From: Candidatus Binatia bacterium
GTDB lineage: Bacteria; Desulfobacterota; Binatia; UBA9968; JAJDTQ01
Reading direction: 5' to 3'
Length of the DNA: 64,000 nt
NCBI GenBank assembly: GCA_963666515.2
Contig: OY762897.2
Span: 1,792,001 to 1,856,000, forward strand
Position 1 is the first letter of the stretch. Every line of letters begins with the position of its first letter. The notes below the pieces were generated by a model that saw only the letters and a program-made list of their open reading frames with translations, was not told where the DNA came from and searched no databases. This document shows positions 1 to 64,000 of this stretch, in pieces. Position numbers and translations under genes: made by a program.

Positions 1-2
1 AA

Positions 3-1877
3 CTCCTGCTGGACGAAGGCGCTGATCCGGATCTCCGTGATCACGCGGGCAACGATGCACTAGCCGTGGCCCAAGCACAAGGCCAGACCGAGATCGCTTC
101 TCTCCTGGTTCCTGCGGCAACGACAACAGCGAGACTGCAAGCCGTAAACGTTAGTGGACAGACCCCAACTTCGCCGGATGACCCCGTTGTAGACCTGTTT
201 GACTGGCAGGAAGACATCGAGGAGCCGCCTCCGCCGGATAATCCGTCCTGTGTCAATGACGCGGTGGTTCTCCAAGATTTCATCTCCCAGCACGTCCCCC
301 TCGACAAGGATCCCGGTTGGGGCGACATAGAAATCGACCTGCCGGAGCCACAGGAACTTGTCCCCGGGCGCACACCCTTCACAGACGACCAGGAGGACTC
401 GTTGCGCCTGCTGTTTGTGGAGGCGTTAAGGGACGGGCGTGTTCACGAGGATCGTATCGCTGAAGTCCTTGGCGGCACCGCAGATGAAGACGATCCACGG
501 GAGTCAATACTGATTACCAGTCTACGCCATATCCTTGCCGACCTTGGGACCGAGATCGACGACGGTGCCCAAGCCCTGGACGTCGTGCGCGACGCAGACG
601 AGGGCGACCAGGAAAGATACGGCGACGCCGCGGCCGAGGCTCTATCCTTTCTCCGGCTCTGCCAATCCAGCGATACCGATCCTTTCTACCGCTACGCCAA
701 GGACTTGCCCACGGATCGCCTGACCCGCGATGATGAAGTAGCGCTTGGGGAGACAATCGAGCAAGGCATGATGGAGGTACTTGCCACGTTGAGTGCGAGC
801 CCCGCCGTCGTCGCACGGCTTCGCGCAGATTCCAAGGCAATTCTTCGCGGCGATATTCAGTTGCGAATGATGCTCGAATCTCCTGTTGGGGAAGGAGGAC
901 TCGGCGAAAACGATCCCGCTGACGCACTCGGGGACGACGTCCAGACCGATGAGTCATCCGATGTCGCGACTTCCACTCCCCAGATGGCTGCTGGGAGTAT
1001 CGACCATCTGAACTCGATCATCGCGGCTTGCCGACGCGGTATTGAGGGGCAAGCGGAACTCGTAAAGTGCCTTCTCCTTGCCGGCATTGCCCCTTCTTAT
1101 CTGGCCGACCTTCAGGAGATTGCCTTGGAGCATGACCTTGACGGGAACCTCCGGAAACGCATCCACGCGGGCCGTGCAAAAGCGGAGGCGGCCCGGAGAC
1201 GTTTGGTCGAAACGAATCTCCGACTGGTGATCTGGGTCGCCAAGAAGCATGGCGGACTCACGCTCATGGACAGGATCCAGGCAGGGAATATTGGTCTCAT
1301 GCGCGCTACTGAAAGCTTCAACCATCGACAAGGCACTAGATTCTCTACCTACGCCGTTTTCTGGATCAGGCAAGCGATCAACCGCACGGTGGCGGACACC
1401 GGAAGAATCATCCGTCTCCCAGTCCATGTCCACGAGACAATAAACAGGATAAATAAGGCCCGGAAAACGGCAAGGGCCGCAACCGGCCAAGAACCCGATG
1501 TCGACAAGTTGGCAGAGATTGTGGAACTCTCACCAGAGCGAATCAGAGATATTCTCACGGCCTCCGAGGAAGTGGTTCCGTTGGAGGATGTGTGGCAAAC
1601 GGTCGCAGAATTTCCCGATCAGACCGTGCAGACACCGGAGATTCACCTATCCGTCAACGAGATGAGACACCTGACTCGAAACTGTCTGGCTACCCTGGCT
1701 CCAAGGGAAGAGGCCGTGATCCGCCGCCGGTTCGGCATCGGCTGTGACGAACAGACGCTGGAGGTAATCGGCCAGTCCTATGGTCTCACGCGGGAACGCA
1801 TTCGGCAGATCGAGGCAAAGGCAATGCAGAAGCTCATGCGCGCCAGACGTCTCAGACTCTTACAAGGTGTCGGCTGA
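3..1877 (+). CDS. mzaA: Ankyrin-repeat/sigma-70 fusion protein (MzaA-like), 5' truncated by the window edge
   Basis: Frame open from base 3: LLLDEGADPDLRDHAGNDALAVAQAQGQTEIASLL is ankyrin-like. The C-terminus has sigma region 2 (LVETNLRLVIWVAKK, GNIGLMRATESF, FSTYAVFWIRQAI) and region 4 (TLEVIGQSYGLTRERIRQIE). It heads the MutL-Z1-DUF4420-AIPR operon. Confidence 0.85.
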   Translation, partial: LLLDEGADPDLRDHAGNDALAVAQAQGQTEIASLLVPAATTTARLQAVNVSGQTPTSPDDPVVDLFDWQEDIEEPPPPDNPSCVNDAVVLQDFISQHVPLDKDPGWGDIEIDLPEPQELVPGRTPFTDDQEDSLRLLFVEALRDGRVHEDRIAEVLGGTADEDDPRESILITSLRHILADLGTEIDDGAQALDVVRDADEGDQERYGDAAAEALSFLRLCQSSDTDPFYRYAKDLPTDRLTRDDEVALGETIEQGMMEVLATLSASPAVVARLRADSKAILRGDIQLRMMLESPVGEGGLGENDPADALGDDVQTDESSDVATSTPQMAAGSIDHLNSIIAACRRGIEGQAELVKCLLLAGIAPSYLADLQEIALEHDLDGNLRKRIHAGRAKAEAARRRLVETNLRLVIWVAKKHGGLTLMDRIQAGNIGLMRATESFNHRQGTRFSTYAVFWIRQAINRTVADTGRIIRLPVHVHETINRINKARKTARAATGQEPDVDKLAEIVELSPERIRDILTASEEVVPLEDVWQTVAEFPDQTVQTPEIHLSVNEMRHLTRNCLATLAPREEAVIRRRFGIGCDEQTLEVIGQSYGLTRERIRQIEAKAMQKLMRARRLRLLQGVG

Positions 1878-3421
1878 TGGTGGCCAATTTCTCCGAGACA
1901 CGACTACCCGGTTCGCGTCTTGCCCCTCCCCGCCCCTCCGCCATGATTGAGGCTCTGCGCGGGCTCGGCTACTCCGCAGCGACCGCAGTTGCGGACATCA
2001 TCGACAACAGTATCTCTGCCAGTGCCAAGGCGGTAACACTGGAATTCGCATGGGCCGGCGAGACCAGCCATGTGTCGATCTTGGATGACGGGCGAGGCAT
2101 GGACGGGCAGGAGATGGACGCGGCGATGCGACTCGGCGAGCGGAGCCCACTTGACGCACGCGCGGCGAGCGACCTCGGGCGTTTTGGTCTCGGGCTCAAG
2201 ACGGCTTCCTTCTCGCAGTGCCGGCGGTTGACCGTTGCAAGTATCCGGGGCGAGCGTATGAACTGCCTGCGCTGGGACCTCGATGTGCTCTCAGCGTGTG
2301 CGGATGACGGGTGGTATCTCCTTGAAGGCCCGGCGGCGGGGTCGGAGCATTTGCTGCAGCCGCTGCTTTCAGCCGGTCGTGGAACGCTGGTCGTCTGGGA
2401 GCGTCTTGACCGGATCGTTACACCCGGTTCCGACGAGCAAGACTTCCTTGACCTTATTGATGGCGTGGAGCGACATCTCGCCATGGTGTTCCACCGCTAT
2501 CTCGATGGCGAGTGTGCGGGTTTGCAACTGGCTATCAATGGGCGTCCGTTGAAGGCCTGGGACCCGTTCCTTCGTAACCATCCGGCAACTTGGTCCTCCC
2601 CTGTCGAAAAGATCCGCTCTGAGGCCGGTACGGTGGAGGTGCAGTGTCACGTTCTGCCACATAAGGATCACCTCTCGGCTCAGCAGGAGTCGTCGGCGGC
2701 CGGCCCGCATGGGTGGACTGTACAGCAAGGATTTTATGTCTACCGCAACCTCAGGCTGCTCTTGGCGGGAAGCTGGCTTGGTCTTGGACAGGGTCGCTCC
2801 TGGACCAAGGAAGAGGCACATCGTCTGGCCCGGTTGCGGCTCGATATTCCCAATTCTGCTGATGCGGCGTGGAAGATCGACATCAGGAAATCAACTGCCA
2901 GTCCACCGCCAGCCCTCAAGGCGCATCTGACCAAGCTTTCAGAGGAGACACGGGCGCGAGCGCGCCGTGTGTTTGCCAACCGGGGACAACCGGTTGCCAT
3001 CGACCCTGGCCAGCCTGTGGTCCAGGCTTGGCGCGCCGAACATGCGACAGTTGGCATCCGATACAGAATCGACCGCGACCATCCCGCCGTGCGATCAGTT
3101 CTCGACGATGCAGGCAACATTGCCGCACCTGTTCAAGCTATGCTGCGGGTGATCGAGGAGACGGTGCCCATACAGCGCATCTGGCTCGACACCACCGAGG
3201 GACAAGAGACACCCCGGACAAATTTCGCCGGTGAGCCCTCTTCGGAAGTACGCAAGGTCCTTATGGTGATGTTCCGTAATCTGGTTCTGCGCAAGAACAT
3301 GTCGCCACATCTCGCACGGCAACGGCTTCTTCAAACAGAGCCGTTCAACAATTACCACGATCTCATCGCCTCACTGCCCGATGATCCACACCCAGGAGAA
3401 CCGGATGGCGTCCACGACTGA
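1877..3421 (+). CDS. mzaB: GHKL (MutL/MORC-like) ATPase, MzaB-like
   Basis: Motifs ADIIDNS, DDGRGM and GRFGLGLK; TGATG overlap with the upstream stop. Confidence 0.85.
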   Translation: MVANFSETRLPGSRLAPPRPSAMIEALRGLGYSAATAVADIIDNSISASAKAVTLEFAWAGETSHVSILDDGRGMDGQEMDAAMRLGERSPLDARAASDLGRFGLGLKTASFSQCRRLTVASIRGERMNCLRWDLDVLSACADDGWYLLEGPAAGSEHLLQPLLSAGRGTLVVWERLDRIVTPGSDEQDFLDLIDGVERHLAMVFHRYLDGECAGLQLAINGRPLKAWDPFLRNHPATWSSPVEKIRSEAGTVEVQCHVLPHKDHLSAQQESSAAGPHGWTVQQGFYVYRNLRLLLAGSWLGLGQGRSWTKEEAHRLARLRLDIPNSADAAWKIDIRKSTASPPPALKAHLTKLSEETRARARRVFANRGQPVAIDPGQPVVQAWRAEHATVGIRYRIDRDHPAVRSVLDDAGNIAAPVQAMLRVIEETVPIQRIWLDTTEGQETPRTNFAGEPSSEVRKVLMVMFRNLVLRKNMSPHLARQRLLQTEPFNNYHDLIASLPDDPHPGEPDGVHD

Positions 3422-4399
3422 CCAACGGGTAATCAAGCTCGTTCAGGAACTCCTCCTCGATGAGGAAAACAGGGCAGCAGTTACACCTGCTGTAATCGGT
3501 GAGAAAATCGAGCTTGTACTCACCATGAACCCGAGATGGCGCGATGGGCTTGACAAACAGGCGATTACGGATGAACTCATCCGCCGGTTCAGCCTCTGGA
3601 TCGGCCAAGACACTACCCTCCAAAGCACCGCGGGCCACAAGGATTGGCTGACAACGGCCCGCAAGCAGGATTGGCGATACTGGCAGCGCTATCGCGAATG
3701 GCTGGAGCGAGACCTGTCCTTCAAGGTCGTCGAAGGACTTGACCGGTCCACGGATTCCGTTCTCGCCTTACTGGAGGACCCCAGACGCGAGGGAACGTGG
3801 GACCGTCGGGGGTTGGTGGTGGGGCACGTCCAATCCGGCAAGACAGGCCACTACAGCGGCCTCATCTGCAAGGCTGCCGATGCCGGCTACAAGATCGTCA
3901 TCGTGTTGGCGGGTTTACACAACAATCTGCGTTCACAGACACAAATGCGTCTCGATGAAGCATTCCTCGGCTACGAGACAAGCGCCTTCAATGACGAGGC
4001 TTTGGTACCCTTCGGCGTCGGGGAAATTGATGCGGACCCCGACATACGGCCAAACTATGCGACCAACCGCACGGAGAAAGGGGATTTCAACACGCGAGTC
4101 GCAAGGAATTTCGGCATCACCCCTGAAAAGCGCCCCTGGCTCTTTGTCGTGAAAAAGAACAAATCCGTCCTTACGCGGTTGCTTGACTGGCTACGCAATC
4201 ACGTCGCCAACTCCCAAGATCAAGAGACGGGTCGGCGAATAGTCACCAATCTGCCACTCCTCCTCATAGATGACGAGGCCGACCACGCTAGAATCCTTGA
4301 TCGACAGGATCTTGACTCAGGAAGACAAGATATTTGAACTGGACTTCGTTCGTACATGAATACTATCGTAGGCCATCGCGAGTTGTAACGCTCGGTAGT

Positions 4400-6007
4400 T
4401 TAAGCGACGAGCTTCGCCTCATCGCAAATGGCATCGAGGTTCCTGGTGATGGCGGCAAAGCGCCGATGGGTCTTGGTATTGCCGCTCACGGCGTCGGGCG
4501 CAAGATGGGCCAGGCCGGGGCGAAGGATGCGGTTGTAGACACGCGTGTAGAACATCGCCACCTTGAGGCCGTGTTCGGTCAAGTGGTAGCGGTAGGCGCC
4601 GGGGATGCGCTCGATCAGGCCGTGCAGGCGCAGGCGTCTCAGGTCGTAACTCATTCGGCCCGGGCGCATTGGACTGGGATCGAGGCCCAGGAGTGCACCG
4701 AGGTGCCCGCGCAGGTCGCGGTTGGAGAAGCCGCGGGCCGAAAGAGTGAACAAGAGCAGGGCCTGCATCAGAGCCTGCACGCGCTCATCGGCGAAGCGCA
4801 GGGCCGAGGCGCGTTGTCCGTGGAACTCCAGGCCGCGTTGATGGCGTTGGAGTTCGTCTTCACCCAGGGCACAGTCGTGGCTGATGGTTTCTATCTGCAA
4901 CAGACGACGGTTGGCTGTGAAGCCGACCTGGCACAACGCCGCCAGGTTAGACAGCCGCCGGCCCAGGGCGAAGTCATAGGTGTCGTTGACGGTGGTCTCG
5001 GTGCGCAGCGCCTGCCCTTCCTTGTGGTACTGCTTGATGCGCGAGTGCTTGTAGTCCACGTGCAAGGAAGGGGTGACGCCTGCGGTGATGACCCGGGTAC
5101 GGAACCGACCGGGGGTGCGCCGGGTGACCCGGCGCTGGAAGATCAACTGCACCTGGCTGGGGCGACCGAGATCGAGGTTCTCGCGGATCACGTCCTCGAA
5201 AAAGACGCGGCCCGAGGCCGGGCGGTCGAGCACCTGGGTCAGGCTGAACTCCGCTTGCAGGATGGAGATGTCGTAGCGCAGACCGGCGCGACGGTCCTGA
5301 GGCGTATACGGATGCGGCAGGCGATCGAACCACTTGCGCGCCAGTCTGTCGATGAAAGCGGCATCGAAGCCTTCGCAGATCTGTTGCAGCGCCTCGGGGT
5401 CTCCGCAGCAGCGCACGCCGTTGTCCAAAGCCTCGAACGGGATGCCGCGCTCGCGCAACTGGCACTTGGCGTACTCGTTGCCGTTGAGGCACAGCTTGCC
5501 GTTGTACGGGAAGTAGGTGCAGAACTTGATGAAGAACGGCCCCGCCTGTTTGTCCACGCAATAGAAATACACATGGTTGACCATCGCGGTAGACGAGACC
5601 ACCCACGGATAGGTGACCCCGGTGTCCGGGTTCCGGCGCCGCTCGGTGCGCATCACACGGGCCTTCTCCTGCGCTATCCCGATGTACAAAACCCCTTCGG
5701 TTCCCTTGAACCGCCCCAGGTACTCCTGCGTCACCTCGTCCTTGCGCTGGCCCTTCTTGAAGTGCACCACCTCGATCTGCTCCCGCTCCGCAAAGTCCTT
5801 CACCGCCTGCACGAACTCCCGACTCTTGGGCGCCAGCGCCACCGTCGACGCAAACCGCTGGCCATGGTGCTTGTGCAGATACCCCACTACCCCGCCCACG
5901 CTCTGCAACTGCGGCACATACAGGTTCAAGTACAGGCGATCCACCGACTCGTATTCCAGCGTCACGTGATCGCGCAATACTTCCGCTACGGTTTGTGGTA
6001 GGCTCAT
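4400..6007 (-). CDS. Putative transposase/initiator of the insertion element (535 aa; rolling-circle Rep-like core plus C-terminal winged helix)
   Basis: ATG 6007 preceded by GGAG; only plausible gene in the element; IKQYHK...RTE motif; C-terminal SYDLRRLRLHGLIERIPGAYRYHLTEHG is wHTH-like. Confidence 0.75.
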   Translation of the reverse strand: MSLPQTVAEVLRDHVTLEYESVDRLYLNLYVPQLQSVGGVVGYLHKHHGQRFASTVALAPKSREFVQAVKDFAEREQIEVVHFKKGQRKDEVTQEYLGRFKGTEGVLYIGIAQEKARVMRTERRRNPDTGVTYPWVVSSTAMVNHVYFYCVDKQAGPFFIKFCTYFPYNGKLCLNGNEYAKCQLRERGIPFEALDNGVRCCGDPEALQQICEGFDAAFIDRLARKWFDRLPHPYTPQDRRAGLRYDISILQAEFSLTQVLDRPASGRVFFEDVIRENLDLGRPSQVQLIFQRRVTRRTPGRFRTRVITAGVTPSLHVDYKHSRIKQYHKEGQALRTETTVNDTYDFALGRRLSNLAALCQVGFTANRRLLQIETISHDCALGEDELQRHQRGLEFHGQRASALRFADERVQALMQALLLFTLSARGFSNRDLRGHLGALLGLDPSPMRPGRMSYDLRRLRLHGLIERIPGAYRYHLTEHGLKVAMFYTRVYNRILRPGLAHLAPDAVSGNTKTHRRFAAITRNLDAICDEAKLVA

Positions 6008-6011
6008 GTCC

Positions 6012-6153
6012 GGCTCCGGTTGCTTCGGGCTTTTATGCCCATTTGACCCTTTGAGGTCCGACCTTGCAAGGTCCCATGACCAGGGATTCAATCCCTGCTA
6101 CAAGCGACCGGAGCCAATCCCCTTACCCCCTCGTCGGTCTGAGGCGAAGCCTC
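6012..6153 (-). promoter_or_regulatory. Structured 5' leader/terminus of the insertion element
   Basis: Closing stem 6012-6025/6102-6115 encloses hairpins 6027-6040, 6045-6058, 6060-6073 and 6081-6097; terminal hairpin 6141-6153. Confidence 0.65.
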
Positions 6154-8071
6154 GCTAGTGTTGATACGCGGGAAATCCTGGTGGACGAGAGTGGCAGGCC
6201 AGACGATGAGCATGAGCCTACAGCCATCAATCGGCTCGTCCGCCGAGTCCTGCACGTTTTCTCACGCGCAGCCTATGTCGGATATACGGCGACCCCCTTC
6301 GCAAACATCTTCATACACGAACAGGCATCCACTCGTAACGAGGGTGCCGACCTCTTCCCCGCCGCCTTTGTCATCAACCTTGCAGCCCCCTCCAACTACA
6401 TCGGTCCGTCAAAAGTGTTCGGCGCTCGCACGGAGTTGGATCGCAGCGACGCACTGCCGTTGGTACGACTCGTGGCGGATTTCGATGGATGGATGCCCAC
6501 CAAACACAAGAACGGCCATGTCCCACTATACGAAGGCAGAAGCGAGTTGCCCCCATCGCTGAACGAGGCCATCGACTCCTTCATCCTCGCCTGTGCCTTG
6601 CGGCGACTGCGTGGACAGGAAACGGCGCACTGCTCGATGCTCGTCCATGTTACCCGCTACACTTCCGTCCAGGCACTTGTTCATGCCCAGGTAGAAGAGC
6701 GTGTCCACCATATACACCAGAGACTGTATCGCAGAACGGGAGGACACGAGGCGATCCTTTCGTCCTTGCGGTCACTCTGGGAGCAGGATTTCGCCCCGAC
6801 CACGGCGGCCATGGCCAAGTTAATGCCTGATGAGTTGGCCCATGGCACAACGACCTGGGAGCATATCGAGCCACACTTGGTGGAGACAGTTGCCGACATC
6901 CAGGTACGTATGATCAATGGTACTGCCAAGGATGCACTGGACTACGCCGAGAATCAGGAGACCGGGCTGAAGGTCATCGCCATCGGCGGCGACAAGCTGG
7001 CACGCGGACTCACCCTGGAAGGGTTAACCGTAAGCTACTTCCTGCGCGCCACGAAGATGTACGACACACTGATGCAAATGGGACGTTGGTTCGGCTACCG
7101 GCCTGGTTATTTGGATCTTGGCCGCCTCTATACGACAGGCGAGCTGGTCGATTGGTTCGAGCACATCGCCGACGCTTCAGAAGAGTTGCGAGAGGAATTC
7201 GATTTCATGGCAGCGAGCGGTGCCACGCCACGCGAGTACGGTCTCAAGGTCCAGTCACATCCAGTACTGATGGTGACTTCCAGCATCAAGATGCGGACCG
7301 CCCGTGAGCTCGAATTGTCGTTCAGCGGCGGCCTTTCTGAAACCGTCAACTTCCACCGTGAGGCTTCAATTCTGCGCCAAAATCTTGACACGGCGCGGCG
7401 CTTCTTCTCAACGCTCAACACGCCGGAACGCAACCCCAGGCGTCGTCGCAACGGCGCGGAGCACGCATGGCGTGGGCTTCTATGGACAGATGTTCCCGTC
7501 GACAATGTGCTCAGTTTCTTGGAGGACTACCGCAGCCATCCAGAAGCCAGAAAGGCAAACGGCTTGCTGCTAGCCCAATTCATTCGTTCTCTTGTCGCAC
7601 GGAAGGAACTGACACGCTGGACCGTAGCTCTGATCGGCGGCGGCGAGGGCAAGACCATTTCGCTCGGTGAAGAAGTCTCCGTCGAGATGTTGCAGCGCGC
7701 TGCCCACGGACAGCACCTGGATCGCTACTCCATTCGGCGTCTCATGTCTCCGCGTGACGAAACGATCGACCTCGACGAGACGGCATGGTTGGCTGCGCTT
7801 GACGAAACGCGTCAGGCCTTTCACGCCGATCCCGCCCGCAACGGAACACGAGAGGAGCCAACCGTCCCTAATGGCCCGGCGATCCGGAAGATTCGCCCCA
7901 AGGAGCGGGGCGTTCTGTTCGTCTATGCCATCGATCCGGCTCTCGCCGGTCCTAATGCTGGTTTACCCGCAGATTCGCCGCCCGTCATCGGTTGGGCTGT
8001 CAGCTTCCCTGCAAGCAATTCTGGCGTGCGCGTGAAGTATCGCGTCAACAACATCTACTGGGACCAGGAAT

Positions 8072-9087
8072 ATGGCGGCGCGAACTGACATGGATGACCT
8101 GGACGCGGCATGGCGCGCCCTCCTCGGCAGTTCGGAGGGCGAAGGTGGAAAACTATTCCAATCACCAGCAGCGGGCCGTGCTCTTTGCTTGCCGGCCGGC
8201 ACTTCCCTGGCGACAAGGAAGCCCTGCTCGTCGGCTTCAGCGATATCCGGGCGATTCCGGAATCCCACCTGCCGCAAGGGAACGGCTTCGAGGTCGCTTG
8301 TCTCACCACCGACCCTACAGGAGGTGATCATTTATGGGTGGCGCTTGCCCGCAGGACAGACGGAAGCCGGGAAATCTTCGCGATGATGGCGAAGGACCTG
8401 CTTGCACTGCTTGATAAAGGGGCACCCAGCGAGCAGGGCATGCTTCGCGGGTTCCTGTCACGTGTCCGTGCTTGGCAGGAATTCATGGACCGACACAGGG
8501 AGGGGGTACTCTCTCCCGACGCAGAACTCGGCCTGTTTGGCGAACTGATCGTAATCGACCGCTTTATTGATGCAGGGATACCGGAGAAACACGTCATAGA
8601 CGCTTGGCAGGGACCGCTCGACGGACTGCAGGATTTTTCGCTGGGCGGTGGTGGTATCGAGGTAAAGAGCACGTTATCAGCGAGAGGATTCGTCGCGACC
8701 ATTTCCTCCCTCGAACAGCTCGACGACAGCCTGTGCCAGCCACTATTCCTCGCGGCGGTGCGAATCCGCCTCGACACGACAGGCCTTACCCTGCCTGCAA
8801 TGTCCAACGCGATCCGAGAAAGGCTGCGAGACAACGTGGCGACACTCGACCTTTTTGAGGCACGCCTTATGCAAGCAGGGTTCCTGCGTGCCGCAACGGA
8901 GCGCTACACGCGACAATTTCGTCACGTTTCCACTGCTTTCCTTGCCGTGGACGACAATTTTCCGCGCCTCACGCGAGCAAACGTCGATCCCGCGATTAGG
9001 CGGGCTCGCTATGAGGTCAATCTTGAGATGGCCGGAGCGCCCGATGTCGGTCTTGCACATGCGCTTGAAGCTTTGGGGATGATCTGA
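8072..9087 (+). CDS. mzaD: PD-(D/E)XK motif protein (DUF4420, MzaD-like); probable 1-bp frameshift near 8145, or an alternative start at 8110
   Basis: ELGLFGEL, WQGP...QDF...IEVKST, ISSLEQLD; position between Z1 and AIPR; N-terminus split between two frames. Confidence 0.75.
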
Positions 9088-10878
9088 ATGGAATTGAACG
9101 AATTTCTACTACAAACGCGGGCTGAGGTGAAAGAGGCCATTGCAGACCGCCTCCCTGTACCGAACAGCCCCTATCCTTACGAGGAAACAATCTTCACCGA
9201 GGTGGTCATGGAGCACATGTCCCAGATCGGCATGACCTTCGAACCGGAGCCGTGCCACTACTCGGCCACCGTTGGCAATGCACGGCTGCGCCTCAGCGGT
9301 TACGCGGTCTCCGAGGACGCCGATCAGCTTGACCTGTTCGTGAGTCTTTACGAGGGCGTCGAGAGTGTTACCTCGATCCCCGATTCGGAGACAAAAACTG
9401 CTGCCGCTCAGTGCCTGCGTTTCCTGAAGCGCTGCGCAGAGGGGCGGCTCGCCGGAACCATGGATCAATCCAACGACGCCTATCCCGTCGTGCACACCAT
9501 CCAGGATGTCTATCCGCAACTCGATCAGATCCGCATCTATGTACTGACCGACCGCCAAGCCAAAGCAAAAAACTTCAAGACCCGAGAGGTACACGACAAG
9601 ACCGTCAAGCTGGAGGTCATGGACATTGAGCGCCTCTGCCGGCACTGGTCAGAAGGAAAGCCACGAGACGAACTCATAATCAATTTTCAGGAAGTATCGG
9701 GCGGCGCACTTCCCTGCGTCTATGTGCCCGGCGAGACGGCTGACTACGACTACGCCCTGACCGCCATTCCCGGCGAGGCCCTGCGTTTCATCTACGAGAA
9801 GTACGGCGCACGATTGCTGGAGGCCAATGTCCGCTCCTTCCTCAGTGCCAGCGGGAAGGTGAATAAGGGTATCAGCGAGACACTGCGAAGGGCACCCGAC
9901 CGCTTCATGGCTTACAACAACGGCATCGTCCTCGTCGCGGACGAAATGCGCATGGGGTCGGCCGAAAACGGCGCACCAGGCATCCTCTGGCTCAAGGGCA
10001 TGAACATCGTCAATGGCGGCCAAACCACGGCGTCGCTCTATTTCACAAAAAAGAGGGTTCCAGATACGGACCTCCGCCGTGTCCGGGTTCCGGCCAAGAT
10101 CATCGTGTTGCACTCCGATGATCCTGCAGGAGAAGAGGGCCTGATCTCCGACATATCGAAATACGCCAACAGTCAAAACTCGGTGCGATTATCTGATCTG
10201 TCGGCAAACAGGCCCTTTCATATCGAAGTCGAGAAGCTTTCTCTCACCGTCTATTGTCCAGATGGCGTGGGACGATGGTTTTACGAACGGGCTGCTGGCA
10301 GCTACAAGACCATGTTAACGCGCGAGGGCACGACCCCGGCAAAGCTTCGCAAATTGAAAGCCGACCTTCCCTCATCTCGCAAGATCATCAAGACGGATTT
10401 GGCCAAATTTCTCAATGCCTGGGAACGCAAACCCCACTATGTCAGCCTGGGCGCACAGAAAAATTTTGAGCGCTTCATGGATGATTTCGCGGCTGGGGAT
10501 GCACAACAAGAGAGACCACTGCCAAGTGTTACCGACTGGAAGCACATGGTTGCCAAGGCGATCATCTTCAAGACAGCACACAAACTGATCCGCCCCATGT
10601 TCCCGGCCTTCCAGGCCAACGTTACCGCCTATACCGTATCCGTCCTGTCCGAGCGCATCGGTGACAAGCTGGACCTCGACAGGGTGTGGCAACGCCAAGC
10701 TATTTCAGAACGGCTCCAAGAACAAATCCAGGTGTGGGCGAGAGAAGTGAACGACACGCTTCACCGCAACGCCGAAGGGCGGATGATTTCCGAATGGGCC
10801 AAGAAGGCTGAATGCTGGCAGGCCGTGCGCACAAGCCTCCTTTCCAAACCGTTGGCCAGCATACCCGAACTGGCTTGA
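9088..10878 (+). CDS. mzaE: AIPR family protein (MzaE-like)
   Basis: LLEANVRSFL, FMAYNNGI, IVNGGQTTAS and ANSQN motifs. Confidence 0.88.
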   Translation: MELNEFLLQTRAEVKEAIADRLPVPNSPYPYEETIFTEVVMEHMSQIGMTFEPEPCHYSATVGNARLRLSGYAVSEDADQLDLFVSLYEGVESVTSIPDSETKTAAAQCLRFLKRCAEGRLAGTMDQSNDAYPVVHTIQDVYPQLDQIRIYVLTDRQAKAKNFKTREVHDKTVKLEVMDIERLCRHWSEGKPRDELIINFQEVSGGALPCVYVPGETADYDYALTAIPGEALRFIYEKYGARLLEANVRSFLSASGKVNKGISETLRRAPDRFMAYNNGIVLVADEMRMGSAENGAPGILWLKGMNIVNGGQTTASLYFTKKRVPDTDLRRVRVPAKIIVLHSDDPAGEEGLISDISKYANSQNSVRLSDLSANRPFHIEVEKLSLTVYCPDGVGRWFYERAAGSYKTMLTREGTTPAKLRKLKADLPSSRKIIKTDLAKFLNAWERKPHYVSLGAQKNFERFMDDFAAGDAQQERPLPSVTDWKHMVAKAIIFKTAHKLIRPMFPAFQANVTAYTVSVLSERIGDKLDLDRVWQRQAISERLQEQIQVWAREVNDTLHRNAEGRMISEWAKKAECWQAVRTSLLSKPLASIPELA

Positions 10879-10959
10879 GGTCGCTGGACTTGGCCAAGCC
10901 AAGGGAAAGATGCGTTTCTCCTATGAACCTTGGCCGTACATGACCGGAGAGGCGACGAC

Positions 10960-11394
10960 ATGACAGGCATCCCCTCCCGAGCACCGCGCAGGCACAAAGG
11001 CGATATCATGTCGCCCGAGAAGCGCAGCGCAGTCATGGCACGCATCAAGGGAAAGGATACCGGCCCTGAACGGAAACTGGCAGCCACCCTTGCGGACCTG
11101 GGGTTTTCATGGGAAAGCCATGTACAGGATCTCCCCGGAAGACCAGACTTCGTGTTCCGGCAAAAAAGAATCGCGGTCTTCGTGGACGGCGATTTCTGGC
11201 ACGGCTGGCGATTCCCGCAGTGGCGCCATAAACTCTCGGAGAAGTGGGCGGCGAAAATCGAAGCCAATCGCCACCGGGACAACAGGAATCATCGCCGTCT
11301 GCGACGTATGGGATGGAAGGTGATCCGTCTTTGGGAGCACCAGTTGGCAGCGGACATCAACGGCTGCACAGCCAAAGTGTCACGCCACCTCTGA
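10960..11394 (+). CDS. vsr: Very short patch repair endonuclease
   Basis: RSAVMARIKGKDTGPE, LPGRPDFV, FVDGDFWHG, GWKVIRLWEH. Confidence 0.9.
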   Translation: MTGIPSRAPRRHKGDIMSPEKRSAVMARIKGKDTGPERKLAATLADLGFSWESHVQDLPGRPDFVFRQKRIAVFVDGDFWHGWRFPQWRHKLSEKWAAKIEANRHRDNRNHRRLRRMGWKVIRLWEHQLAADINGCTAKVSRHL

Positions 11395-11455
11395 GAATGG
11401 CTGCGGTCTCGTTTACTGCTTGGCGACAGGACCATAACCCTGTTAAGGATCAGTT

Positions 11456-12439
11456 ATGGGGCCGAGAGTACTAGATCTTTTCTGCGGCGGCGGTGGGAGC
11501 AGCTGGGGTGCACAGAAAGCCGATGCCGAGATCGTCTGCGCCGTCGACGCTTGGCCCGTCGCCGCTGAAACATACAGGGCCAACTTCCCCCGAGCCCGGG
11601 TTATCAACGCCACTCTTGACGAGAGTTCCTGCTCCGCCCTTCTCGGGGATGTCGGCCCTATCGACATGATCCTGGCCTCCCCCGAGTGCACGAACCACAC
11701 CTGCGCCAAAGGCAGCCGCCCCCGCGACGAGGACAGCAAGCGGACTGCAACCTATGTGATCAGTTTCGCCAAGAAACTGAAGCCGCGTTGGATTGTTCTT
11801 GAGAACGTAGTGCAAATGCGCAACTGGCGCGGTTACACTCCCATGATCAGCAGCCTGGAGGGCCTGGGATACAACGTCCGTCCGCAAACCCTTGATGCCG
11901 TTGACTTCGGCGTTCCACAGACTCGTCGACGCCTTTTCCTCCTTTGCGACTCCGAGGCCATACCCGGTGGAGTAGACAGACCTGCCGGCGAATACCTCTC
12001 AAAGCGCAGGGCGGCGGACGTGATACAATTTGACGGCCCATGGCCATCTCGTCCCCTGTACTCCCGACGGCGTGCCTCGGCGACTCTGGCGAGAGCAGAA
12101 CGTGCGATGGAAGAGCTTGGCAGGGGAGAACCCTTTCTCATCGTCTATTATGGCTCCGATGGGAGCGGCGGTTGGCAGTCGCTCGAACGTCCGCTGAGAA
12201 CTCTTACCACCCTTGACCGCTTTGGCCTCGTGACGTGGAAGCATTGTACTCCGATGCTGCGCATGCTTCAGGTGCCAGAACTCAAGCGTGCCATGGGATT
12301 CGAGAGGGGTTACAGCCTGCCGCATGGATCGAGGCGTGACCGTGTCAAGATCTTGGGGAATGGCGTCTGCCCGCCAGTCATGGAAGCCGTTGTCCGCTCT
12401 CTCCTTTGGCCGCTCATGCGGCATCAACCCGCAACGTGA
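11456..12439 (+). CDS. DNA (cytosine-5)-methyltransferase
   Basis: Motif I LDLFCGGGG, catalytic SPEC, ENV, QTRRRLF and GNGVCPP. Confidence 0.9.
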   Translation: MGPRVLDLFCGGGGSSWGAQKADAEIVCAVDAWPVAAETYRANFPRARVINATLDESSCSALLGDVGPIDMILASPECTNHTCAKGSRPRDEDSKRTATYVISFAKKLKPRWIVLENVVQMRNWRGYTPMISSLEGLGYNVRPQTLDAVDFGVPQTRRRLFLLCDSEAIPGGVDRPAGEYLSKRRAADVIQFDGPWPSRPLYSRRRASATLARAERAMEELGRGEPFLIVYYGSDGSGGWQSLERPLRTLTTLDRFGLVTWKHCTPMLRMLQVPELKRAMGFERGYSLPHGSRRDRVKILGNGVCPPVMEAVVRSLLWPLMRHQPAT

Positions 12440-12580
12440 CAGTCAATATCCTTCAGGACCGACCAGCGGGATCTTCCCCGGAATCCTGTATCATTTCGCG
12501 CGCAAGACCCGACTATTCCGGTAATGGCGCGACGCTTCACGTTCGACGAGTCAAACTCACAGCCGTCCCTGACGGTCCGG

Positions 12581-13765
12581 TCAAGCCTCGGCGGTTTTCG
12601 ACTTTGCGGCGGAATGCCAGAGCGTCACCAGGACGGCGAGGAGCAGCATCGGCATGGCGCCGATGTTCACCCAGTTCCAGCCCAGGAAATGGATGAACGC
12701 GCCGGACGACAGCGAACCGATGGCGACCACCGTGTAGATGATCTGGTTCATCATGCCCTGGGTCTTGTTGCGTTCGGCCGGGTTGTAGGCCGTGGTCATC
12801 AGGCTGGTGGCGGCGGTGTAGGTAAAGTTCCAGCCGAGCCCGAGCAACACCATCGCCAGCCAGAAATGGAAAACGTCGATGCTCAACAGGGCGACGCCGA
12901 TACAGGCGCCCTGAAGGCCCAGGCCGGTCATGATGATCGGTATCTCCCCGAACCGCTTGACCAGGGAACCGGTGATGAAGCCGGGCGCGAACATCGACAC
13001 CGAATGCGAGGAGATTACGGTGGCCACGGCGCCGAAAGCGTGGCCGCCGTGGGCGATCATGGCGACCGGCGTCGCCGTCATGAGAAAGTTCATCACGCTC
13101 TGAGCGACCGTCGCGGAGACCGCGGCGACGACGAACACCGGTTGCTTGACGATTTCGAGCAACGGCCTTTGCTCGCCTTCCAATTGCTCCCTGGTCAGGT
13201 TGGGGATGTTGAGGAACATCAGCACCAGCGCCGCCAGCAGCCCGGTTCCCACCATGAACAGGAACGCGCCGGCAAAGAGGTGGCCTGCCAGGAGTCCCTT
13301 TCCCCAGTTCGCCAGATTGGGACCCGCGAACCCGGCGAACACGCCGCCGGCGAGCACAAAGGAAATGGCCTTGGGGCGGAACTCCTTCGAGGCGGCGTCG
13401 GCCACCGCGAACCGGTAGAGCTGGGAAAAGCTGGAGAACAACCCGTACAGGAATCCGCCCAGCAGGAGGAACCAGAAATTCCCGAACAGGACGGCGGAGG
13501 TGCAGGATATGCCGCTGGCCGCGGCCAGGACGGTGCCGCAGAGGAAACCGATCTTCCGCCCGAACCGGCGCGTGAACAGCGAAGTGGGCATGGCGGCCAG
13601 GGCCGCGCCGACCACGATCAGCCCGGTGGGCAAGGTGACGAGCGCCGGATGCGGCGCGATCAGCAGCGCGACGGCCGGGGACGTCACCATGAAGAGGCCG
13701 CGCCCCGTGCCGGAGAGCATCTGACAGGTTCCGAGAACGAGGACGTTTCTATGGTCGGATTGCAT
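12581..13765 (-). CDS. MFS transporter
   Basis: About 12 hydrophobic segments; RRFGRK and YRFAVAD motifs. Confidence 0.85.
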   Translation of the reverse strand: MQSDHRNVLVLGTCQMLSGTGRGLFMVTSPAVALLIAPHPALVTLPTGLIVVGAALAAMPTSLFTRRFGRKIGFLCGTVLAAASGISCTSAVLFGNFWFLLLGGFLYGLFSSFSQLYRFAVADAASKEFRPKAISFVLAGGVFAGFAGPNLANWGKGLLAGHLFAGAFLFMVGTGLLAALVLMFLNIPNLTREQLEGEQRPLLEIVKQPVFVVAAVSATVAQSVMNFLMTATPVAMIAHGGHAFGAVATVISSHSVSMFAPGFITGSLVKRFGEIPIIMTGLGLQGACIGVALLSIDVFHFWLAMVLLGLGWNFTYTAATSLMTTAYNPAERNKTQGMMNQIIYTVVAIGSLSSGAFIHFLGWNWVNIGAMPMLLLAVLVTLWHSAAKSKTAEA

Positions 13766-13853
13766 GGCTCTCCCTGTCCCGAAAACGCCGTCGTCGTGGG
13801 CGGCGCGCAAGCCGAGGCCCGGCCTCAAATGTTCGTGATGTCAACAAGTCGGG

Positions 13854-13946
13854 TGGCGGAGAGGAGGGGATTCGAACCCCTGGTACCCTTTTGGGGTACA
13901 CACGATTTCCAGTCGTGCACCTTAAGCCAGACTCGGTCACCTCTCC
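13854..13946 (-). tRNA. tRNA-Ser (GGA anticodon)
   Basis: Reverse complement reads GGAGAGG...CACGA-CT-GGA-AA-TCGTG, long variable arm, GGTTCGAATCC, ...CTCTCCGCCA with encoded CCA. Confidence 0.97.
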
Positions 13947-14119
13947 GGGGTGCGCTGGGGACGAGGCGTCCCGGCCGGGACGCGTTGCGCGAAAAACGAT
14001 CCTTCCCTTAGTTTCTAGCATTACGGGGCGAAATTGGCGAGGGCGAGGGCGACCGCGGGTCGCCCCTACCGGCGCGCACTGGGACGATACGGTCCCCGGC
14101 ACAGCAGCGGGCCGGCCCG

Positions 14120-15106
14120 TCAGGTCGCGATGTCCCTCGCCCAGTCGCGGTTGCGGCGATACCAGTCCACCAGGGCGGCCACGCCCGTGGTGAAGTCCGT
14201 CTCGGGCTGCCAGCCCAGCAGGCTCCGGGCCCTGGAGATGTCGGCCCAGGTAGCGTCCACGTCCGCGGGGTGCCGGGCTTCGTGCCGGACCGATGCCTTG
14301 CGGCCGACGAGGTCCTCTATCAGACGGATGGCGTCGTTCAGGACGATGGGCTTGTCCGAGCCGAGGTTGATGACCTGGTAGCCGGAGCCCGCCACAAGCG
14401 CGGCCACGACGCCGTTGGCGACGTCGTCGACATAGGTGAAGTCCCGCTGCTGGCTGCCGTCGCCGAAGACCACGACCTCCCGGCCTTCGCTGATCCACTG
14501 GACGAACCGGAACAGGCTCATGTCAGGGCGTCCAGCCGGTCCGTAGACGGTGAAGAAGCGGAACACGGTGACGTCGAAGCCGTGAAGCGCATGGTAGCCG
14601 TGGCTCATGGCCTCGGCGGCCTTCTTTGAGGCGGCGTACGGGGACAGCGGCGTGTCGGTGTCGGCATCCTCCCGGAACGGGCGCGGGTTGTGCCGGCCGT
14701 AAAGGCTGGAGGTGGAGGCCAGCACGAATCGGCCGATGCCCGACTCCCGGCAAAGCTCCAGCAGGTTCAGGTTCCCGGTCACGTTGGCGGCCACGTAGGC
14801 CCACGGGTCGGCCACCGAGCCGCGCACCCCGGCCCGGGCCGCCAGGTTGACCACCGCATCCACCCCGCCCTTCGCCGCCATGGACTGCCCGAAGGACCGC
14901 ACGGCCTCCCGGTCGCTGATGTCCAGCCGGGTGAACGTGAATCCGGACCGCTGCCGGAGCTGGGCCAGGCGCCACTCCTTGAGGCGCACGTCGTAGGCGT
15001 CGTTGAGGTCGTCCACGGCGATGACCGAATCGCCGCGGGCCAGGAGCGTCTCGCACACCTTCCAGCCGATGAAGCCGCAGGCTCCGGTAACGAGGATGGT
15101 TCTCAT
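14120..15106 (-). CDS. NAD-dependent epimerase/dehydratase (UDP-glucuronate 4-epimerase-like)
   Basis: TGACGFIG, NLAARAGVR, YAASKKA, FFTVYGPAGRPDM, RDFTYVDD. Confidence 0.9.
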   Translation of the reverse strand: MRTILVTGACGFIGWKVCETLLARGDSVIAVDDLNDAYDVRLKEWRLAQLRQRSGFTFTRLDISDREAVRSFGQSMAAKGGVDAVVNLAARAGVRGSVADPWAYVAANVTGNLNLLELCRESGIGRFVLASTSSLYGRHNPRPFREDADTDTPLSPYAASKKAAEAMSHGYHALHGFDVTVFRFFTVYGPAGRPDMSLFRFVQWISEGREVVVFGDGSQQRDFTYVDDVANGVVAALVAGSGYQVINLGSDKPIVLNDAIRLIEDLVGRKASVRHEARHPADVDATWADISRARSLLGWQPETDFTTGVAALVDWYRRNRDWARDIAT

Positions 15107-15304
15107 GGAACGTGGTCCTGGAGCCGCCGCTGGAAGCGCGGCCGGCAACGCCGTTGCAGCCACCGGCGGCGACCGGGAGGGATGAAGCGCCCTTGAAGTT
15201 TCGCCACGGTATTGTTAGTCGGAACGAGTTTCGGAAGTCAACACCGGCGTCTCCCGGACCGGACGCCGGCCAGTGTCGTGTCCCTCTCCCGTGCCCGCAC
15301 CCGC

Positions 15305-15766
15305 ATGAGAATCCTGCTCCAGAGAGTCGAACGCGCCGAGGTGAGCGTCGATGGCGAAACGGTATCGTCCGTCGGGCCGGGCCTGTGCGTCTTTCTCGGC
15401 GTCGGCAAAGGAGACACCGAGCATGACGGGGCCTTCCTGGCGGACAAGCTCCTGAACCTCCGCATCTTTCCCGACGAGGCCGGCAGGTTCAGCCATTCCG
15501 TCATGGATACCGGGGGCGAGATCCTGGTGGTCTCCCAGTTCACCCTCTACGGCGACACCCGCAAGGGCCGGCGGCCGTCACTGACCGGCGCCGCGGACCC
15601 GGAGGAAGCGGAGAGGCTCTACCGGGACTTCGTGGACCGGCTGACCCGCCCGGGCGGTCCCAGGGTGTGCACGGGCGCCTTCCAGGCCCACATGAAGGTG
15701 TCCTTGGTGAACGACGGTCCGGTGACCTTCTTCATCGACAGCGCGGAACCGCGGAAGAAGCCATGA
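15305..15766 (+). CDS. dtd: D-aminoacyl-tRNA deacylase
   Basis: MRILLQRV, SQFTL, GRRPS, VNDGPVT. Confidence 0.95.
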   Translation: MRILLQRVERAEVSVDGETVSSVGPGLCVFLGVGKGDTEHDGAFLADKLLNLRIFPDEAGRFSHSVMDTGGEILVVSQFTLYGDTRKGRRPSLTGAADPEEAERLYRDFVDRLTRPGGPRVCTGAFQAHMKVSLVNDGPVTFFIDSAEPRKKP

Positions 15767-15794
15767 GCCGCCAGTGCCCGGAAACGGTGCGTCC

Positions 15795-16280
15795 ATGAAC
15801 GTCGTGCTTTTCCAGCCGGAGATCCCGCCCAACACGGGCTCGGTGGCGCGGCTGTGCGCGGCCACCCGCACCCGGCTGCACCTGATCGAGCCGCTGGGCT
15901 TCGAGATCGACGACAGGCACCTCAAGCGGGCCGGCCTCGACTACTGGCCCCAAGTGGACCTCCGGGTGCACGGCTCGTGGGAGGAGTTCACCGGGCGCCA
16001 CGCCGGGGCGCGGCTGCTCTACTTCTCCAAGAAAGCGGCAAAACCTTACGTTTCCGCGGAGTTTCGCGACGACGATTTCCTGGTGTTCGGACCCGAGACC
16101 CGGGGCCTGCCGGAAAGCCTCCTCCACGCCAACGAGGCCGACTGTTACGTCATCCCGATGATGACCCCGGCGGTACGGAGCCTGAACCTCGCCAGCGCGG
16201 TCTCCATCGTGCTCTACGAAGGCCTTCGACAGCTCGGAAGGCTCCAAATGGCGCCTTCCGGTCCCGAAAGGTTGGACTGA
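15795..16280 (+). CDS. trmL: tRNA (cytidine/uridine34-2'-O)-methyltransferase
   Basis: PEIPPNTG, LKRAGLDYW, FGPETRGLP, RSLNLA. Confidence 0.95.
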   Translation: MNVVLFQPEIPPNTGSVARLCAATRTRLHLIEPLGFEIDDRHLKRAGLDYWPQVDLRVHGSWEEFTGRHAGARLLYFSKKAAKPYVSAEFRDDDFLVFGPETRGLPESLLHANEADCYVIPMMTPAVRSLNLASAVSIVLYEGLRQLGRLQMAPSGPERLD

Positions 16281-16341
16281 AGCGTTGGACGTGCTTAATT
16301 ATACGGAATCCAATCCTGACCACATTCGGAGGTTTTTGCTT

Positions 16342-17567
16342 ATGAGGATCCGAAGAGCTCATCTTGTCTGGCTGCTGCTCGCCGCGCTGCTGGCCTTCTG
16401 GCCGCTGTCGGGCACGTCGCACGAGACCTCGGAGACGGCTTCGTCGCAATCCGACATACCGGACGAGCAGAAGGAGCCGTTCGAGCTGGTGATGGCCTAC
16501 ACCAACGTCACGGTCGGCCCGGGCCAGGAATTCGAGATGGACGCCGAGGTCATCAACCCGAGGAAGGCGACGGTCCAGGTCAACGTGAAGGTCGACTCGC
16601 TGCCCGACGGCTGGACCGCGGGGTTCCATTCCAGGTATCCGAGCTTCCCCGTGGCCGGCATCATGGTCCAGGGGAACAAGAACACCACCCTCGAGTTCAA
16701 GGTCAAGCTCCCGGACGACGTGGAGCCGGGCGACTATGAGGTGGCGGTGACGGCCCAGGACGGCAAGGGAGAGAAGGTGGAGAAGACCACGCTTTCCCTC
16801 AGCGTCTCCGCCAAGAAGGTCGACACCGGCGGGCTCAAGATGGAGAGCCAGTATCCGGTCCTGAGCGGCACCAGCGACCAGACCTTCAAGTTCGGCATCG
16901 ACCTCAAGAACGAGACCGACAACCCGCTGACCACCGCCCTGGCCGCGCAGGCGCCGCCGGGCTGGGTGGTGCGGATCAAGCCCCAGTTCGAGGACACCCA
17001 GATCTCCTCCATCGCGCTCAAGAAGGACTCGTCCGAGACCCTGAGCGTGGAGATACAACCGCCGCAGCTCGGTGAGCCCGGCGACTTTCCCGTCATCGTC
17101 AGGGCGCGCTCGGGCAACTTCACCGCCCAGGCCGACCTCAAGATCACGCTTGCCGGCACCCGGGTCCTGAACATGGGCACCGCAACGGGCCGGCTCAACG
17201 CGGACGTGACCGCCGGCGAGCAGTCCCAGGTGGATTTCCTCATCGGCAACGCCGGGACCGCGCCGCTGAACAACCTCTCGTTCATCTCGTCCAAGCCCGA
17301 CCAGTGGGAGGTCAACTTCAAGCCCGACAAGGTGGACTCCCTCAACCCAGGCGAGGTGCGCGAGGTCAAGATGGAGGTCACCGCTCCGGACCGGGCGGTG
17401 GCCGGCGACTACATGCTCGCGGTAACCACCAAGAGCCCCGAATCCAGGGAGTCCATCGACTTCCGGGTCACCGTGTCGACGCCGACCATCTGGGGATGGA
17501 TCGGAGCCTTCATCGTGGCCGTGGTGGTGCTGGCGCTGGCCGCGGTGTTCATCCGGCTGGGACGGCG

Positions 17568-17571
<4 letters not shown>
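16342..17571 (+). CDS. Exported Ig-like (NEW3/COG1470-type) protein with C-terminal membrane anchor
   Basis: GGAGG RBS; signal peptide; repeated beta-rich domains (PxGW...PGDY); C-terminal TM plus GRR; precedes ABC genes. Confidence 0.75.
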
Positions 17572-18500
<929 letters not shown>

Positions 18501-18502
18501 CC

Positions 18503-19432
18503 ATGCCCGTCGTGTATTGGAAAGAGCTGCAGGATCACTTCAGCAGCCTGCGGTTCATGATCCTGCTGACTCTCATCATGCTGCCCGGAGTGCTGGCGGT
18601 CTACCTGTCCGGACAGGCGATCCAGCAGGAAGTCCAGACCAACCCGACGCCGCTGGTTTTCCTGAGGCTGCTCACCACCGAGTCCTTCTTCTTCTCCCTG
18701 GCCACCTTCCTGGGCTTCTTCGGCCCGCTGGTGGGCATCACCCTGGGATTCGACAGCATCAGCGGCGAGTACGGGCGGGGGACCCTCAGCCGGGTGCTCT
18801 CGCAGCCCATCTACCGGGACAGCCTGATCAACGGCAAGTTCCTGGCCGGTCTGACCACCCTGGCGATCCTGTGGGTGTCGATCCTGCTGGTGGTCCTGGG
18901 GCTCGGCATCGCCCTCATCGGCTTTCTGCCCAACGCCGAAGAGCTGTGGCGGATGCTCTTCTTCGCCATCGTCGGCATCACCTACACGGGCTTCTGGCTG
19001 GCCCTGGCCATGCTGCTGTCCATGCTGCTCAGAAGGACCGTGACCGCGGCGTTGGCCTCCATCGCCATCTGGCTCTTCCTGGGCATCTTCATCGGCGTCC
19101 TGGCCGGTTTCCTGGCGGGGCTGATCGTGCCGAACCCACAGAACGCGGAGGACGTGACCCGGCTCGCGACCATCGAGACCGTGCTGGCGCGCATGTCGCC
19201 CAGCCTGCTCTACACCGAGTCGGTGCGGCTGCTGCTGAACCCGGTGGCGCGGAGCCTGATCCCGATCCTGCCGGAGCAGCTCGGCCAGCTACAAGGGCTT
19301 CTCATCACGCCGCTCAACCTGGGACAGAGCCTGCGGTTGATCCTGCCGATGTTCTTCACGCTGGTGGCGCTGGTGGCCGTGTGCTTCGGCATCGCGTACA
19401 TCAAGTTCATGCGGACGGAGATCCGCGGCTGA
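18503..19432 (+). CDS. ABC-2 type permease
   Basis: GGAGG RBS; GFDSISGEYGRGTL...NGKFLAG; multiple TM segments. Confidence 0.9.
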   Translation: MPVVYWKELQDHFSSLRFMILLTLIMLPGVLAVYLSGQAIQQEVQTNPTPLVFLRLLTTESFFFSLATFLGFFGPLVGITLGFDSISGEYGRGTLSRVLSQPIYRDSLINGKFLAGLTTLAILWVSILLVVLGLGIALIGFLPNAEELWRMLFFAIVGITYTGFWLALAMLLSMLLRRTVTAALASIAIWLFLGIFIGVLAGFLAGLIVPNPQNAEDVTRLATIETVLARMSPSLLYTESVRLLLNPVARSLIPILPEQLGQLQGLLITPLNLGQSLRLILPMFFTLVALVAVCFGIAYIKFMRTEIRG

Positions 19433-19464
19433 CCCTGGTAGAAGACGCGGACCGAACGCGGGGC

Positions 19465-19502
19465 AAAAAAAGGGCAGGTGTCATGTGACACCTGCCCTTT
19501 TT
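19465..19502. terminator. Bidirectional intrinsic terminator
   Basis: AAAAAGGGCAGGTGTCA-TG-TGACACCTGCCCTTTTT between convergent genes. Confidence 0.88.
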
Positions 19503-19524
19503 ACGTTCCGGTTCGCCGGAGGGT

Positions 19525-20016
19525 TCAGGATGCCTCGCCGCCCTTCCCCACTCCCATGATGGACTCGACGATCTTCTTGTAGCCGGTGCAACGGCAGATG
19601 TTGCCATTCATGTACTCGATGACTTCTTCCTCGGTGGGTTCCGGGTTCTCGTCGAGCAGGGTCTTGGCGGTGAGGATCATCCCCGGCGTGCAGAAACCGC
19701 ACTGGAAGCCGCCGTACTCGATGAAGGCTTCCTGGATCGGGTGAAGCTTGCCGTCCTGGGCCATGCCCTCGATGGTGAGCACGTCCTTGTCCCTGGCCTC
19801 GAAGGCCGGCAGGGTGCACGAGCTTACGGGGCGGCCGTCGAGCAGCACCGTGCAGGCGCCGCACACCTGCACGTCGCAGGAGCGCTTGGCGCCGGTGAGG
19901 CCCAGGCGCTTGCGGATCACGTCCAGGAGCAGCTCGTGCGGCTCCACCTCGATGTCGTAGCGAGTCCCGTTCACGTTGAAGGATAACGGGAGGGTCTGCC
20001 GTCCTGTGTTCGCCAT
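19525..20016 (-). CDS. Molybdenum hydroxylase 2Fe-2S small subunit (CoxS/CutS-like)
   Basis: CDVQVCGAC, QCGFCTPG, NICRCTGY. Confidence 0.92.
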   Translation of the reverse strand: MANTGRQTLPLSFNVNGTRYDIEVEPHELLLDVIRKRLGLTGAKRSCDVQVCGACTVLLDGRPVSSCTLPAFEARDKDVLTIEGMAQDGKLHPIQEAFIEYGGFQCGFCTPGMILTAKTLLDENPEPTEEEVIEYMNGNICRCTGYKKIVESIMGVGKGGEAS

Positions 20017-20056
20017 AGCTGCTGGCCTCCGCTCGTTTCGTGGTGAGGCTGGCCGG

Positions 20057-20926
20057 CTATCCGGCCAGCTCGGCGCGGATGTCGTTGAAGGCCCGGGTCA
20101 ACAGGACCTTGACGATGTGTTCCTTGTATTCGGCCGAGCCGTGGAGGTCGCTGATGGCGTCCGCGGCGCGTCCGGCCATGTCGCCGGCCTCGGCCATGAG
20201 CTGCCCGGCCTCATCCAGGCTCTTTCCCCGCAGCACCGCTTCCGCCTCCTCCACCCGCATGGACTTGGGTCCCACGCAGCCCACCGCGATGCGCACGTCC
20301 TCCACCGACTTCCGCGCCTTGTCCGCCATGACGTGCAGCGCCACGCCCGCGCTGGGACGCTCCAGGTAGCCGAACTTGCGGTAGCGCACCGCGGCGTTGG
20401 CGCCAGGCAGCGGCACCACGATCTCGGTGAGGACCTCGTCCTCCTCGATGGCCGCCTCGTAGGCGTCCACGAAGAACTCGTTCATGGGGATGTCCCGGGA
20501 GCCGCCGGCCTTCTGGGCCACCACCGTGGCGTCCAGGGCCAGGAGCAGCGTGCCCGGATCGGCGTGGGGCTCGGCGAAGGTCAGGTTACCGCCGATGGTT
20601 CCCACCTCGCGCACCCGCAGGTTGGCCACGTTCCGCTCCATCTCCACCAGCACCGGGAGCTTGTCCTGCAGCGTCCCGGACTGTTCGAGCTGCCGGTGGG
20701 TGCTCAGCGCCCCCAGCCTCAGGCTGCCGTTGTCCTGCGTGATCCCGTCCAGGCCGGGTATCTTCTTGACGTTGACGAGGCACTCGAAGTGGACGAGCCC
20801 CTCCTTCATGGCCAGCAGAAGCTCGGTGCCGCCGGCGTAGACCTTGGCCGAGTCGCCATAGCGGGCGAGGGATTCGGACGCCTCCTTGACGCTCTCCGGC
20901 TCTTCCAGACGGAACGGACGCAGCAT
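20057..20926 (-). CDS. Molybdenum hydroxylase FAD-binding medium subunit (CoxM/CutM-like)
   Basis: AGGTEL, GTIGGNL...ADP, DLHGSAEYK. Confidence 0.9.
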   Translation of the reverse strand: MLRPFRLEEPESVKEASESLARYGDSAKVYAGGTELLLAMKEGLVHFECLVNVKKIPGLDGITQDNGSLRLGALSTHRQLEQSGTLQDKLPVLVEMERNVANLRVREVGTIGGNLTFAEPHADPGTLLLALDATVVAQKAGGSRDIPMNEFFVDAYEAAIEEDEVLTEIVVPLPGANAAVRYRKFGYLERPSAGVALHVMADKARKSVEDVRIAVGCVGPKSMRVEEAEAVLRGKSLDEAGQLMAEAGDMAGRAADAISDLHGSAEYKEHIVKVLLTRAFNDIRAELAG

Positions 20927-20929
20927 GGG

Positions 20930-21382
20930 TCAGGCTCCTCCCTCGAGTTCCTGCTTGACCGCCTGGGCGAATTTCGCCATGTCGTTGTCGGCCTTGCGCT
21001 TGATGATGCTGTGGCCCAGGGTGGCGAGCTTGCCGAGGATGTCCACGGAGGCCACCAGCGAGACCTGCGTTGCCTCGCCCCGGTCCTCCAGCGAGACGTC
21101 GAGGTCCACCTTGAGGTGGCTCCCGATCTTGTTGTCGCTGCCGGAGGCGCGGGCCTTGATGCGGTCCTTGGGCTGGTTCTCCACCACCTCGATCTTGATG
21201 GGGAAAGTGACCTTGAAGGGACCCACCCGGGCCACCATCTTGGCAGTGTACTCCTCGCCGGCCTTGACCGTCGAGGCTTCCTCGCAGCCGGGAACGCAGG
21301 CGATCAGCCGGTCCACGTCCCACAGGAAGTCCCAGGCCTTGTCCCGCGGCACTCCGATCTCGATACTGTTCTCGAAATTCAT
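20930..21382 (-). CDS. CoxG/SRPBCC family protein
   Basis: W...CVPG, VGPFK, GKLATLG; next to the coxMS-like genes. Confidence 0.82.
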   Translation of the reverse strand: MNFENSIEIGVPRDKAWDFLWDVDRLIACVPGCEEASTVKAGEEYTAKMVARVGPFKVTFPIKIEVVENQPKDRIKARASGSDNKIGSHLKVDLDVSLEDRGEATQVSLVASVDILGKLATLGHSIIKRKADNDMAKFAQAVKQELEGGA

Positions 21383-21415
21383 AACGGGGTTCTTAGCAGA
21401 ATCCCGCCCGCGACA

Positions 21416-22408
21416 TCAAGCACGCTCGTTGAAGCCTTCGAGCACCTCGAACTCCTGCGACAGGTAGGTCTTGAGCTTCTTCTTGACCCGGTTCTCGATC
21501 TGGCGGACCCGCTCCCGGCTGATGCCGTAGCGCTCGCCGATCTCGCGCAAGGTCAGCGGCTGCTCGGCCATCAGCCGCTCCCGGAAGACCACCAGCTCCT
21601 TGTCCTTGAGACCCTGCCCGAAGGTCTTGAGGCGGTCCTTGACCGCCTGGCGGTACTCGTCCTCGGCCAGACGCTCTTCCGGGGTGGGACTGTCGTCGGT
21701 AAGGGTGTTCAGGAGGGTCGCGGCCTCGCCCTCGCCCACGGGCGCATCGGTGGAGAGGTCCCGGCCCGAGAGCCGCTGGTCCATCTCGATCACCTCGGAC
21801 TCCTTCACGTCCAGCCGCTGGGCGATCAGCTTGGCGCCGGGCACGAAGCCCTCGGCTTCGAGCTTCTCCTTCTCCTTCTGGAGGTTGAAGAACAGCCGGC
21901 GCTGGGCCTGGGTGGTCCCCAGCTTGACCATGCGCCAGTTGTTCATGAGGTAGCGGATGATGTAGGCGCGTATCCACCAGACCGCGTAGGACGGGAATCG
22001 GACGCCGCGGTAGGGATCGAAGTTCTTGAGGCTCTCCATGAGCCCGATGTTGCCCTCCTGTATCAGGTCCAGGAGGTTGCGGAAGGCCCGCTCGTACTCC
22101 CGGGCGATCATCACCACCAGGCGCAGGTTCGCCCGCACCAGCTTGTAGGCGGCCTCGACGTCGCCGAACTGCTTGTACTGGACGGCCAGCTCGTGCTCTT
22201 CCTCGCGGGTGAGCACCGGGTAGCGGCGGATCTCGGAGAGATAGCGCTGCAGCGCATCGAAGGGGACCAGCGCGCCGGACGGCTCCTGCTCCTCGCCGGC
22301 GCCGTCCGCGACCTCGTCGATCTCGTCCGGCAGCAACGCTTCGGCGGCCGCGTCCTCGGCCGGAGCGTCGCTCTCCTCGACTACCTCGATGGGCGGGTAA
22401 GTGGCCAT
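21416..22408 (-). CDS. rpoH: RNA polymerase sigma factor RpoH (sigma-32 family)
   Basis: RpoH box NWRMVKLGTTQAQRRLFFNL; DLIQEGNIGLM; ISRERVRQIE. Confidence 0.9.
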   Translation of the reverse strand: MATYPPIEVVEESDAPAEDAAAEALLPDEIDEVADGAGEEQEPSGALVPFDALQRYLSEIRRYPVLTREEEHELAVQYKQFGDVEAAYKLVRANLRLVVMIAREYERAFRNLLDLIQEGNIGLMESLKNFDPYRGVRFPSYAVWWIRAYIIRYLMNNWRMVKLGTTQAQRRLFFNLQKEKEKLEAEGFVPGAKLIAQRLDVKESEVIEMDQRLSGRDLSTDAPVGEGEAATLLNTLTDDSPTPEERLAEDEYRQAVKDRLKTFGQGLKDKELVVFRERLMAEQPLTLREIGERYGISRERVRQIENRVKKKLKTYLSQEFEVLEGFNERA

Positions 22409-22464
22409 GTCGTCACGCTGAATGTACCGTTTTTACGGGGTTTTCTCAAGAACGCGGCGTCACC

Positions 22465-22493
22465 TTGACATGACGCACGGGGGACCCTATCCT
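22465..22493 (+). promoter_or_regulatory. sigma70-type promoter, probably for a leaderless transcript
   Basis: TTGACA-17 nt-TATCCT, then 8 nt to ATG 22502; no SD. Confidence 0.6.
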
Positions 22494-22501
22494 AACCCAT
22501 C

Positions 22502-22981
22502 ATGGCACTTTCAGAGACCATCACAGGCTGGTTCGACCGCAACCGGGCCAAGCGGGAGGAACGCACCACACGCACCGTGCTGGCCGACGACTACCGGGAA
22601 CTGGCCCGCCTTGCCAACCAACTCAAGCTGCACGCGGAAAAGGCCCCCTACCCCTTCGTGGGCGAGCGGCTGAGGGAGATGGCCGCGGAAAAGGAAAAGA
22701 GCATCGGGCTCTTGTTCGAGAACATCGAGCAGCTCGGCGCCCGGGTCGCCAAGTTCGATTCGAGCATCCCGTCCGGCAGGAACCACTGGGAACGGATGCA
22801 CCAGGACGTGGAGGACCAGAAGCGGGTGGAGGCGAGGCTCACGGACGACGTCTCCTATCTGGCGCTGGAAGCGCCGGAGCACAGTCAACTGCTCCGGCAA
22901 CTGGTGGAGGTCGAGCGCCGTCACAAGGCGGAGCTGCTGGACCTGCTGGCCAAGGCCGACCCTCAGGCCGAACAAACGTAA
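22502..22981 (+). CDS. Hypothetical helical protein (possibly ferritin-like)
   Basis: Coding-like ORF with ExxH (ERRH) and four-helix character. Confidence 0.6.
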   Translation: MALSETITGWFDRNRAKREERTTRTVLADDYRELARLANQLKLHAEKAPYPFVGERLREMAAEKEKSIGLLFENIEQLGARVAKFDSSIPSGRNHWERMHQDVEDQKRVEARLTDDVSYLALEAPEHSQLLRQLVEVERRHKAELLDLLAKADPQAEQT

Positions 22982-23030
22982 AGTCTCACCTCAGATTCTC
23001 GCCGATAACCTCCCCCAAAGGAAGTGTCCA

Positions 23031-23432
23031 TCAGTCGATCACGGCGAGCCCGGACACCTCGACCATGCAGTCCGGGTTGTAGAGTCCCGATACCTGAACC
23101 AGGGTAATCGCGGGAAAGTGTTTCCCGAAGATCGCCCGGTAGGAAGCGCCGATCTCCTTGCGGTTGTCGTGGTAGGCCTTGACGTCGGTCACGTACATCG
23201 TCAGCGTCGCGTAGTCCTGGGGACGGCCGCCGGCCCCTTCGATGGCCGTCCGCAGGTTCTCCCACACCTGCCGGAACTGGGCCGCGAAATCGCCCTTGCC
23301 GACCACCTCTCCGTCCGCGTTGAACGGCGCCTGCCCCGCCACCTGCACCAGCCGGCCCGAAGAGACCCTGGCCAAGTGCGAGTATCCCACGGGATTCTCA
23401 AGCCCGCTCGGATTGATCAGATCGAATGCGAT
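23031..23432 (-). CDS. RidA/YjgF/UK114 family protein (apparent ATC start)
   Basis: GYSH, VAGQ, FPAITLVQVSGL, VEV; AAGGAGG 6 nt before ATC. Confidence 0.85.
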   Translation of the reverse strand: MAFDLINPSGLENPVGYSHLARVSSGRLVQVAGQAPFNADGEVVGKGDFAAQFRQVWENLRTAIEGAGGRPQDYATLTMYVTDVKAYHDNRKEIGASYRAIFGKHFPAITLVQVSGLYNPDCMVEVSGLAVID

Positions 23433-23551
23433 GACGCGCCTCCTTCGTTCGGCTCGAACCCGTTCCCCAGGTTCACGCCATTCCTTAAGAATCCCGTAGC
23501 GGGTAGTCAAGTACCCGAAAGCCGTGAAAGCCGTTTTTCTTCCGCCCGGCC

Positions 23552-24550
23552 TCACCGGCGCCCGAACGCGCGAATGAACTCCCCGATCTCCCCCACCACG
23601 TCGTCCGTGCACGGCACGTAGGGAAGGATCACCCGGGTGGCGCCGGCTTCGCCGTACGCCTTCACCTGCTCCAGGACCTCCGCCACCGACTCCCCCGCCA
23701 CCAGCGGCAGGCCGTCCAGCAGCCGGTCCGTGACCTGCCCGGTGGCGGCCTGGAAACCGGACGCCCGCCAGGCCTCCCGGATCGCCGCGACCTCGTCACC
23801 GAAGCCCATGCGCGCCAGCAGATCCCGGTAGTAGTCGGCCAGCGCGTAGTAGGTCAGGATGCGCCCCAGCGCCCGGCGCGCCGCTCCCCTGTCCCCGGCG
23901 ACACAGCACCGCACCTTGCAGATGATCTCCAGCGCCGCCGGGTCCTTGCCGGCCAGCCGCGCCCCTTCCCGGGCGTTCTCGACGATGCGGCGGATCTCCC
24001 CCGGGTTGGCCATGTTTATGAGCACGCCATCGCTCAACCGACCGGCCAGACGGCTCATCTGCGGCCCGAATGCCGCCACGTAGACCGGAATGCGCCGCTC
24101 CGAGGGCTTGAACGCCAGCTTGAAGGCGCGGGCCTGGTAGAACCGGCCCTGGTAGTCGAGCTTCTCGCCCCGGAGGGCCGCGCCGACGATCTCCAGGTAC
24201 TCCCGGATGCGCGCCAGCGGCCGGTCGAACTCCACCCCGTGCCAGTCGGCGATGGTCGGATTGGAGATGCCGAGGCCGAACAGGAACCGCCCGCCCGACA
24301 GCTCGTCGAGGCCGGCGGCATGGAGCGCCATGCTCACCGGGGTCCGGCCCAGCATGTGGTAGACCGCCGTGCCCAACTCCAGCCGGGCGGTCACCGCGGC
24401 CGCCGCCGCCAGCATCACCGTCGGGTCCTTGTTGTTGGCCTCGCCGCCCCAGGCGCAGCCGAACCCGCTGTCCTCCGCGGCCCGGGCCAGGGCGGGAATG
24501 GCGTCCATGGGAAGCTGGGCGCCGGAGTTGAATTCGATGTCGAGCTTCAT
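23552..24550 (-). CDS. LLM-class flavin/F420-dependent oxidoreductase
   Basis: AEDSGF, LDELSGGRFLFGLG, AAFGPQMSRLAG. Confidence 0.88.
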   Translation of the reverse strand: MKLDIEFNSGAQLPMDAIPALARAAEDSGFGCAWGGEANNKDPTVMLAAAAAVTARLELGTAVYHMLGRTPVSMALHAAGLDELSGGRFLFGLGISNPTIADWHGVEFDRPLARIREYLEIVGAALRGEKLDYQGRFYQARAFKLAFKPSERRIPVYVAAFGPQMSRLAGRLSDGVLINMANPGEIRRIVENAREGARLAGKDPAALEIICKVRCCVAGDRGAARRALGRILTYYALADYYRDLLARMGFGDEVAAIREAWRASGFQAATGQVTDRLLDGLPLVAGESVAEVLEQVKAYGEAGATRVILPYVPCTDDVVGEIGEFIRAFGRR

Positions 24551-24645
24551 GGGGTCTCCAGGAAATGATGCGGTTAGCACCGCCTCACCCCGCGGTCAAG
24601 CGTCACGTCTTGAAACTCGGGGATGTATCCATTAGTTACCGTGCC

Positions 24646-25563
24646 ATGATCATCGACGCTCACGCCCATCTGGTGCCGCAAGGCTGGTACCACCCCAAGT
24701 CGCCGCAGGCCATCTTCGACATCCCGCGTCTGCGGGACGAGCAGCAGCAGGCCGGGGTAGACCTGACGATCTTCGGCAACAACTGGATCCGCACGCCCGC
24801 GGGCAAGGACCCCTTCGACATCGTGACGGAGTTCAACGCGTTCGCGGCCGAGACCACCGCCAAGCATTCGGACTACCTGCTGGGGCTGGCCTGCTCGGTG
24901 CCCTTCGGCGGCGACAAGTTCCTCAAGGAGACCGAGCGGGCGGTGCGCGAATACGGGCTCAAGGGGATCATGATCAACTCGAGCGTCGACGGAGAGTACC
25001 TGGACTCGCCCAACGCCGTGCCGTTCTTCGAGTTGGTGACGGACCTCGACGTGCCGCTGTTCGTGCACCCGCCCCGGGTCACCATCGGCGCGGAGAAGAT
25101 GGAGATCTTCCGGTTGCCCGAGATGGTCGGGCGGCCCTTCGACACTACCCTCTCGCTGTCGCGCTTCATCCTAACCGGCGGCTTCGAGCGGTTTCCGGAC
25201 CTCGTCATGATCTGCTCCCACGTCGGCGGCGCCCTGCCGATGCTGCCCGGACGCCTGGACTTCGGCTACGAGCTGCGCAAGGACGACAGCTTCGGCCCCT
25301 GGGAGCCCGACGTGCTGCCGCGGGCGCCGAGCACCTACATCGAGCAGCTCTACTACGACACGGTGAGCCTCCACGCCCCGGCTGTCACCTGCGCGGTGGA
25401 GACCGCGGGCGCGGACCACGTCCTGTTCGGCAGCGACTTCCCGCCGGTGCCGATTCCCCTGGAGCGCTCGGTGGACGCCGTGCGGGACGTCCGCCTGCCC
25501 GACTCGGACAAGCAGAAGATCCTGGGCGGCAACACCGCGAGGCTGCTACGGCTGGGACAATAG
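24646..25563 (+). CDS. Amidohydrolase_2 family protein (ACMSD-like)
   Basis: IDAHAH, FVHP, SHVGG, FGSDFP. Confidence 0.88.
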   Translation: MIIDAHAHLVPQGWYHPKSPQAIFDIPRLRDEQQQAGVDLTIFGNNWIRTPAGKDPFDIVTEFNAFAAETTAKHSDYLLGLACSVPFGGDKFLKETERAVREYGLKGIMINSSVDGEYLDSPNAVPFFELVTDLDVPLFVHPPRVTIGAEKMEIFRLPEMVGRPFDTTLSLSRFILTGGFERFPDLVMICSHVGGALPMLPGRLDFGYELRKDDSFGPWEPDVLPRAPSTYIEQLYYDTVSLHAPAVTCAVETAGADHVLFGSDFPPVPIPLERSVDAVRDVRLPDSDKQKILGGNTARLLRLGQ

Positions 25564-25624
25564 CACGGGGCGGCCGATGGCCCGACCTCTCCTTTCGGGG
25601 CCGCCCGGCATGGACGCCCGGCCG

Positions 25625-26098
25625 TCAACCCAACACGAGGAACAGGCAGATGTGGGCCGTCAGGTTCGCGTAGACCCCGGCCGCGACGTCGTCCATCATG
25701 ACGTTCCAGGGTCCCGGACGGCGGTCGAAGAACGAGACCGGCGGGGGCTTCCACACGTCGAAGAGGCGGAACAGGACGAACGCGGCGAGCATGTATTCCC
25801 AGCGGCCCGCGTAACCGACGCTGACGAGCGCGATCCACTGTCCCGCCACCTCGTCGCACACGACATGGGACGGGTCCTTCGGTCCGCCGTCGGCGTGAAG
25901 CACGACCGCGGTGGCGACCCCGCCCAGGATGAACACGGCGACGGTGACTGGCACCAGGACCGGGCCCTGCTGGATTGGCACGACGAGTGCATAGACCATA
26001 ACCGCGAAGGCGCTGGCGGCCGTACCCGGGGCCACGGGAAAGAATCCCAGATAGCCGACGCTGGCCACGGCCGTGGCCCATGTTGAATTCCGCTCCAT
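25625..26098 (-). CDS. pgpA: Phosphatidylglycerophosphatase A
   Basis: APGT, DPSHVVCDEVAG, FRLFDVWKP, MMDDVAAG. Confidence 0.92.
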   Translation of the reverse strand: MERNSTWATAVASVGYLGFFPVAPGTAASAFAVMVYALVVPIQQGPVLVPVTVAVFILGGVATAVVLHADGGPKDPSHVVCDEVAGQWIALVSVGYAGRWEYMLAAFVLFRLFDVWKPPPVSFFDRRPGPWNVMMDDVAAGVYANLTAHICLFLVLG

Positions 26099-28517
26099 GA
26101 ATCTTCCGGCACTCCTGCTGACGCCGTTGCTGCGGCTGATGGCGCGCAGGAACCTCCCGAAACGCCAGGGCACGGTCCAGCTCCCGGGCCTCCACAAAGA
26201 CGTCCAGGTCCGCTGGGACCCCTTTGCGATACCCCATATTTCCGCCGAGAACGAGACCGACCTGTTCTTCGCCCAAGGGTACCTGCACGCCCAGGACCGC
26301 CTGTGGCAAATGGACCTCAACCGGCGCTTCTTCAGCGGCCGGCTGGCCGAGGTCTTCGGCGACAGGCCGCTGCTGCGGGGCGATTTCACGCGGCACCTGC
26401 GATCCAGCAACATGGCGGGTGTCGACCACTTCATCCGCCTGCTCGGTCTCAGGCATACGGCAACGCTCTCGCTGCCGCTGCTGTCGGAGCGATCGGCCTG
26501 GGCCGTCGAGGCCTACTGCGCCGGCGTCAACGCCTACATGGACCGGCCGCGGCGCCGCCTGCCCGTGGAGTACCGGCTGCTCCGCCACCAGCCCGCCCCG
26601 TGGGAACCGGCCGACTGCCTGGTGCTCGTCAAGGGCTTCGCGCTGATGCTCTCGTCGGCCCTCGTCACACGGCTCACCTTTCTAGCACTCCACGGCCGCC
26701 TGGAGAACGACCCCGACAAGCTGCGCTCCCTGATGCCGCGTTATCCGTCCTGGGGGCCCACCACGACCCGCGCCCTGGCGGACCACGGCGCCGCGCTGCT
26801 CCGCTTCGTCAACGACAGCTTCGCCGACAACCCCTTGACCCCCAGGGGCCAGGGCAGCAACGGCTGGGCCGTCGACGCCGCGCATTCGGGCGAGGACCAT
26901 GCGCTCCTGTGCAACGACATGCACCTGCGGATGACGCTGCCCGGCGTCTGGTATCTGAATCACCTGCGGACCGAATCCGAAGCCGCCGGGACTCAACCCT
27001 TCGAGGCGTCGGGCGTATCGCTGCCGGGATCACCTCTCGTCTGCGTCGGCCACAACCAGGACATTGCCTGGGGCTTCATCGCCGCCCTGTGCGATGACGG
27101 CGACCTCTACCGGGAGCGGATTCATCCCGAAGAGCCGGAGCTGTACCGCACGCCGGACGGCTGGGCCAAGTTCGAGCGCCGGCCCGAAACCATCACGGTC
27201 CGTGGCGGCCGCCCGGTGGAAGTCGTGATCCGGCACACCCGGCACGGCCCGGTGCTGTCGGACATCCTTCCGCCACAGACACACGATCCTGACGGTCCGG
27301 ACCGGGAGGTGCTGTCGTTCCAATGGATCGCACACACGCCGGGAAACGAGCTGGGGCTGCTGGACGGCGTCAACCGGGCACGCGACTGGAGCGAATTTCT
27401 GTCGGGCATGGCGCATCATGTCACGCCCTCGCTCAACTGCGTCTACGCCGACAACCGTGGCAACATCGGCTACACCCTGATCGGTCAAGTGCCGTTGCGT
27501 GCACGCCAGGAACCCTCGTGGCTGCCACTGGAAGGGTGGAACGCGGCCCATGACTGGACCAGCACCATCCCCTTCGAAGAGGTGCCGCGCCTCTACAACC
27601 CGCCCGGGGGCCTCGTCGCCAATGCCAACAACCGCGTCGCGGACACGGGCTACCCCTACTACCTGTCCGACCTGTTCGAGCCCCCGTACCGCATCGAGCG
27701 CATCCGCCATCTGCTCACGCGCCAGAAGCGCATGGACATGGAAACCATGGCCCGGATCCAGCTCGACACCCGGTCGGTCCAGGCCGAACGGCTCTTGAAC
27801 GCCCTGCGCCCCGAGCTGCGCGAGATCGCCCGCGAAGAGCCGTCCTTACGCCTCTGTGTGGAACTGCTGGAGGAATGGGACTACGACTGCCACGCCGAAT
27901 CCGCAGGCTCCGCCCTCTTCCACGTCCTCTACCACCGGCTCATGCGGAACATCTGGGAAAAGGACCTCGGCGAGGAGTTGTTCCAGAGCTACGCGGAGAT
28001 CCTGAACCAGGCGGTGGCGCCCTTCGACGACATCCTGGTGGACCCCGGGTCCGTGTGGTTCAAAGACACCTCCCGCAAGGAGGTGCTCGCGGCGAGCCTC
28101 CGGGAAGCCCAGGCCGAACTCGCGAAGCAGCAGGGTCCCGACCCTGCCAAATGGTCCTGGGGCCGTCTCCACACCCTCACGCTGGCCCACGCCCTGGGAA
28201 ACAACAAGTGGCTGGCCCCGTTCTTCTCGCTCGGCCCCTACCCCGTCAACGGCGACGGTGTCACCGTCAGCAACTCCTACTACCGCCACTCCCGCCCCTA
28301 CGATCAGGCCGTCGGCGCATCCATGCGGATGCTGGTGACACTGAGCGACCCGATCCGCTCAAGCTTCGTTATCGTACCGGGCCAAGCGGGTAATCCGGTA
28401 TCGCCGCACTACCGCGACCAAGTCGAGCCGTGGCGCACCGGCCGGACAATCCCTTTCACTGGGTTCGAGACGAAGATGAAAGACTGGCTCCTGCTGTTGC
28501 TACGGTCAGGGGCGTGA
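26097..28517 (+). CDS. Penicillin acylase family Ntn hydrolase
   Basis: IPHI, QGYLHAQDRLWQMD, GSNGW (beta-chain Ser), GQAGNPVSPHYRDQ; start could be 26139. Confidence 0.92.
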   Translation: MNLPALLLTPLLRLMARRNLPKRQGTVQLPGLHKDVQVRWDPFAIPHISAENETDLFFAQGYLHAQDRLWQMDLNRRFFSGRLAEVFGDRPLLRGDFTRHLRSSNMAGVDHFIRLLGLRHTATLSLPLLSERSAWAVEAYCAGVNAYMDRPRRRLPVEYRLLRHQPAPWEPADCLVLVKGFALMLSSALVTRLTFLALHGRLENDPDKLRSLMPRYPSWGPTTTRALADHGAALLRFVNDSFADNPLTPRGQGSNGWAVDAAHSGEDHALLCNDMHLRMTLPGVWYLNHLRTESEAAGTQPFEASGVSLPGSPLVCVGHNQDIAWGFIAALCDDGDLYRERIHPEEPELYRTPDGWAKFERRPETITVRGGRPVEVVIRHTRHGPVLSDILPPQTHDPDGPDREVLSFQWIAHTPGNELGLLDGVNRARDWSEFLSGMAHHVTPSLNCVYADNRGNIGYTLIGQVPLRARQEPSWLPLEGWNAAHDWTSTIPFEEVPRLYNPPGGLVANANNRVADTGYPYYLSDLFEPPYRIERIRHLLTRQKRMDMETMARIQLDTRSVQAERLLNALRPELREIAREEPSLRLCVELLEEWDYDCHAESAGSALFHVLYHRLMRNIWEKDLGEELFQSYAEILNQAVAPFDDILVDPGSVWFKDTSRKEVLAASLREAQAELAKQQGPDPAKWSWGRLHTLTLAHALGNNKWLAPFFSLGPYPVNGDGVTVSNSYYRHSRPYDQAVGASMRMLVTLSDPIRSSFVIVPGQAGNPVSPHYRDQVEPWRTGRTIPFTGFETKMKDWLLLLLRSGA

Positions 28518-28620
28518 GATCGATTTATGGAACACAAATTTTCTAAATCGCTTGAAATCTGCTAGAATGATCTATAAATAAGGCATGGAGCCGCCTTGAA
28601 ATCTATTGATGGAACAAAAC

Positions 28621-28959
28621 ATGGCAAAGCCCACGCACAGAAGCTATTCCCGCTATGCCCGCGAAGCCGCCGAGCTTCTCGGGCTGATGATCCGTAACGC
28701 GCGCATCGAACGCGACATCACAGTCGCCGATGTCGCCGAACGCGCCGGGACTTCGCGCGGCCTCGTGCATCGTATCGAAAAAGGCGAAATGGGCTCCTCC
28801 ATCGGTGCGGCCTTCGAGATAGCCGCCATTGTCGGGCTGCGCCTGTTCGAAGCCGAACCGACAACGCTGACGCGCCATTTGTCGATGGAACGCGACAAGC
28901 TCACCATGCTGCCGCAATCCGTCCGCACGGGAACGACGAAGGTGAAAGATGACTTCTGA
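28621..28959 (+). CDS. Xre/HipB-like HTH antitoxin
   Basis: VAERAGTSRGLVHRIEKG HTH; overlaps the hipA start. Confidence 0.85.
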   Translation: MAKPTHRSYSRYAREAAELLGLMIRNARIERDITVADVAERAGTSRGLVHRIEKGEMGSSIGAAFEIAAIVGLRLFEAEPTTLTRHLSMERDKLTMLPQSVRTGTTKVKDDF

Positions 28960-30226
28960 TCAGCGCGACACGAAAGCGCCGGAGGAAGCCTATGTTTGGA
29001 TATGGCTGCCCGGCACGACGGCACCGGTCGTCGCCGGTCGAATCGCGCGTGACGGGGAGCGGCTGATCTTCAACTACGGTCAGAGCTATCTGGACCGGAA
29101 TGACCGCATTCCGATCTACGAGCCGGAACTGCCGTTGCGCAGCGGAGCGATTGCGCCCAAAGTCGGGCTGAGCATGGCCGGATGCCTGCGCGACGCCGCG
29201 CCGGATGCGTGGGGCCGTCGCGTCATCCTGAACCGGACCTTCGGACGCAAGGGCAAGGATGTCGACACCGCTGAGCTCGACGAGCTGACCTATCTACTGG
29301 AGTCCGGCTCCGACCGAATCGGCGCTCTGGACTTCCAGCACTCTCCTTCCGAGTACGTGCCGCGGGCCGTTCAAGCCGCGACGCTCGAAGAGTTGCTGAG
29401 CGCCGCCGAGAAAGTCGAGAATGGCGTGCCGCTGACGCCCGATCTCGATCAGGCTCTGATCCACGGTACGTCGCTCGGGGGTGCGCGCCCGAAGGCGATG
29501 ATCCAGGATGGCAACACAAAGATGATCGCCAAGTTCTCGTCTTCGACTGACACCTACAACGCGGTGAAAGCGGAATATGTGGCCATGCGCCTTGCTGCCA
29601 AGGCGGGGCTTGACGTCGCCCCCGTGCGTCTTGCGGACGTCGCTGGCAAGGACGTGCTGCTGGTCGAGCGTTTCGACCGCCCAAAGACGACAGACGGCTG
29701 GACACGCAAGGCGATGGTCTCGGCGCTGACGCTGTTCGTTCTTGATGAGATGATGGCGCGTTACGCCAGTTATGAAGACCTTGCAGAAATCATCCGGCAC
29801 CGCTTCACCTCGCCGAAGGCGACGTTGCACGAGCTGTACGGACGGCTCGTGTTCAACATCCTGTGCGGCAATACCGACGACCACGCCCGCAACCATGCGG
29901 GCTTCTGGGACGGCGAACACCTGACCCTGACGCCTGCCTATGACATTTGCCCGCAAAGCCGTTCTGGCAATGTAGCCAGCCAAGCGATGCTGATCGTAGG
30001 AGATAATCGGTCGAGCACACTTGCGATCTGCCTGGAGGCCGCGCCCAATTTCCAGCTCAGCGACAAAGCGGCGAAGAACATCATCGACCGGCAGATCGGC
30101 ACAATCCGGGATGCATGGGACGACATCTGTAAAGAAGCCGCATTGACCGAAGTCGAACGCAACCTGTTCGGTCAGCGCATCTTTCTGAATGACTATATCT
30201 TCGAAGGCACGGAAGGCCTGTGGTAA
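28949..30226 (+). CDS. hipA: HipA family kinase toxin
   Basis: DAAPDAWG, SLGGARPK, ERFDR, NTDDHARN, LTPAYD. Confidence 0.92.
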   Translation: MTSDQRDTKAPEEAYVWIWLPGTTAPVVAGRIARDGERLIFNYGQSYLDRNDRIPIYEPELPLRSGAIAPKVGLSMAGCLRDAAPDAWGRRVILNRTFGRKGKDVDTAELDELTYLLESGSDRIGALDFQHSPSEYVPRAVQAATLEELLSAAEKVENGVPLTPDLDQALIHGTSLGGARPKAMIQDGNTKMIAKFSSSTDTYNAVKAEYVAMRLAAKAGLDVAPVRLADVAGKDVLLVERFDRPKTTDGWTRKAMVSALTLFVLDEMMARYASYEDLAEIIRHRFTSPKATLHELYGRLVFNILCGNTDDHARNHAGFWDGEHLTLTPAYDICPQSRSGNVASQAMLIVGDNRSSTLAICLEAAPNFQLSDKAAKNIIDRQIGTIRDAWDDICKEAALTEVERNLFGQRIFLNDYIFEGTEGLW

Positions 30227-30283
30227 CCGGCTGGCCACCTTAAAACATGAGGTGCCTATCTCTTGCCAACGAGGCCTGGACGC

Positions 30284-33031
<2,748 letters not shown>

Positions 33032-33129
33032 GTGTCCTCCCTCGTGATATCCTTCCGCCAAGTCCGGGGGTCGCCCGAATTCCTCCCTTGGGGGGCGCCG
33101 TTTTCGCGATACCCGTACTGTCCCGGATT

Positions 33130-33183
33130 CAGCCGTATTTAGTGCGGAACTACCAAATTACCCACAACATGTTGTGTTGTCAA
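33130..33183 (-). promoter_or_regulatory. nrdJ promoter with tandem NrdR boxes
   Basis: TTGACA-17-TAATTT on the minus strand; palindromic box CCACAACATGTTGTGT (33162-33177) in the spacer; weaker box 33130-33145, offset by 32 bp. Confidence 0.8.
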
Positions 33184-33294
33184 GGACAATCTTCTCATCA
33201 TTCTCCATCCGCTTGATGCCGCGCCGCGCCCGCGGCTATGCTGAGCCTTGCCGGGGGCTGCCCGTCTCGGCTCCGGCCGCGGCGGAACCGGAAC

Positions 33295-33729
33295 ATGGAA
33301 CGACTGGGTGACATACTCGACCGCACGATGCAGCGGCTGCCGTTCAGGCGGCTCGACGACTACGCCATCTGGCAGGTCTGGGACGACACCGTGGGCCCAG
33401 CGGTCGCCCGCAACGCCCGCCCCGAGAAGATCCGCGACGGCACTCTCGTCGTGAAGGTCCGGGCCGCCACCTGGATGCAGCAGCTCCAGTACATGAAGGA
33501 AATCATCGCGGAGAAGCTCAACCAGCGGCTGGACCGCGAGGTGGTCACGAACATCTTCTTCGTGGTCGGGGAGATGCCGTCCGAGAAGACGCCGGAAGAC
33601 CCCGAGCCCCCTCCCCTCGCGGTGGATGCGACGCGGCTCCCTGAAGACGAATTAAGCCGCGTGGACGATCCCGTGTTGCGGGACTCCCTGCGGCGCCTGT
33701 TGCTGAATCAGCTCCGAAAAAGAAGGTAG
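33295..33729 (+). CDS. DUF721/DciA family protein
   Basis: WDDTVGPAVARNARP...GTLVVKV...WMQQLQY...KLN. Confidence 0.8.
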   Translation: MERLGDILDRTMQRLPFRRLDDYAIWQVWDDTVGPAVARNARPEKIRDGTLVVKVRAATWMQQLQYMKEIIAEKLNQRLDREVVTNIFFVVGEMPSEKTPEDPEPPPLAVDATRLPEDELSRVDDPVLRDSLRRLLLNQLRKRR

Positions 33730-33736
33730 GCCCTCT

Positions 33737-33785
33737 GGACCCCGGATCGAGCTTGCCCCGGGCTTGACCCGGGTCCGGGGTGACG
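33737..33785. repeat. REP-like palindrome GGACCCCGGATC...TCCGGGGTGACG with a nested inner hairpin
   Basis: Same family as 53791-53838; lies between convergent genes. Confidence 0.7.
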
Positions 33786-33799
33786 TTGGGGGGTCAGGG

Positions 33800-34525
33800 T
33801 TACAGCTTCAGCAGTTCCGCCATCTCGTCCGTGTACTCGTCCTCGCGTTGGTAGATCACCAGGGGCGGCAGCACCGTCAGGCTCGCGCGGGCGCCCTTGA
33901 GCCCCTCGGCGAGCACCAGGGTCGCGGGCGAGCCGGCGAACGAGTGGACGAACCGCGTCCGCCTGGGCTCCAGGCCGTGCTGCCGCATGACCGCGAACAG
34001 TTCCACCGCCCTTTCGGACGGATAGACCAGGCACATCCGGCCCCGGTGCCGCAGCAGCCATGCCCCGGCGCGGACGAAGTCCGCCACCCCTCCCTCCACC
34101 TCGTGCCGGGCCAACAGCCGCTCCCGGTCGGGATTGACCCGGCCGCTTCGGGGAGGGCGGTAAGGGGGGTTGCACACCGCGGCGTCGAAGCTCCGGGCCG
34201 CGAACAGATCCTCCACGTCACGCACGTCTCCCCGCACCATGCGCACCCGCTCTTCAAGGCCGTTCAGCGCCGCGCCCCGCTTCGCCCGCTCGGTCATGGC
34301 GTCCTGAATCTCCACGCCTGCCACCTCCACGTCGGGGTTCAGCACGGCCAGGGAAAAGGCCACGACTCCGTTGCCGGTCCCGAGGTCGACGATCCGCTCG
34401 CGTCCCTGCAACTCGACGAAGCGCGCCAGCAGCAGCGAGTCCAGCGCGAACCGGTAGCCGCCCCGACGCTGGACGACGGCCACGCGGCCGTCGAACACCC
34501 GGTCGATGGTCTCGCCTGTCTTCAC
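33800..34525 (-). CDS. tRNA1(Val) adenine37-N6 methyltransferase-like (YfiC/TrmN family)
   Basis: GYRFALDSLLLA, DLGTGNG, NPPY, ARHE; start uncertain. Confidence 0.85.
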   Translation of the reverse strand: MKTGETIDRVFDGRVAVVQRRGGYRFALDSLLLARFVELQGRERIVDLGTGNGVVAFSLAVLNPDVEVAGVEIQDAMTERAKRGAALNGLEERVRMVRGDVRDVEDLFAARSFDAAVCNPPYRPPRSGRVNPDRERLLARHEVEGGVADFVRAGAWLLRHRGRMCLVYPSERAVELFAVMRQHGLEPRRTRFVHSFAGSPATLVLAEGLKGARASLTVLPPLVIYQREDEYTDEMAELLKL

Positions 34526-34648
34526 GGCGTCACCCGGTCCGGAGACCTCCGGCCCCACGTCGCCACGGCGGCCGAAAACTTGTACGGGTCCCCGGTATGC
34601 TATAGGTTGAAGCCTGATGGGCCGCCCTATTCATCTCCTCCTCACCGG

Positions 34649-35419
34649 ATGATCTCGCTCCTCGGAAACCTCGGCGGACGGACGCTCGGCCTCGTGACCG
34701 GCATGGGCGCGGGCGTGATCTTCCTCGGTTCAGCCCTGTCCTGGGCGGTGCGGCCCCCCGCCAAAATCCGCCTCATCATACAACAAATCCGCGCCATCGG
34801 GGTGGACTCGTTGCTGGTGGTGCTCCTGGCCGGCCTCTTCACCGGCATGGTGCTGGGGCTTCAGGGCTACTACAGCCTGCGGAAGTTCAACGCCGAGAGC
34901 TTCCTGGGCGCGGTGGTGGCCCTGAGCCTGTTGCGGGAACTGGGGCCGGTGCTGTCCGCCTTCATGGTCACCGGCAGGACGGGCTCCGCCATGGCCGCGG
35001 AGTTGGCGTCCATGAGGGTCACCGAGCAGATCGACGCCATGCACGCCATGGCCATCAACCCGGTCAAGTACCTGGTGTCGCCCCGCATCGTCGCCGGCGT
35101 CATCGCCATGCCGCTGCTGACCTGCATGTTCAACGTCATCGGCATCTACGGCGCCTACCTCGTCGGCGTCGGCCTGCTGGACCTGGGATCGGGCAGCTAC
35201 GTCGCCGGCATGGAGCAGAGCGTGCAACTCCGGGACGTGGGCGAAGGGCTGCTCAAGTCCGCCACCTTCGGGCTCATCATCTCCTCGGTATGCTGCTACA
35301 AGGGCTTCCACGCGCTCCCCATGGCCACGGGCGTGGGCCGGGCCACCACCGAGGCGGTGGTGCTCTCGTTCGTCCTGATCCTGGTGTCGGACTACTTCCT
35401 GACCTCGGTGATGCTGTGA
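34649..35419 (+). CDS. mlaE: MlaE family ABC permease
   Basis: RELGPVL...GRTGSAMAAELASMRVTEQIDAM; GVGRATT. Confidence 0.92.
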   Translation: MISLLGNLGGRTLGLVTGMGAGVIFLGSALSWAVRPPAKIRLIIQQIRAIGVDSLLVVLLAGLFTGMVLGLQGYYSLRKFNAESFLGAVVALSLLRELGPVLSAFMVTGRTGSAMAAELASMRVTEQIDAMHAMAINPVKYLVSPRIVAGVIAMPLLTCMFNVIGIYGAYLVGVGLLDLGSGSYVAGMEQSVQLRDVGEGLLKSATFGLIISSVCCYKGFHALPMATGVGRATTEAVVLSFVLILVSDYFLTSVML

Positions 35420-35434
35420 GGCCCTGAGCTTGCC

Positions 35435-36172
35435 ATGATCCAGGTCGTCGACGTCTACAAGAACTTCGGGCAACAGGAAGTCCTCAAGGGTACCCACCTG
35501 ACCATCGAGGACGGCGTCATCACGACCATCATCGGCGGCAGCGGCTCCGGCAAGACCGTTCTGCTGAAGACCATGATCGCGCTGCTGCTTCCCGACCGCG
35601 GGCAGGTCCTGGTGGACGGAACCGACATCACCCGGCTGGGAGAGAAACCCCTGAACGGCATCCGGGAGAAGTTCGGCTTCCTGTTCCAGGGCGCGGCCCT
35701 GCTGGACTCCATGACCATCTTCGACAACGTGGCCTTCCCGTTGCGGGAAAGGACACGGCTCGGGGCGGACGCCATCGCCGGCAAGGTAGGCGAGCGGCTG
35801 GACCAGGTCGGCCTCAAGGACATGGGCTACAAATACCCGGCCGAGGTCAGCGGCGGAATGAAGAAGCGGGCCGGTTTCGCCCGGGCGCTGGTCACCGACC
35901 CCGAGATCGTGCTGTTCGACGAGCCTACCACCGGCCTCGATCCCCTGTTGGGCCAGAGCATCCACCGGCTCATCGCGGACATGCAGGACCGGCTCGGCTT
36001 CACCGGCGTCATCGTGAGCCACGACATCCCGGAAGTCTTTACAATATCCGACCACGTGGCTATGTTGGCCGACGGAGTGATCGCCGACAGCGGGCCCACC
36101 GAGGAGTTCCTCCGGTCATCCAATCCAGCGGTACGCCGGTTTCTGGGCAACGAGACTTCCGAGACGGCGTAA
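35435..36172 (+). CDS. mlaF: MlaF family ABC ATPase
   Basis: GGSGSGKT, SGGMKKR, FDEPTTGLDP. Confidence 0.92.
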   Translation: MIQVVDVYKNFGQQEVLKGTHLTIEDGVITTIIGGSGSGKTVLLKTMIALLLPDRGQVLVDGTDITRLGEKPLNGIREKFGFLFQGAALLDSMTIFDNVAFPLRERTRLGADAIAGKVGERLDQVGLKDMGYKYPAEVSGGMKKRAGFARALVTDPEIVLFDEPTTGLDPLLGQSIHRLIADMQDRLGFTGVIVSHDIPEVFTISDHVAMLADGVIADSGPTEEFLRSSNPAVRRFLGNETSETA

Positions 36173-36195
36173 GGGCCTGATCTCCGGCACGCGGC

Positions 36196-36651
36196 ATGAA
36201 CCATAGAGCAACGGAAATCGTCGTCGGCCTCTTCGTGGTCGCAGGCCTCCTCTGTCTCGGCTACCTCGCCATCCGGTTGGGCAAGCTCGAAGCCTTCGGC
36301 AACTCGGGATACGTGGTGTATGCCGACTTCGCCAATGTGGCCGGGCTGCGCCGCGGGGACTCGGTGGAGATCGCCGGGGTGAGCGTGGGCCGGGTGGACT
36401 CCCTGGGCCTCGTCGACGACCGCGCGCGGCTGACGTTGCGGATCGACGCGGGAGTGGCCATCCAGGAAGACGCCATCGCTTCCGTCCGGGCGAGGGGGCT
36501 CATCGGCGACAAGTTCATCGCCATCTCACCCGGGGCGTCCGACCGGCTCGTCCCGTCCGGCGGGAAGATACGCGAGACCGAGTCGCCGCCGGACATCACC
36601 GACCTGATCGGCAAGATGATCGGCGGCGACGTGACGAAAGGCGCGCCCTAG
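36196..36651 (+). CDS. mlaD: MlaD/MCE-domain protein
   Basis: EIVVGLFV, FANVAGL, AGVSVGRV, GLIGDKFI. Confidence 0.92.
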   Translation: MNHRATEIVVGLFVVAGLLCLGYLAIRLGKLEAFGNSGYVVYADFANVAGLRRGDSVEIAGVSVGRVDSLGLVDDRARLTLRIDAGVAIQEDAIASVRARGLIGDKFIAISPGASDRLVPSGGKIRETESPPDITDLIGKMIGGDVTKGAP

Positions 36652-36693
36652 CAGGCTGCCGGAGACCAGGACCCTCCGTCCCGGCAACGTCGC

Positions 36694-37995
36694 ATGCGCT
36701 TCAAAAATCTAGTCCAAACCTGCCGCAGCCATCTCTCGTTCTACGGCTGGCGGATGGTGCTGGTGGGCTGCCTCTTCCGGTTTCTCGGAGGCGGCTTCCA
36801 CTTCTACGGCTTTACCGTCTTCGTCTCGCCGTTGGAAAAGGACCTGGGCATCACCCGCCGCGCCACCAACCTCATATTCGGTCTGGCCCGGGCCGAAGGC
36901 GCCATCGAAGGCCCCTTGGCCGGATATCTCATCGACCGTTTCGGCCCGCGGCCCATCATGATGATCGCGGTCCTGCTCACCGGTCTGGGCTACGTCATTT
37001 GCTCCTGGGTCGAGTCCTACTGGGCCCTCCTGGTCATCTACCTGGGAGTGGTCTCGCTGGCCTTCGGCGCCGGCTTCATGCACTGCCCGATGGTGCTGGC
37101 CAATAGCTGGTTCTTCCGCTTCCGCGCCCGGGCCATGGCGCTGGTGAGCTGCTCCATCGGCATCGGCGGCGCGCTGCTGGCGCCGGTGCTCGCGTACGTG
37201 GTCTACTACTTCGGCTGGCGTTGGGGGATGGTGTTCGCCGGCACGGTATTCCTCGCCGCGGGGACGCCGCTGGCGGCCATGGTGCGCCGGTCACCCGAGG
37301 ACATGGGACTGGCGCCGGACGGAGACTACTCCGCGCGCACGTCTCAAGCGTCGGATCGGCCGTCAGCCGGCGGCGCGGCGGCGACCGAGGCCGACGTAGG
37401 CATTTGGGAGGCCCTTCGCGGCGCTCCATTCTGGCTCCTCGTCGCTTCGACTCTCTTCCGGGTGTTGGGCCTCAGCACCATCATCGTCAATTTCGTGCAG
37501 ATCCTCGGCTGGAAAGGCGTGGGGCCGCTCGCGGCAAGCTGGTTCCTCGGTGTATTCGCGGCCCTGTCCCTTCCGACACACCTCATAGTGGGCTGGCTGG
37601 CGGACCGGCTGGACAAGGCGAGGGTCATGGCCGTCTGCATGCTGGTCGCCGCGGTCGCCCTGGTGTTGCTCACCTACGTCCAAAACACGCTGTGGATCTG
37701 GCTCTTCCTTCCCATGTTCTCCCTCGTGGAAGCCGTCTTTCCGGTGACCTGGGCCATGGTCGGGGAGCTGTACGGGCGCCGCCATTTCGCCAAGGTACGC
37801 GGCAACATGGGCTTCTTCTACCAGTGGGGCGGCATGATCGGACCCTACGTGGCAGGGGCCATCTACGACGCGACCCAGAGCTACAAGCCCGCGCTCCTGG
37901 GGATGGCGGGTTTGTACGTTCTCTCGGCCATCCTCTATCTGCTGCTCGGCAGGACCCGGCTCGCGCGGATGCGGGCCGCCTCCCCGGCCTCGTAG
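36694..37995 (+). CDS. MFS transporter
   Basis: GYLIDRFGPR and GWLADRL motifs; about 12 TM segments. Confidence 0.88.
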   Translation: MRFKNLVQTCRSHLSFYGWRMVLVGCLFRFLGGGFHFYGFTVFVSPLEKDLGITRRATNLIFGLARAEGAIEGPLAGYLIDRFGPRPIMMIAVLLTGLGYVICSWVESYWALLVIYLGVVSLAFGAGFMHCPMVLANSWFFRFRARAMALVSCSIGIGGALLAPVLAYVVYYFGWRWGMVFAGTVFLAAGTPLAAMVRRSPEDMGLAPDGDYSARTSQASDRPSAGGAAATEADVGIWEALRGAPFWLLVASTLFRVLGLSTIIVNFVQILGWKGVGPLAASWFLGVFAALSLPTHLIVGWLADRLDKARVMAVCMLVAAVALVLLTYVQNTLWIWLFLPMFSLVEAVFPVTWAMVGELYGRRHFAKVRGNMGFFYQWGGMIGPYVAGAIYDATQSYKPALLGMAGLYVLSAILYLLLGRTRLARMRAASPAS

Positions 37996-38030
37996 CCCGG
38001 ACGGCTCCATCCACCCCCGCGGACCTGCGC

Positions 38031-38894
38031 TTACCCTCCCAGGGAGATGGCCGCGGTGCCCGCGATGACGCAGATGGCTCCGACCACGGTCTGCAACCGC
38101 ACCTGCTCCAGGTCCCGCAGAAAGATCACCGTCCCCAACAGCACCCACAGCGGGCTGATGCCCACCAACGGCGAGACCGTGACCACGCTGCCGATGCCCA
38201 GAGCCGTGATCACGAGCAGGATGCCGCAGGTCTCGGCGGCGCCCGCGGCCAGGAACGGCAGCATGGCGCGCCGGTCCCACACCAGCCGCTCACGGCTGAG
38301 CGACGTGTAGACCAGGAAGCAGACCAGCGACACGATCCCCACCAGCGCAGCGAAGAACAGCGGCTCGTGAGAGATGGACAGGGCGTAGCGCCGCATGGGA
38401 TGGACGATGCCCGCCAGGAGCGCAGCGGTGAGGGGGAACAGGAACTCCCACCAGCGAAAGGACACCACCTCCGACGCGGGCTTCCAGGTGATCAGCACGA
38501 TGCCGCACACCACCGAAACGACGCCGGCAAGGGTCACCAAGCTGGCGCTCTCGCCCAGCACGGTGATGGCCACGAACACGCCGAACATGGGATGCGTCGA
38601 CCGGATGGGTCCGCTGCGGGAAGCGCCCACACGATGCACGCCGGTGTAGGTGCACAGGCGGATGATGGGCTGCAACATGCCGGCCACGATGAAGACGTAC
38701 ACGGCCACGGCATCCACCCGAGGAATCCCTCCGGTGAGGAAGACCGCGGTCCAGGTGGTGACCGTGTGGACGAGCAGGGAGATCAGCGTCACGGTCTTGG
38801 GCGTCGAGTACTGCATGCCCCGGCGGGAAGTCACCAGCACGCAGGCATAGGAAAGCGAGGCGCAGAGCGCGATGACCTGGGGTGGGATGGACAT
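38031..38894 (-). CDS. EamA/DMT family transporter
   Basis: Two hydrophobic EamA repeats (VLGE; SPL...FLRDLE). Confidence 0.85.
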   Translation of the reverse strand: MSIPPQVIALCASLSYACVLVTSRRGMQYSTPKTVTLISLLVHTVTTWTAVFLTGGIPRVDAVAVYVFIVAGMLQPIIRLCTYTGVHRVGASRSGPIRSTHPMFGVFVAITVLGESASLVTLAGVVSVVCGIVLITWKPASEVVSFRWWEFLFPLTAALLAGIVHPMRRYALSISHEPLFFAALVGIVSLVCFLVYTSLSRERLVWDRRAMLPFLAAGAAETCGILLVITALGIGSVVTVSPLVGISPLWVLLGTVIFLRDLEQVRLQTVVGAICVIAGTAAISLGG

Positions 38895-38916
38895 GCGCGG
38901 CGATTTCTCCCGCGGG

Positions 38917-39315
38917 CTATTCGCGGGAGCTTCCGGTGTCGCCCGCCGGCTCGCCCCGCCGCGCGAGCCGCGGCATGCGCAACTCCGGGGCGGCGCCGCC
39001 CTTGTCACACCACGCTTCGACCGCGGCCAGATCGGCTTCGACGTCCGACAGGAACTCCGTCACGGCGACGCCGAGACAGACCGGCCGGTAGGGTTCTAGC
39101 TTCCGAACGGCCGAGCGCAACAGCTTGACCGTGCCCTGGGGCACCTCCTGCTCCCACTTGAAGTAACCCGCGGCCACCTGAATAATGCCCTGGTAGAAGT
39201 CGCGCTCCGGGCCGTGGTCCTCCAGCCAGAGCTGCTCCAGAGTCTCGTGGGCCTCGTAGAAGAGCCCCCGGTTGAACTCTTCAAGGGCCGTGAGGAAGCG
39301 AGGATCGTATTCCAT
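38917..39315 (-). CDS. DUF309 family protein
   Basis: FNRGLFYEAHETLEQLW...QGIIQVA. Confidence 0.85.
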   Translation of the reverse strand: MEYDPRFLTALEEFNRGLFYEAHETLEQLWLEDHGPERDFYQGIIQVAAGYFKWEQEVPQGTVKLLRSAVRKLEPYRPVCLGVAVTEFLSDVEADLAAVEAWCDKGGAAPELRMPRLARRGEPAGDTGSSRE

Positions 39316-39444
39316 GACGTTCGGAAGGTTGAGCCATAGCCGTTGGCCACGGCGGGCGGGCGGTCCGCCACGAAGCCTTTACCTATAGCAAGGGCGGATG
39401 ATCCGTACCAGACGAACGCGCAAGGGGACATCCGTAACGCACCG

Positions 39445-40749
39445 ATGCCGGACCCGATCACACTGACCATCGACTCCCTCACCCACGGCCCCTGGGGGCT
39501 CGGACGGCACCAGGGCAAGGTCGTCATGGCGCCCATGACGGCTCCGGGCGACCAAGTGGCCGCCGAAGTCGTGGATGAGCACAAGCGCTATTCGGTGGCG
39601 CGGGTGACGTCGCTGCTGCGTTCGTCGCCGACGCGCCGGGCCGCGCCATGCCCCTACGCCGGCGAGTGCGGCGGCTGCTCGTGGCAGCAGGTGGCGTATG
39701 ACGCGCAGCTTCAAGCCAAGCAGCGCAACGTGGCCGACGCGCTGACCCGCGTGGGCGGTCTCAGCGGTTTCGACATCCAACCCATCCTGCCCGCCTCCCC
39801 CGAGTTTCACTATCGCCGGCGCATCGGGCTTCACCTGGATGAGCGCGGCAGGCTCGGGTTTCGTCGCGCCTTCTCCCGGGAGCTGGTCGAGATCACCAAC
39901 TGCCTGATCGCGCACCCGGACGCGGACCTTGGTATCGGCGCGGCCGCCGAATGGGTCCGGCGCCTTGAAACCCCGATCTCCAGGGTCGAGATCGTGAGCG
40001 CCGACCGCGCCGGCGAAGTGATATTGTCGGCTTCGACCCGGCATGGATTCGCCAACGCCGACACGCGCACCTGTGAGCGGACCGTGGCCGGACCGGTGGC
40101 AGGCCTCGTGGTGGCAGGTCCCGGCTGGCGCCGCCATTGGGGCGAGACCACCCTCTCATTCGTGGTGGACGGAGACCTGCGGCTGCGTCACGACGCCGAC
40201 ACCTTCGGACAGGTCAATCCGGACGGCAACCGGAGGCTGGTGGACGAGCTGCTCTCGTGGGAGGCTTTCGGTGCACGGGACCGCGTTCTCGAACTCTACG
40301 CGGGCGCGGGCAACCTGACGCTTCCCATCGCCCGCCGGGTGCGACGGGTGACCGCGGTGGAAGCCAGCCGGAAGCTGGTCCGAAACGGCAGGCGGAATGC
40401 TGAGGACAACCGGCTCCACAACGTCCGGTGGCTCCGGCAGGATGCCGACCGGGCAGTGGACGAACTGGTCCGCCAAGGCCGGCGTTTCACCACGATCGTA
40501 CTGAACCCTCCGCGCCATGGGGCCAAAGAGGTGGTCGCGAGACTCCCCGCTCTCGGCGCCCGGCGGATCCTGTACGTTTCCTGCAATCCGGCGACTCTGG
40601 CGCGCGACCTTCGCGAGTTGGCGGCCCAGGGCTTCGCTCTGCGACGCGTTCGTCCGGTGGATCTCTTTCCCCAGACGTTTCACGTCGAAACTCTGGCCGA
40701 ACTGGTCCTCACCGAACCTTCCGCGCCCCCACCCGGATCACCGGAATAA
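39445..40749 (+). CDS. rlmD: 23S rRNA m5U methyltransferase, RlmD/TrmA family with TRAM domain
   Basis: CPYAGECGGC, FGQVN, LYAGAG, NPPR, YVSCNP, FPQTFHVE. Confidence 0.85.
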   Translation: MPDPITLTIDSLTHGPWGLGRHQGKVVMAPMTAPGDQVAAEVVDEHKRYSVARVTSLLRSSPTRRAAPCPYAGECGGCSWQQVAYDAQLQAKQRNVADALTRVGGLSGFDIQPILPASPEFHYRRRIGLHLDERGRLGFRRAFSRELVEITNCLIAHPDADLGIGAAAEWVRRLETPISRVEIVSADRAGEVILSASTRHGFANADTRTCERTVAGPVAGLVVAGPGWRRHWGETTLSFVVDGDLRLRHDADTFGQVNPDGNRRLVDELLSWEAFGARDRVLELYAGAGNLTLPIARRVRRVTAVEASRKLVRNGRRNAEDNRLHNVRWLRQDADRAVDELVRQGRRFTTIVLNPPRHGAKEVVARLPALGARRILYVSCNPATLARDLRELAAQGFALRRVRPVDLFPQTFHVETLAELVLTEPSAPPPGSPE

Positions 40750-40887
40750 GTATTTTTTCAATAGGTTATGATTCGACCTCTCGTACGCCACTTGAACCGC
40801 TACGGTGGCCGGAGAATACCGCGGCCGGACCACTTCAGGGTTGAGCTACGGACTCCAACTGGTGTAGACTGAATTTGGGAGGAAGAA

Positions 40888-41133
40888 ATGACCCAGCCGA
40901 AGAAAAGGGTAACTCCAAAGGTCACCATCATCGACAGCAACGGCGCCAGCCAGACCATCAACTACCTGCTCGAGGACCGGGACGAGCTGGAATGGCTGAT
41001 GGCGGTGGGACGCAACAAGAACGGTGACATCTTCTTTTACGACACCGGCGGCGACATTCTCCACGACCTCGGCGCCCTGGAGTACGTAAAAGAGCGAATC
41101 CTCAGGGATTACTTCGGCGAAATGGACGAATAG
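40888..41133 (+). CDS. Small acidic hypothetical protein
   Basis: GGAGG RBS; host-like codon usage; 81 aa. Confidence 0.75.
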   Translation: MTQPKKRVTPKVTIIDSNGASQTINYLLEDRDELEWLMAVGRNKNGDIFFYDTGGDILHDLGALEYVKERILRDYFGEMDE

Positions 41134-41161
41134 AGCCTCATACGGACGGCCGAGGCGCGAT

Positions 41162-42526
41162 TCAACGCCCCGGCTGCGCCGAACGCCTGGACAGCATCCA
41201 CAGGAACGCCCCAGCCGCCACGATCATGGCGGCGCTGAGATACTGCCCCCGGGACAATCCCCAGGCAAGCCCCAGGTGGGCGTCGGGCTCGCGGAAGAAC
41301 TCCACCGCGAACCGGACGGCGCCGTAGCCGCCGATGAACGCCCAGGTGACGACGCCGTGCGTCCTTACCCGCGTTCCCAGCCACGCCAGGACAGCCAGCA
41401 GCACCGCCCCTTCGAGAAAAGCCTCGTAGAGTTGGGAGGGATGGCGCGGCAAGGGTCCGGCACCCGGGAAGACCATGCCCCACGGCATCTCCGTCGGACG
41501 GCCGTATAGTTCCCCGTTGATGAAGTTGCCCAGACGGCCGAGGCCGAGACCCAGAGGCGCTGCCGCGAAGATGCAGTCGGCCGCAGGATAGAACGGGAGC
41601 CCCTGCCTGCGGACCCACAACCAGCCCGCCAGCATCGCCCCCAGCATGCCGCCGTGAAACGACATGCCGCCCTCCCAGAAGGCAAAGACCTGCAACGGAT
41701 AGGCCAGATAGTACGGAAGGTTGTAGAAGATCACGTAACCCAGCCGGCCGCCGAGCACGACGCCGACGGCGACGTAGCTGATGAGCTCCGTCAGTTGCTC
41801 GTTGCTGATCTTGAGGCCTCTCCTGCGAGCCAGCCACCGCGCCACGAAGAACCCGCCGACGAACCCGAACAGGTACATGAGGCCGTACCAGCGCACGGCC
41901 AGCGGCCCTACCTGGAACGCGATGGGATCGATGTCGGGAAAGGTCCACGTTGCCGCGGCGGCGCCGTCCACAGCAGCCGCGTGAACCGGCGTCCCGTTCC
42001 CCAGCAGTCCGGCCACCAACTCGCGCACGTCGTCCTTGTACCAGTCCTTGTATCCGACGGCCTTGGCGATGACCTCGCCCTCGCGCCCGATCAGCACGGT
42101 CACGGGCAAGCGCATCACGCCGTAGCTCTGGGCGATCTCCGCGCGGCCGTCCAGCAGCATCGGGTAGGTCAGCTTCTGTTCCGCGGCGAAGGCGCGCACC
42201 AGCTCCCCCGATTCCATGAAGTTGACGGCCACCACCTCCAGCCCCTTTCCGCGGAACTCCCGGTACAGCCGCTCCATGGACGGCATCTCCAGGCGGCACG
42301 GCGGACACCAGGTGGCCCAGAAATTCAGCACCACCAGCTTGCCGCGGAAGGACTTGAGGTCGACGGGGTTTCCGGCCGCATCCCGGGTGGCGAACGCGGG
42401 AGATTCCACGAAGCCTTCCTGGACGATGAAGCCGAGCTTTCTGAGGCGGTCGTCCTCCACTGCGCCCGAGGCCGCGGTGGGCAGGCAGAAGGCCGCGAAC
42501 AGGAAGGTAAACAACCAGTGCTTCAT
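41162..42526 (-). CDS. lgt: TlpA/ResA-like thiol-disulfide oxidoreductase fused to prolipoprotein diacylglyceryl transferase
   Basis: Signal peptide, NFWATWCPPCRLEMP, Ala-rich linker, then IDPIAF...RWYGLMY, GGRLGY, GGMSFHGG, GRLGNFINGEL and HPSQLYE in one frame. Confidence 0.9.
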   Translation of the reverse strand: MKHWLFTFLFAAFCLPTAASGAVEDDRLRKLGFIVQEGFVESPAFATRDAAGNPVDLKSFRGKLVVLNFWATWCPPCRLEMPSMERLYREFRGKGLEVVAVNFMESGELVRAFAAEQKLTYPMLLDGRAEIAQSYGVMRLPVTVLIGREGEVIAKAVGYKDWYKDDVRELVAGLLGNGTPVHAAAVDGAAAATWTFPDIDPIAFQVGPLAVRWYGLMYLFGFVGGFFVARWLARRRGLKISNEQLTELISYVAVGVVLGGRLGYVIFYNLPYYLAYPLQVFAFWEGGMSFHGGMLGAMLAGWLWVRRQGLPFYPAADCIFAAAPLGLGLGRLGNFINGELYGRPTEMPWGMVFPGAGPLPRHPSQLYEAFLEGAVLLAVLAWLGTRVRTHGVVTWAFIGGYGAVRFAVEFFREPDAHLGLAWGLSRGQYLSAAMIVAAGAFLWMLSRRSAQPGR

Positions 42527-42537
42527 GGGCCTGCGAG

Positions 42538-43581
42538 CTATGGGGCGGACCGGCCCGGTCCCAGAGCGAGCCCCCCTTCCCCGCCGGCGGCGTTGGCCGC
42601 GTCGTCCTCGGCAATCAGCCGGCGGGCGATCAGCACCAGGATCGGGACGATGTACATGTGCCCGCTGACCCACATGATGCCGCCGCCCAGGGCTTGGTCC
42701 TGGATCGGGGTCAGTTTCTCGATCATCGGGACCGCGGCATAGAACGGGTACAGCACGCGCTCGGGCAACGAGATGGCCATGCCGAGCAGCGTGTTCTGGA
42801 GCGTCGCGGCCACCAAGTAGACGATTCTCGCCCCCAGCGGGCGGGTGTGGCGGTAGAGCGGCGCCGCGTTGACGACGGGCCACCAGAAAAGCACCGCGGT
42901 GCCGAAGAACAGCCAGTGCTCCAGGTCATGGAGCCACCAGTATTCCAGCGCCGCCTGGTACAGGGCCGGGTGGTGCCAGGCCCAGAGATTCGCCACGTAG
43001 AGCGCCCAGGCCACCGGCATGAGCGTCAACGCGGACAACACGGACCGCAACAGGGCGCCCTCGCGAAACAACCCCGCGAAGCGCTCCCGGAGGCCGGCCG
43101 GGAGTCCCCAGACCACCGCCGCGAAGGGGTTGGCCAGGAGAATTGCCAGGGGTGCGATCATCAGCAGCAGGATGTGCTGCACCATGTGCATGCTGAGGTG
43201 CTCGGCGGCGAGACGGTCCACCGGCGAGACCAGGGCGGTGAAGAGCGCGGCGATGCCGGCGAGGTAGAGCGCCAGCCCGGACAGGGTGGCTGCGCCGTCC
43301 GCCTGCCGGCGCAGCCGCGACCAGCCTGTGAGATAGAGGGCCGCGGCCAGCAGCAGCACCAGCAGGATGTCCGCGCGGAAGTTCCAGGGGATCATCCCGA
43401 ACACCAGGACCAGCGCGTCGAACGGCAACGGCTCGTGCGCCGCGCCGCCGTGGGCATGGAGCGGTTGCGGCAGGGACGCCGCCGCCAGCGTCAGGCCGGC
43501 GGCCGTCCACGCAACCGGGCCCGGCGACCTCGACGCAGCCGACCCGGGATGACGCCAGGGCGTGTGCGCCCCGGGCCTCAT
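42538..43581 (-). CDS. ctaG: Cytochrome c oxidase assembly protein, CtaG (caa3-type) family
   Basis: SMHMVQH, WAWHHP, HDLEH, DQALGGGIMW; ATGA overlap. Confidence 0.85.
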   Translation of the reverse strand: MRPGAHTPWRHPGSAASRSPGPVAWTAAGLTLAAASLPQPLHAHGGAAHEPLPFDALVLVFGMIPWNFRADILLVLLLAAALYLTGWSRLRRQADGAATLSGLALYLAGIAALFTALVSPVDRLAAEHLSMHMVQHILLLMIAPLAILLANPFAAVVWGLPAGLRERFAGLFREGALLRSVLSALTLMPVAWALYVANLWAWHHPALYQAALEYWWLHDLEHWLFFGTAVLFWWPVVNAAPLYRHTRPLGARIVYLVAATLQNTLLGMAISLPERVLYPFYAAVPMIEKLTPIQDQALGGGIMWVSGHMYIVPILVLIARRLIAEDDAANAAGGEGGLALGPGRSAP

Positions 43582-43943
43582 GATACCCTCCACAGGATGA
43601 ACCCCCAGGAAGGCATCAGCGCCACCGTGCCGAGGAACCAGTACACGGCGGCGGGCGCGGTCGCAGGCCGCGCCTTGAGCCATCTCACGCAGAATTCGGT
43701 GACGATCACGCCCAGGAGTCCGCCCGCGGTGGAGAGCGCGAGAAGGACCTTCATGCCCTTGTCCGGATTCTCCCCGGAGATGCCTCCCAGCAACACCATC
43801 AGGGCGATGATCCAGGCCGGCGCCGCGGCCGCCAGGCCCGCGAGCCAGTACCGCTCGGGCTTGCCGAGCCGGTCCCGGAAGCACGCCGATGCCAGCCCCC
43901 CGCCCACAACGCCGATTATTCCGACCCAGATGGATAGCGTCAC
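43578..43943 (-). CDS. Small membrane protein
   Basis: Four hydrophobic segments; coupled to ctaG. Confidence 0.65.
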   Translation of the reverse strand: MTLSIWVGIIGVVGGGLASACFRDRLGKPERYWLAGLAAAAPAWIIALMVLLGGISGENPDKGMKVLLALSTAGGLLGVIVTEFCVRWLKARPATAPAAVYWFLGTVALMPSWGFILWRVS

Positions 43944-44107
43944 CGCCGTTGACCCTCTTCTCGCCGCGCGGGCGGGCTCGAAACCCGCCCTCCCTCATCG
44001 AAATCTAACAGCCCGGACCGTGACTTGAAAGCATGACGGCCGGGCCCCGGCCGCCGGGCCTTGCCGATCATGCCCCTCTCCGCGTAAGACAGGACGACGA
44101 GGCCGGC

Positions 44108-45361
44108 ATGCGCTTTTCCCTCACCTCTCTGTTCGACCTGGGCGAGCTTCCCGCGGATCTCCGACGCTCGCTCTGGCTCGTCTACGCCTCCAGCCTCATG
44201 GTGATCATGGGGACCAACCTGGTCCAGCAGGTGCTGCCGGCCATGACCGAACCCCTGGGCGTCACCGACGCGCGGATCGGGCTGGTGATCGCCGTCTACA
44301 CCGCGCCCGCCATCGTGCTGGCGCCGCTGCTGGGCGTCGCCGCCGACCGCTACGGCCGGAGGCCGCTGTTGATCGGCGGCCTGGTCCTGTTCGGCGCGGC
44401 CGGCGCCGCGGTAGCCGCCGCCCCGGACTTCCAATGGGTGCTGGTGTTGCGCGCCGTTCAGGGCATCGGCTTCAGCGCCGTCATCCCGCTCACCATCGTG
44501 CTCATCGGCGACCTGCTGGAGGGCCGGCGGGAGGTGTCCGGACAGGGGCTCAAGGTGTTCATCGACCGGGTGGGCGAACTCGTGCTGCCGCCCCTGGGCG
44601 GCGCCCTGGCCCTGATCGGATGGCGCTGGCCGTTCGTCACCTATGCCGTCGCCGTCCCGCTGGGGGTGCTGGTCGCCCTGTGGATGCCGGAGACCCGGGG
44701 AACGGCTGCGTTCTCCGCGGGCCAGTACTTCAAGGACCTGGCCCGGGTGGTGCGGAACCCGCGCCTGCTGCTGGCGTTCGCCGCCGGCTTCCTGCGCTTC
44801 TTCCTGGACTACGCGTTCTTCACCTACCTGCCGCTGTTCCTGGTCCGGAGCCACGGCCTGTCCACCGCGGGCGCGGGACTGCTGCGGTCCTTCCACGCCC
44901 TGGGCGCCATGGTCACGTCGAGCCAGGCGGGCCGTTTGGCAGGCGCCTGGGACAAGGGGAACCTGGTGCTGTGCGCCTTCCTCGCCAGCGGGCTCGCGCT
45001 CCTGGCCGTGGCGTTTGCGCCGGACACGGGGACCATGGTTCCGGTGCTGCTGCTTTACGGGATCGCCAACGGCGTGATCTCTCCGATGCAGAAGAGCCTG
45101 TTGACGCAGAACGCGCCCCTGGAGGTGCGGGCCGGCATCATTTCCCTGGACCGCCTGAGCCAGCAGATCGCCAAGACCGCCGGGGTCACCGGCATCGGCC
45201 TGCTGCTGGGGGTGGCGGAGATCTCCACCCTGTTCTGGATCATGGCCCTGCTGTCGTTCGTGAGCGTCGGCCTGATGGCCCCGCTGGCCTGGAGCGGGAG
45301 GGACCGGAGCGGCGGCCCTGACGCGGGGACGCCCGTTGAAGTGCGGCCGGACCCGTCGTAG
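44108..45361 (+). CDS. MFS transporter
   Basis: GVAADRYGRR and RAVQGIG motifs. Confidence 0.88.
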   Translation: MRFSLTSLFDLGELPADLRRSLWLVYASSLMVIMGTNLVQQVLPAMTEPLGVTDARIGLVIAVYTAPAIVLAPLLGVAADRYGRRPLLIGGLVLFGAAGAAVAAAPDFQWVLVLRAVQGIGFSAVIPLTIVLIGDLLEGRREVSGQGLKVFIDRVGELVLPPLGGALALIGWRWPFVTYAVAVPLGVLVALWMPETRGTAAFSAGQYFKDLARVVRNPRLLLAFAAGFLRFFLDYAFFTYLPLFLVRSHGLSTAGAGLLRSFHALGAMVTSSQAGRLAGAWDKGNLVLCAFLASGLALLAVAFAPDTGTMVPVLLLYGIANGVISPMQKSLLTQNAPLEVRAGIISLDRLSQQIAKTAGVTGIGLLLGVAEISTLFWIMALLSFVSVGLMAPLAWSGRDRSGGPDAGTPVEVRPDPS

Positions 45362-45394
45362 ACTCACTGTCCGTCAGCCACAGGAGGAACGCCC

Positions 45395-45787
45395 ATGCCC
45401 AGGTACACCCGGGACCACATCCATCTCCGGAGCCGGGACCCCGAAGCCGCCGTTCGGTACTACCACGAGATGTTCGGCGCCGAAGTCGTCGAGACCACCC
45501 AGACCGACGGACGCCCGCGGATCGACATCGACGGCCTGACCATCTGCATCGCCCAGGCGCTGCCGGAGCAGGACCTCCCGCACGCGCCGGACCGGCGCTA
45601 CATCGGCCTCGACCACTTCGGGCTGCAGGTGGACGATCTCGACGAGGCCGCGGCGGACCTGCGGAGGCGGGGCGCCGAGTTCATCTCCGAGCCGCGGCTG
45701 CTCCGCCCCGGCTTGAAGATCGCCTTCGTGCGCGCCCCGGACGACGTCCGCATCGAGATCCTCGAAAGGAAGAACAACGCCACGTAG
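45395..45787 (+). CDS. VOC/glyoxalase family protein
   Basis: DHIHL, GLDHFGLQVDD, APDDVRIE; AGGAGG RBS. Confidence 0.88.
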   Translation: MPRYTRDHIHLRSRDPEAAVRYYHEMFGAEVVETTQTDGRPRIDIDGLTICIAQALPEQDLPHAPDRRYIGLDHFGLQVDDLDEAAADLRRRGAEFISEPRLLRPGLKIAFVRAPDDVRIEILERKNNAT

Positions 45788-45810
45788 GCGTCCTTCGACT
45801 CCGCTTCGCT
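45787..45810. repeat. Short interspersed repeat GGCGTCCTTCGACTCCGCTTCGCT
   Basis: 22/24 match to the reverse complement of 57581-57604. Confidence 0.65.
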
Positions 45811-46897
45811 ACGCCTCCCGGTACTCGGCGCCGTCGATGGGAAGCTCGGTACCGAGCCCCTTCTCCCTCGCGCGCTGGTGGAGCAGCTCGCCGATGGCCT
45901 GGTCGCCCACGCCCCAGAAGGCGTTGTTCTTGTAGAAGCTGATCTGCTCCTCCGAGGTCCGGCCCGGCACCTGCCCGGCCAGCACCTCGCCCAGGTCCCA
46001 CACGTCGTCCCAGGTGATGACCCCTTGCTGGACCGGGTCCCACAACACCCCGGGCTCGTCCAGGATCTCCTGGCGCTTGGAGTTGCAGACGATGATGTCG
46101 CAGCGCCGGAGCGTCTCGTCGTCCACCTCGCGCCGCTTCTGCTGGATGAAGCCGCCGCGCATGAGGCCGATGTTGCTGGAGACGATGGAGCACAGGTGCA
46201 CGCCGGGCTCCAGCCAGTCGCCCTCGAAGGTGGGCACGTTGGAGTTGGTCACGGAAAGCAGGATGTCCACCCCCTGAACCGCCTCGCGGTTCGTCGTCAC
46301 CGGGCGCACTTCCATGTCCAGCAGCTCGGTCATCTTGGCGGCGAACTTCGTGCGGTTCTCAGGGTTCGGGCTGTAGACCTTGGCCTCCTCGACGCCGGGA
46401 ACCACCGCCTTGGTCGCGAGCAACTGGCACTCCGCCTGCGCCCGGGAGCCGAGTACCCCCACCACCTTGGAGGTCTGGCGCGCCAGGTGCTTGATGCCCA
46501 CCGCGGTGGAGCACGCCGTCTGCACGTTGACCACGTTGTTGGCGTCGGGCAGCTCCTTGACCCGCACCTCGCCCACGGTGATGCACTTCAACTCGGCGTT
46601 GTTGCCGTCGAACATCACCCGCACCGGGCGCCCCCGGGTCTGGTAGGTCTGGATGCCGTTGTCGTGGATCATCACGTGCTCGCAGTGGGTGAGTATCCCC
46701 GTGACCCCCGCGGAATTGGGCGCCCCCTGGTGCACCGTGACACGAGCGTTGGCGACCGAGTGCACGCGGCGCCTCAGCGCGCCCAGCTCACGGTTCCGGG
46801 CCCAGTCCAGGTAGCCCCGCTCCATGGCGTCCACCGCCTCCTTCATGGTGATGAGCCCGGCCATGTCCTCCGGGCCCAGCAAGAGTACCGATGCCAT
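45809..46897 (-). CDS. Ornithine cyclodeaminase/mu-crystallin family protein
   Basis: GVLGSRAQA, VYSPNPE, WLEPGVH, GRTSEEQISFYKN; GGAGG RBS. Confidence 0.85.
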   Translation of the reverse strand: MASVLLLGPEDMAGLITMKEAVDAMERGYLDWARNRELGALRRRVHSVANARVTVHQGAPNSAGVTGILTHCEHVMIHDNGIQTYQTRGRPVRVMFDGNNAELKCITVGEVRVKELPDANNVVNVQTACSTAVGIKHLARQTSKVVGVLGSRAQAECQLLATKAVVPGVEEAKVYSPNPENRTKFAAKMTELLDMEVRPVTTNREAVQGVDILLSVTNSNVPTFEGDWLEPGVHLCSIVSSNIGLMRGGFIQQKRREVDDETLRRCDIIVCNSKRQEILDEPGVLWDPVQQGVITWDDVWDLGEVLAGQVPGRTSEEQISFYKNNAFWGVGDQAIGELLHQRAREKGLGTELPIDGAEYREA

Positions 46898-46935
46898 TGA
46901 CAACCTCCCTGGCGTTCGTTCGTATCCCTGCGCCA

Positions 46936-48132
46936 TCAGTTGAGCGGCGCAACTCTCCGTTTCAATAGCAGATAAAGCCTTCCCGTGCTTTTCATGTACC
47001 CCGCCTGCGCTCCCGCCTCGTCCCCCGTCCCGAAATAGAGATCCACCCGCGCCGAACCCCGGATGGCGGCGCCGGTGTCCTGGTTGAGGACGAAGCGGCC
47101 GAACGGCCGCAAGCCCGCCAGCTCGCCCTGCTCGCCCACCACCGGCGTCCGGGTCTCGACGAACAGCAGCGCGCCCTTGGGGTAGACGCGGTGATCGGTG
47201 GCGGCGGAGCGTCCAGCCGTGAGCGGCACCCCAAGGCTCCCCAACGGCCCCTTCTCTCCCAGCCGGAAGAAGATGTAGCGCTCGTTGCGCGCGAACAGCG
47301 CCTCGCGCTCGCCCGGAAACTCCGCGAGCCAGGCGCGGATCCGCTGCATCGACATGGTCTCCCGGTCGAGCTTGCCCTGGTCGATGAGGACCTTGCCGAT
47401 GCTGGTGTAGCGCCGGCCGTTGTGGGCCGCGTAGTTCAGCGGCACCTCCCGCCCGTCGGTCATCCGCAGCAGTCCCGATCCCTGGACGTGGAGAAAGAAA
47501 CGGTCCACCGGATCCCGCAACCACGCGATCTCGTAACCCCTGCCCCTGAGGCTGTCCAGGACGTCGATGTCACGGCGGGAATACCCGGCGGCCTTCCTGG
47601 CCCGGCCGCGCAACTCGTCGGGCTCGCGATACACGGGATAGCGGTAGTCCGCGGTTTCCACCGGGCTGGCGTCGATCACCGGCTGGTAGTAGCCGGTGAA
47701 CAGCACGTCGTCCAACGCCGCGCTCCTCGGCGCGGGAAAGAAATCGAACCGCTCCGCCACCCGACGCGGCCAGCTCCCGTCCGGCTCCGGCGGCTCGTCC
47801 AGGAGCGCCAGGAACTCGGTGAGGGAGGCCCGGACGTCTGCCGCCGTCACCCTTCGGGGCCACTTGCCCAGGAGCCGGCCGCCGGGAACGGCGTCGAGGA
47901 ACCTCAGGCTCTCCGCCACCGCCGCCCGCAACGACTTGATCTCCAGGTCGTCACGAACCTCGCCGGGCGGTTCGGGATGTGTGTACGGCGCGGACGGCGC
48001 CGGCGGCTGCACCGGCTGGCAAGCGCCGAGCAGCGCCACAGCAAACGCTGCGACCAGCACGCGCCACCGCGGCCGGCCACGCGCGTGCCCGCGTGGAACG
48101 GCGGTCGTAAGTGAACGGAAACGGACCGGCAT
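46936..48132 (-). CDS. mltA: Membrane-bound lytic murein transglycosylase A
   Basis: Lipobox LLGAC; FTGYYQP, FFLHVQGSG, DTGAAIRG...DLYFG. Confidence 0.9.
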   Translation of the reverse strand: MPVRFRSLTTAVPRGHARGRPRWRVLVAAFAVALLGACQPVQPPAPSAPYTHPEPPGEVRDDLEIKSLRAAVAESLRFLDAVPGGRLLGKWPRRVTAADVRASLTEFLALLDEPPEPDGSWPRRVAERFDFFPAPRSAALDDVLFTGYYQPVIDASPVETADYRYPVYREPDELRGRARKAAGYSRRDIDVLDSLRGRGYEIAWLRDPVDRFFLHVQGSGLLRMTDGREVPLNYAAHNGRRYTSIGKVLIDQGKLDRETMSMQRIRAWLAEFPGEREALFARNERYIFFRLGEKGPLGSLGVPLTAGRSAATDHRVYPKGALLFVETRTPVVGEQGELAGLRPFGRFVLNQDTGAAIRGSARVDLYFGTGDEAGAQAGYMKSTGRLYLLLKRRVAPLN

Positions 48133-48180
48133 ACGGTCAAGACGAGTCCCGGCCTGCACCACGCGGCCGGGTACGAGCCG

Positions 48181-49269
48181 CTAATCCCTGATGTCCTGGG
48201 TGAACCACTCGGTGGGCAGCTCGCGGCCCATCCCCTTCTCTTTGGCCATCTGGTAAACCCGGCCGGCGCAGGCCGCGAACTGGAGCCCCTGGGTGCCGGC
48301 GTTGATGAAGAAGGTGGTCTGGTCGGGGCTCGTGCGGCCCGGCTTGCGGCCGGCCTTCACGTCCATGAAATAGTGGAAGTAGTCGCCGGAATAGGCGTCC
48401 TGCGAGGGGTTCGGGATGCGCGCGATCTCCTCGGGCTGTCCGGCCACGTAGCCCACGTTCCCGTGGAGCCGCACCATGCCCTCGTCCATGGTCAGCACGG
48501 TGTTCCGCCCGAGCATGACGGAGACGTCGCAGGCCTCCACCGCGCGAGGGCCGATCTCGCAGGAACGCACGCAGGTGATGTGGGCGCCGGGCTTGAGCCA
48601 CTCGGGGTTGTCGAACACCACGCGGGTGGAGTCCGTGCAGGCGGAGACGATGTCGGCGCCGCGCACCACGTCCTCGGGAGAGTCCACCGCCGTCACCTTG
48701 AGGCCCAGGGTCTCGCTCATCTCCGCGGCGTAGGCCTCGCGGTTGGCTTTGGTGGGGCTGTACGCCCTTACTTCCTCGATGTTCCGCACCTCGTTGAACG
48801 CCATGAGATAGGTCCGCGCCATGCCCCCGGAGCCGAACATGCCCACCACCGAGGCATCCTCCCGCGCCAGCTCCTTGGCGCCCAGCCCGGCGCAGCCCCC
48901 TACCCGCATGTGCTGGAGCACGCCGTCGTTGATGATGGCCAGGGGCTCGCCGTTGGCGACGCTGAACACCATGATGAGCCCGCAGTAGTTGCCGGGCTCC
49001 ATGCAGTACTTCTCCTCGGTGCCGCCCTCGGGCCAGTGGACCACGTCCGACTTCATGCGGATGGCGAACGTGCCGATGGTGCGGCTGGCCCCTTCCATGG
49101 TGCCCCAGCGGTAGTAGCCGTCCGGACGCCCGCAGGGAAACCATACGTCGAGCCGCGGCCGGTACACCGCGTCGTTGCGGGCGAGATCCTCATAGCCCGT
49201 CTCCAGCGCGTCGAGACAGGCCTTCATGTCCATCAGCTCTTCCACTTCCTGGTTGTTGATGAGCAGCAT
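48181..49269 (-). CDS. Ornithine cyclodeaminase/mu-crystallin family protein (second paralog)
   Basis: MRVGG, GMFGSGGMA, WLKPGAH, GRTSPDQTTFF, GLQFAA. Confidence 0.85.
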   Translation of the reverse strand: MLLINNQEVEELMDMKACLDALETGYEDLARNDAVYRPRLDVWFPCGRPDGYYRWGTMEGASRTIGTFAIRMKSDVVHWPEGGTEEKYCMEPGNYCGLIMVFSVANGEPLAIINDGVLQHMRVGGCAGLGAKELAREDASVVGMFGSGGMARTYLMAFNEVRNIEEVRAYSPTKANREAYAAEMSETLGLKVTAVDSPEDVVRGADIVSACTDSTRVVFDNPEWLKPGAHITCVRSCEIGPRAVEACDVSVMLGRNTVLTMDEGMVRLHGNVGYVAGQPEEIARIPNPSQDAYSGDYFHYFMDVKAGRKPGRTSPDQTTFFINAGTQGLQFAACAGRVYQMAKEKGMGRELPTEWFTQDIRD

Positions 49270-49374
49270 GCGTGTTCCTTTCAGTCGATGAATCAGGGCG
49301 GGCCTCAAGTTCCTATACGATGAAGCCCTCTTTGAAAAGCGCCGCCGGGCCTTTGCGGAGCGCCCGGCGGGGGG

Positions 49375-49803
49375 TCAAACGTCGGGTGTCACGTCGAACC
49401 CGAGCGCAATGCCGTTTCCGCGGACACGGTCGTCCAGCGACAGCAGGGAAAGCTCCGCCACGAGGCTGCGGGCCAGCAACGCCGTCGACAGGTGAATGGC
49501 GTCGAGGGACCGTACGGGTTCCCGAGGAAACGCCCGCCGCGAGCGCGCCACGACTTCGCTGTCGATGGAAAGCACCACCCAATGGTCCGCGGCCGCATCC
49601 AGGAGCGCCCGCCGTCTGGCTGCCTCGGCCTCGCCATCGTCTCCCAGAGCCGCCGCCCGCAAGAGGACGCGATCGCATTCGATCAACGTCAGTTCAGACG
49701 TGAGAACGAGGTCCGCGGCGGCGATTTCCCGTCTGGTCCGTCCGCCGCGGTCCTCTCCGAGCAACCACGCCAGGACGGCGCTGGACTCGGCATAGAGGTT
49801 CAC
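49375..49803 (-). CDS. vapC: VapC/PIN-domain toxin
   Basis: YAESSA, RSLDAIHL, LSLDDR; GTGA overlap with the antitoxin. Confidence 0.85.
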   Translation of the reverse strand: MNLYAESSAVLAWLLGEDRGGRTRREIAAADLVLTSELTLIECDRVLLRAAALGDDGEAEAARRRALLDAAADHWVVLSIDSEVVARSRRAFPREPVRSLDAIHLSTALLARSLVAELSLLSLDDRVRGNGIALGFDVTPDV

Positions 49804-50090
49804 TTCTCTCCCCGGGTCTCGTCCAGCAGCCGCTTGCCCGAACCCGGCGGCAGGAACGGCTTCACGGATGGATACAGGACATCCCGGTTGGGAGCACCGA
49901 TGCGCGCCCGGCCCGCCCGCGCATGGCGCACGAGACCCGGGTAGGCGGCGGTTCCCGGTACGTTCACCGGCTGGCGCAACTCGGCCACAACCTCACCCCT
50001 ATCCGTGACCAGAATCTCCTCGCCGCCGCGAACCATCTGGAGATGCTCGCTCAAGCGGTTCTTCAGTTCGCGAATTCCAACCGTTCTCAT
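49800..50090 (-). CDS. Phd/YefM family antitoxin
   Basis: MRTVGIRELKNRLSE...GEEILVTDRG. Confidence 0.9.
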   Translation of the reverse strand: MRTVGIRELKNRLSEHLQMVRGGEEILVTDRGEVVAELRQPVNVPGTAAYPGLVRHARAGRARIGAPNRDVLYPSVKPFLPPGSGKRLLDETRGEK

Positions 50091-50098
50091 GAAACCTA

Positions 50099-50118
50099 TG
50101 TAGCCTCACGTAGCTACA
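50099..50118. promoter_or_regulatory. Candidate TA operator (inverted repeat TGTAGC-N8-GCTACA)
   Basis: Inverted repeat directly upstream of the antitoxin start. Confidence 0.5.
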
Positions 50119-50208
50119 AGCGCAAGAGCCGATGCGCTGACGGTGGGTTTTCATCGCTCGTGTATCGTGCCACGGTGTAGAAGATTGTCGCCCGCGGAGC
50201 ATGGACCC

Positions 50209-51321
50209 ATGGACGCCGACATCCTCGCCAAGCAGAAAACCGCCATGGAGCAGCAGGGCCTCGACGCCCTCGTCGCCGGCTCGCCTGAGAACTTGGCTTA
50301 CACCACGGGCTTCGTGGTGCCGTCCCAGCTCCTCATGCGCTGGCGCCACGCCATGTGCATCGTCGAGCGGTCCGGCCGCACGACCATGGTGGCCATCGAC
50401 ATGGAGGAGACCACGGTCAAGGCCCACGCCTCCTTCGACGACATCCGGGTATACCGGGAGTTCACGGACGATCCCATGCGGGAGGTGGCCGCGGCCCTGG
50501 AGGACCGGGGCCTGGCCGGGGCCAGAGTCGGCGTGGAGATGGACTATCTTCCGGCCGGCGACTTCGCGACCCTCCGGGGTCTGCTGCCCAAGACCGACTT
50601 CGTGGCCGCCGACGATATCTTCGGCAGGCTCCGGCAGGTCAAGACCGCGCGGGAGATCGAGCTGCTGCGCTCCCTGAGCCGAATCACCGACTCGGCCATC
50701 GGCGGGACCCTGACGCACGCCCGCCCGGGCATGACCGAACTGGAGATGGCGGGCGAGCTGACCGGGCGGATTTTCGCCGGCGGAGCACAGCACTTCAAGC
50801 TCATGATCATCGCCTCCGGCGAGCGCAGCCAGTTCCCCAACGTCGGTCCCACGGACCGGACGCTCCGGCAAGGCGACCTGATCCGCATGGAGATATTCGG
50901 CGTCCTGGACGGCTACCACGCCGGGGTCTGCCGCACCGCGGTGGTGGGCGAGCCGACCGCGGAGCAGGCGCGCATCTGGGACAACCTGATCGAGTGCAAG
51001 CACTTGGTCATGGACCTCATCAAGCCCGGCGCCCACGCCAAGGAAGTGTACCGCCGGTTCCTGGAGAAGTTCGACGAGCTGGGCCTGGAGCCCATCAGCT
51101 TCGTGGGGCACGGCATCGGCGTGTTCCTGCACGAGGAGCCCTACCTGGGGCGGTACGGCGAGGAGGTGCTGGAGGAAGGCATGGTGGTGGCCATCGAGCC
51201 GCTGGTCTACATCCCCGGCCGCATGGGGCTTCAGAACAAGGACATGCTGCTGGTGACCCGGGACGGCTGCGAGCTGCTGTCGGACGCCACCGACACGGAC
51301 AAGCTGATCCGTATCGGTTAG
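50209..51321 (+). CDS. M24 (Xaa-Pro peptidase/creatinase) family hydrolase
   Basis: RQVKTAREI, GHGIG...HEEP, AIEP; several metal ligands are non-canonical. Confidence 0.85.
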   Translation: MDADILAKQKTAMEQQGLDALVAGSPENLAYTTGFVVPSQLLMRWRHAMCIVERSGRTTMVAIDMEETTVKAHASFDDIRVYREFTDDPMREVAAALEDRGLAGARVGVEMDYLPAGDFATLRGLLPKTDFVAADDIFGRLRQVKTAREIELLRSLSRITDSAIGGTLTHARPGMTELEMAGELTGRIFAGGAQHFKLMIIASGERSQFPNVGPTDRTLRQGDLIRMEIFGVLDGYHAGVCRTAVVGEPTAEQARIWDNLIECKHLVMDLIKPGAHAKEVYRRFLEKFDELGLEPISFVGHGIGVFLHEEPYLGRYGEEVLEEGMVVAIEPLVYIPGRMGLQNKDMLLVTRDGCELLSDATDTDKLIRIG

Positions 51322-51389
51322 CCGCCCCTGCCCCCTAAACAACGGCACGAGACAACGGCACGAGACGACTCTCACCCTTCGGAGCGAAG

Positions 51390-52547
51390 ATGAAGATCCA
51401 ATCCATCGAGACCATTCCCGTCAGGCTGCCCACGCGGCGGGTGCACCAGTGGGCCAACCTCAAGACCCCCATCGGGGTCTACCTGCTGGTGAAGCTCACG
51501 ACCGACGACGGCTGGACCGGGCTGGGCGAAGCGCCGGCGCTCAAGGACTGGGGCGGCGACCACATGCGCTACTACGGCGAGACCCCCGCGTCGGTGGCCG
51601 GCGTGATCCGCGACATCCTGGCGCCCAGCATCGAGGGCGAGGACCCCCGCCGCATCGAGTGGATCCACACCCTCATGGACCAGGCCGTCAAGGGGTATCC
51701 GTATTCCAAGGCAGCCATCGACATGGCGCTCCACGATGTGGCGGGGAAGGCGGCCGGGGTGCCGGCCTACCAGCTTCTAGGGGGTCTCTACCGGGAGTCG
51801 GTGCCCATCTCCCACAGCATCGGCCTCATGGACATGGACGAGGCCGTGGCCGAGGTCCGGCGGGTCCAGGCGGAAGGCGTCAGGACCATCAAGCTCAAGG
51901 GCGGGGTGGAGCCGAAACGCGACGTCGAGCTGCTGCGCCGGGTGCGCGAGGCCCTGGGGCCGGACATGAACCTCACGGTGGACGCCAACAACGGCTACCG
52001 GTCCGCCAAGGAGGCGGTGCAGACCACCAAGGCCATGGAGCCGTACAACATCCTCTACATGGAGCAGCCGGTGGAGGGCCTCGACGCCATGGCCGAGGTG
52101 ACCCGACGGGTGGACACGCCGATCATGGCCGACGAGAGCGCCTGGACCACCTGGGACGTCCTGGAGATCATCGAGAAGAAGGCCGCGGACATCATCTCCA
52201 TCTACGCCACCAAGCCCGGCGGCCTGCTCAAGGCCAAGAAGGTGGCCGCCATCGCCGAAGCCGCAGGCTTCCCGTGCAACGTCAACGGCTCGGTGGAGAT
52301 GGGCGTGGGCAACGCCGCCAACGTCCACTTGGCCGCCTCCACCGCGGCCGCGAACCTGGCCTGTGTGATCCCGGTCACCACCCCGGACGCCGAGGCCACC
52401 GGGCGCATCGCCGGCATCTACTACAAGGACGACATCGTCACCGAGCCCTTCGGATTCGCTGACGGCGCCGTCAAGGTGCCGCAAGGGCCGGGCCTGGGCA
52501 TCGAGCTGGACGAGGAGAAGGTGGAGCGGTACCGGACGGACAAGTGA
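51390..52547 (+). CDS. Enolase superfamily, muconate cycloisomerase/dipeptide epimerase subgroup
   Basis: AAIDMALHD, KLK, DAN, EQP, ADES, GPGLGIE. Confidence 0.88.
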   Translation: MKIQSIETIPVRLPTRRVHQWANLKTPIGVYLLVKLTTDDGWTGLGEAPALKDWGGDHMRYYGETPASVAGVIRDILAPSIEGEDPRRIEWIHTLMDQAVKGYPYSKAAIDMALHDVAGKAAGVPAYQLLGGLYRESVPISHSIGLMDMDEAVAEVRRVQAEGVRTIKLKGGVEPKRDVELLRRVREALGPDMNLTVDANNGYRSAKEAVQTTKAMEPYNILYMEQPVEGLDAMAEVTRRVDTPIMADESAWTTWDVLEIIEKKAADIISIYATKPGGLLKAKKVAAIAEAAGFPCNVNGSVEMGVGNAANVHLAASTAAANLACVIPVTTPDAEATGRIAGIYYKDDIVTEPFGFADGAVKVPQGPGLGIELDEEKVERYRTDK

Positions 52548-52561
52548 CGCCCCTTCAACCT

Positions 52562-52589
52562 CTGGATTCCGGCTTTCGCCGGAATGACG
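52562..52589. repeat. REP-like palindrome CTGGATTCCGGCTTTCGCCGGAATGACG
   Basis: Same family as 56219-56246 and 56292-56319. Confidence 0.75.
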
Positions 52590-52654
52590 AATGCGGGTGT
52601 GGGCAGGTTACTGCAACGTAATGGCAAGGTGATGATGTCCGGGCATAGACACTC

Positions 52655-53764
52655 ATGAGCATCGAAAAAATCGCGGTTCTCGGAGCAGGCAACGGCGGGT
52701 GCGCCACCGCGGCGGACCTCACCGTCCGCGGTTTCGAGACGCGCCTGTACTCCCGCTCGGAGAAGACCCTGGAGCCGCTCCGGCGGCGCGGCGGCATCGA
52801 GCTGGTGGAGCACGGGCGGGAGACCTTCGGCCGGCCCCACTTGGTTACGTCGGCGCTGGAAGAAGCCGTGGCCGGCGCCGACCTCGTCACCATCGCCGCC
52901 CCGGCCGTGGCCCACGAGTTCATGGCGCGCTCCCTGGCGCCGCTTCTGACCGAGAACCAGATCGTCCACCTGAATCCCGGACAGACCGGCGGAAGCCTCC
53001 ATTTCGTGCACGAGCTGCGGCAGGCGGGGTGCCGCATCCCGGTGCGGTGCTGCGAAACCGTCACCCTCACCTGCATCTGCCGCATGGCCGGACCGGCCCG
53101 GGTGGAGATCTACCGGCGAACGGCCAACCTCGGGTGCGCCGCCTTCCCCGCCGGGTCGGGAGCGGACATCCTGCCCGAAATCGCCGCGGTGTTCCCCAAC
53201 GTCGTCCCCGCGGAGAACGTGCTGGAAACGGGCCTCTCGAACATCAACGCCATCATGCATCCAGCCGGCATGGTCGGGAACGCCGGCTGGATCGAGCAGC
53301 ATGAGGGCGACCTGCTGTTCTACCGGCAGGCCCTCTCGCCCGCGGTGGCGCGCATCATCGAGGGGGTGGACCGGGAACGCCTGGCCGTCGTGCGCGCATT
53401 GGGGCTCCCGCCGCGCACGTTCGTGGAGATCTTCCACGCCGCCGGCCTCACCTCCGACGCCGCGCTGGAAAGCGGCGACGTCTTTCAGGCCACGCAGGAG
53501 AGCGAGCCCAACAGGACCATCGTCGCACCCGCGACCCACGACCACCGCTACGTGCACGAGGACGTGGGCTACGGCCTCGTGCCCATGGCGGAGTTGGCGG
53601 GGCTGCTGGGCATCGACACCCCGGTCATCGAGGCGCTCATCACCCTGGCCTCGGAGATGAACCGCACCGACTACCGCGGCAACGGCCTCACCCTGGCCCG
53701 GATGGGCCTGGAGGGCGCCAGCTCCGCCGCCCTCCAGACCATCATCCAGAACGGCTTCCGGTAA
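52655..53764 (+). CDS. NAD/NADP octopine/nopaline (opine) dehydrogenase family protein
   Basis: GAGNGG, NINAIMHP, HRYVHEDVGYGLVP. Confidence 0.88.
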   Translation: MSIEKIAVLGAGNGGCATAADLTVRGFETRLYSRSEKTLEPLRRRGGIELVEHGRETFGRPHLVTSALEEAVAGADLVTIAAPAVAHEFMARSLAPLLTENQIVHLNPGQTGGSLHFVHELRQAGCRIPVRCCETVTLTCICRMAGPARVEIYRRTANLGCAAFPAGSGADILPEIAAVFPNVVPAENVLETGLSNINAIMHPAGMVGNAGWIEQHEGDLLFYRQALSPAVARIIEGVDRERLAVVRALGLPPRTFVEIFHAAGLTSDAALESGDVFQATQESEPNRTIVAPATHDHRYVHEDVGYGLVPMAELAGLLGIDTPVIEALITLASEMNRTDYRGNGLTLARMGLEGASSAALQTIIQNGFR

Positions 53765-53790
53765 AGGCCGGCCTTGGCGCTCCTATGCCC

Positions 53791-53838
53791 GGACCCCGGA
53801 TCACGTCCGGGGTGACGCTCAGTTGGTCCGGGGTGACG
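53791..53838. repeat. REP-like palindrome GGACCCCGGATCACGTCCGGGGTGACG plus a half copy
   Basis: Same family as 33737-33785. Confidence 0.7.
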
Positions 53839-53900
53839 GCGCCAAGTCCTCCGTCACCGCCGCCTTTCATTCACGCCCTCATTGTTCTAATCTGGCCGCC

Positions 53901-54875
53901 ATGCACGCGGGCGTGTGTTTCGACGGCTTCTACTCGATCCAGGAGATGATCGAGCTGGCGCAGTTGGCCGACGAGATCGGCATGGACTCCATCTGGATGT
54001 CGGACCACATCTGCTTCCGGGACTCCATCGCCTCGGCCATGGCGTTCCTGGCCAGGACCCCGCGGATCAAGGTCAACCCGGCGCCGCTGAGCCCCTATTC
54101 GCGCCATCCCATGGTCACGGCCATGGCGCTGGCGACCATGGAGGAGTTCGCTCCCGGACGGGTGGCGGCCACCGCGGGCACCGCCAACCCCACGGCGCTG
54201 CGTGAGATCGGCATTGAGGCCGAGCGGATGCTCAGGACCATGCGCGAGTACATGACGCTGCTGCGCGCGCTCCTGGCGGGCGAGACGGTCGCGTTCGAGG
54301 GCGAGGTCTTCACCCTGCGCGGGGCCAGCATGGGACTCACGCCGCAGACGGAGATCCCCATCTACATGACCGCGGTACGGCCCGGGATGCTGCGTCTGGC
54401 GGGCGAGGTCGCCGACGGCGTGCTGCTGTCCGCGGGCTGCACCCCGGCCTACATCCGGCGTTGCGTCGCGGAAGTAGAGACGGGAGCGGCCCGGGGCGGC
54501 AAGGCGGCCAAGGGGGAGGTGGCCGGCTTCATCGCGGCCTCGGTGTCCGACGACCCGCGGGAGGCCATGGACGCCACCAAGACCTTCCTGGCCTACATCT
54601 TCCGCAACAGGCACCACGCCGAGAACATCCGCCTCGGCGGCGGCGCCGTGGACCAGGAACGGCTCGCCGACGCCATCGGCCGGCGCGCGTGGGACGAGGC
54701 CAAGGGCCTCATCAGCGACGAGGTGGTGCACGCGCACTCGGTGACCGGAACCCCGGACGAATGCCGCCGCCGGCTGGACGAGTTCGTCCGGGGCGGCCTG
54801 GACCTTCCCCTGCTCATGCCGCTGGGCACCCAGGAACAACGCAGGCGGGTGGTGGAGATCGCGCGGGACGGATAG
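53901..54875 (+). CDS. LLM-class flavin/F420-dependent oxidoreductase
   Basis: IWMSDH, RHPMVTAM, LAGEVADG, GTPDEC. Confidence 0.85.
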   Translation: MHAGVCFDGFYSIQEMIELAQLADEIGMDSIWMSDHICFRDSIASAMAFLARTPRIKVNPAPLSPYSRHPMVTAMALATMEEFAPGRVAATAGTANPTALREIGIEAERMLRTMREYMTLLRALLAGETVAFEGEVFTLRGASMGLTPQTEIPIYMTAVRPGMLRLAGEVADGVLLSAGCTPAYIRRCVAEVETGAARGGKAAKGEVAGFIAASVSDDPREAMDATKTFLAYIFRNRHHAENIRLGGGAVDQERLADAIGRRAWDEAKGLISDEVVHAHSVTGTPDECRRRLDEFVRGGLDLPLLMPLGTQEQRRRVVEIARDG

Positions 54876-54907
54876 AGCAATCATTTTAGTCGTGAAATTG
54901 GGGGGTT

Positions 54908-56266
54908 ATGGCCAAGAGCATCACTGAGCACTTGAAGGAGCTTGCGCGGCAGTCCGAGCGCAAGCTCGCGGGCATGACCGACATGCGGCGCAGCCTCCAC
55001 CGGCATCCCGAGGCGGGCTGGACCGAGTTCCGCACCACCGGCTTGGTGGTGAACCGGCTGCGGGAACTGGGATACCGGGTGGAGACGGGAAACGACTGCA
55101 TCCGCGCGGACGCGGTGCGGGGATGGCCCGATGACGCGGTGGTCAGGGAAGGCCGGGCGCAGGCGGGCGATGTGGCCCGTGACATCGAGGTCCCCGGCGC
55201 CGTGGGCATCCTGGACCGGGGTTCGGGGCCCACGGTGGCGCTGCGCTTCGATATGGACGCCACCGAGGTGTCCGAGTCCGACGACCCGGCGCACCAGCCG
55301 GTGGCCCAAGGCTTCGCTTCCGGCAAGCCCGCGGTCATGCACGCCTGTGGACACGACGCCCACGTCGCCATCGGCCTCGGCGCGGCCGAGCTGCTGGCCG
55401 AGGACCCGGACTGGCGCGGGCGCGTGAAGCTGCTGTTCCAGCCGGCGGAGGAAGGCGGACGCGGCGCCCATCCCATGGTGGAGGCCGGGGTGGTGGACGA
55501 CGCCGACTACTTCGCCTGCCTCCACATGGGCGGGCCGGCGCTGCCGCTGGGGGAAGTGGCGCTGGAGGCCACCCACTTCCTTTCGTCGGTCAAGATGGAG
55601 GCGCGCTTCCGCGGCGTGGCCTCCCACGCCGGCGGCGCCCCGGAACGGGGCCGCAACGCGCTGCTGGCGGCCTGCCAGGCCACCCTGGCGCTGCACGCCC
55701 TGCCCCGCAACGGCCAGGGCGCCACCTTCGTCAACGTCGGCGTGCTGAACGCCGGCACCGGCACCAACGTGGTGCCGTCCGACGCCCACATGAAGTACGA
55801 GGTGCGCGGCGGCACGGACGAGATCTGCGACCTGATGGAGGAAGGCGCCCGCCGCTGCCTCGAAGGCGCGGCCACCCTCCAGGGAGTCGACGTCGCCGCC
55901 GAGATCACCGGCCGCACCATCGGCGCCAAGTCCGACGAAGAGATGAAGGAACACTTGGCGTGGGTAGCCGGGTCGTCGCCCGTGGACTTCCGTGTCCACG
56001 ACGCCCGTCCCCTGGGCGGCGGCGAGGACGCCACCTACTTCATGCGCCGGGTCCAGGAAAAAGGCGGCAAGTCCCTCTACTTCCTGCTGGGCGGCAGCAC
56101 CCCCACCGGGCACCACACCTCCACCTTCGACGTGGATGAGCGCGCGCTGGCCCACGGCGCCATGCTCATGGCCGGCATGGTGCTGCGGCTCACCGGGTCA
56201 GGCGCAGGCGCCCCGAACCGTCATTCCGGCGGAAGCCGGAATCCAGGCGGGGCGGGGCCGCGGTGA
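54908..56266 (+). CDS. M20D amidohydrolase (AbgA-like)
   Basis: LHRHPE, RFDMDA, MHACGHDAH, QPAEEG, GGEDA, HHTSTFD. Confidence 0.9.
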   Translation: MAKSITEHLKELARQSERKLAGMTDMRRSLHRHPEAGWTEFRTTGLVVNRLRELGYRVETGNDCIRADAVRGWPDDAVVREGRAQAGDVARDIEVPGAVGILDRGSGPTVALRFDMDATEVSESDDPAHQPVAQGFASGKPAVMHACGHDAHVAIGLGAAELLAEDPDWRGRVKLLFQPAEEGGRGAHPMVEAGVVDDADYFACLHMGGPALPLGEVALEATHFLSSVKMEARFRGVASHAGGAPERGRNALLAACQATLALHALPRNGQGATFVNVGVLNAGTGTNVVPSDAHMKYEVRGGTDEICDLMEEGARRCLEGAATLQGVDVAAEITGRTIGAKSDEEMKEHLAWVAGSSPVDFRVHDARPLGGGEDATYFMRRVQEKGGKSLYFLLGGSTPTGHHTSTFDVDERALAHGAMLMAGMVLRLTGSGAGAPNRHSGGSRNPGGAGPR

Positions 56267-56319
56267 CGGAGCGTGACACCCCACCACACCCCTGGATTCC
56301 GGCTCCCGCCGGAATGACG
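56219..56319. repeat. Inverted doublet of REP-like palindromes (REPIN-like)
   Basis: CGTCATTCCGGCGGAAGCCGGAATCCAG ... CTGGATTCCGGCTCCCGCCGGAATGACG. Confidence 0.75.
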
Positions 56320-56340
56320 GTTCCTTGAACGGATTCATCC

Positions 56341-57570
56341 ATGACCATGCCTGAGATCAGGATAGACGCCGCAGCGCTTGTGGACCTCGCCGGCGAGCTG
56401 ATCAAGATCCCCAGCTTCTGCCCCGACGAGACCCCGGTGGCGCTGTTCCTTCGGGACTACCTGTCGGAACGCGGCTACCAAGTGGAACTCCAGGAAGTGG
56501 AGCCCGGGCGCCACCAGACCATCGCCATATTGAAAGGCGCGGGCGGCGGCCCCAGCCTGATGTTCAACGGCCACATCGACATCAACTCCCTCACCCGCGG
56601 CGGCAAGCGCGACCCCTGGACGCCGCTGGTGGAGGGCGACCGGCTCTACGGCCACGGCGTGCAGAACATGAAGGGCGGCGTCGCCTCCATGATCGAGGCT
56701 GCCGAGGCCGTCCGCCGGGCCGGCGTGAGGCTGCGCGGGGACCTGGTGCTGGCCTGCGTGGTAGGCGAGACCCAGGGCGGCGAAGGCACGCACTTCCTCA
56801 TGGAGAGCGGCCTCCGTACCGACGCCGCGGTGCTGACGGAGCCCTTCGGCATCGGCAACCTCGTCACCGTCCACGGCGGCATCGTCCATTTCGCCGTCCA
56901 CACCTACGGCGTCACCGGACACGTGAGCAGGATCGAGGAGACGGTGAACGCCGTGGAGCAGATGACACGGGTCATCGAGGCGTTGCGCAACGTCGAGTTC
57001 ACCTGTACGCCCAGGGCGGACCTGCCCGCCCTGCCCCGCCTGAACGTGGGCAGCATCATCGGCGGACGCGGCGACGGCTATGTGCTGACCGAGCCGCCCT
57101 ACGTGCCCGACCTGTGCACGGTCATCGTGGACGTCCACTTCGTTCCGGGACAGACCGCGGACTCGGTCATCGCCGACGTAAGGCGCGCCCTCGACCCTCT
57201 GAAGGACGGCGACCCGGACTTCGACTACGCCATCGAGATCCCGCCGCCGGCCTGTTTCAAGGGCTGCCGGCGGCTGGTGATGGACCCCCTCGACGTGCCC
57301 GCGGACGCGGCCATCGTCCAGGCCGTGGCCCGGAACCACGAGAAGGTCACGGGCTCGCCGCCCAAGCTCATCGGCGCCCACCTGCCCATGTCCTACTCCG
57401 CCGGCGACAGTTGCTGGCTCTGGAAACACGGCATCCCCTGCCTCCACTACGGCCCCGGCGGCGGCTTCCTCGACCCCGGCCCGGACGGCAGCTACATCTT
57501 CATCAGCGAGATGGTGACGTGCGCAGAAGTGCTGGCGCACACCGCCATGGAGGTGTGCGGCACGGCATGA
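56341..57570 (+). CDS. M20A (ArgE/DapE-like) hydrolase with atypical metal site
   Basis: FNGHID, LYGHGVQNMKGG, TEP, YGPG. Confidence 0.85.
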   Translation: MTMPEIRIDAAALVDLAGELIKIPSFCPDETPVALFLRDYLSERGYQVELQEVEPGRHQTIAILKGAGGGPSLMFNGHIDINSLTRGGKRDPWTPLVEGDRLYGHGVQNMKGGVASMIEAAEAVRRAGVRLRGDLVLACVVGETQGGEGTHFLMESGLRTDAAVLTEPFGIGNLVTVHGGIVHFAVHTYGVTGHVSRIEETVNAVEQMTRVIEALRNVEFTCTPRADLPALPRLNVGSIIGGRGDGYVLTEPPYVPDLCTVIVDVHFVPGQTADSVIADVRRALDPLKDGDPDFDYAIEIPPPACFKGCRRLVMDPLDVPADAAIVQAVARNHEKVTGSPPKLIGAHLPMSYSAGDSCWLWKHGIPCLHYGPGGGFLDPGPDGSYIFISEMVTCAEVLAHTAMEVCGTA

Positions 57571-57580
57571 GTGCGTCCTG

Positions 57581-57604
57581 AGCGGAGCGAAGTCGAAGGA
57601 CGCC
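57581..57604. repeat. Short interspersed repeat (inverted copy of 45787-45810)
   Basis: AGCGGAGCGAAGTCGAAGGACGCC. Confidence 0.65.
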
Positions 57605-57622
57605 ATTATCCACGAGTCTTCA

Positions 57623-58552
57623 ATGAAGAATCCCGCCAACATCCCGGACTCCGGTTACGACGTCACCGGTGCCGTGGATCTCCACGTGCACTGCGGGCCG
57701 GAGGGTATCCCGCGGCGTTTCGACGCCGTGTCGTTGGCACGGCACGTGCGCGAAACCGGGCTGGGCGGGGCCGTGCTCAAATCGCACATGGCGGCCACCG
57801 CAAGTTGGGCGCAGATGGCTCACGACCTCACCGGCGTCCGGCTCCACGGCTCGGTGGTGCTCAACCACTACGTCGGCGGCATCAATCCCGCGGCGGTGCG
57901 GGGCGCGCTGGGGCCGTCGGCGGACGGCGAACCCTATCTCAAGGTCGTATGGCTCCCCACGGTCCACGCCGGCGCCCATCTCACCGCGCGCCATCACGAA
58001 GGGGAGTGCTACGACATTCCGCCCGAGTGGTGCGGCGGCACCGTCTCCAGCCTGGCCCTACCGCTCGGCGACGTAGAGCCCATCAACGTGCTCGCCGCCA
58101 ACATGCGGGCGCCGCTGGACGAAATCCTGCGGATCGTGGCCGACCACGACCTGGTGCTGGCCACCGGACACGCGGGCCGGGACGAGGTGTTCCACGTGAT
58201 GGATCGGGCCGTCGCCCTGGGCGTCCGGAAGGTCATCGTCACCCATCCCTGCTACGATCCCCCGGCCATCGGCGCGGCGGAGCTCGCGGAGTTGGCCGCG
58301 GCCGGGGCCTACATCGAGCTGAGCTTCATCCTGGTGGACATGGGCATGGTGTCGATGGCGGACACCGCGGCAATCATGAGGCAGGTGGGCTCTGATCGGA
58401 CGATCCTGTCAACGGACGTGGGGCAGGTGGACCGGGTGGCTCCCGCGGAGGGACTGGCCAAGCTGGGCGCCGGACTGCTCGCCGAAGGGATTCTGCACGA
58501 CGAGGTCGATACCGCGATGAAGGGCAACCCCCGGTTCCTGACGTCGGCCTGA
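57623..58552 (+). CDS. Amidohydrolase-fold protein (DUF6282-like)
   Basis: DLHVH, LKSH, WLPT, ATGH, THP, STDVGQ. Confidence 0.75.
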   Translation: MKNPANIPDSGYDVTGAVDLHVHCGPEGIPRRFDAVSLARHVRETGLGGAVLKSHMAATASWAQMAHDLTGVRLHGSVVLNHYVGGINPAAVRGALGPSADGEPYLKVVWLPTVHAGAHLTARHHEGECYDIPPEWCGGTVSSLALPLGDVEPINVLAANMRAPLDEILRIVADHDLVLATGHAGRDEVFHVMDRAVALGVRKVIVTHPCYDPPAIGAAELAELAAAGAYIELSFILVDMGMVSMADTAAIMRQVGSDRTILSTDVGQVDRVAPAEGLAKLGAGLLAEGILHDEVDTAMKGNPRFLTSA

Positions 58553-58565
58553 AGCCCGCTCCCGG

Positions 58566-59738
58566 CTACCAAGCCATCTCCAGGCACTCCAGCACCTGCG
58601 ACGCCGAGTGGATCTTCTTGGGGTTGTTGTGGGTGCTGATGTCGTCCAGCGCGGCCTCGGCCAAGGACGGCAGCGCGTCGCGCGGGATCTCCAGGTCCCG
58701 GAGGCGGAGCGGGAGCCCCATCTTCACGTTCATGCCGTAGACCACCTCGGGCGCCTCGGCCGCGGCCTTGACGTCGTCGGGCTCGACGACCCCCATGACC
58801 CGGGCCATGCGGGCCATGGCCTCGGTGGTGCCGTCCAGGTTCCAGCGCATGGCGTAGGGCAGCATCAGGGCGTGGATGTTGGCGTGGGGAACGGTGAAGC
58901 GGCCGCCGATGACGTGCACGATGCCGTGGTGGATGCCGGTCCAGGCACTGTAGACGCCCAGGCTGGAGAGCGTAGCGGCCACCTGCATCTCGCCGATGGC
59001 TTCGAGGTCGTTCATGTCCGCCACCAGGCGCGGCAGGTAGGTGGTGATGGGCCCGATGGCGGCCATGCAATAGGCCTGGCTCAGGATCTGGGTCTGGGTC
59101 GAGTAGACGGCTTCCACGCAATGAGCCAGGGCGTTCATACCCGAAGCGGCCAGGAGCTTGGGCGGCGCGGTCTGCGCCGCTTCCGGATCCAGCATCACCG
59201 TCCGCGGCGACATCTTGGGATCGGCCAGGATGAGCTTGTGCCCCCCTTCCGCCAGCCCCGCGGAATAGCTGTACTCGCCGCCGGAAAACGTGGTCGGGAT
59301 GGCGATGTGCGGCAGCTTGGGCGCCGGCATGGGCGGCACTTCCTTCTTGTCCGGCGGGATGAAGTGGGTGGCCAGGTCCTTGAGCGGACGGCCCTCCGCG
59401 AGGAGCGCGGCCATGCCCTTGGCGGTGTCGATGGAGCTGCCACCGCCGACGCTCACGAACGCGTCCGCGCCCGCATCCGCGGCCTGCTTCGCCGCCACCC
59501 CGATGGAATCCGTGGGCGAATGCGGCTGCACGGTGTCGAAGACTCCCACGCACATATCGCCCAAGGCCTCGCGCACCGCATCCAGCAGGTACGTCCTGGT
59601 GATGGACGGCGATGTCACCACGAACACGCGCCCGGCGTCCAGGCGCCGGACCTCGTCCGCCAACTGCCTGACCACCCCCCGGCCGAAAACGATGCGCTCC
59701 ACGCGCGGATTGCTGTACTCGAACGCTGAAACCGCCAT
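58566..59738 (-). CDS. Iron-containing alcohol dehydrogenase family (maleylacetate reductase-like)
   Basis: GGGSSIDTAK, IPTT, NALAHCVEA, HHGIVH, VPH. Confidence 0.9.
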   Translation of the reverse strand: MAVSAFEYSNPRVERIVFGRGVVRQLADEVRRLDAGRVFVVTSPSITRTYLLDAVREALGDMCVGVFDTVQPHSPTDSIGVAAKQAADAGADAFVSVGGGSSIDTAKGMAALLAEGRPLKDLATHFIPPDKKEVPPMPAPKLPHIAIPTTFSGGEYSYSAGLAEGGHKLILADPKMSPRTVMLDPEAAQTAPPKLLAASGMNALAHCVEAVYSTQTQILSQAYCMAAIGPITTYLPRLVADMNDLEAIGEMQVAATLSSLGVYSAWTGIHHGIVHVIGGRFTVPHANIHALMLPYAMRWNLDGTTEAMARMARVMGVVEPDDVKAAAEAPEVVYGMNVKMGLPLRLRDLEIPRDALPSLAEAALDDISTHNNPKKIHSASQVLECLEMAW

Positions 59739-59809
59739 CCGTCACCTCCTCGATGATCCGTAAGGTTTGAGATACCGCGCCGGGTTTGTCAACGCTCCGA
59801 GAGGACCCG

Positions 59810-60697
59810 TCAGCCGCCGTGGCTGAGCACCCACACCCCGCCTACGATGAGGACCGCGGCCAGGCCGTCCCGCACGGTCACGGTCTCCAGGGCGCGGAGC
59901 GTGAAGTGGGACAGCACGAAGGTGATGAGTGGCGAGATACGCCAGATGGGCGCCACCAGCACCGACGGCGCCAGCAGCAGCGCCTTGTAGGTGCACAGCG
60001 AGGCGATGGCCTCGGTGATGCCGGCGATGCCGAAGAACACCGCGCTCGCCGGCGGCACCCTCTCCTGCCGCCACGCATGGATACCCAGCCAGGGGCCGCC
60101 GGTGAACAGGAACACCGTGGCGGTGACGTGGTTGACCAGCGTCCCCAGGGCCGGCACCGCGGCGGCCACGAGTCCCCATTTCTTGAAGATGGGATTGATC
60201 CCGAAGGCCAGCGAGGACAGCAGCGGGTACATGAAATAAACCAGCCGGTTGGGCGCCCCCTCCCCTTCCAGCGGGCTCACCGTCAACAGCAGCACGCCGA
60301 CCACGATCACCACGACCCCGGCGCCGATCTCCCAGCCCACCTGCTCGCCCAGCAGCGTCCAGCCCAGCAACACGGTGATCAGCGGGGAAGAGTTCTTCAC
60401 CGTCACCGACTTCGACGCCCCCACGCTGTCGATGCCGAGGTTGAGGAAGACCTTCCCCAGGCACGCGGCCACGCCCGTAAGCATGAACGAAAGCAGCGGA
60501 CGCCAGTCGAGCGTCATGAATTCCTCGCGCCACCAGGTGGCCACCACCAGGGTTGCAAGAGACCAGTACTGGGTCCAGAGCGTCGCCATGGTGACGTTCG
60601 ACCTCGCCATGCCCTTCTTGAGCAGGGTCGGGACCACGCCCCAGATGATGCCGGCGGCGAGGGCGTAGAGGATGGCTTCGGTGGTGGAGTCGATCAT
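59810..60697 (-). CDS. EamA/DMT family transporter
   Basis: Two EamA repeats (SPL...LLGE). Confidence 0.85.
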   Translation of the reverse strand: MIDSTTEAILYALAAGIIWGVVPTLLKKGMARSNVTMATLWTQYWSLATLVVATWWREEFMTLDWRPLLSFMLTGVAACLGKVFLNLGIDSVGASKSVTVKNSSPLITVLLGWTLLGEQVGWEIGAGVVVIVVGVLLLTVSPLEGEGAPNRLVYFMYPLLSSLAFGINPIFKKWGLVAAAVPALGTLVNHVTATVFLFTGGPWLGIHAWRQERVPPASAVFFGIAGITEAIASLCTYKALLLAPSVLVAPIWRISPLITFVLSHFTLRALETVTVRDGLAAVLIVGGVWVLSHGG

Positions 60698-60777
60698 TGT
60701 GGCGCTGCCGGGACCGCAGTGGAAGGGCCTGTCCCGCTGACCGAGGCGGTCCCGGAAGACGTTTCAGCGTCCGGGCG

Positions 60778-60846
60778 TCACCGGACGTCTGTCTCCCGCA
60801 TCTCACGGAGAGTCTGGATGCCGATGGGCAGCTTGCGTCTGGCCAT
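60778..60846 (-). pseudogene. 22-codon 5' remnant of an AAA-ATPase paralog
   Basis: MARRKLPIGIQTLREMRE matches MVRRRLPIGIQTFREVRE at 63693; the upstream 36 bp are also conserved. Confidence 0.8.
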
Positions 60847-60901
60847 GCCGTCATCTTACCTTGAAGCCCGGATGCGGCAAAGAGTCCGTACAGCGAAGCT
60901 C

Positions 60902-61294
60902 CTATGGTACACGCACCAACGCGACATCGTACGCTTCAAGCGTTGCGTCCGCGGTAACCAGCGTCAAACCCTCGATCCGGGCCTGGGCGACCAGGACGCG
61001 GTCAAACGGGTCGCGATGCAGCAGCGGCAAGGCCGCCACGGCGAGCGCATGCGCATGCGTGATGGCGAGACCCTCAAAACCGCTGAGCCGCATGCGCTGG
61101 GGCACGTAAATGGCCGGCGGCTCGGGAAGCGGCAACTTGCCGACGGCATACTTGATGGAGATTTCCCACGCGCTTGCCGCGGACAGATACCTCTCGGTCT
61201 CAGGATCGGCCAGCGTTTCGAGCAGGTCGACGTCGAATCGGCTGCGTTCCGTCTGAAGCCAGAGCCAACAGTGGGTATCGAGGAGAAACTTCAT
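60902..61294 (-). CDS. vapC: VapC/PIN-domain toxin
   Basis: LLDTH, SAASAWEISIK, HRDPFDR, VTAD. Confidence 0.92.
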   Translation of the reverse strand: MKFLLDTHCWLWLQTERSRFDVDLLETLADPETERYLSAASAWEISIKYAVGKLPLPEPPAIYVPQRMRLSGFEGLAITHAHALAVAALPLLHRDPFDRVLVAQARIEGLTLVTADATLEAYDVALVRVP

Positions 61295-61353
61295 CCGTGC
61301 CAGCCGCTACGGAGTCGCAGGTCGTATTCTCCGCATCAGTGTGAGACAGGACA

Positions 61354-61587
61354 CTAGTCGCGACCCTCGAATGCGCGCAGCAGATCCTCGTCGAGAGGCT
61401 CATCGAAGTCGTCGGGGACCACGAAACGTCCCTCATCTACGCCGAACACGGGGCTCTTCCGCTCAATGGGAACCAGACGGGCCACGGGACGCCCCGAGCG
61501 GGTGATGACGACATCTTCCCCCTCGACAACCTCTCGCAGCAGCCGGGACAGGTGGGTTTTGGCCTCGTGGACAGTCACTTGGTGCAT
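61354..61587 (-). CDS. Phd/YefM family antitoxin
   Basis: VHEAKTHLSRLL...GEDVVITRSGRPVARLVP; upstream TAGTCA/TGACTA inverted repeats. Confidence 0.9.
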   Translation of the reverse strand: MHQVTVHEAKTHLSRLLREVVEGEDVVITRSGRPVARLVPIERKSPVFGVDEGRFVVPDDFDEPLDEDLLRAFEGRD

Positions 61588-61687
61588 AGTCACAAAATAG
61601 ACTAACCATATGACTAAATCAAACGAACTCCGCGTAGGGCGATTTCGCATTTGTTGCAGGCGTCCGCGAACGTGGCATACTATGGCC

Positions 61688-62025
61688 ATGCGCTTTTTCA
61701 ACACCACCGGGCCGGTCGTTCCCGCCGACCACTACTGCATCCGGCCCCTGGAGCGCCTGAATCTCGACGAAGTCCTCACCCTCGTCCGCGACAAGCGCTA
61801 CTTCGTGCTGCACGCGCCGCGGCAGACCGGCAAGACGTCCGCCCTGCTGGCGTTGCGGGAGTTGCTGAACGGTGGCTCCGAAGGCGGCTACCGTTGCGTG
61901 TACGCCAACGTCGAGGGCGCCCAGGCGATGCGCGAGGACGTGGCCGAGGCCATGCGGAGGGCGGTCTGGAGGTGGAGAAGCTGCTGGCGGCTTTCCAGAC
62001 GTTTTTCCGGGAGCACTCGGAGCAC
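61688..62025 (+). pseudogene. Internally deleted P-loop ATPase (AAA_35-like) gene remnant
   Basis: MRFFNTTGP...HAPRQTGKT N-terminus abuts, out of frame, a distal-looking fragment LEVEKLLAAFQTFFREHSE; its 5' 194 bp repeat at 63807-64000. Confidence 0.75.
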
Positions 62026-62103
62026 AAGGGCCGCCGATCTACCCGGAGCGTTTCGCGATCGGCGACCGGGAAGGTTCGGAACAAACGCGAACCCTTGGCA
62101 GCA

Positions 62104-63693
62104 TCAACCGACATCCGCCACCTCGAACTCGGTCAGGTTGCGCGCATCGCGGCTGAACTCGACGGCGATCAGATGGATGGGCTGCCCCGTGCCCCGGTAA
62201 CGGTCGGCATAACCCCTTGCGCGCAACTGTGCCATGGCCGAACCCGGCGGCGAAAGCTCGATCACCTTGAACTCGAACAGGTAGACGTGGCCGTTGAAGC
62301 GCACGGCCATGTCCAGGCGGCCGTGGCTACTGCTTTCCTCCACGGTGACGTCCAGCCCCAGTGCGGCGAAGTAGGAGTAGAAGACACTGGCGTAGTAGCC
62401 CTCGTAGTGGGCGATGTCGTTGTTGGTGTACCACTCGTAAGGGATACTCGCGAAGAATGCGTGGAACAGTTCCTTCATGCCGTCGAAGTCGTTGGCCTCC
62501 AGCAAACGGTACAGCCGGATGCTGTTCGCCATCTGTTGCGTCGCATCCTGCACCCAGTAACGCAGGAGATGTTCGTTGAGACTCTGGCGGACTTCATGGT
62601 TCGGATAGCCCAGCCGGTACACGGCCTTGGTTCCGAGCTTCTCCATCGACTCGATGGTCAGGTAGCCGGTCTGAAACAGCAGCGCCTCGGTTCCGATATG
62701 ATCCACGTCAAAGGCGGACAGAAGCTCCTCGTTGCCCGCCATACCGTCCAGCGCCAGCGATCCGGTCCGCCGCCGGAACAGCGTCTCCACCAGGAACCGG
62801 GGCGTGCCGGTCTCGAACCAGTAGGCGCCGAACTCGCGCCGGCGCAGCAACAGAAGGATGTCGAACGGATTGTATACCTTCTCGTCGCCCAGCCAGTTGT
62901 AACCGTTGTACCAGTCGCGGATCTGGTCCCGGTCGAGGCCGGAAAGCTCGGGCGCGAACACCCGGTCGAGGTCCGCATCCGTGTAGCCGCAAACCGCGGC
63001 GTATTCCGGCTCCAGCGTGATGTCGATGAGATTGTTCAAACCCGAGAACAGGCTCACCTTGGAGAACTTGCTCACGCCTGTGAGAAAGGTGAAGCAGACG
63101 TGCGCGTCCGCGTCCTTGATGGACGCGTACAGCCCGCGCAGAAAGTCGCGGTTGGCCCGGGCCACCGACCTTGTGCCCGTATCGTCCCCAGGCTTGTCCA
63201 TCTCTCCGGCCGCCCCTAACGCATCCAGGATCGGCTTGTCGTACTCATCCACCAGCACCACCGCCGGACGCCCGGCCCGCTCGTGCAAGGCCCGGAGCAC
63301 TGACATGAAGCGGCCCGGCGCCGTGCCATGTCCGGTCTCGATGCCCCAGTCGCGCTCTACCGCGGCGAGTTGTTCCACCGACCTCGCTTCGACTTGGCCC
63401 GGTTGCGTGAAGTCGCCGCTGCCGAAACTCAGGCGCACCACCGGGTAACGCACCGACCAGTCCCACTGTCCGTGAATGGCCAACCCCTCGAACAGGGCCT
63501 CGTTGCCCTCGAACATCTCTTTCAGCGTGTCCAAGAAAAGGCTCTTGCCGAAACGCCGCGGCCGCGAAAGGAAATAGTGCTTGCCGTCGTCGAGCAACCG
63601 CCGGATGTACGGCGTCTTGTCAACGTAGTAGCAGTCTCTCTCCCGAACCTCGCGGAAAGTCTGGATGCCAATGGGCAGCCTGCGCCGGACCAT
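62104..63693 (-). CDS. AAA-ATPase-like domain plus C-terminal PD-(D/E)XK nuclease protein
   Basis: LPIGIQTF, YYVDKT, RPRRFGKS, VDEYDKP, C-terminal GRLDM...FEFK. Confidence 0.9.
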   Translation of the reverse strand: MVRRRLPIGIQTFREVRERDCYYVDKTPYIRRLLDDGKHYFLSRPRRFGKSLFLDTLKEMFEGNEALFEGLAIHGQWDWSVRYPVVRLSFGSGDFTQPGQVEARSVEQLAAVERDWGIETGHGTAPGRFMSVLRALHERAGRPAVVLVDEYDKPILDALGAAGEMDKPGDDTGTRSVARANRDFLRGLYASIKDADAHVCFTFLTGVSKFSKVSLFSGLNNLIDITLEPEYAAVCGYTDADLDRVFAPELSGLDRDQIRDWYNGYNWLGDEKVYNPFDILLLLRRREFGAYWFETGTPRFLVETLFRRRTGSLALDGMAGNEELLSAFDVDHIGTEALLFQTGYLTIESMEKLGTKAVYRLGYPNHEVRQSLNEHLLRYWVQDATQQMANSIRLYRLLEANDFDGMKELFHAFFASIPYEWYTNNDIAHYEGYYASVFYSYFAALGLDVTVEESSSHGRLDMAVRFNGHVYLFEFKVIELSPPGSAMAQLRARGYADRYRGTGQPIHLIAVEFSRDARNLTEFEVADVG

Positions 63694-63848
63694 GCGGACA
63701 TCTTACCCCGAAGCCCGGATACAGCAAAGCCGGGCCAAAGCGGTCATCCACGGGCCGGCGGCGGGCTTGGTTGAAGGGGACATTGCCGCCGGGAGGAAGC
63801 CCCGACCGCATTTGTTGCAGGCGTCCGCGAACGTGGCATACTGTGGCC

Positions 63849-64000
63849 ATGCGCTTTTTCAACACCACCGGGCCGGTCGTTCCCGCAGACCACTACTGCA
63901 TCCGGCCCCTGGAGCGCCTGAATATCGACGAAGTCCTCACCCTCGTCCGCGACAAGCGCTGCTTCGTGCTGCACGCGCCGCGTCAGACCGGCAAGACGTC
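63849..64000 (+). CDS. P-loop ATPase (AAA_35-like), 3' truncated by the window edge
   Basis: MRFFNTTGPVVPADHYCIRPLER...HAPRQTGKT. Confidence 0.7.
   Translation, partial: MRFFNTTGPVVPADHYCIRPLERLNIDEVLTLVRDKRCFVLHAPRQTGKT

Follow-up and report, generated by a model that had tools for sequence, protein, structure and literature searches.

Elements of the IS5 group carry inverted repeats and a DDE_Tnp_1 transposase and target CTAG-like sites, at which they leave a true 4-bp duplication, IS91 (about 1.8 kb, a size similar to that of the element described here) targets GTTC/CTTG, and Helitrons target AT. According to PMC6006769, IS200/IS605 elements lie with one end against the target tetranucleotide and close the other with a final tetranucleotide of their own, and their hairpins are subterminal. 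Helitrons are described as forming circles and using alternative ends, and at the right end of Helraiser 11 nt separate a 19-bp palindrome from the CTAG-3' that follows it (PMC4778049). In elements of the IS110 type, a non-coding region is reported to encode a guide RNA that is essential for circle formation (bioRxiv 10.1101/2024.04.26.591405). The element analysed here, found in a 64,000-nucleotide stretch of Candidatus Binatia DNA (the window), is best read as a new insertion sequence family that joins an end geometry like that of IS200/IS605, IS91 and Helitrons to an unclassified enzyme; it is probably an autonomous, recently active member of a widespread, uncatalogued family with a CTAG target, two unlike ends and no duplication.

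The insertion sequence occupies positions 4292..6158, its transposase-sense strand being the minus strand of the window, and it interrupts the anti-phage gene mzaC on the plus strand. The split is exact: the N-terminal part (3381..4291) aligns with positions 3-292 of the NCBIfam MzaC profile (E = 9e-155), and the C-terminal part (6159..8088), which contains the Z1 domain (Pfam Z1, E = 2e-85), with positions 293-805. Judged by its equivalog profiles, the host locus reads as an MZA anti-phage system, with MzaB (800 bits), MzaC in two pieces (517 + 787 bits) and MzaD (346 bits) in a row, each score below the curated full-length cut-off and the alignments nonetheless full-profile. In G008, a genome of the same genus with 98% identity to the 492-nt flank, mzaC is uninterrupted (its ORF runs on unbroken for more than 803 aa) and the site reads GACCACGCTAGTGTCGAT, with one CTAG, and therefore the insert measures 1867 bp when one CTAG is counted. 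The target-derived CTAG (4288..4291, no strand assigned) abuts the 3' end of the element in transposase orientation and is part of mzaC (codons GCT AG|T). The original prediction, which described an 1867-bp insert splitting mzaC with CGCTAG at both junctions (4286-4291 and 6153-6158), a hairpin GAGGC-GAA-GCCTC at 6141-6153 and a single antisense gene, is thus borne out by the sequence and by the empty site. It had also called for a comparison of filled and empty sites and of the two extra base pairs: the base preceding the left CTAG differs among the copies in the same genome, so the extra C-G ahead of it is peculiar to the mzaC copy, while the G preceding the right CTAG is part of the element.

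The element is mobile. Its own genome holds nine identical copies, each at a different CTAG with different flanks and with CTAG on both sides in 9/9, and none was found in the five same-genus genomes searched (G008 included). In four sequencing runs of the same organism, the depth of the element was 11-17 times that of its flanks. Five other genomes contain 5 to 20 LE motifs each, and the reversed-pattern control gave 0. Identity between copies follows the proposed boundaries in 11 of 12 multi-copy sets, starting at the 4-mer before CGAGG and ending at or just after a CTAG; the twelfth set is a duplicated region, and in two sets of the CCAG/ACAG type identity begins further upstream than this 4-mer.

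The only long gene of the element is an ORF of 535 aa (4403..6007, minus strand, ATG at 6007), the presumed transposase. Its N-terminal ~420 aa show no recognised fold, and a winged helix lies near the C-terminus (about residues 430-500), where matches to MarR/ArsR-like proteins are weak and a homologue with 25% identity scores above the Pfam HTH_5 cut-off. Apart from this winged helix the protein has no match in Pfam, NCBIfam, PHROGs, PADLOC or PDB sequences: the library scans returned no DDE family, no DEDD_Tnp_IS110 or Transposase_20, no Phage_integrase or Resolvase catalytic domain of the kind that marks IS607-like and integrative elements, and no Y1_Tnp or Y2_Tnp even at E<=10. In hhalign comparisons, which are weak tests given small home-made profiles of 1 to 14 sequences, the probability was 0.4% against Y1 (14 sequences, two wrong ORFs among them), 0.1% against Y2 (four IS91-type sequences), 0.2% against two IS110 transposases, 0.1% against 12 tyrosine recombinases and one serine recombinase, and 0.1% against DDE_Tnp_1. 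The invariant residues are D23, R24, Q113, E114, Y147, D152, E253, K325, Y327, R335 and E337; 25 diverse full-length members share no invariant histidine, and no serine is invariant among the family members aligned. Homologues are numerous (8000 of 8000 scored candidates significant, those with names all called 'hypothetical protein'; 10,355 representative clusters at E<=1e-3; at least 583 relatives in one-genome-per-species contigs), and the relatives listed come from Acidobacteriota, Planctomycetota, Chloroflexota, Actinomycetota, Pseudomonadota, Verrucomicrobiota and Gemmatimonadota. We found the family neither in the protein libraries nor in the literature searched. The lack of HUH, DDE, DEDD and Ser/Tyr recombinase signatures in the original prediction agrees with the scans and the small profile comparisons. 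No match to a characterised IS transposase was found, and the relatives are multi-copy, with conserved ends, in many phyla. At the level of sequence and profile there is no similarity to known transposase families, although a known catalytic fold could still lie beneath what sequence comparison detects; the element is a strong candidate for a distinct transposon class.

The two ends are unlike each other, and each is strongly conserved across phyla. At the 5' end (transposase sense) relatives have CTAR, a C, the hairpin GAGGC-NNN-GCCTC and then AGACCGACGAG; in the mzaC copy these correspond to the element's own terminal tetranucleotide (6155..6158, minus strand; CTAG here and CTAA, CTAC, CCAG, TTAG or ACAG in relatives), the terminal hairpin (6141..6153, minus strand; GAGGC-TTC-GCCTC in the sense strand, GAGGC-GAA-GCCTC in the plus strand) and, directly 3' of it, the conserved block (6130..6140, minus strand), which hardly varies among 48 aligned leaders that come from many phyla. 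The 5-bp hairpin alone is not thermodynamically unusual, and the case for it rests on conservation and compensatory changes among relatives: it is 100% paired in the 48 sequences, with GC/AU swaps at 3/5 pairs (GGGGC/GCCCC, GAGAC/GTCTC and GAGGT/ACCTC). The 3' end of relatives consists of AAACTTGACTCA, ~22 nt, CAAGGNNN and then CTAG. In the window this non-coding end (RE) spans 4292..4402 on the minus strand, stop codon included; its terminal GATCAAGGATT contains the family-wide CAAGG block (CCTTG at 4295-4299 of the plus strand), and the upstream AAACTTGACTCA block is degenerate in the mzaC copy. Across 45 aligned RE sequences the AAG of the CAAGG block and the next CTAG are invariant and at least 90% keep AAACTTGAC, the CAAG N4-6 CTAG end having been chosen by a regular expression that demands it. 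As the original prediction held, terminal inverted repeats are lacking: none of the 37 inverted pairs in 4270-6180 joins the termini, and the inverted match nearest to them (11 nt, 4411-4421 against 6140-6150) is about what chance would give by a rough estimate without tool control.

The CTAG beside the hairpin had been claimed as an end of the element and not as one half of a plain duplication, and the junctions of relatives argue for this. Over 68 distinct junction pairs, CTAA stands on the left in 37, CTAG in 25, CCAG in 4, ACAG in 1 and TTAG in 1, and the 4-mers of the two sides are unequal in 43 of the 68; the right-side CTAG in 68/68 is by construction, because the RE ends were found by a pattern that requires it, and 15 rows without this pattern were left out, among them contigs that are short or truncated and variant ends (for example L059, L084, L089 and L091). 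A Rhodococcus copy has CTAC as its left 4-mer, and CTAG stands at this site in two copies of the target repeat that lack the element (identity 94.6% and 96.2%); at a CTAA-type site in Caballeronia a ~90%-identical orthologue has CTCG, which differs from CTAG at one position and from CTAA at two. Furthermore, CCAG is common to two diverged mycobacterial copies with different flanks, some relatives carry an inverted duplicate of the LE with the 4-mer included, and a truncated copy terminates at an internal CTA + G where the full copy has CTAT. Two cases fit a target-derived left 4-mer better: L042, which differs from its CTAA siblings by CTAG and one base beside the RE, and the tandem copy L030, which has CTAG where its sibling L081 has CTAA. 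On balance these comparisons support a hairpin-side tetranucleotide that travels with the element and is lineage-specific (CTAA, CTAG, CTAC, CCAG), the CTAG at the other junction being the target's own, and with the two assigned in this way the target is not truly duplicated and the termini lack inverted repeats. The preferred target context in the 68 pairs is roughly AANNN^CTAG-Y-G (A at -4 in 42/68 and at -5 in 33/68; C in 27 and T in 19 at +1; G in 32 at +2).

An ordinary DDE element of the IS5 kind, moving by cut-and-paste or copy-paste, would also leave CTAG on both sides, as in all nine own copies, and one CTAG at the empty site, if it made a 3- or 4-bp CTA(G) duplication and its inverted repeats had degenerated beyond recognition; IS5 shares the preference for CTAG-like targets and the 4-bp length. 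Such an element is, however, contradicted by the unequal flanking 4-mers, by the Rhodococcus site (CTAC against a CTAG target) and by the CCAG-type elements, which cannot be a CTA duplication, and the two ends, though dissimilar, are each conserved from phylum to phylum, with no inverted repeats and no DDE match. We regard this explanation as very improbable.

The end geometry is like that of elements that move as single strands. A very divergent HUH element would nick one strand beside tetranucleotides, form a phosphotyrosine link and move a single-stranded circle or a rolled-off strand, and the tetranucleotide geometry, with the target's at one end and the element's own past a subterminal hairpin at the other and with neither inverted repeats nor a duplication, recalls IS200/IS605 (IS608 and ISDra2, with TnpA) as described in PMC6006769. 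The correspondence holds if the element is read on the strand antisense to its gene, so that the equivalent of the active strand would be the antisense one. Asymmetric ends are also seen in Helitrons and IS91/ISCR, and the plus strand here ends with a palindrome followed by CTAG-3', as in the description of Helraiser (PMC4778049). Tyrosines Y147 and Y327 are invariant, and the end truncated at an internal CTA resembles the use of alternative ends which, together with head-to-tail junctions, is a further likeness to Helitrons as described there. Against this, the absence of an invariant histidine means that there is no HUH motif, the 535-aa protein with its winged helix has no Y1 profile similarity and none to Y2_Tnp or Rep/helicase proteins, the ends differ from those of IS200/IS605 in being unlike in sequence and in having the hairpin 1 nt from the element's tetranucleotide, and the palindrome differs from that of IS91 and Helitrons in being of 5 bp, 1 nt from the end, with CTAG as target. 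The insertion bias of IS200/IS605 towards the lagging-strand template has no counterpart here: of the nine copies in the element's own genome, 6 agree in orientation with the GC-skew replichores and 3 do not, and in two other closed chromosomes (G061 and G064) the best two-block fits (7/9 and 14/20) are no better than shuffles, these tests resting on small copy numbers. Head-to-tail RE-CTAG-LE junctions and short LE+RE derivatives occur in assembled contigs (L030, L062/63, L082, L085 and L126-L129), with CTAG at 8/8 of the junctions. Such junctions need not come from circles: a copy that inserts beside one already resident can also produce them, and insertion beside a CTAG-bearing end accounts equally well for the eight; neither circle junctions nor excision products appeared in the assembled contigs aligned to the window. 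Movement by a single strand or a rolling circle, part of the original prediction, stays a conjecture, and we consider a HUH enzyme improbable.

Between the terminal blocks and the gene lies a leader of ~150 nt, whose conserved multi-helix part (6011..6116, minus strand; RNA fold z = -3.4) consists of a closing stem GGCUCCGGUCG/CGACCGGAGCC (inverted pair I13) and inner hairpins. In the leader alignment 94.1% of cells are paired, as opposed to 85.1% in shuffles (0/500), compensatory changes occur at 16/21 pairs, and slid controls give 25-40%; judged by this covariation, the leader is predicted to fold into a conserved structure. The closing-stem mismatches, read on the sense strand, are A.C in 30 cells and G.U in 3, and with A.C so far above G.U the sense-strand RNA is not clearly the folded species. 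A structured non-coding region with strong covariation upstream of the gene, together with abutted ends in head-to-tail junctions and the lack of inverted repeats and of a duplication, is what would be expected of an RNA-assisted recombinase of the IS110/IS1111 kind, in which the leader would be transcribed into a structured RNA helping the protein to pair the abutted ends with the target, and its upstream position is that described for the IS110 type (bioRxiv 10.1101/2024.04.26.591405). We nevertheless think this reading unlikely. The protein has no DEDD or Transposase_20 domain and no profile similarity to IS110 transposases, and the target is not a long specific sequence but a 4-nt CTAG with weak context, the nine own copies sitting at unrelated sites; a programmable guide is therefore not needed, and since the targets share only CTAG and this context, one would not expect complementarity to a long target. 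In addition, the closing stem includes the ribosome-binding GGAG just upstream of the ATG, suggesting translational control, a search of the element gave no promoter-like site, and, as a further difference from IS110/IS1111, no junction promoter is evident.

The reading that we prefer, an uncatalogued insertion sequence family with an enzyme of its own, would place the parts of the element in the order (5' to 3', transposase sense) CTAR, C, hairpin, AGACCGACGAG, structured leader, 535-aa ORF, AAACTTGACTCA, ~22 nt and CAAGGNNN, with the element immediately 5' of the target CTAG, nothing duplicated, and the two ends presumably recognised separately. The protein might bind the ends through its C-terminal winged helix and, with a putative catalytic region in the N-terminal part that holds the invariant residues, break the DNA at both boundaries of the element; the 3' end would then be joined to the CTAR-LE, giving a head-to-tail junction or a circle, and the joined form would be transferred to a new CTAG. 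The closing stem of the leader may most simply limit translation, and the leader may also belong to the recognised end. The chemistry, like the circular form and the part given to the leader, is inferred. More tentatively, and with somewhat less than even confidence, we suggest that the 535-aa protein could found a transposase or recombinase class of its own, its catalytic fold being new to characterised mobile elements. It would recognise two unlike, structure-bearing ends and CTAG and move the element without duplication, the leader being part of the substrate or a cofactor. If this is true, one of the more abundant unannotated gene families of soil and sediment bacteria would represent a new way to move DNA.

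The winged helix is the only recognisable domain of the ORF, and it could suggest that the ORF is a DNA-binding passenger or regulator in an element moved by a host or unlinked enzyme acting at CTAG. We give this explanation very little credence: the ORF is the sole long gene and is intact in 9/9 copies, the same conserved ends accompany it in many phyla, and ~420 aa of it are conserved non-HTH sequence with invariant acidic, basic and tyrosine residues. The short derivatives that have no ORF lie beside full copies, as in other IS families.

The 1867-bp element (positions 4292-6158 of the window, minus strand) interrupts the anti-phage gene mzaC, part of the MZA system, and knocks it out. MzaB, the split MzaC and MzaD were all recognised by NCBIfam profiles in the window, and the two halves of mzaC join exactly at profile positions 292/293. 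A comparison of filled and empty sites, which the original prediction had proposed as a check, yielded an empty site in another genome of the same genus (G008), GACCACGCTAGTGTCGAT, with one CTAG and a flank 98% identical to that in the window; the mzaC reading frame of this genome is unbroken (>803 aa). Re-reading of the sequence also bore out CGCTAG at both junctions (4286-4291 and 6153-6158) and the terminal hairpin GAGGC-GAA-GCCTC (6141-6153), a renewed ORF call gave the single antisense gene expected (4403-6007, minus strand), and an inverted-repeat search found no pair joining both termini, as had been claimed. We class the element as an insertion sequence whose ends are hairpin-defined and asymmetric. 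Long ORFs at 3-1877 and 9088-10878 lie on either side of MzaB-MzaC-MzaD and could encode the other components of the MZA system, and a 555-aa open frame (4334-6001, plus strand) antisense to the presumed transposase gene is best explained as a shadow frame that arises in GC-rich coding sequence.

The genome that carries the insertion (4.67 Mb) holds nine copies of the element, 100% identical, in nine different places and with CTAG on both sides of each; the five same-genus genomes searched, G008 included, gave no match to it. In contigs from four runs of the same organism (X1-X4), element depth was 11-17 times flank depth, and loose ends past the element (6153-6159) include several flanks absent from the nine assembled sites; the extra flanks and the depth suggest further or ongoing insertions in the sister samples. 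One of these contigs diverges from the reference at 6153, ahead of the terminal CTAG. Joints, whether of a circle or of an empty site, were not found in the contigs of the four runs, a type of data from which rare forms drop out. A 22-nt motif of the 5' end (LE, the hairpin side in transposase orientation) occurs 5 to 20 times per genome in five other genomes, and a reversed-pattern control gave no occurrence. Two adjoining fragments of ~92 nt (L010 and L011, G000:C1:2645461-2645643, in the element's own genome), 90-92% identical to the element interior, look like relics of an older, diverged copy; DDE_Tnp_1 elements lie nearby at 2648529 and 2655651. In a relative on a Burkholderia sp. RPE67 plasmid (AP014580.1) the flanks are 3181 bp apart rather than ~1810 bp and the protein match ends at residue 433, so that this copy itself holds an extra insertion of ~1.4 kb.

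We compared the ends over 80 related loci from one-genome-per-species contigs, in which at least 583 relatives were confirmed, and set the end positions by where copies from the same genome cease to match (12 sets). The 5' end consists of a tetranucleotide (4-mer), C, GAGGC-NNN-GCCTC and AGACCGACGAG, and is near-invariant from Acidobacteriota to Actinomycetota, with compensatory variants of the hairpin (GGGGC/GCCCC, GAGAC/GTCTC, GAGGT/ACCTC). The 3' end (RE) has AAACTTGACTCA by the stop codon, ~22 nt, CAAGGNNN and then CTAG, and does not resemble LE. Identity between copies stops at or just past a CTAG in 11 of the 12 sets, the twelfth being a duplicated region. In the leaders of three loci (L073, L087 and L057) the first ~26 nt of LE are duplicated in inverted orientation 25-45 nt downstream, which makes a long palindrome.

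Among 68 distinct junction pairs the hairpin-side 4-mer was CTAA in 37, CTAG in 25, CCAG in four, and ACAG and TTAG in one each. The RE-side CTAG in 68/68 is by construction, because the pattern that located these ends required CTAG (15 rows without the pattern were dropped); independent support for it comes from the nine own-genome copies and the 12 within-genome copy sets. The unequal 4-mers on the two sides exclude a plain target duplication. An early model, in which the left 4-mer was the target and insertion occurred 3' of CTAR, was ruled out for a Rhodococcus copy, whose left junction reads ...GTAGTA|CTAC|CGGGGC whereas ...GTAGTA CTAG stands in two uninterrupted copies of its flanking repeat (94.6% and 96.2% identical). 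At a Caballeronia site with a CTAA-type element, an orthologue has a single 4-mer, CTCG, which differs from CTAG at one position and from CTAA at two; a truncated copy terminates in ...CATTCA+CTAG, and the corresponding internal sequence of the full copy is CATTCACTAT. CCAG is common to two diverged mycobacterial copies with different upstream flanks, another pair of copies has CACAACAC(C)AG in common, and the inverted LE duplicate of some relatives (L073 and L087) includes the 4-mer. These four sets of observations show that the hairpin-side 4-mer moves with the element and that CTAG is the target; positions 4288-4291 are therefore the target CTAG and 6155-6158 the element's own, in line with the original prediction. 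The proposal that the hairpin-side CTAG is element-encoded and not a plain duplication is upheld by the unequal 4-mers of the relatives and by the Rhodococcus CTAC opposite an uninterrupted CTAG. Contrary cases are one locus (L042) and a tandem copy (L030) that carry CTAG where their siblings carry CTAA, which we take as variants of the element's 4-mer, although a target-derived base would fit too. An exchange within the shared CTA is also possible for CTAN-type elements, but cannot apply to those of the CCAG type. With CTAG as the target, its context is approximately AANNN^CTAG-Y-G, with A at -4 in 42/68, C or T at +1 in 46/68 and G at +2 in 32/68. A CTAA-type copy (L079, noted together with G000:C1 at ~881.2 kb) has inserted precisely at the stop codon that closes a small conserved gene and has a second conserved gene downstream, the element's CTAA giving the final base of a His codon and the TAA stop; this site has a single place for the 4-mer and cannot separate CTAA from CTAG, because either gives a stop codon. 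Flank searches found no empty sites for the Burkholderia YI23 and Paraburkholderia copies.

The presumed transposase ORF (4403-6007, minus strand) encodes 535 aa and had no match in Pfam, NCBIfam, PHROGs, PADLOC or PDB sequences, with Pfam taken to E<=10, where the lone match (AbiEi_4) was at chance level. Hhalign gave a probability of 0.4% against HUH Y1 and 0.1-0.2% against Y2/IS91, IS110 DEDD, tyrosine recombinases, one serine recombinase and DDE_Tnp_1, all weak tests because the comparison profiles, our own build from neighbouring genomes, held only 1-14 sequences each; the original prediction had likewise seen no HUH, DDE, DEDD, Ser or Tyr recombinase signature. Across 25 aligned full-length members (29-96% identity), D23, R24, Q113, E114, Y147, G156, F159, P167, N175, N196, Q251, E253, F290, K325, Y327, R335, D345, Y454, L456 and L459 are invariant, E337 is nearly so, and no His or Ser is invariant. 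Residues ~430-500 gave weak MarR/ArsR-type winged-helix matches, and a plasmid homologue (25% identical) scored above the Pfam HTH_5 cut-off; longer members of the family (587-666 aa) showed no Pfam domains.

All 8000 of the 8000 candidates scored in a 90%-clustered collection were significant homologues, every named one being a 'hypothetical protein', mostly on contigs of ~1.8-2 kb. The family comprises 10,355 representative clusters (E<=1e-3) and is multi-copy in genomes of at least seven phyla; viral contigs gave one partial relative only, and a family-profile hmmsearch of the own genome (23,172 ORFs) returned the nine copies and one weak winged-helix match, nothing more. A full-text literature search, with ISfinder, subscription journals and supplementary files outside its scope, did not find a description of the family. 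Since this large, widespread family is named only 'hypothetical protein' and is modelled by no protein library searched, neither the elements nor the gene disruptions that result from them are picked up by genome annotation. It is a serious, if slightly less than even, possibility that the enzyme represents a new catalytic class.

The element resembles HUH-type elements in having a target tetranucleotide at one boundary and its own tetranucleotide beyond a hairpin at the other, with unlike ends and no duplication, the same end geometry that PMC6006769 describes for IS200/IS605. For Helraiser, PMC4778049 reports a palindrome 11 nt ahead of the CTAG-3' end, head-to-tail circles and the use of alternative ends; on the plus strand of the window the present element likewise terminates as hairpin-G-CTAG-3', and it starts just past a target CTAG. 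It differs from HUH-type elements in its 535-aa protein, which lacks an HUH signature. The insertions showed no replication-strand bias: 6/9 own-genome copies were concordant with replichores set by GC skew (origin near 3.70 Mb, terminus near 1.45 Mb), and for two further closed chromosomes shuffles did as well as the best two-block fits (7/9 and 14/20). Just past the 3.70 Mb minimum of the own genome, at ~3.8-4.0 Mb of G000:C1, GC skew is positive and exceptionally strong, with a mean of 0.119 over 200 kb versus ~0.01-0.03 elsewhere.

Between LE and the ATG lies a leader of ~150 nt that folds well (z = -3.4). Across 48 relatives, 94.1% of cells pair versus 85.1% in shuffles (0/500 reach it) and 25-40% with the partners slid, and both partners have changed in 16 of the 21 pairs (101 cells). 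The closing stem GGCUCCGGUCG/CGACCGGAGCC holds GGAG ahead of the ATG, which suggests translational control. Its mismatches are A.C in 30 cells versus G.U in three, so that the complementary strand would pair better there, whereas an inner hairpin has the opposite pattern (G.U 8, A.C 2); for the leader as a whole, MFE was lower on the sense strand in 33/47 non-tied cases. The folded species may be mRNA, antisense RNA or single-stranded DNA. Rfam (E<=1) gave only three matches, all at chance level, and no sigma-70-like promoter was found at 4200-6300. The structured leader upstream of the gene suggests an RNA-assisted route like that of IS110 (bioRxiv 10.1101/2024.04.26.591405), but neither the protein nor the short target supports it.

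The geometry of the element is established, and the chemistry that we infer is breakage at both boundaries by an as yet unclassified enzyme, which would then join RE to CTAR-LE and transfer the joined form to another CTAG. Head-to-tail RE-CTAG-LE junctions were present at L030, L062/63, L082 and L085, and in 4/4 metagenome contigs retrieved with a junction pattern permitting A or G. Gene-less derivatives of ~90-120 nt (L062/L063, ~940-1036, and L128), with the start of LE fused to RE and CTAG at each boundary, occur in tandem, next to full copies or to one another, and look like non-autonomous, MITE-like relatives. Such junctions and short derivatives are the forms expected of circles or of tandem insertions, which the head-to-tail junctions do not separate, since any LE that carries CTAG offers a target of its own. 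Strict 4-nt targeting without duplication, asymmetric hairpin-marked ends and an enzyme unlike known transposases at the sequence and profile level together point to a possible new mechanism of DNA breaking and joining, directly testable in a small single-gene system; mini-element assays would be simple, given how short and well defined the ends are and that mini-derivatives occur naturally. At the right junction of a copy on a Rhodococcus koreensis plasmid (L014, ~3183-3202), which reads CTAG CTAC CTAG CTAC CTAG, two surplus 8-nt units, each made of the element's own CTAC and a target CTAG, may have been left behind as footprints when the element inserted and excised repeatedly, or may reflect slippage.

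Follow-up and report, generated by a model that had tools for sequence, protein, structure and literature searches.

What kind of enzyme is encoded by the single reading frame that splits a phage-defence gene of a Candidatus Binatia bacterium, and did this enzyme bring the frame there? The frame (535 codons plus stop, minus strand) lies in the window, by which we mean the whole 64,000-nucleotide stretch of DNA that was analysed. An earlier note, made from the sequence, had proposed that its product resembles a non-HUH rolling-circle initiator of the Rep_trans kind, fused to a winged helix and used as a transposase. We conclude, with a probability of about 0.7, that positions 4292-6154 are an active insertion sequence and that the 535-aa protein is a tyrosine transposase with the fold of the TATA-box-binding protein (TBP), nicking after CTA.

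A multicopy insertion sequence interrupts mzaC

The features of the locus, in positions of the window, are the following.

4288..4291, no strand: CTAG at the 3'-side junction (gene orientation); its G, on the gene strand, comes from the target, by comparison with relatives
4292-6154: insertion sequence, 1863 bp, with its sole gene on the minus strand
4292..4399, minus: 3' non-coding end, 108 nt, with boxes conserved in an alignment of 40 distinct 3' ends
4400..6007, minus: putative transposase frame, 535 aa plus stop, sole ORF of the element
4490..4864, minus: winged helix-turn-helix domain, residues 382-506 (MarR/PadR/ArsR-like)
4868..6007, minus: putative catalytic domain, residues 1-380, two-repeat TBP-like (Rep_trans-like), from the model, fold searches and conservation
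5027..5029, minus: codon of the proposed catalytic tyrosine, Y327 of KQYHK, which does not vary in alignments A1 and A6
6008..6154, minus: 5' non-coding end (gene orientation), 147 nt, a structured domain
6012-6025/6102-6115, minus: closing stem of the 5' leader (inverted repeat I14)
6141..6153, minus: terminal hairpin GAGGC-TTC-GCCTC, one base inside the 5' end of the element, then AGACCGACGAG
6155..6158, no strand: CTAG at the 5'-side junction (gene orientation); relatives have CTA from the target followed by A or C instead of G, so this fourth base is the element's
6155..8088, plus: C-terminal part of the interrupted mzaC, by the NCBIfam MzaC profile

The element splits mzaC inside an MzaABCDE defence island. 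The NCBIfam MzaC profile (806 positions) matches with positions 3-294 to the left of the insert and 291-805 to its right, PADLOC also assigns MzaC, and the neighbouring genes match MzaA, MzaB, MzaD, MzaE, Vsr and Dcm. Within positions 3-12439 the MzaA-MzaE anti-phage island is complete, and vsr and a gene for a dcm-type methyltransferase come after it; the MzaA sigma-factor gene is truncated by the start of the window. Since the insertion inactivates mzaC, the Mza system is probably non-functional in the strain that carries it.

Nine full-length copies are present in the host genome, each 100% identical to the others, with CTAG on both sides in 9/9 cases and with flanks unrelated to one another, and there is only one long ORF within the element. 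G203, which belongs to the same genus and has a 98% identical flank, carries an intact mzaC, and there the left flank, a single CTAG and the right flank follow one another as an empty site; two more unoccupied homologous sites were found on plasmids. Thus, what is generically expected of an insertion sequence, that is, identical-ended copies at unrelated sites, an empty site and one gene, is seen here. Searched at E up to 1e-20, the 27 other genomes of the genus gave no homologue; because these relatives lack it and nine identical copies are found here, the element is a recent arrival that has since multiplied. We also noted a remnant of a related element (L010/L011, at G000:C1:2645461-2645643), in which two fragments of about 92 bp each are fused side by side, although the parts of the transposase gene region that they match, with 90-92% identity, lie apart.

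Summed over contigs, the element reaches 10-17 times the depth of its flanks in four public runs from this organism, and its end continues into many different sequences. We considered that the protein might be mainly the rolling-circle initiator of a small excised circle. The element would then be a mini-replicon in integrated form, which Rep-type nicking at CTA sites would insert and excise only as a side reaction. Replication initiators are indeed the protein's closest enzymes by fold, and the terminal hairpin beside the putative nick site resembles a double-strand origin, but 9/9 copies are chromosomal, with sharp junctions and different flanks, and the plasmid-borne copies of the family lie within large plasmids. 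Many metagenome contigs are about one element long, but assemblers give contigs of that length for repeats, and L022 runs exactly from the CTAA junction motif to the terminal CTAG. Furthermore, the assembled contigs of the four runs contained no joint, whether a circle junction or an excision joint, and no empty-site contig. We therefore hold a mini-replicon to be quite improbable and continue with a transposing insertion sequence.

The copies are oriented + + - - + on one replichore and + + + + on the other, with the origin (~3.7-3.8 Mb) and terminus (~1.45 Mb) placed by GC skew; the best assignment fits 6/9 copies, and in this small sample (n = 9) no consistent replication-strand orientation bias is seen. 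Near the inferred origin (G000:C1, 3.8-4.0 Mb) the cumulative GC skew jumps abruptly from -2.1 to +0.25 within 200 kb, which suggests either a large, strongly skewed region or a feature of the assembly or of an inversion.

The two ends differ and one carries a covarying hairpin

The element has no terminal inverted repeats, and its 5' and 3' ends differ. We compared the ends of 80 related loci from many phyla and of three plasmid loci. The family 5' end reads flank-CTA, one base, and C-GAGGC-NNN-GCCTC-AGACCGNCGAG, and all five positions of the 5-bp hairpin are paired in 54/54 distinct 5' ends; the regular expression that collected these ends permitted non-complementary combinations, of which 0 occurred. 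Two of the hairpin pairs show compensatory changes, from A-T to G-C (6 sequences) and from C-G to T-A (2 sequences). In alignment A4 (columns 11/21 and 25) the change from A-T to G-C coincides with a change from AGACC to AGCCC in 6/6 sequences, a three-way covariation in which the additional base lies two positions past the hairpin.

The DNA of the 5' leader folds more stably than its shuffles (z = -3.2 for the gene strand, -3.7 for the other strand). A GGAG just upstream of the ATG sits in the 3' arm of the closing stem (6012-6025/6102-6115), and this stem probably hides the Shine-Dalgarno sequence, which would place translation under its control. The element gave nothing near threshold in Rfam, and a scan of it for sigma-70 promoters gave 0 sites.

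At the 3' end, a AAACTTGACTCAA-like box directly follows the stop codon and TCAAG-N5 precedes the terminal CTAG. Here the fold energy is the same as that of shuffles. A hairpin formed by CTTGA and TCAAG was considered and rejected, with no compensatory change and 11 unpaired cells; because covariation is absent, we take the two as putative binding boxes.

Two kinds of exceptional 5' end were also seen. Between L049 and L050, which come from the same MAG, one copy has the aberrant 5' end CTA-C-AGGCTTCGCC, about 3 bases short of the usual ACGAGGC start, and this may be the product of imprecise transposition. In five Acidobacteriota loci (L040, L045, L054, L062 and L070), CCAG or TTAG and about 20 shared bases (GATTTCAGAAACAGGAGA-like) precede the terminal hairpin; the true 5' end of this sub-lineage may lie further upstream, or these copies may share a preferred target.

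The target is CTAG

CTAG is found at the 3' end of 55/55 insertion sites, 3' ends having been located by searching for CTAG. The 5' junction is CTAG in 9/9 copies of the host genome, and at 46 distinct sites of relatives it reads CTAA (42), CCAG (3) or CTAG (1, L096); two Rhodococcus plasmid copies outside these 46 sites (L013 and L138) have CTAC. The unoccupied copy of the Rhodococcus flank reads ...CTAG, compared to ...CTA-C-CGGGGC in the occupied one, and in a Caballeronia/Burkholderia pair the Asp codon of the orthologue is kept only with a CTAG-type empty site. Searches through the flanks of L085 and L004 gave matches that stop short of the insertion site. Because the two unoccupied homologous sites in relatives read CTAG, the target is, on these sequence comparisons, CTAG and the fourth base of the left junction is the element's own; therefore CTA stands at both junctions once the element is inserted. 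This can come about in two ways, either by a duplication of 2-3 bp or by insertion, between A and G, of an element that already ends in CTA on its 3' side. A model of the IS608 type, in which the left fourth base comes from a CTAA target, was rejected on the Rhodococcus flanks (CTAG unoccupied, CTAC occupied), and is also disfavoured by the Caballeronia/Burkholderia pair.

The preference around the target is one-sided. An A is found four bases ahead of CTA at 40/55 sites (3/9 of the element's own copies and 37/46 sites of relatives), whereas the mirrored T occurs at only 6/55. This asymmetry argues against symmetric recognition of the CTAG palindrome.

IS630/Tc1-mariner elements insert at CTAG with a TA duplication, and they resemble this element in their target and in having TA/CTA at both sides. 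We thus considered that the protein might act by metal-dependent hydrolysis and transesterification with no covalent tyrosine, using three acidic residues (D23, E253 and E337) as a DDE-like triad on a TBP fold, such that a dimer makes a staggered double-strand cut of the palindromic CTAG and duplicates TA or CTA, in cut-and-paste fashion. CTA at both junctions and a single CTAG in the empty site are the footprint of such a short duplication, and the lack of a replication-strand orientation bias also fits. In contrast, the absence of terminal inverted repeats, the different motifs at the two ends and the asymmetric target context all speak against it. The protein itself bears further on this alternative (see below).

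The protein belongs to a large, unnamed family

Searches of Pfam, NCBIfam, PHROGs and PADLOC placed the protein in no family, and the single protein matched no PDB sequence. The A1 profile gave only weak MarR-type matches among PDB sequences (E 0.06 or worse), with no Rep chain listed; 23 members searched against Pfam at E up to 10 gave only weak winged-helix matches; and an ESM Atlas feature search returned only unnamed clusters, at 0.81 or lower. Longer fused forms, e.g. helicase fusions, were not found, which is weak evidence.

There are at least 8000 homologues, as all 8000 scored candidates are homologous, and representatives of 50% clusters number 10,355 at E up to 0.001 and 1214 at E up to 1e-30. 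The family ranges over Proteobacteria, Acidobacteriota, Actinomycetota, Verrucomicrobiota and other phyla, with matches in 28 plasmid records, mainly Rhodococcus and Burkholderia-type. The 120 homologues listed are called "hypothetical protein" or are nameless, and none has a Pfam domain. A distant subfamily, represented by L120 (G154:C4) and L112 (G152:C148), has 22% identity and about 505 aa and keeps DR, QAE, KxYxK and RxE; among the plasmid homologues, one of this type bears the annotation ArsR-family regulator. Both loci have the 5' end CTAA-GCCGGACGAGCCGG and the 3' end ...GACTAA, and because of these ends a CTA-type junction may, as judged from sequence, be general in the superfamily.

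Across many phyla the protein is conserved along with the same end sequences. This bears on whether the frame might encode only a DNA-binding passenger or regulator, with a TBP-like saddle and a winged helix, in an element moved in trans by an enzyme of the host or of another mobile element. We consider such a passenger highly improbable, since the frame is the sole ORF and travels with these ends, and since the absence of the element from all 27 genus relatives, against nine identical copies here, argues for self-mobility after a recent arrival. Moreover, an invariant cluster of Tyr, Lys, Arg, Asp and Glu on the sheet, described below, is unneeded for mere binding.

The predicted fold resembles that of Rep_trans enzymes

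The model of residues 1-380 (pLDDT 90.1, pTM 0.88) has the Rep_trans-type crescent of 10 antiparallel strands, in two five-strand modules with TBP topology. Among 48,161 solved chains, two-repeat TBP-fold proteins account for all of the seven closest matches to this domain model. Foldseek ranked RepSTK1 (4cij) first for the full model (E 4e-3, probability 0.97), and the domain model matched 4cij_B with E 9e-4 and probability 0.97, at low TM-scores. Among viral models (BFVD), the matches are TBPs, VETF-like proteins and A0A345MNV4 (E 3e-3), which is a Rep_trans protein according to the available part of the 2026 Rep-Arvir paper (PMC13107129).

Profile comparisons gave a different picture. Aligned by hhalign with an 18-sequence Rep_trans alignment, A1 reached a probability of 6%, and the sub-domains less than 1%; a six-frame search of G000 with PF02486 gave 0 matches. 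Thus, the resemblance to a non-HUH rolling-circle initiator with a winged helix that the earlier note had seen by eye holds for the fold, the motifs and the genetic context, and the Foldseek comparison that it proposed did place a Rep_trans enzyme first, but membership in Rep_trans was not borne out. The outcome that the note named as fatal to its proposal, an RNase H/DDE or HUH fold, did not occur: neither fold is among the listed structural matches. We conclude that the protein is like Rep_trans in fold and motifs but cannot be assigned to PF02486, because profile matches are lacking, QxE stands in place of the RxD of motif I, and no motif II was recognised.

Invariant residues lie on strands probably equivalent to those of the Rep_trans active site

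Rep_trans enzymes are described, in the accessible portions of two papers (PMC4797284 and PMC5714925), as 10-stranded sheets with TBP connectivity. According to Carr et al. 2016 (PMC4797284), the nucleophile is Y191, within R189-x-Y191-x-K193 on strand 10, and the metal is held by D46, D142 (RxD, strand 6) and E214 (RxE, strand 11), all of these being on the concave face. The assignment of D46 to strand 1 is our own, from its N-terminal position (motif N' in the excerpted text of PMC5714925). The strands of D46, D142, E214 and Y191 are then S1, S1', S5' and S4' in TBP topology.

In the model of the element protein, D23 lies on S1 (E15-30), Q251-x-E253 on S1' (E246-260), K325-x-Y327-x-K329 on S4' (E322-329) and R335-x-E337 on S5' (E333-340). 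From strand order in the predicted structure, we infer that these invariant polar residues occupy the same four strands as in Rep_trans. D23, Q251/E253, K325/Y327/K329 and R335/E337 are still invariant after two paralogues at 22% identity were added, and 224 of 242 aligned sequences (from 271 family sequences) have Tyr at 327. The motifs of the putative metal triad (D23, Q251-x-E253 and R335-x-E337), placed by topology, are invariant, with Q for R and E for D in motif I. Rep_trans motif II (T/SxY/ExG, in the available text of PMC5714925) is absent from the strand preceding that of the tyrosine, E312-319 (TPSLHVDY, then K320), where only K320 is nearly invariant.

All the motifs that the earlier note quoted are present in the ORF (6007..4400, minus strand, 535 aa), although they did not fare equally. 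KxYxK and RxE (R335-x-E337) would, by strand order, correspond to the Rep_trans motifs that it named, whereas its RxD strand is a QxE here; and of its two candidate tyrosines, that of QYHK (Y327) is invariant in A1 and A6, while that of DYK (Y319) is replaced by H, L, W or F in 5/23 sequences.

The DDE-like alternative draws on the three invariant acidic residues, but the fold is not RNase H-like, and Y327 and its flanking lysines are as invariant as the acidic residues and would, by strand order, stand at the place of the Rep_trans nucleophile. Taken with the ends and the target context, we regard cleavage by such a triad as unlikely, and we prefer a tyrosine transposase.

We also observed that the first TBP repeat has its own invariant set (E114, Y147, Y149, D152 and N175, in residues 105-175, ~5483-5695), on strands pseudo-symmetric to the proposed active site. 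It may form either a further tyrosine site or a surface that binds DNA.

Comparison with known systems

The Rep_trans/MOBT enzymes (RepC/RepD of pT181/pC221, RepSTK1, NicK and CTXphi RstA) share with the element protein the two-repeat TBP-like sheet, a DNA-binding domain apart from it, and a hairpin beside the presumed nick site. As far as strand order shows, these enzymes and the element protein also have in common a conserved Tyr, with basic residues at +/-2, on strand four of the second repeat, RxE on the next strand, and acidic residues on the strand that opens each repeat. They differ in that no sequence or profile similarity to the element protein is detectable, in that its domain is larger, with long insertions at residues 31-104 and 187-245, in that its DNA-binding domain is a winged helix, and in that the element is a multicopy insertion sequence and not a plasmid, phage or ICE. 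On present evidence, and going by the predicted structure, the protein would work like a Rep_trans enzyme.

Rep-Arvir/RepSNJ2 (DUF7845), as presented in the available part of PMC13107129, likewise has a TBP-fold catalytic domain seen only by structure, with a MarR-like winged helix behind it, and a DNA hairpin as cis element; its catalytic Tyr and its acidic residues take Rep_trans-equivalent positions, as those of the element protein would. According to the same part of that paper, Rep-Arvir is archaeal and replicates viral and plasmid genomes, whereas the element family is bacterial and transposon-borne; Pfam DUF7845 at E up to 10 matched none of the 23 members searched. TBP itself, which is eukaryotic and archaeal, has no catalytic residues and no winged helix and is 6% identical.

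The best functional analogy is with IS200/IS605 (HUH Y1 TnpA) and IS91/ISCR (HUH Y2), insofar as these too have no terminal inverted repeats, asymmetric ends with a hairpin, a fixed 3-4-nt insertion sequence and a single gene, here putatively, of the tyrosine-nuclease type. Their enzymes, however, have an unrelated fold, the RRM-like HUH fold with Tyr on a helix, compared to a TBP-like sheet with Tyr on a strand, and Pfam and NCBIfam revealed no HUH motif, Y1_Tnp or Y2_Tnp in the element protein. IS200/IS605 TnpA is also far smaller than this 535-aa protein, and the nine copies of the element lack the lagging-strand orientation bias of IS200/IS605. Lacking both terminal inverted repeats and a DDE/RNase H transposase, this element differs from IS630/Tc1-mariner elements, which have both; no transposase model of the DDE/RNase H class (IS630, IS5, IS4) was matched in Pfam or NCBIfam. 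IS110/IS1111 elements (DEDD, RNA-guided) encode a RuvC-like DEDD domain with a Tnp domain and have a long, specific target to which a non-coding RNA is matched; here there was no Pfam and no Rfam match, and the target is only CTAG with weak context.

A proposed mechanism

We propose that the winged helix and the concave beta-sheet would bind the two unlike ends of the element, the 5' end through its covarying terminal hairpin and AGACCGACGAG, and the 3' end through the AAACTTGACTCAA and TCAAG boxes. D23, E253 and E337 would hold a divalent metal, and Y327, with K325 and K329 on either side, would attack the phosphodiester after CTA to give a 5'-phosphotyrosyl intermediate; the freed 3'-OH ends would then be rejoined. 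The same cut after CTA would serve at the left junction, at the 3' end of the element and at the CTAG target, and the outcome would be strand transfer of the IS200/IS605 or IS91 type, by a non-HUH enzyme. The analysis shows mobility, the boundaries and copy number of the element, its CTAG target and empty site, the unlike ends, the fold class and the conservation of residues, and from these we infer every chemical step, including catalysis by Y327, the metal ligands and the position of cleavage, as well as the single-strand or rolling-circle route and the dimer. Against this explanation count the lack of an orientation bias, which a lagging-strand mechanism of the IS608 type would predict, the CTA at both junctions, which might equally well be a target duplication of 2-3 bp made by a staggered double-strand cut, and the absence of circular or excised forms from the assembled contigs.

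Implications

The chemical classes of prokaryotic transposases are DDE, DEDD, HUH-tyrosine, and the serine and tyrosine recombinases. In the literature covered, which lay mostly outside subscription journals and did not include ISfinder, neither a Rep_trans- or TBP-fold transposase nor the IS family of this element is described, and the available part of a 2017 review (PMC5714925) gives only replication and conjugation as roles of Rep_trans. We lean towards the view that this element is the founding example of a further transposase class, in which a TBP-fold, Rep_trans-like tyrosine nuclease carries out CTA-specific nicking and joining of asymmetric, hairpin-bearing ends in a very widespread IS family, unannotated until now.

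If so, a transposase on the Rep_trans/TBP fold would be an added class, and the non-HUH rolling-circle enzymes would have come to serve transposition independently, in parallel with the HUH enzymes of IS200/IS605, IS91 and Helitrons; both lineages of nicking enzymes would then have been put to use in replication, conjugation and transposition alike. With the short, fixed cleavage motif that we propose and a compact single-protein design, the system would be tractable for biochemistry. Because the listed copies are called "hypothetical protein" or are nameless, their insertions escape both IS annotation and any analysis of disrupted genes, and such unseen insertions matter: here, one has knocked out a phage-defence gene.
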